Positions 1 through 22,858 of a stretch of 22,858 nucleotides of DNA are shown here, one piece after another. Position numbers and translations under genes: made by a program. Each line of letters begins with the position of its first letter. Within the stretch, counting starts at the first letter, position 1. The stretch is from Bugula neritina. Taxonomy: Eukaryota; Animalia; Bryozoa. Location of the stretch: positions 152,838 through 175,695 of the forward strand of contig CAXIUT010000057.1 of assembly GCA_964035545.1 (NCBI GenBank), in the 5' to 3' direction. The notes under the pieces are model-generated. The model saw only the letters and a program-made list of their open reading frames with translations, was not told where the DNA came from and ran no database searches.

Positions 1-134
1 CCCAACCCCAACCCCAACCCCAACCCCAACCCCAACCCCAACCCCAACCCCAACCCCAACCCCAACCCAACCCCAACCCCAACCCCAACCCCAACCCCAA
101 CCCCAACCCCAACCCCAACCCCAACCCCAACCCC
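1..134 (+). repeat. Left telomere, (CCCCAA)n
   Basis: Tandem C4A2 hexamers from base 1, with occasional 5- or 7-nt variant units, ending at CCCC|TAAACT. C4A2/G4T2 is the Tetrahymena-type ciliate telomere repeat. Confidence 0.98.
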
Positions 135-289
135 TAAACTACATATCGATGATAATTATCAAACCAAAATCCAAAATAACAAACTATAATCTTCTATAAT
201 TTATTTTATTAATAATGATGCTGCCTAGTTCTGCTAATCTAGTTATTTTTTCAATTCCAAAAAACAAGTTATAATATCTAATATTTGAT

Positions 290-960
290 ATGACTAAAAA
301 ACGTGAATAATCATAAACCCAACTGAAATTGGTATTAGTTGGTGATTCAGGAGTAGGAAAATCAAACATCATCTCGAAATTTACTAAAAATTAGTTCAAC
401 CTCTAGTCCAAAACCACCATAGGAGTTGAATTCGCAACCAAAATCATAGATATTTAAGACAAACCTGTCAAAGTACAAATATGGGATACCGCCGGACAGT
501 AACGATACCGATCAATGGCCAGCGCATACTACAGAGGAGCAATGGGAGCACTACTAGTCTACGACATCACCAGAGCATCTTCATTCTAAAACCTTTAAAA
601 ATGGCTAAAATAATTAAGAAACTACGCCAACGAAGATATCATCTGTCTGATGATCGGCAACAAAAGCGATCTCAAACAATACCGTTCCCTTAAATGTACA
701 AATATTTCTAATCAGATGAACACGGATAGTAACTCGCCTCAAAACATGGCATGATATTTATGTAGACAAGTGCAATGTAGGGACATAACATAGACAACGC
801 CTTTACGCATTTGATAACAGGTATTTTATATTTGATTATAGAAATAGCTAAAAAACAAAAATTAGCAGATAAATCAAAAAGTCCTAAAAGGGAAGTATTG
901 CAAATGACCAAAATCAATCACGATGCGTAGAAAAAGAAAAATAAATGCTGCTCAGGATGA
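290..960 (+). CDS. RAB11: Rab11-like small GTPase; introns 696-715 and 821-841
   Basis: With TAR=Glu: LKLVLVGDSGVGKS, FTKNEFNLESKTTIGVEF, WDTAGQERYRSMASAYYRGA, GNKSDL, FMETSA and a C-terminal CCSG prenylation motif, ending in TGA. The 20-nt intron is needed to keep frame; the 21-nt intron is inferred from Rab homology. Confidence 0.95.
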
Positions 961-1230
961 TATTTATTCTTAATTCGTTCTTTGTTTGATTTGTTATTTT
1001 TTGGAAATTTAAAAATATATATATATTTCATATAATTTGGTTTTTAGATATTCGATATGATAACATAGAGATTTCATGAATATTTTATTTATGATTAGAA
1101 TAATTTTGACAATTTGAGGCTAGAATTGTCAGTTATGGTTAATTGAGGTTAAAAGCAGTCAACTATAATTAATTTTATTCAAAAAAATAATCAGTTTTTA
1201 TAAATGGTAGTTCCAAAAGAAACAAATACA

Positions 1231-1809
1231 TCACATATCGAAGTAATCATCCCATTAGGGTTTATGAAACTATCCCATCGAATACACTGAACCCCGATCA
1301 TCCAGATCCCGTAGTGTAAACAAGTTATCCTCCTACATCTCTTCCGGTTCCAAAGCCCATCGCTGCCTAGAATCTCTCGACAAACAGTCCGCCCTCTCAT
1401 CCAATGATATCGACATCTCCTCTTTCTCCTCAACCATCTCGATATCCATATTAAAACACACCTGCTGCTTTTTAGGCATCCCCATCTTCTGCTCCTGCTC
1501 TCGAGCAGCTTTCTGCATGACTTCTAGATGTCTCGAAAAGGCAGAAGACCTCCTCGGCACTGCTGCAACCCGTTCCCAGCTAACTTTATCCACTTGCTGC
1601 TGCGAAAGATATTATTGATTGCCAATTTATTGTAGTAATCCTGGAGGGAGCATATTCTGGTTGAGGAAGGGGTTAGGTATTCGATAGTTTTATATTTAAT
1701 ATGAATCACGTCGAGATGAACGCTTTGAGGATCTAGATGAACGAGATATGCGCCTTGGTTCTTACTCGATCAGAGGTGAACTTTTTACTCTATTCAAGGG
1801 AATAGCCAT
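1231..1809 (-). CDS. Hypothetical protein, 192 aa, intronless
   Basis: Open ATG(1809) to TGA(1231) in table 30 (MAIPLNRVKSSPLIEEEPRR...KPEWDDYFDM). It contains ORF-track fragment 1333-1593 and is flanked by AT-rich spacers. No recognisable domain. Confidence 0.8.
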
Positions 1810-1864
1810 AGAAAACTATTCTATAAAATTAATGATATAGAATTGATATAGATGGCAAAATAAA

Positions 1865-3045
1865 TCACATGATTCTTCGATAAACAGTTGGCGATACTGC
1901 CTGTCTTCCCTGATTCTATGGTCTATATAGCAGACCTCGACTTGGTTTGACCATCTCTTCACTTGTCAATTTGTTCTGAACTGGTCTTTACTGCCTCGGT
2001 GATTTGCAGCCTTAGTTTTATTTTAAATTTTGATGGTTTTGATTGGCAAGATTTATCCTTGGTCTTGCCTTATCCTCAGATACAATTTTTCTTAATTATG
2101 GTGATTTTATGTCACTTCTTTCTTGCTTCAATTCCAACTTGCTCTTTGATTTTAACTGAGGTAACTTTTGCTGGATCATTTTAAGTATTCTCGGACAACG
2201 AATAGTATTCAATAGACTGATACTTCCTTCTTATGAACCCTGCATATATTGAAATACCGTGTCTTTGATCATTTATGCAGCTGATGGTCTTTCTGAACTC
2301 TTAACTTGAAGACAACTTCGAATCATATACCACAAACGACGAGAATATCCACTAGGAATAGGATCACAATATCCGCTATTAACTTTTTTACTCAATCCTG
2401 GAAAATCATTAGCCATGAAAGGTGGTCTTAGAGCTGCACACTCATACAACAGACACCCCAATGACCAAATATCACATTTCCCATCATAGATCTGACCGTT
2501 CCATATCTATGGACTAGTATAGTAAGGAGTACCAGCCTGAGTTGATGCGAATCCTCCATCAGCCACTTTAGATATATTCATATCACCTAATTTAGCAACT
2601 CCATCGACAAAAAACACATTACCTGGCTTGATATCTCTATGCAATATTTTACCATTATGAAGGGTTTTTAGAGCTTTCAGCAGATCATAGGCTACCTGCC
2701 ATATAAAATTTTAATTAAAATGCCCCTTCTTTTATCTTTTACGTGACACCAGACCCTAAATAATCAGACAAATACTGCCAAATCACCACCATTTGCATAT
2801 TACATCACTATACACAGACTGGTAGTTTTGTTGTCAAAGAAGGCATCATGATATGAAATAACGTTAGGTGAGCTGATGGATGCCAATAGACGGATTTCAT
2901 TGAGTGCACCATCGCGTTATTTATCACTCAGACCATTCATTTTGATGATTTTGATGGCAAGAAGAGAGTTGTTCTGGTCTTTTACCTGGATCACGCGACC
3001 GAAACTGCCACTGCCTAGTTATTTCACTGTCTAATATTTTTACAT
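1865..3045 (-). CDS. NIMA-related (NEK) Ser/Thr kinase, about 386 aa; intron 2756-2775
   Basis: MEKYETVKELGSGSFG, AIK, ALNEIRLLASI, LCIVMEYANGGDL, LHRDIKPGN, KLGDMNISK, TQAGTPYYTSPEIW, CDIWSLGCLLYECAALRPPF. LNEIRLLASI and GDMNISK are typical of ciliate/algal NEKs. Confidence 0.93.
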
Positions 3046-3165
3046 AGAAGAAAAAAAGAATATAAAGCAATAAAATAGAAATAAGAATCACTACTAAATA
3101 TAATTATTTTGATATTATCTTTTAAGTTGTTATATTAGAATATCTAAATGCAAAATCAATCATAG

Positions 3166-4242
3166 TCATAATTCAGACTATTATTTAATTATCTATGGAA
3201 TTGGCTATTTAGGTTATTAAATAACGTTTTATGGCATATAGGATGACTATCCGATGGTTTTTGCTTTATTACTAACAAACCATCTTAATTTATCGAGAGT
3301 AAAAACCATCCCAAAGACTCTTTTCTTACCATAGCATATCTACACCAACTAAGGCACCCTTCCAACCATTCTATCCCCCATTTCCTAAACCTAAACATCA
3401 TAAACCTTCACCACCCCCTTCTTCCTCTCCAACTACAACGCCTTCCTAACCAAATCAACATCACCAAGCGAACAACGCTCGCATCTCTTCGCATAAAAGT
3501 AAACAAACCCGCATCTATCACTACCCATCATCTACATCAACTAATTCCGACCGATATACTGATCACTACTATCCCAAGTAAATACATGTCGCTATAATTT
3601 ACCACCCAGATAGTTCGATACCTGCCTCTACACCTATTCCCATTTATATCCATTTCCACAAACATATTTATTCATTATTTTATCTTTCATCTATAAAATC
3701 CAACACCCGAACTGCCCGCCCATCATCTCATACAACACCTTGCTCAGATACGATGGATTTTTTATATAAAATATTCGCTTCTACTGATAGTTGACAACCC
3801 GCGATAGAATGGGCAAACTCTACTACTACAAAATAACAACAACCCATCCTTTTTCATCTTTTAGCAGAGAAACAATACTACTTATCATTCCACGTCCATC
3901 GTCTCTGTCAATAAGATCGTTATCCACCAAAAATCTATTCTCATCAATTTTTGTTATTTAAGAACTAGAAACCACATACAAACTTGGATACTCTGTTACG
4001 TTCATATATTGGCACAAGATCTGATCTTTGCTGCAATCTGTTATTCCAAGGTGTAGATCTGTGTTGGTAATGTTTAGATATTTCTGGGTAAAGGTTTGAG
4101 AATGAGGACATTCCGGGTTGTTCAGAAGAAGATGAAATGAAGTCAGGGAGCGAAGGACTAGTTGGATATTTGTTGAGGTTATTTCGATTATTCGAGAGGT
4201 TGCTAGCCAAAGGAGAAACAGACTCAATAAAAAAATCTTCAT
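3166..4242 (-). CDS. Divergent PDI/thioredoxin-fold ER protein, 358 aa, intronless
   Basis: Signal peptide MKIFLLSLFLLWLATS; first Trx-like unit (NPECPHS...DCSKDQILC...VTEYPSL); second unit FVYFYAKRCERC; C-terminus ...KEESEL, similar to KDEL. The frame is free of TGA throughout. Confidence 0.75.
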
Positions 4243-4307
4243 TGTTGTATATTAACTATATATATATGAGATTATTCAAAATATATAAATAAATAAAGCA
4301 GATAACA

Positions 4308-5174
4308 TCATTTATTACACTGATTACAAAACTACCCATAATCCGATATCATCCTCGTAGTATCAACAACACCTTCTCTATCACTATATCTCCCAAGATC
4401 GACCCACACTCCTTTCTATTTACACCTCATACAAAAAAACCTCACCCTCTCCCCCGACACCTCCTCACACCCAGCACACCTACAACCCCCACTAAAACTC
4501 CTATCTCTGAAACACTTGATTCGATGCTCGTTCAAACAAGATATATGAAAGACATGATGATTGGAACAATTCAACATTATTCTTGGCTGCTATCCATAGC
4601 GAGTAAAGGTAGAGCAATATGAGCATAGCTAGTTTAACCTTTTTTTTGCGAAGAAATCAGGACCCTACCACTTGGATAGCGATTGGTCTTGCTTTGCTGC
4701 GCGGATTGAATCGTTGTCCAAGATTGAACGAATTGGTTAGGGTGAGACCTTGTTATTACTTTGATATGGATTTTAGTTTTGAACAGGCATGTTGTTTTGG
4801 ACAGGCATGTTTTGAACAGGCATGTTGTTTTGAAAAGGCATGTTGTTCTGATAAACATTGTTCTGAAATGAATGATTATAGTATCCTGGCTCCTGCGGCG
4901 GAAGGCTACATCAACCATAATATTACTAATTCGGATGCGGCGGCAGAGGTTGAGGCGGCAATAGCGGAGGCTGCTGACTATTTCTTTGACTTCTTTGCCT
5001 ACACCGATAGATACAATATCCAATCGTCATGATAGCCCCAATGAAAACAACCCAGCCAAACCATCCTCCCCCATCAGATCGTCTCTCATCTCTCCAATAG
5101 TGAAAGAACTGGTGCTGTGATTTGAGACAGGTAACCGAAAGGATGAAAAGCAATAAAATTGATAAACGAATCAT
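4308..5174 (-). CDS. Signal peptide + single TM + Pro/Gln/Asn-rich linker + RING-H2-like finger (putative membrane E3 ligase), 281 aa; intron 4906-4926
   Basis: MIRLSILLLFILSVTC-LKSQH; TM WFGWVVFIGAIMTIGYCIY; QPPLLPPQPLPPHP; then CSYC...LNCSNHHVFHISCL...CAGC followed by further CxxC pairs (CMRC, CNQC). The 21-nt GT-AG intron removes an in-frame TGA. Confidence 0.8.
4777..4850 (-). repeat. Coding tandem repeat (15/18-nt units) encoding QNNMP[F/V] x4 in the RING protein linker
   Basis: Repeated (A/C)AGGCATGTT(G/T) units on the + strand translate on the minus strand to QNNMPFQNNMPVQNMPVQNNMPVQN. Confidence 0.85.
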
Positions 5175-5225
5175 ATGAATATTATATAAATAGTTAACTA
5201 TTACTAGATTGTAATATAGAGATAA

Positions 5226-5594
5226 TCACTCAGATGTATTTGGATTGTTTTTTGAGAAATCGGTTCTGTAGAGTGATTTCGGGGGGTAGTTTAGTCCTTA
5301 GTTATATCCGAAATTGTTTACATAACGAAGCGTATTTGTTTGACTATTTTTGTTCTATGATTATGAGTGTTTCTTTAAAAAGAGTTCATTCATCTGATTC
5401 TATAGCTGCTTTTGCTGCTATGCCGATTTGCAGCAATGATATCCGCAAATAATAACAAAAATTAACACAGCAATCAAGAAGACAACGATCGATATGAGCA
5501 AGCCTTCAGGTGTTTTTTTGAAGAGTTCATGCACCTCGTGAAGACAACTTGTCGATGCAATCAGAACTAGAAATATCAGAAGAGAATGGAACAT
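5226..5594 (-). CDS. Small single-pass membrane protein, 122 aa (CLHEVHE type)
   Basis: MFHSLLIFLVLIASTSC-LHEVHELFKKTPEG-LLISIVVFLIAVLIFVII-CGYHCCK, then an Asn/Tyr-rich tail. Intronless, ATG 5594 to TGA 5226. Shares CLHEVHE with the 6098-6462 gene. Confidence 0.85.
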
Positions 5595-5674
5595 ATTAGC
5601 TTAAGTACTTTTATATGATATATATATTTTTGAAAAATATCATAAGAAGCAATTGGATGCTATCAATGAGATCG

Positions 5675-6042
5675 TCAGGAGTTGAGATGGGAGTTGATTT
5701 GTTCGGGATGTGCTGAAGGCAAGTTATTTTGCTTGTTTTTGGCAATTTCGTTATCATGTATTAGATTTTCTTCTGGTATTTATTGAGTTTATCTTGGTAC
5801 TTCTTCCACTGGCATCAATCTATTTTGATCAATATTTACTCCTGTTCATCAGGCCAATCAGAAGCAATCATCAAATAGCACCATTCCCACCCTCTCCACA
5901 AAAAAATAAACACAATCACAGCACTAACAACAACAATCACCAACACTTCTCCAACTGTAGAAGCAATCAACTGCTTCTCCTTTAAACAACTAACCAGAAT
6001 CATCAAATTCCCTAGCATCAAGAGATGACTTCTCCTGAACAT
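5675..6042 (-). CDS. Small single-pass membrane protein, about 115 aa; intron 5820-5839
   Basis: MFRRSHLLMLGNLMILVSC-LKEKQLIASTVGE-VLVIVVVSAVIVFIFLW-RGWEWCY. Splicing the 20-nt GT-AG intron avoids the TGA reached by the unspliced frame and gives an acidic tail (ELMPVEEVPRETQEIPEEN...HLNS). The 3' exon frame is inferred. Confidence 0.72.
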
Positions 6043-6097
6043 ATCAATAAATAATAATTATTTTTGATAATGATGTTCTATATTTGGATGACTATTA

Positions 6098-6462
6098 TCA
6101 ATAATTTCTTTGTTGGTACTGATTGCCCTGATACTGATTTCCTTGGTTATACTGATTCATGGGATTATTTCCATAATTATTTCCATAGTTAGGATTGGCT
6201 CCGTAGTTGTTTCCATAGGTAGGCTCATTCAAAGGATTAGGCGTCAAATGTCTGCATAAAAAACAAACTACCCCTGATTCTGATTGGCACCACCAGCAGC
6301 CATACAGACAAGACAGCAACAGATCAAGAAGATAATAAGAGCAATCGAGAAGATAACGATGGCAACTATGTTACCAGCTTTGCTTCCACCAAATTAGTGC
6401 ACCTCATGGAGACAAGTAGCCGAGAAGATCAAAGCTAGGATGGTTAGCAGGCGCATGAACAT
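6098..6462 (-). CDS. Small single-pass membrane protein, 114 aa (CLHEVHE type) with N/Y/G/Q-rich tail; intron 6252-6271
   Basis: MFMRLLTILALIFSATC-LHEVHEFGGSKAGN-IVAIVIFSIALIIFLI-CCCLVC. The 20-nt intron joins this to HLTPNPLNEPTYGNNYGANPNYGNNYGNNPMNQYNQGNQYQGNQYQQRNY. Confidence 0.87.
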
Positions 6463-7567
6463 TAGATTTATGTTGATAATTATTAGATTTATCTAATCAT
6501 CAAAATCATTCAAATAAAATTATATTCATTATCAGTTTTATTTAATTTGTCAAGAGTATTATTGGATTATTTGGGTTAGATTATAGTTGTTGTCGACATC
6601 AAGATGAGGCTGTTATCGTTGTTTTATGGTAAAGGGCAAAATGGTAGTTTTTGTTCTTGATTTTGTTGTTTGAATGCTTTTTAATAATTTATCTATTCGA
6701 TTATGCTCATAAATAATCAAATAGATAAATATCTGAGAGCGATTTTAGTTATTTGGTACAATTCATCATAAATAAAAACAATTTATTTCATTTGAAATTT
6801 AAATAACATCTTAATTTACTCAATAAGTCATAATATTTAACAGTTAGTTCATCATTTTCTTTTAAATAAACTATTTTTATATCAAAATAATAACTAAAAA
6901 TTGAAATATCTATTTATTATTCGATCGTTCTATGACCTTTCACAATGCAGGAGGATATCAATATCCATATTACCATGTATAGTCATAATAAGATGATTTC
7001 TATTTATTCATCTCTTCATCATTCTTTCGATCACCTTCTTATAACTTTGCTGACTCCTATCCAACAGAATCAGATCGTGATTGACAGCATTAATTTGTAA
7101 TGACCCATACAATTAGTATGATTACCATGAAGTCAAGAATATAAGCAAGACAATAATTTATTATTCAACCTACGAAGCTGGTTTTATACAATATTCTGTA
7201 GTTGAGAAGAAGTTAATGAATGTAGCTAGTAGTCTAAGCATAGCTGAATATTTTATTTGCAGATAAATATTATAATAAATACTGAACCTAATTATTATAT
7301 CAAATTATTTTTATTAAACAATTGATTAAAATAAAAACTAACAATATATAGTCAAAAATTGAACTTATTCTTATGTTTTTTAGATGATTTAAAGAAGAAA
7401 TAAAAAATAAGAATATTTGAACTTTACTAAAAAATATTAATTTTCACATAATTTCTATAATTATATCGAACTAATTTAAGTAGATTATTGTTTGTTTGTT
7501 AATTCATACAAAAATAGAAAAATAATAAATTTCTATAAATATCGATCTTAAAAAATTAATCTAAAAA

Positions 7568-7837
7568 TCATATATTACTAGCTTCCATGTAATACCCCCC
7601 ATCGAGTTCGACATATATTCTTTCCTATCTGGTCAACTAAGAAACATAATAAGTCTATCGAGGACAAGGCTAGCAACAAAAAAAGAACCACAATAATACC
7701 ATCGATATCACGCCAAAAGATATTACCAATGTCTGAATAAAATTCCGACATTAAGAATCAGTAATTTTAGAATTATTATTCGGTATATTTTTAAGAGGAG
7801 AGACGATGACTAAGAAGAAGAGCAATATTGCTATCAT
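7568..7837 (-). CDS. Small single-pass membrane protein, 89 aa (LKNI/PCP/GGYYM type)
   Basis: MIAILLFFLVIVSP-LKNIPNNNSKITDSECRNFIQTLVISFGVISMVLLWFFF-CCEPCPRETYY...DGGYYMEASNI. Clear paralog of 8548-8850. Confidence 0.82.
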
Positions 7838-8547
7838 GAAGGTTTTGATAAAATTATTAAATTGATTTGATTGAAAATGGAAAATATATTTATGATAAAG
7901 ATGTTAAAAATAAATAAAAAAACTAACTAAGTAATTTTTATAATAAAATTATCTATTTTTTGAATATTTTATAATGTTTGAAAGTTTGAATTTACTTCTT
8001 TTTATTTATAGTTATAGTAGATTTTTATTATAAAAACAGTACTTTCTATGATAAATAAAATATAATTTTATTTACTATTTAAAGATAGTTAGTCTATGAA
8101 AGATAAGATCGTCTTTGAAATACTCAAAAATAAATACTTTTTAAAATTATTTATCAAGATAATAGATATTAATGTAAAACAATCACAAACTATTGGATAA
8201 GATCAAGTATAGTATCATAATATGTCTCAAAAACTATAGTATCACAAGTTTTAGTAATTAGTAAATCACCAAAAAGAAGCCTTCTCATTGCTTTTCTATA
8301 AAAAGTAAAATAAAAAAGAAAAAATATAGATTTCTGTTATCAAAACAAAAAATATCAAAAAAATCATAGAATAACTAACATTGTTAACAAAAATATTAAT
8401 AAACACTTAATATTAATACATCAATTCAAAATATTATCTTTTTATTTTTTCTTAAAAGCTCTCTTAAAGAGAAATCTATCAATCTAACTAATCTTCTTAC
8501 GAAATAAAAAAGATAAAAGACCATTTGAGGTCCTATTCGATAATTAA

Positions 8548-8850
8548 TCACATCATATACCCTCCACCATACATATAATACCCTCCATAGAAGTTAACAT
8601 GCCTCCTTCCCATCGATCGTCCATACTCCTCCTCCCACCGGTTCTCTTCCGGAGCATGAATCACAGTCGTCTAAGGACAAGGCTGAAAACAGACAGAATG
8701 ACATACATAGATAAACGATAGTATTCCCAAAGATACTACCAAAGCCTGCATAAATTACTTACCCGGATCTACATCACTAGAACTACTATTTGATATATTT
8801 TTGAGAGAAGAAACAGCCACCAAGAAGAGAAAGATGACTATTATGCGCAT
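8548..8850 (-). CDS. Small single-pass membrane protein, 100 aa (LKNI/PCP/GGYYM type)
   Basis: MRIIVIFLFLVAVSS-LKNISNSSSSDVDPGKEFMQALVVSLGILSFIYV-CHSVCFQPCPETT...FYGGYYMYGGGYMM. Shares LKNIxN, FxQxLVxSxG, PCPxT and GGYYM with 7568-7837. Confidence 0.85.
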
Positions 8851-8976
8851 ATTATTAATCTGATAAAAAATTAAACTATTTATCGCTTATTTTACTATAA
8901 ATATCATGAACGAATTCAGAAGTTTAGATTTAATATCATAATTCATAAAATAAATATTTGATAAATTATAATTCAA

Positions 8977-9613
8977 ATGCTCACAGAACGACAATTAAAA
9001 TAAACATAACTCGATTAACTCTACGACTGGGTCGACTCTTTTAACCTATCAAGACCTAAAAAGTATCAATGTTGGTATTGAAGAAATATCAGTCGAGATT
9101 TCAGTGATGCTATCATGATGGCATAAGTCGTCAACGAGTATTACCCTAAAACAGTTGATCTACATAACTATCCGCCATCCAATTCAGTCAAAGGAAAAAT
9201 CAACAACTGGAATACTCTCAAAAGTATCTAAAAATACAAATATAGATAAAGTACTCAATAAAATAGGATTGCACTTGGAAAGCTAAGATTGTCGAAGACT
9301 AAGCAACAGCGTACCGATGGCCATCTAAGCAGTCCTATATGAATTCAAATTATTGATAGACTAAAACAAAAGATAAAAAGAATAACAACAGAGAGACTAC
9401 CCTGACCCATTCGGCCTACCCACTCAACACCGCCCAGATTCCAAGCAAATTCCTCCTTTAGCATCAAAAATGTACACAACATCGAAGGTGTAGTAGTTAC
9501 GTTAGGTGCTATCTCTACTAAAAGAGAAGATATCACTGGTATAACATTCAATTGAGAGAAAAGATGCCCATATTCGTGAATTAGAGGATACTTTGAAGAT
9601 GTATTCTATTTGA
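8977..9613 (+). CDS. SPEF1: SPEF1/CLAMP calponin-homology microtubule-binding ciliary protein, 197 aa; introns 9063-9083 and 9224-9245
   Basis: LYDWVDSFNLSRPKKNISRDFSDA, AEVV...YYPKTVDLHNY..SNS..GKINNWNTLKNKVLNKIG and a C-terminal coiled coil (LSLLKEKISLVEHSIERKDAHIRELE) match the SPEF1 pattern. Confidence 0.92.
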
Positions 9614-9650
9614 TATGAATATTAATATTAACGTGGATTGAATTCATATC

Positions 9651-12123
9651 ATGAGCAGTCGATTACAACATCTACATAAAAAGAAACAAGAATATCATGA
9701 ACACCATCAAATCCCACAAGAAGGACCCACTGTCATTAATAAATAACACAACAGTAGAAATCAACCAGTTAAACATCAAGTTGTCGCCAGACCATATTTC
9801 GCATCCACAAATATCGTTAAACCCTTCGACAGAAATTCATATAAAAAAGGATAGCCATCATACCCTCCACCCTAAAGTCTATACATCTCCAGAGATACAT
9901 AACTCGACCCGAAGATCATAAGAACATCTTGTACAGCTCTACCAGTACAGCCATCAAAGACATCATTTCCAATTTCACTATGGATAACTCCCTTTGCTAC
10001 CTAACAAGTATGCACAGTAGAACTAACTGCACCTCTAAGATGCAACAGATGCAAAGCCTATGTCAACCCTTACTTCCAATACGATGGAACAAGAAAATCA
10101 GCCACCTGCAACCTCTGTGGCGTCCGATTTACTATAGACTAAGCTGTCAATAAGTTAAATATGACTAGCACTGAAGTAAGCACCTAAAGTATATTGGATT
10201 TCAGAGTATCTGATAAATTCTATATGAAAAAAAGAACAGATATTATCAAAATAATGGTACTCGTATAATTAACTATGCCAATGATATAACAAGGCATCTT
10301 CGCTACAGTTATCGATAGTCTAAGAAGCGTATTCTAAAGCCACTAATTCTAAAACAAAATTAGAATCGGTATTTGCTTCTATAGCGATCAAGGAGTAGGT
10401 TTCATCAAAGTCAACTAATAATAAAAACAGCCAAGCGTATTCATAGTTCCACAAGGAAAAGGCGCTTCCGGTTGCTGCCCTCTCAGTGAATAGTAACTAC
10501 TACTCGATCCCAATACCCAAAGAGATCAAATGATAAAAGTACTTGATTTCTTGCAACAGTATTCATAATTTATATGGAAACAGGGTCGCTTCTCACACAC
10601 AGCTAATTATGTATATGCACTTCGATGTCTCAAAGATTGCTATGATCAGTAAACCGGTAGAATCGTACTCTTTTCTCTGCTTGATCCGAGATCACCTCCT
10701 TGCGCCATTCGCATCAGAAATTAGGAATAAAATAAAAATCCTTTAAGACCTCTGCACTTGGAAGGACACTAATATGCCAGAGAACTGCTTAAAGCTAGAA
10801 TAGGTGTATAGCATTTTATCTTCTCGAAAGATGCCTTAGTATCTCATTAACTCTCTACTGTCCATTATCTATCATCAACGACAGGTGGCAAACTGCATCC
10901 CTACTTCTTCTTCAATTCATAAACGTACTCTAAATTTAATACAGTCATGGCCAACATCTATACTACTCGATTTTCCACTCCCTAACCAAACCATGTTTCT
11001 ACGACGTCGATTTCACTTGCAGAGCATCAAATGGATTATCAGTCAGTCGATATGGTCCACCTGATGGATTGAGATAGTGTCGAGATATCGGGTTGAGTAT
11101 AGTTGATAGCACCAGTTCTTTTTCTATTGAATTATAGCAAGAATAAAAGTATATTTATTGTGATTTAGATTGGAATAAAACCTTGGAGCTTTTATTCAAT
11201 TTGCAGCCATGTATACCACTGGTTCAGGCTAGCGTAAAATCAGAGTGATAAGCTATAAATTCGAAGTAACCAATCGACCAGGAGCACTATACTAATCAAT
11301 CGACTACCTAACCCTCTCAAACATCTTATTAAGAAACTACAGTTCAAAAATAATCAAAGGAAGCGATCCCAACAAAACCAGAATAGACGCCATCACACAT
11401 CTAGGCGCAATAATCGGATAAGCCCGCAATCGATGTCAATCAACTGTTTCAGTTGGCCAGGTATCAATTGCCCCGAGTATGGCCTGGAGTCTATCCTACT
11501 TCAATTCGATACTCAATTCTAGATTATTCCTCAATTGGATGAAATTGTCACCAGATCCGAGAATGTACATCTACCTGCAAATACAATCTCTAAATCCATA
11601 CTTTTTTGCATCAAAATTCTATCCAAGATTATACTCTCTTACCCTCGATATCTATGATGTCGAAGAAGGATAACCTATGCCTGGTGATTTTATTGATTAA
11701 GAAGGAGAAGAAGATAAAATTGCCATCTTGCCACCCAGTTTAGCATTGACCAAGCAATCATTGACTGATGATGGAGTCTTTCTTGCTGACTGCGGTGAAG
11801 AACTGACTATCTATGTTCAACCCAACGCTGATCAAGAACTACTTGAAGATCTTTTCGGAACAACCGATCTCAATGAAATCGAAAATGGAGAACTACCTTA
11901 ATTATAATCATCTCACAGCATTCGAGTAGCAAATATAATTGGTTAACTTAGACGCAGAAGCGCTCTAAATGGAGGAATGTATCAGCCAATAATTATCAAA
12001 ACAGGATTGAAGAAAGGTCCATACAGTGAATCGATTGGTCAACTCCTTCGTTAGGATCACTACTAATGCCCATTTTCTAAATTTTTGTAAGAATTGCAAC
12101 GTTTAGTAGTGGTTCCTAAATGA
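9651..12123 (+). CDS. SEC24: COPII coat subunit Sec24, about 810 aa; introns 10925-10944 and 11149-11168
   Basis: Zn finger PLRCNRCKAYVNPYF...CNLCG, SSTTGGKLH, CRASNGL, IQFAAMYTTGSGERKIRVI, FYPRLYSL, and gelsolin-like LTDDGVFLADCG. Spliced length is divisible by 3. Confidence 0.92.
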
Positions 12124-12175
12124 TTAGCCTTATATCTCATATAGTTTGTCATAATAGTTAGCTTATAATATAAAT

Positions 12176-13063
12176 ATGTAGAACTTAAGGGTAAGAAATA
12201 ATAGTCGAAAGAGGTTAACTATCGAATCGATTCAATTATAGATCAGTCAAGAGAGTTAGCTACGACAGAGGAAGAGATTGAGGATGATTCATGTGAAAAA
12301 TAATAATTAAATATTTTAAGGAAAGGCTAAAAAATATTATATATCGCCTATGATATTGACAAGATCGAAGACAGAGTTAGATGGATCTACTGTCAATTTA
12401 TTGAAGGTTAATAAATTTAAAACAGAATAGATGAAATCAAAAAGTTTGATTAAAAGATAATAATTGAAGAAAATGAAGTAAAAGAATAGAAAATATCATC
12501 CTGCTAGTAAATAAAAACTAAATAAAGTTGAAATATAATCATAGATATCAACTTTCAGACCAATTGGTTAGATCAATAATGACAAAAATTTAACAGAATA
12601 GAAGAGATCTGCAATACTAGTGAGAGATTTCTTTCAGGAAAGTATGATTCATCGATAAAAGATAAAAAAAAACTAATAAAAAGAGATAAAAAATTAATAT
12701 TATTGGAAATAGCCATCATATAAAAAAATAATCTCATAAAAAATAAAATCAAATATGACATCAAATCTCAAATCTAAAAAAAGATTAAAAACATAATAAT
12801 AAAATAAAAAATTTAGTTAAAACAAGAAGTTTTCTATAAATTTGCCTTCTCTTAAAAAAAGATAAATATATAAATATTCTAATTAGATCAGACCTCGATC
12901 GCTTCTCTTGGATATCTAGAAATCACTAGTTTTAATGGAAAGATATAAATCATAAAAGAAATAAAAGAAATAAAATAAAAAGAAATAAAAAGGTGCCTTT
13001 ACTTAACCACTATCTCCATGGGTTTCTATCGGATAAAATACTATGTAAAATTTTTATAAATGA
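12176..13063 (+). CDS. Hypothetical Lys/Glu-rich protein, 295 aa
   Basis: Uninterrupted ATG to TGA frame in table 30 that fills the interval between Sec24 and the next gene (MENLRVRNNSRKRL...EPLSPWVSIGENTMENFYK). Very A-rich, no recognisable domain. Confidence 0.65.
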
Positions 13064-13200
13064 AAAAATATGGTAAAAAAGATAGAGCAATTGATATTTA
13101 TTTATATTCAAACTTAATACTCATAGTAAGATGATTGATTTATTTATATTTATAACTATGAAAAATGTAACATATACTAAATAGTCTTATAATAATAAAA

Positions 13201-13723
13201 ATGTGGAATATAATATCAGCTAACCGTTTTATCTAAAAACGCAAACACAAAAAACACTACAACCAACACCGCAACACCCTCTCGAACATCAAATCACAAA
13301 TCGACAACCTCCCTCCCCCTCAATTCGATTTCCTATAAACCAGACCAAAAGCAAAACAACTCGCACTATGTTATCCTCCCCTCATCTTAGAAAAACAACA
13401 AGAAATGCAAATGAATAACTAAGGCCTGATCAGAAGAATGGTCCAACCTAAAAACAGCAGAAGAAGAAAATCAAGTGTAAGTTCTAAATTTAGCTTACAT
13501 TCAACTTACTACAAAACCATGGCTTAAAAAATATAACATGATAACAAAGTACCACTCACATATATCATAGAAACTTATCTAACGACTACAAGGAACCTCC
13601 CCTTGCGTCAACTTCGATCAATACTAGCAACAACACCAAAGACACCTCAAGTGGAAAGCAGCACATCACAAAGGATCAGATCTGATTCGACCAATAAGCG
13701 CCAGACCAATGAGCGCACGTTGA
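13201..13723 (+). CDS. CFAP97/Hemingway (KIAA1430)-domain-like protein, 159 aa; introns 13370-13390 and 13549-13570
   Basis: HRNTLSNIKSQIDNLPP, KAKQLALEKQQEMQMNNEGLIRRM, FSLH...AEKIEHDNKKLIERLQ show the repeated 'IxxxNxxLxxRL' pattern of this ciliary family. Confidence 0.75.
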
Positions 13724-13749
13724 TAGTCAAATAATAATAGTATTTAAGA

Positions 13750-14626
13750 TCAAACTGAATTTTTCATCATGTTTATCAAGACTCCAACCAGAGCTAGCAA
13801 CAACAGGAAGAGAGTAATATCCATGCAGAGTTTATTCGGACGACGATACTAGATAGTAAAATAAAATACATGGGTTAGAACCTATGCTAGATCAGTCCTC
13901 GCTTTACTAACTTTTTTATCAACTTTTTATACTTTTAAAAGATTATCCTGTATACGTCCGCCAGTCTAATCTATAGTATTATTGGCCATTTTCATCTGAT
14001 CTTTGATCTAACGATTCAAATTGATAACTTCTTCCAATCCCACCTCATCCAATTCTCTATCTCTCCGACCGATTCGTTAGAAATTCTATTCATCTGATAG
14101 ATCTACTCGATCAGAATCGTCTTAGTTCTTGACTAATTCTATATTTGAGTTAGATTTTACTTTTTTTCATTTACTGGAGGGTTTGCTTTTGCTGGGGCGG
14201 CTGATATCCTCCATCTTAAGAACTCTTTACATCATTTAGTAGTTATAAACAATTCTATAATGTTTTTTATCTATTTTCTAGGATCTTTTTATGAGCCTCA
14301 GGATTTTTACCTTTAAGATCATTCTTTTTTCTTTTAGCAGCTTCTTTCAAGATATTTTCACATCTCTTGATATCTTCTCTAACTTCTTGATTTGTTTTGA
14401 TATCATTGGCACTAGGTTTAAATCCTTTTTTCGATTATTTTTTTTATCTTATTTGCTGACACTATCTAATAGTAAATATTCTCTCCCTAAAAGTCTAAAT
14501 AATCGAGTTAAATTATGATTTATCAGTAGCTTGCAACCCAGGTATATACTTAACCCCAACCCAACCCCAACCCCAACCCCAACCCCAACCCCAACCCCAA
14601 CCCCAACCCCAACCCCAACCCCTCAT
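13750..14626 (-). CDS. SYP7-like Qc-SNARE, tail-anchored; introns 14139-14160 and 13849-13869; 5' end uncertain because it runs through the internal telomeric tract
   Basis: Helical N-domain (DKSEFNSIIETFRERI...IKTNQEVRE), SNARE coil (RDRELDEVGLEEVINLNREIKDQMKMANNTIDET...KVEKVDKKV) and C-terminal YRRPNKLCMDITLFLLLLALVGVLINMM, resembling the SYP7 'RxxxNFCID+TM' end. There is no ATG in exon 1 upstream of the N-domain except 14626, on the far side of the repeat tract. Confidence 0.78.
14552..14622 (+). repeat. Internal telomeric tract, (CCCCAA)n, about 12 units with one 5-nt CCCAA variant
   Basis: AACCCCAACCCAACCCCAA...CCCC, in the same orientation as the left telomere. Confidence 0.97.
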
Positions 14627-14744
14627 ATTTGATAGCTAATATGATAACTATAATAAATCATAATAAAAGAAGAGTATTAACTAAAAATTAATTTTTGTTG
14701 AAGGGTAGTCTATACTAAGATTAAAACAATAATTAATAAAATCT

Positions 14745-15565
14745 ATGGGCAATTAGATTGAATGTCAAGTTGATATTTGTCAAAATAATCAAACATTTTC
14801 TTTCAAATAAGATCTCACACCCATCATGCACTCATTTTCACCTCTAAGTTAACCTCCAGACATACACCCGCTACTTCAACTTCTACTCATGCGGATAAGT
14901 AGTTAAACTCTTACTAAGAATAGCAACTACCAATAATAGACCCCCGCAACAACTACAACCTTCAATGGTACTAATCACTAAAATACAACTACTACATTCT
15001 GGCTAAATTGACGAATGATCGACCGATTGGACCTTGTCTTTTTTACACAAAAGATGCTAAAGATAAATAAAAACCACTTATTATTACGACTAATATCAAC
15101 CAAAATCTATCTTTTTCACAAAATACACTTGTTATCTACAGTAATCATAATATCTACTTCGGAGGGGTTAGAAATTTGATAACCAGTATTCCCAAAGCAT
15201 AGGGAAAAGGAATCTTGTTCAATAAATAGTTTATCTATTAAGGATAGTTCAAAGAAGGAATACCACATGGTTTTGGAAAATATCGTTCAAAAACACTGTA
15301 GTATGTAGGATAGTTCAAGAAAGGACAAGTTTGTGGAGAAGGCATTTAAAAAACATCAAAAGAGCTATTTATCGGCCACTTCTATTCTCCAACCCAACGC
15401 TAAGGCCATAAAATAACAACCAAAAACATAAAAACATAAATATCTGTTTCAAAAGCATAACCATAAAAACCATAAAAGCCATAATTAAACCAAACAATCA
15501 AAACCGATGAGACCAAATAGCAACTATTTAAAAATTCTAAAGTTCCAACTCAATCAACCCAGTGA
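14745..15565 (+). CDS. MORN-repeat protein, 266 aa, possibly N-myristoylated; intron 14899-14918
   Basis: Starts MGNEIEC. Repeats YFGGV...AEGKGIL, YEGEFKEGIPHGFGKY and YVGEFKKGQVCGEGI. The 20-nt intron restores frame. Confidence 0.85.
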
Positions 15566-15621
15566 TAATAATATTAATTAAGTTGATATTTTATGATATA
15601 TTAATATAACACGTTGATTTG

Positions 15622-16101
15622 ATGAGTATTACAGCTTTTGTCGGAAAAACCCTTATCATTGCAGCCATCACCTTCCAAGCCTTCCTCCTCTACCAAGATA
15701 AAAAAGAAGGAGACCAATTCAATCGAAACCTCAATGACGCAGTCGCAGGATGCGCACATCTACAACCTCTACTACCACTCCTTCAACAGTACCTTCGATT
15801 GGTTGTCGCAGGCCTCCTCGCCTCATCAGTCCTACTCATCATCTCAAGATGCTGGCTCGTCAAATTGCTACCTCTACTCGGACTGTCTCTTTTGCTCTGG
15901 GTTGAACATCACAATGTGTTCAGAAAGGTGCCTTCACTCAGTCTACTCGACAACGCTACTTTCTGGCATTCAATGGGAGTGATCGGTGCTATGATATATC
16001 TGATGGGCGCTGAATGCGACGGATGTGGAAAGAAGGAGTAGAAAGCAGCAAAAGTAGAAGAGAAAAGTAAGCCAGCAGCAGCTAAAACTAAAAAGAACTG
16101 A
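15622..16101 (+). CDS. Small polytopic ER membrane protein of HR-lesion/DoxX/SURF4-like type, 159 aa
   Basis: MSITAFVGKTLIIAAITFQAF, four hydrophobic segments, FWHSMGVIGAMIYLMG and a dilysine-type tail AAAKTKKN. Extends ORF-track entry 15619-16041 through TAG=Glu. Family assignment is by resemblance only. Confidence 0.72.
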
Positions 16102-16150
16102 TTGCATTCTCGATTATCATTTAATAACTCATCAAATACAATATTTATTA

Positions 16151-17366
16151 TCATATTTTTTGTTGATTTTATGTTTTATTATTATTTTGTATTTTCTATA
16201 TTTTTTTATCGACTACTATCTTCAAAAAAGTTCTAATCGGACTCTAAAACCACTACATTATCGATATCATACCCGATCCATCCATAAATTTTAAAACCAC
16301 TAGTTATGTCCCCCCCTCTGCGTCGTCACAAACAAACACCTCTCATTCTCAAACCTCTCATCCCCCTCCACTCCTCTACCTCATCACATAAATACATAGT
16401 AAATGGGTCTTCTTTCGATTGGAGTAACAGTGTTGGCACTTTGATGTTCTTTATTGAATTTATACTAGAATTGTTTTATTTCCATTTGAGATATTATTCA
16501 TCAGGGATGTTGTAGATATGTTTGTCTAGCTAGAATAGAGAATGCGATTAGAGTTATTTCTTTTTTGTGTGTTTTAGCTTTCCTTTGATAATGCTGGTGT
16601 ATAGCTAGCGCCATAGCCATGAATTTTGGAGGTTTATTTCGCTTGATACGAGATCATAAGGGTTGCCTAGTGATACCAGACCTACCAGTTGGTTATCATA
16701 CTTAGCTGCATAGTTTATCAATAAATTGGCTCCATATTACACTCCTATTCCCAACATCTATGCACCTTTAAACTGATCCTTGATTTTCTTAACAGCTGTG
16801 TTAAGTTCTTCAATATCATAATGATTTTTAGGCTAAAAAGCTATAATTCTGTAGCCTAGACTGTAAGTTGATAGCAACAGATGTCTGATAGTATTATCAA
16901 TACCCTCACTACCTGGAATAACCAAAATTATTGGCAATTTTTGTTGTTTATTTTTCGAAAAAGATGAAGTTTTGTCATGCAGGTGTATATTATAAAGGGT
17001 GTGTCCTTCATATTATTCCTCTTTAATAGGTAAATATGGTTATTATTACCGATATTTCGCATACCATCTCTGAAAGATTCCAAAAAACATCAACACGTTC
17101 GGTTGGTATACTCCCTAAATAAGATAAAATAATACCCTTTAGAATGCTGGATTGAGTTTGATCAATAACTTATTTTCATCATTAGGCGCAAATGAAAAGT
17201 TGAGATCAGATAGTAAAAATTTCGATAGCGAAAGAGATAGCACGAATCCAAAAGACCCATAGAACATAATTTTTTTAATTTGTGTTAGACTTTGATACTA
17301 CGCTGTGAATCTTTGCTTCCGATGAAAAAGATTCAAAAAAGAACTAATTATCTTCATTATCTTCAT
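16151..17366 (-). CDS. ABHD1/2/3-like alpha/beta hydrolase-fold protein; introns 17115-17135, 16376-16395 and 16253-16272; start could be 17366, 17357 or 17267
   Basis: YQPNVLMFFGIFQ, PIILVIPG, LGYRIIAF, GIGVEYGANLLINY, VSLGNPYDL, IKNIKVPTLLLQSKEDPF and VTTQRGGHNEWF occur in the order of the ABHD1-3/YheT family. Confidence 0.85.
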
Positions 17367-17394
17367 TATCTTAATTATCTTAATTATATATATA

Positions 17395-18228
17395 TCATTT
17401 CTTTTTTGTTGGATTATCAGTCAATGCTGAATATGTTTTTGTGTTAGGCGCACAACATCCAAAACAACCAATAAAATCGTCTTCTTTCTTATCAGGTATA
17501 CCACTATATAAATATTTCTATGCCTTCTACGCCCTTTTATACTACTTTTTTAGAACTCCTGTTCCGTCCTACTCCTGAGGAGTAAATTTAAAACTTGGAG
17601 CTTTCTACAATTAATACAGATAATACTAATACTAGCTGTCCAGAATCTTAGTTGTTTTTGTATTATGGACGAGGAGCTAACCTCTTAGCTGACATCTTCT
17701 TGAAATCTGCCTCTCGAATCTACTACATCTAGATAGCAGGTTTTACGCTTTATGTTTTACGCATATTTTGACCGCTCTATCGACTTGATGTCTTCTTTAT
17801 CATAAGTTATTCTCGTTCTGGCTGTCTAGAATCTTTTGATGATCGGAATTGACTCTAATATCTAGGCGATTGAGGTTTTTCATTTTCTATTCTAGGAGAA
17901 AATGGCTTCTAGCTTTCCATTCTTGGAGAATATGGTTTAGAACTTTCAATACGCTGTGACTATGGTTTAGAAAAAATGTCCATTGACGGAAGAGAAGCTA
18001 CTTATCTTTTCTATTCTCTTGAATTTTAAGGGTTCCTCTAAGGTTCATTACTTTATCTATCTATTCTTTAATAGGTAGGATTGGTAAGAGTATCATAGAG
18101 GTTACTGAGGTTGATAGGTCCCTTATGAGTTGATTGCACTGATCTGAACTAAATGAGTTGAATAGTACTTATTATTAGTCTCCATAGGTGAAACGTACTT
18201 TCATCTTTTTGTTTGTCATATCACGCAT
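17395..18228 (-). CDS. Hypothetical protein, about 263 aa, with KPxSPR repeats and C-terminal Cys cluster; introns 18149-18168 and 17605-17626
   Basis: Spliced frame gives SKPESQRIES-SKPYSPRMES-EKPFSPRIEN-EKPQSPRYES and ends ...FIGCFGCCAPNTKTYSALTDNPTKKK-TGA. Confidence 0.75.
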
Positions 18229-18377
18229 TAATTTTATAATTTATCAGCCTATTAACATAACAAAACTATTCCTTTAAAACATATTGTACTATATTTTAAT
18301 CATTACCATGAACTTTACCTAATTTATTTTTATTTTCCAATCTCAAAAAAATCAAAATTATTGTAATAAATAAAAAG

Positions 18378-19094
18378 ATGCCTAAAAACAAAGCATAAGG
18401 AGACCCCATGTCTCCATATAAAGGAATGACACTAGAATAATACATGAATAGCAACAACTTCCCTATCAAATAATAACTCGATAACCAAGAAGACTAAAAT
18501 CTAATTGAAGATTCTTACTACAATTATAAATAAGTCGGCAAAAAACAATATAGAATCGATTAAATCGATTAATAGAGCATTTAGGATTCTAAATAGTATA
18601 TCAAGGGGGTAGAACAATCAGTTAACTAATGTCAACTTTTGGGAATGAGCAATGAATAATACGAGTAGAGGTCATCTCATTTAAACAAAAGGACTAATAG
18701 CATATCATTGAGTACAGCAATTACAGTAAAGAATCAATAACCTGCAAGTTTTAGAATAAAAAGAGTGTCAATTAGTCCAACTAAAAAGAAAACATAACTA
18801 CCATCTTTCAATTCAATTACACTCTATGGAACAAAATTCAATCATAACTCAAAACCATAAACTAAAAAAACATAACTATTGACCTTCTATGGTAAATTGC
18901 ATCATTAAAACAAATAAATGAGTCGCAAGAATAGTATACAATAAGGAATAAAACAAAAAGTGAATAAATATCAGTTGTAGGTAAGTGGTATGCCTTTTGA
19001 AAAGAAAAATAAGTAAGTTAGAGGTAAATAAGGCAAGAGTAAGGGATAGATGGGTTGGGGCAAAGGCTACGAGAGGAAGAATAAATTTATTTGA
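18378..19094 (+). CDS. Hypothetical protein, 238 aa, acidic N-half and basic C-half
   Basis: Intronless ATG to TGA frame (MPKNKAEGDPMSPYKGMTLEEYMN...MGWGKGYERKNKFI) between two AT-rich spacers. Confidence 0.75.
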
Positions 19095-19319
19095 TAAGTT
19101 TTTCCTTATTTTGTATCAATATAACTCGTTTACTTATCTTTAATATAAAAAAACTAAGTAAATTTAATAAATAAAACATTTTTGAATCAAATTGAATCAA
19201 ATGCTAAAATATTTTATTAAATTTCTATTTCAATATTAAATAATTAATAATTGATTATTTCATTATCCTAATTAAAATAACACTATTCTAAGATTCTATT
19301 GAATATTAATTATAGAAAG

Positions 19320-22675
<3,356 letters not shown>

Positions 22676-22756
22676 TCTATTTTCAAAGTAATATAAATTA
22701 TATCATCCATAAATTTTTATATATTTTTAATAAAATAGAATTAATATTGAAAGAGA

Positions 22757-22858
22757 TTGGGGTTGGGGTTGGGGTTGGGGTTGGGGTTGGGGTTGGGGTT
22801 GGGGTTGGGGTTGGGGTTGGGGTTGGGGTTGGGGTTGGGGTTGGGGTTGGGGTTGGGG
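22757..22858 (-). repeat. Right telomere, (TTGGGG)n on the + strand
   Basis: Perfect G4T2 hexamers to the end of the window, in inverted orientation relative to the left telomere. Confidence 0.98.

Follow-up and report, generated by a model that had tools for sequence, protein, structure and literature searches.

The minus strand of positions 4308-8850 carries a row of six protein-coding genes. We consider it rather probable that these are lineage-restricted genes for small type-I membrane proteins of at least two groups, and that one of them, gene A, encodes an anchored RING-H2 ligase. The row sits on a macronuclear chromosome of 22.9 kb, capped by telomeres, from a ciliate using the peritrich code.

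Code and introns were read from conserved genes of the window (the whole stretch of DNA analysed, 22,858 nucleotides). TAA and TAG occupy conserved Glu sites of a Rab11-like GTPase (NEFNLES, GQERYR) and of a NEK kinase (MEKYETVKELGSGSFG); by these motifs both codons encode Glu and TGA is the sole stop (code 30). The introns of the conserved genes were 20 nt long and of the form GTA..AG (Rab 696-715, NEK 2756-2775 on the minus strand, Sec24 11149-11168), and excision of each restored the conserved protein sequence. Peritrich introns are reported to have a narrow length range (PMC13685798). A PDI-like gene piece adjoins the cluster, and the window also has a PMCA gene, located past an internal telomere tract. 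No tRNA was found by a tRNA scan of the whole window.

Gene models were built on the minus strand of 4308-8850 with the peritrich code and introns of 20-21 nt. This gave six ORFs (A to F) of 281, 122, 115, 114, 89 and 100 aa, exactly the lengths and orientation reported in the initial annotation:

4308..5174, minus strand: gene A, 5174-4927 joined to 4905-4308, 281 aa, one predicted intron
4906..4926, minus strand: predicted intron of gene A, 21 nt, phase 2, GTAATATTATGGTTGATGTAG, classed with the validated introns of 20 nt
5594-5226, minus strand: gene B, 122 aa, intronless
5675..6042, minus strand: gene C, 6042-5840 joined to 5819-5675, 115 aa, one predicted intron
5820-5839, minus strand: predicted intron of gene C, 20 nt, phase 2
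6098..6462, minus strand: gene D, 6462-6272 joined to 6251-6098, 114 aa, one predicted intron
6252-6271, minus strand: predicted intron of gene D, 20 nt, phase 2
7837-7568, minus strand: gene E, 89 aa
8850-8548, minus strand: gene F, 100 aa

The only in-frame TGA of the gene A ORF falls inside its predicted intron. All three predicted introns are in phase 2 and lie directly past the TM/Cys edge. The contigs from sequencing runs X1, X3 and X4 are DNA-like, without splice joints, and those of X1 and X4 cross the gene D intron unspliced; a fourth run, X10, yielded no contig. Splicing in A, C and D is thus a prediction.

Each protein had two hydrophobic runs, an N-terminal one of 13-19 aa with small residues at -3/-1, and a second one of 20-25 aa, the single TM helix. 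The leaders end in SVTC-LK (A), STSC-LH (B), LVSC-LK (C), SATC-LH (D), IVSP-LK (E) and AVSS-LK (F), and are followed by stubs of 13-22 aa with 0-1 Cys each. After the stub and the TM helix, B (LHEVHELFKKTPEG) continues with CGYHCC and a tail containing Asn and Tyr, C (LKEKQ..) with WEWC and an acidic tail, and D (LHEVHEFGGSKAGN) with CCCLVC and a tail of Asn/Tyr/Gly/Gln repeats, with periods of 12, 18 and 30 nt at 6131-6223. The stub of E (LKNIPNNNSK.., sequon NNS) precedes the TM helix, CCEPCP and an acidic tail ending in GGYYMEASNI; that of F (LKNISNSSSS.., sequons NIS and NSS) precedes the TM helix, CHSVCFQPCP and a tail ending in GGYYMYGGGYMM. Among the six stubs scanned, N-glycosylation sequons were confined to E and F. 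The leader ends, stub, single TM and juxtamembrane Cys motifs quoted previously were all recovered in these models, and the tails were, as described, variable and in part built from repeats (12/18/30-nt periods in the A and D tail regions). Each product would accordingly have a signal peptide, a short luminal stub, one TM helix, cytosolic juxtamembrane Cys and a low-complexity tail. The N-terminal segment is probably cleaved, the tails would lie on the cytosolic side and the juxtamembrane Cys may be S-acylated.

Since TGA is the sole stop, many ORFs of 70-250 codons are expected in AT-rich DNA, and the window contained dozens of this length in spacers and antisense. The short ORFs, or at least some of them, could then be chance open frames, and their common plan an Ile/Leu/Phe-rich translation of AT-rich DNA. 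Codon-usage log-odds and GC1/2/3 were dropped as coding tests, as they did not separate the known genes of the window from spacer ORFs, a failure that leaves some room for chance frames. The strain variants, taken from public DNA contigs, covered five of the six genes, A, B, C, D and F. Among the best-supported 40 of 82 substitutions, 14 of the 20 coding ones were synonymous in the predicted frame, versus 2-8 in the other five frames (expected fraction 0.21, P = 4e-6). Of the six non-synonymous ones, most were conservative changes, namely D>E, V>I and two cases of I>V. Within the same 40, synonymous and non-synonymous changes numbered five and two in A, one and one (I>V) in B, four and two in the divergent haplotype of C, two and none in D, and two and one (V>I) in F. 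Of the 12 indels listed, 11 were in spacers; the single coding one, a 3-nt deletion at 5926 in the divergent haplotype of C, was in frame, and the tail repeat periods (12, 18 and 30 nt) were all multiples of three. The G + C content was 0.33-0.42 in the ORFs versus 0.15-0.24 in the spacers, with sharp steps at the ORF ends, also for E (0.33 versus 0.15-0.18 in its flanks). B and D, and E and F, are moreover alike at the protein level although their synonymous sites are saturated or nearly so. The synonymous excess specific to the predicted frame and the in-frame coding indel mark the ORFs as more than chance; we find chance open frames hardly plausible.

The ORFs of the cluster are genuine protein-coding genes. 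Short peritrich ORFs overlooked by standard-code annotation can thus be real, selected genes, and coding can be proven without RNA, from an excess of synonymous variants specific to one frame, from indels and repeats that keep the frame, and from steps in GC.

The relationships between the six proteins were assessed by composition-corrected BLASTP, hhalign and segment-preserving shuffles. BLASTP bore out the two paralogue pairs reported earlier, B with D (E = 7e-12) and E with F (E = 1e-11), and linked A to D (E = 0.002). By hhalign, the B/D profile matched A at 88.6% (P = 2.6e-6, 70 columns), a similarity that rests on hydrophobic segments, in which profile methods yield false positives; the shuffles gave z = 7.3 for A-B and z = 5.4 for A-D. 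B/D reached 42-51% with C. The flanks of E and F were uninformative, as AT-rich DNA yields many matches of 60-67%.

The initial annotation had proposed a single six-member family of palmitoylated adaptors. This would mean that all six derive from one ancestral gene, sharing a targeting exon (leader, stub and TM) to which unrelated cytosolic tails were added. The six do share the junction of a small residue and [CSP] with L-[KH], the order of parts, the strand and close adjacency; in three genes a predicted phase-2 intron directly follows the module; and weakly positive shuffle scores tie E/F to A, B and D (z = 2.8-4.8). However, hhalign scored E/F at 27% with B/D, 1.7% with A and 12% with C, and BLASTP between E/F and the other group gave E-values of 1 to 80. 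Signal-peptidase sites follow a generic small-residue rule at -3/-1, and the common junction agrees with it. As shuffling destroys generic signal-peptide features, z of 3-4 is expected for any two such proteins. A common origin as undescribed palmitoylated adaptors is therefore doubtful, though worth keeping in view. The family stood for the two pairs and for A with B/D, was doubtful for C, and reached at most 27% by hhalign for the link to E/F.

By these comparisons, the genes appear to fall into at least two groups, two or three in all, instead of one demonstrable family. Group 1 would comprise A, B and D, doubtfully C, and a putative decayed relic at ~6949-7241; its traits are a leader end [ST]C-L[HK], a stub with His, and a TM helix edged by C-x-[YL]-x-C, with tails rich in Asn and Tyr. 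Group 2 would comprise E and F, in which the stubs bear sequons, the edge reads C-x-x-PCP and the C-terminus has GGYYM. Synonymous sites were saturated between B and D, and E-F had a dN/dS of ~0.45 at a dS of ~1. The tandem, co-oriented arrangement described before was borne out. A recent expansion was not seen, the paralogues being old. Nor did the description as fast-evolving hold: B-D is saturated and the strain polymorphism is purifying (14:6, among the best-supported 40 of 82 substitutions). Present-day selection on the cluster is purifying.

The model of gene A has the following features:

5174-5127, minus strand: signal peptide (sequence features of the model)
5126-5061, minus strand: stub (sequence features of the model)
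5060-5001, minus strand: TM helix and YCIYRC (sequence features of the model)
4776-4851, minus strand: in-frame 18-nt repeat in a Pro/Gln/Asn-rich linker
4625-4467, minus strand: finger with RING-H2 pattern (regular expression)
4433-4317, minus strand: extra CxxC..CxxC downstream of the RING

As a regular-expression match on the code-30 translation only, residues 177-229 (or to 244) fit C-x2-C-x15-C-x3-H-x2-H-x2-C-...-C-x2-C, with eight potential Zn ligands in the RING-H2 order C-C-C-H-H-C-C-C. A Gly-Glu pair, its Glu encoded by TAG, follows the first Cys pair, and the last Zn pair has an unusual spacing. The TAG codon splits the domain, and the stop-free second half (57 aa) gave no match in Pfam and nothing relevant in a phmmer search of the PDB. 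The ten nearest family-bearing ESM clusters of the RING half all belonged to the RING clan (0.83), which we take as a lead only. The sole near-threshold Pfam match, DUF202 on the N-terminus (22.0 bits versus a cut-off of 23.4), was rejected as two hydrophobic helices.

Taken on its sequence, gene A most likely encodes a membrane-anchored ubiquitin ligase, in which the group-1 anchor would be joined to a RING-H2 finger in the cytosol. Membrane-anchored RING-H2 ligases such as plant ATL and small animal TM-RNF proteins likewise have a hydrophobic anchor at the N-terminus, then a low-complexity linker and, on the cytosolic side, a RING-H2 with the ligand pattern C-x2-C ... C-x(1-3)-H-x2-H-x2-C ... 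C-x2-C. Unlike them, A has a cleavable-looking leader plus a separate TM helix, an oddly spaced last Zn pair and the additional CxxC..CxxC after the RING. The likeness is restricted to A and does not extend to B-F.

B and D may be RING-less paralogues of the gene A anchor. They might share A's membrane and, as partners or competitors, modulate A or its substrates via the common stub and TM, which we regard as unlikely but conceivable. That the ligase anchor module was duplicated in tandem, with RING-less B, D and perhaps C pairing with the ligase via stub and TM and setting its substrate choice or activity, is a long shot. If true, one compact gene row would encode a modular ligase/decoy system specific to ciliates. 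The putative membrane RING-H2 ligase beside RING-less paralogues is an unproven candidate for ligase regulation, and has no bearing on any long-standing open question.

Relatives of the six proteins were searched for in several databases. A profile of the N-terminal modules of A-D had no match at E <= 1e-3 among 1.84 billion representative proteins. A word search confined to a length window that excludes full-length kin gave no candidates with residues 1-82 of A, the RING half of A or a piece of the neighbouring Sec24. JGI metagenome scans with a piece of B and the adjoining PDI-like piece detected no relative, and an exact look-up of the B piece and one antisense ORF returned no record. The view of the initial annotation that no described family fits was upheld in these searches: we found no Pfam family, PDB chain, profile match in the 1.84 billion proteins or metagenome locus. 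The six genes appear lineage-restricted, with relatives found only at this locus among the databases searched. Ciliate genomes commonly carry small membrane proteins confined to one lineage, and the cluster contributes an orphan set of such proteins, all single-pass, from a poorly studied ciliate group.

Similar architectures occur in several known classes. Short PY-motif adaptors of the Shisa-like (STMC6) class, including CYYR1, WBP1, VOPP1 and TMEM92, have been defined (PMC5578492). The cluster could hold ciliate counterparts of such trafficking adaptors (also Comm/PRRG4 and Rcr1), which bring Nedd4/Rsp5-type ligases to proteins at the surface. In their general build these adaptors are alike, being short and single-pass, with a signal peptide, Cys in or near the TM and cytosolic tails that contain Pro and Tyr, and one ESM neighbour of the A N-terminus was labelled shisa-5-like (0.77, noise level). 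However, [LP]PxY was absent from all six proteins, and what follows their signal peptide is a stub of 13-22 aa with 0-1 Cys, not a luminal domain rich in Cys (C*C*CC*CC). An hmmscan with ten stop-free pieces, among them the module of A, B and C in full from leader to Cys, detected no Shisa, WBP-1, CYSTM, FXYD or DAP10-type family even at E <= 1. The Shisa/WBP1/CYSTM comparison suggested earlier thus fails, and PY adaptors are largely refuted at the sequence level, retaining next to no probability. CYSTM proteins are also small, and the edge of their TM is rich in Cys and their soluble parts in Tyr, Pro, Gln and Gly, but they have the reverse order (low-complexity part first, Cys-rich TM C-terminal) and no signal peptide, and here had no Pfam match.

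We also considered an FXYD-like role, in which the proteins would be small subunits that regulate a membrane transporter or pump. FXYD proteins have a signal peptide, a single TM, an ectodomain of ~15-20 aa and juxtamembrane Cys that are S-acylated. B-F match them in architecture and size, and the sub-threshold Pfam matches of B (MAP17 and Psg1, E = 0.15) are small single-pass proteins. The F-x-Y-D motif was absent from all six stubs, though, and there was no significant family match; the long tails, Asn/Tyr/Gly-rich or acidic, are atypical, and nothing links the cluster to a pump, the PMCA gene of the window lying beyond the internal telomere tract. We consider such a role very improbable, and keep to lineage-restricted type-I membrane proteins as the preferred reading.

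The window has one candidate further copy; no others in its long spacers were convincing:

6949..7241, minus strand: candidate decayed copy G, from tblastn with B within the window (E = 0.003)

One frame of G reads TTSYIHE, a Gly followed by a stop, a TM, NECCQSR and SSYYDYTWEYGY followed by a stop; an ATG with a leader-like stretch is in a different frame. None of the single GT..AG introns of 15-40 nt, all of which were tried, restored an ORF with signal peptide and TM. The G + C content of G is 0.32, versus 0.15-0.23 around it, and the stretch is possibly a decayed seventh copy.

Translation of the minus strand between 4308 and 8850 with NCBI table 30, after removal of short introns, gave six genes for small proteins (A to F). 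Their lengths were identical to those of the initial annotation (6/6).

Gene A: 5174-4927 and 4905-4308, minus strand, 281 aa, predicted intron
Gene B: 5594-5226, minus strand, 122 aa
Gene C: 6042-5840 and 5819-5675, minus strand, 115 aa, predicted intron
Gene D: 6462-6272 and 6251-6098, minus strand, 114 aa, predicted intron
Gene E: 7837-7568, minus strand, 89 aa
Gene F: 8850-8548, minus strand, 100 aa

The genetic code of the window is the peritrich nuclear code (table 30), because TAA and TAG occupy invariant Glu positions in a Rab11-like GTPase (FTKN-E-FNL-E-SK and DTAGQ-E-RYR) and in a NEK kinase (M-E-KY-E-TVK-E-LGSGSFG), and the frames end at TGA alone. Excision of short introns restored continuous conserved sequence at three loci:

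Rab, 696-715: 20-nt intron, GTA...AG
NEK, 2756-2775, minus strand: 20-nt intron, GTA...AG
Sec24, 11149-11168: 20-nt intron, GTA...AG

The predicted introns of A, C and D are of the same class as these validated introns and all in phase 2, and public DNA contigs run across them unspliced, as expected of DNA. Intron lengths are narrowly distributed in three peritrich species, and introns with a length divisible by three are rare in most ciliates (PMC13685798). The predicted intron of A (4906-4926) is 21 nt long, a multiple of three; the other five introns seen in the window have 20 nt. The only in-frame TGA of the 289-codon frame of A lies inside this predicted intron.

With one stop codon only, ORF length is a weak proof of coding, and antisense and spacer ORFs of 70–250 codons were abundant across the window. 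Neither codon usage nor GC1/2/3 scores told coding ORFs apart in the window. Four lines of evidence (strain variants, indels, repeats and composition) show A to F to be coding genes, and the strain variants indicate purifying selection. Variants were taken from public DNA contigs of three studies, with 90–100% identity to the stretch. Among the best-supported 40 of 82 substitutions, 14 of the 20 coding ones in A to F were synonymous in the predicted frame, including a GAA>TAA change that only table 30 renders silent. The non-synonymous remainder (D>E, I>V twice, V>I, N>K, E>G) was conservative for the most part. Read in any of the other five frames, these 20 changes gave only 2–8 synonymous ones; with a random expectation of 0.21, P was 4e-6, and the polymorphism omega was roughly 0.1. 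Eleven of the 12 listed indels fell in spacers, and the sole coding one is a deletion of precisely 3 nt within a run of Val in C. Tail repeats had periods divisible by three (18 nt in A, with 4.4 copies; 12, 18 and 30 nt in D). The GC content was 0.33–0.42 in the ORFs; at their start and stop codons it fell, over a few bases, to 0.15–0.24. The coding case is weakest for E, for which it consists of a GC island and protein-level similarity to F.

Three public sequencing runs (X1, X3 and X4), from three studies with three different organism labels, carried near-identical DNA of this locus, so the ciliate may be an associate or a contaminant of the labelled organisms. X1 had a second haplotype, ~6% diverged over gene C. 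Very high depth in X3 and X4 (up to 259) at 6615-6775 and 7259-7419 came from 21–31-nt matches to unrelated long deep contigs, which most likely arose by chance, the DNA being AT-rich.

The protein plan initially described (leader, stub, one TM helix, juxtamembrane Cys) was present in all six translated models. The N-terminal hydrophobic leader (13–19 aa, small residues at -3/-1) ends, from A to F, in SVTC, STSC, LVSC, SATC, IVSP or IVS, and AVSS or AVS, with L-K or L-H next. A polar stub of 13–22 aa, one hydrophobic helix of 20–25 aa, a Cys motif (YCIYRC, CGYHCC, WEWC, CCCLVC, CCEPCP and CHSVCFQPCP, in the same order) and a low-complexity tail follow. As is usual for type-I proteins with a signal peptide, the leader would be cleaved after a small residue, the stub would be luminal or extracellular and the tail cytosolic; the edge Cys are candidate S-acylation sites. 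N-glycosylation sequons, scanned for in all six stubs, were confined to E (NNS) and F (NIS, NSS). Paired nearby His were seen in the stubs of A (QHQFFH, 5061-5126), B (HEVHE, 5502-5543) and D (HEVHE, 6370-6411). Only 51, 80 and 55 nt separate genes A to D from one another; genes E and F are isolated within long AT-rich spacers.

Two paralogue pairs had been noticed before, and both were recovered by BLASTP with composition correction: B-D (E = 7e-12) and E-F (E = 1e-11). B and D have in common MF..LL, [ST]C-LHEVHE, a Gly, IV.F.IA..IF.I.C and, in the tail, Y.NN[FY]G; E and F have in common VS.LKNI, F.Q.LV.S.G, PCP and GGYYM. Between B and D synonymous sites were saturated (pS 0.73), with pN of 0.34 in the module (leader, stub, TM helix and Cys edge) and 0.55 in the tail. 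Between E and F dS was about 1 and dN/dS about 0.45. Both duplications are old. The idea of a fast-evolving family was not supported, the paralogue divergence being old and mainly in repeat-built tails, and present variation mostly silent.

Sequence comparison showed that A is related to both B and D: it matched D in BLASTP (E = 0.002) and B/D in hhalign (88.6% probability, P = 2.6e-6, 70 columns), segment-preserving shuffles linked A to B (z = 7.3) and D (z = 5.4), and an Asn/Tyr-rich region follows the TM helix in A, as in B and D. Membership of C is doubtful (hhalign 42–51% against A/B/D, BLASTP E = 0.6), and E/F appear not linked to A to D (hhalign 27% against B/D, 1.7% against A, 12% against C). 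A single origin of all six, as proposed in the initial annotation, would fit their common short leader with small -3/-1 residues, TM helix and nearby Cys, but any small type-I membrane protein may have these, and we consider it rather unlikely. Because the features common to the six are generic and E/F reached at most 27% in hhalign, we divide the row into two or more groups, {A, B, D, perhaps C} and {E, F}. Of the single family, the two pairs and the link of A to B/D stand. E/F could represent a pair of small, glycosylated membrane proteins unrelated to the rest.

Gene A is probably a membrane-anchored RING-H2 ligase. At aa 177-229 it matches the pattern C-x2-C-x15-C-x3-H-x2-H-x2-C-...-C-x2-C, with a Gly-Glu pair (Glu encoded by TAG) and an H-x-F-H-x-x-C-L core, both of which we take to be placed as in RING-H2 domains. 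A second CxxC..CxxC element lies downstream. The stop-free half of the finger, the only half searched, had no match in Pfam or PDB; the closest ESM-Atlas clusters that carry a family all belonged to the RING clan (0.83), a lead only. The RING would be cytosolic, like the tails. B and D keep the stub and TM of A, without the RING. They might reside with A in one membrane, as partners or competitors, a speculative scenario to which we give little credence. The mildly interesting feature is a putative membrane RING ligase beside RING-less copies of its own anchor.

A tblastn search with B over the window gave a further match at 7233-6949 (E = 0.003). In one frame this region has TTSYIHE followed by a Gly, a TGA, a convincing TM helix, NECCQSR and an end rich in Tyr (SSYYDYTWEYGY-stop). 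It resembles a decayed B-like copy, as the frame is not connected by any canonical intron to the ATG and leader nearby.

No Pfam model reached the cut-off for any of ten stop-free pieces, among which A, B and C were represented by the whole module from leader to Cys. The A-D module profile had no match at E ≤ 1e-3 among 1.84 billion representative proteins, and word searches, two metagenome scans and exact look-ups were likewise negative. The suggested comparison with Shisa, WBP1 and CYSTM failed on defining features. A to F have neither the Cys-rich ectodomain nor the PPxY/LPxY motif of the Shisa-like/WBP1/CYYR1/Comm/PRRG class (as defined in PMC5578492), and therefore fall outside it; CYSTM has its parts in the opposite order, and the FXYD motif is absent. 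A “shisa-5-like” ESM neighbour (0.77) was within noise. A to F form a row of orphan genes, of a kind that is common. The initial annotation had the sequence itself right and was right about real, undescribed small membrane proteins, but overreached on single family, evolutionary rate and function.

The next gene (3166-4242, minus strand) lies 65 nt downstream of A and likewise has a signal peptide at its N-terminus; it encodes a PDI-like secretory protein with CPHS and CERC thioredoxin-like motifs, whose first 94 aa had no relative in JGI metagenomes. The window is an entire contig and extends from telomere to telomere, with C4A2 repeats at 1-134 and G4T2 repeats at 22758-22858. An internal C4A2 tract (14553-14623) has the orientation expected of a left telomere for the right-hand 8.3 kb, which suggests that two chromosomes are joined here or that this is an alternative fragmentation site. 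Relative to this tract, the A to F cluster sits on the left 14.5 kb.
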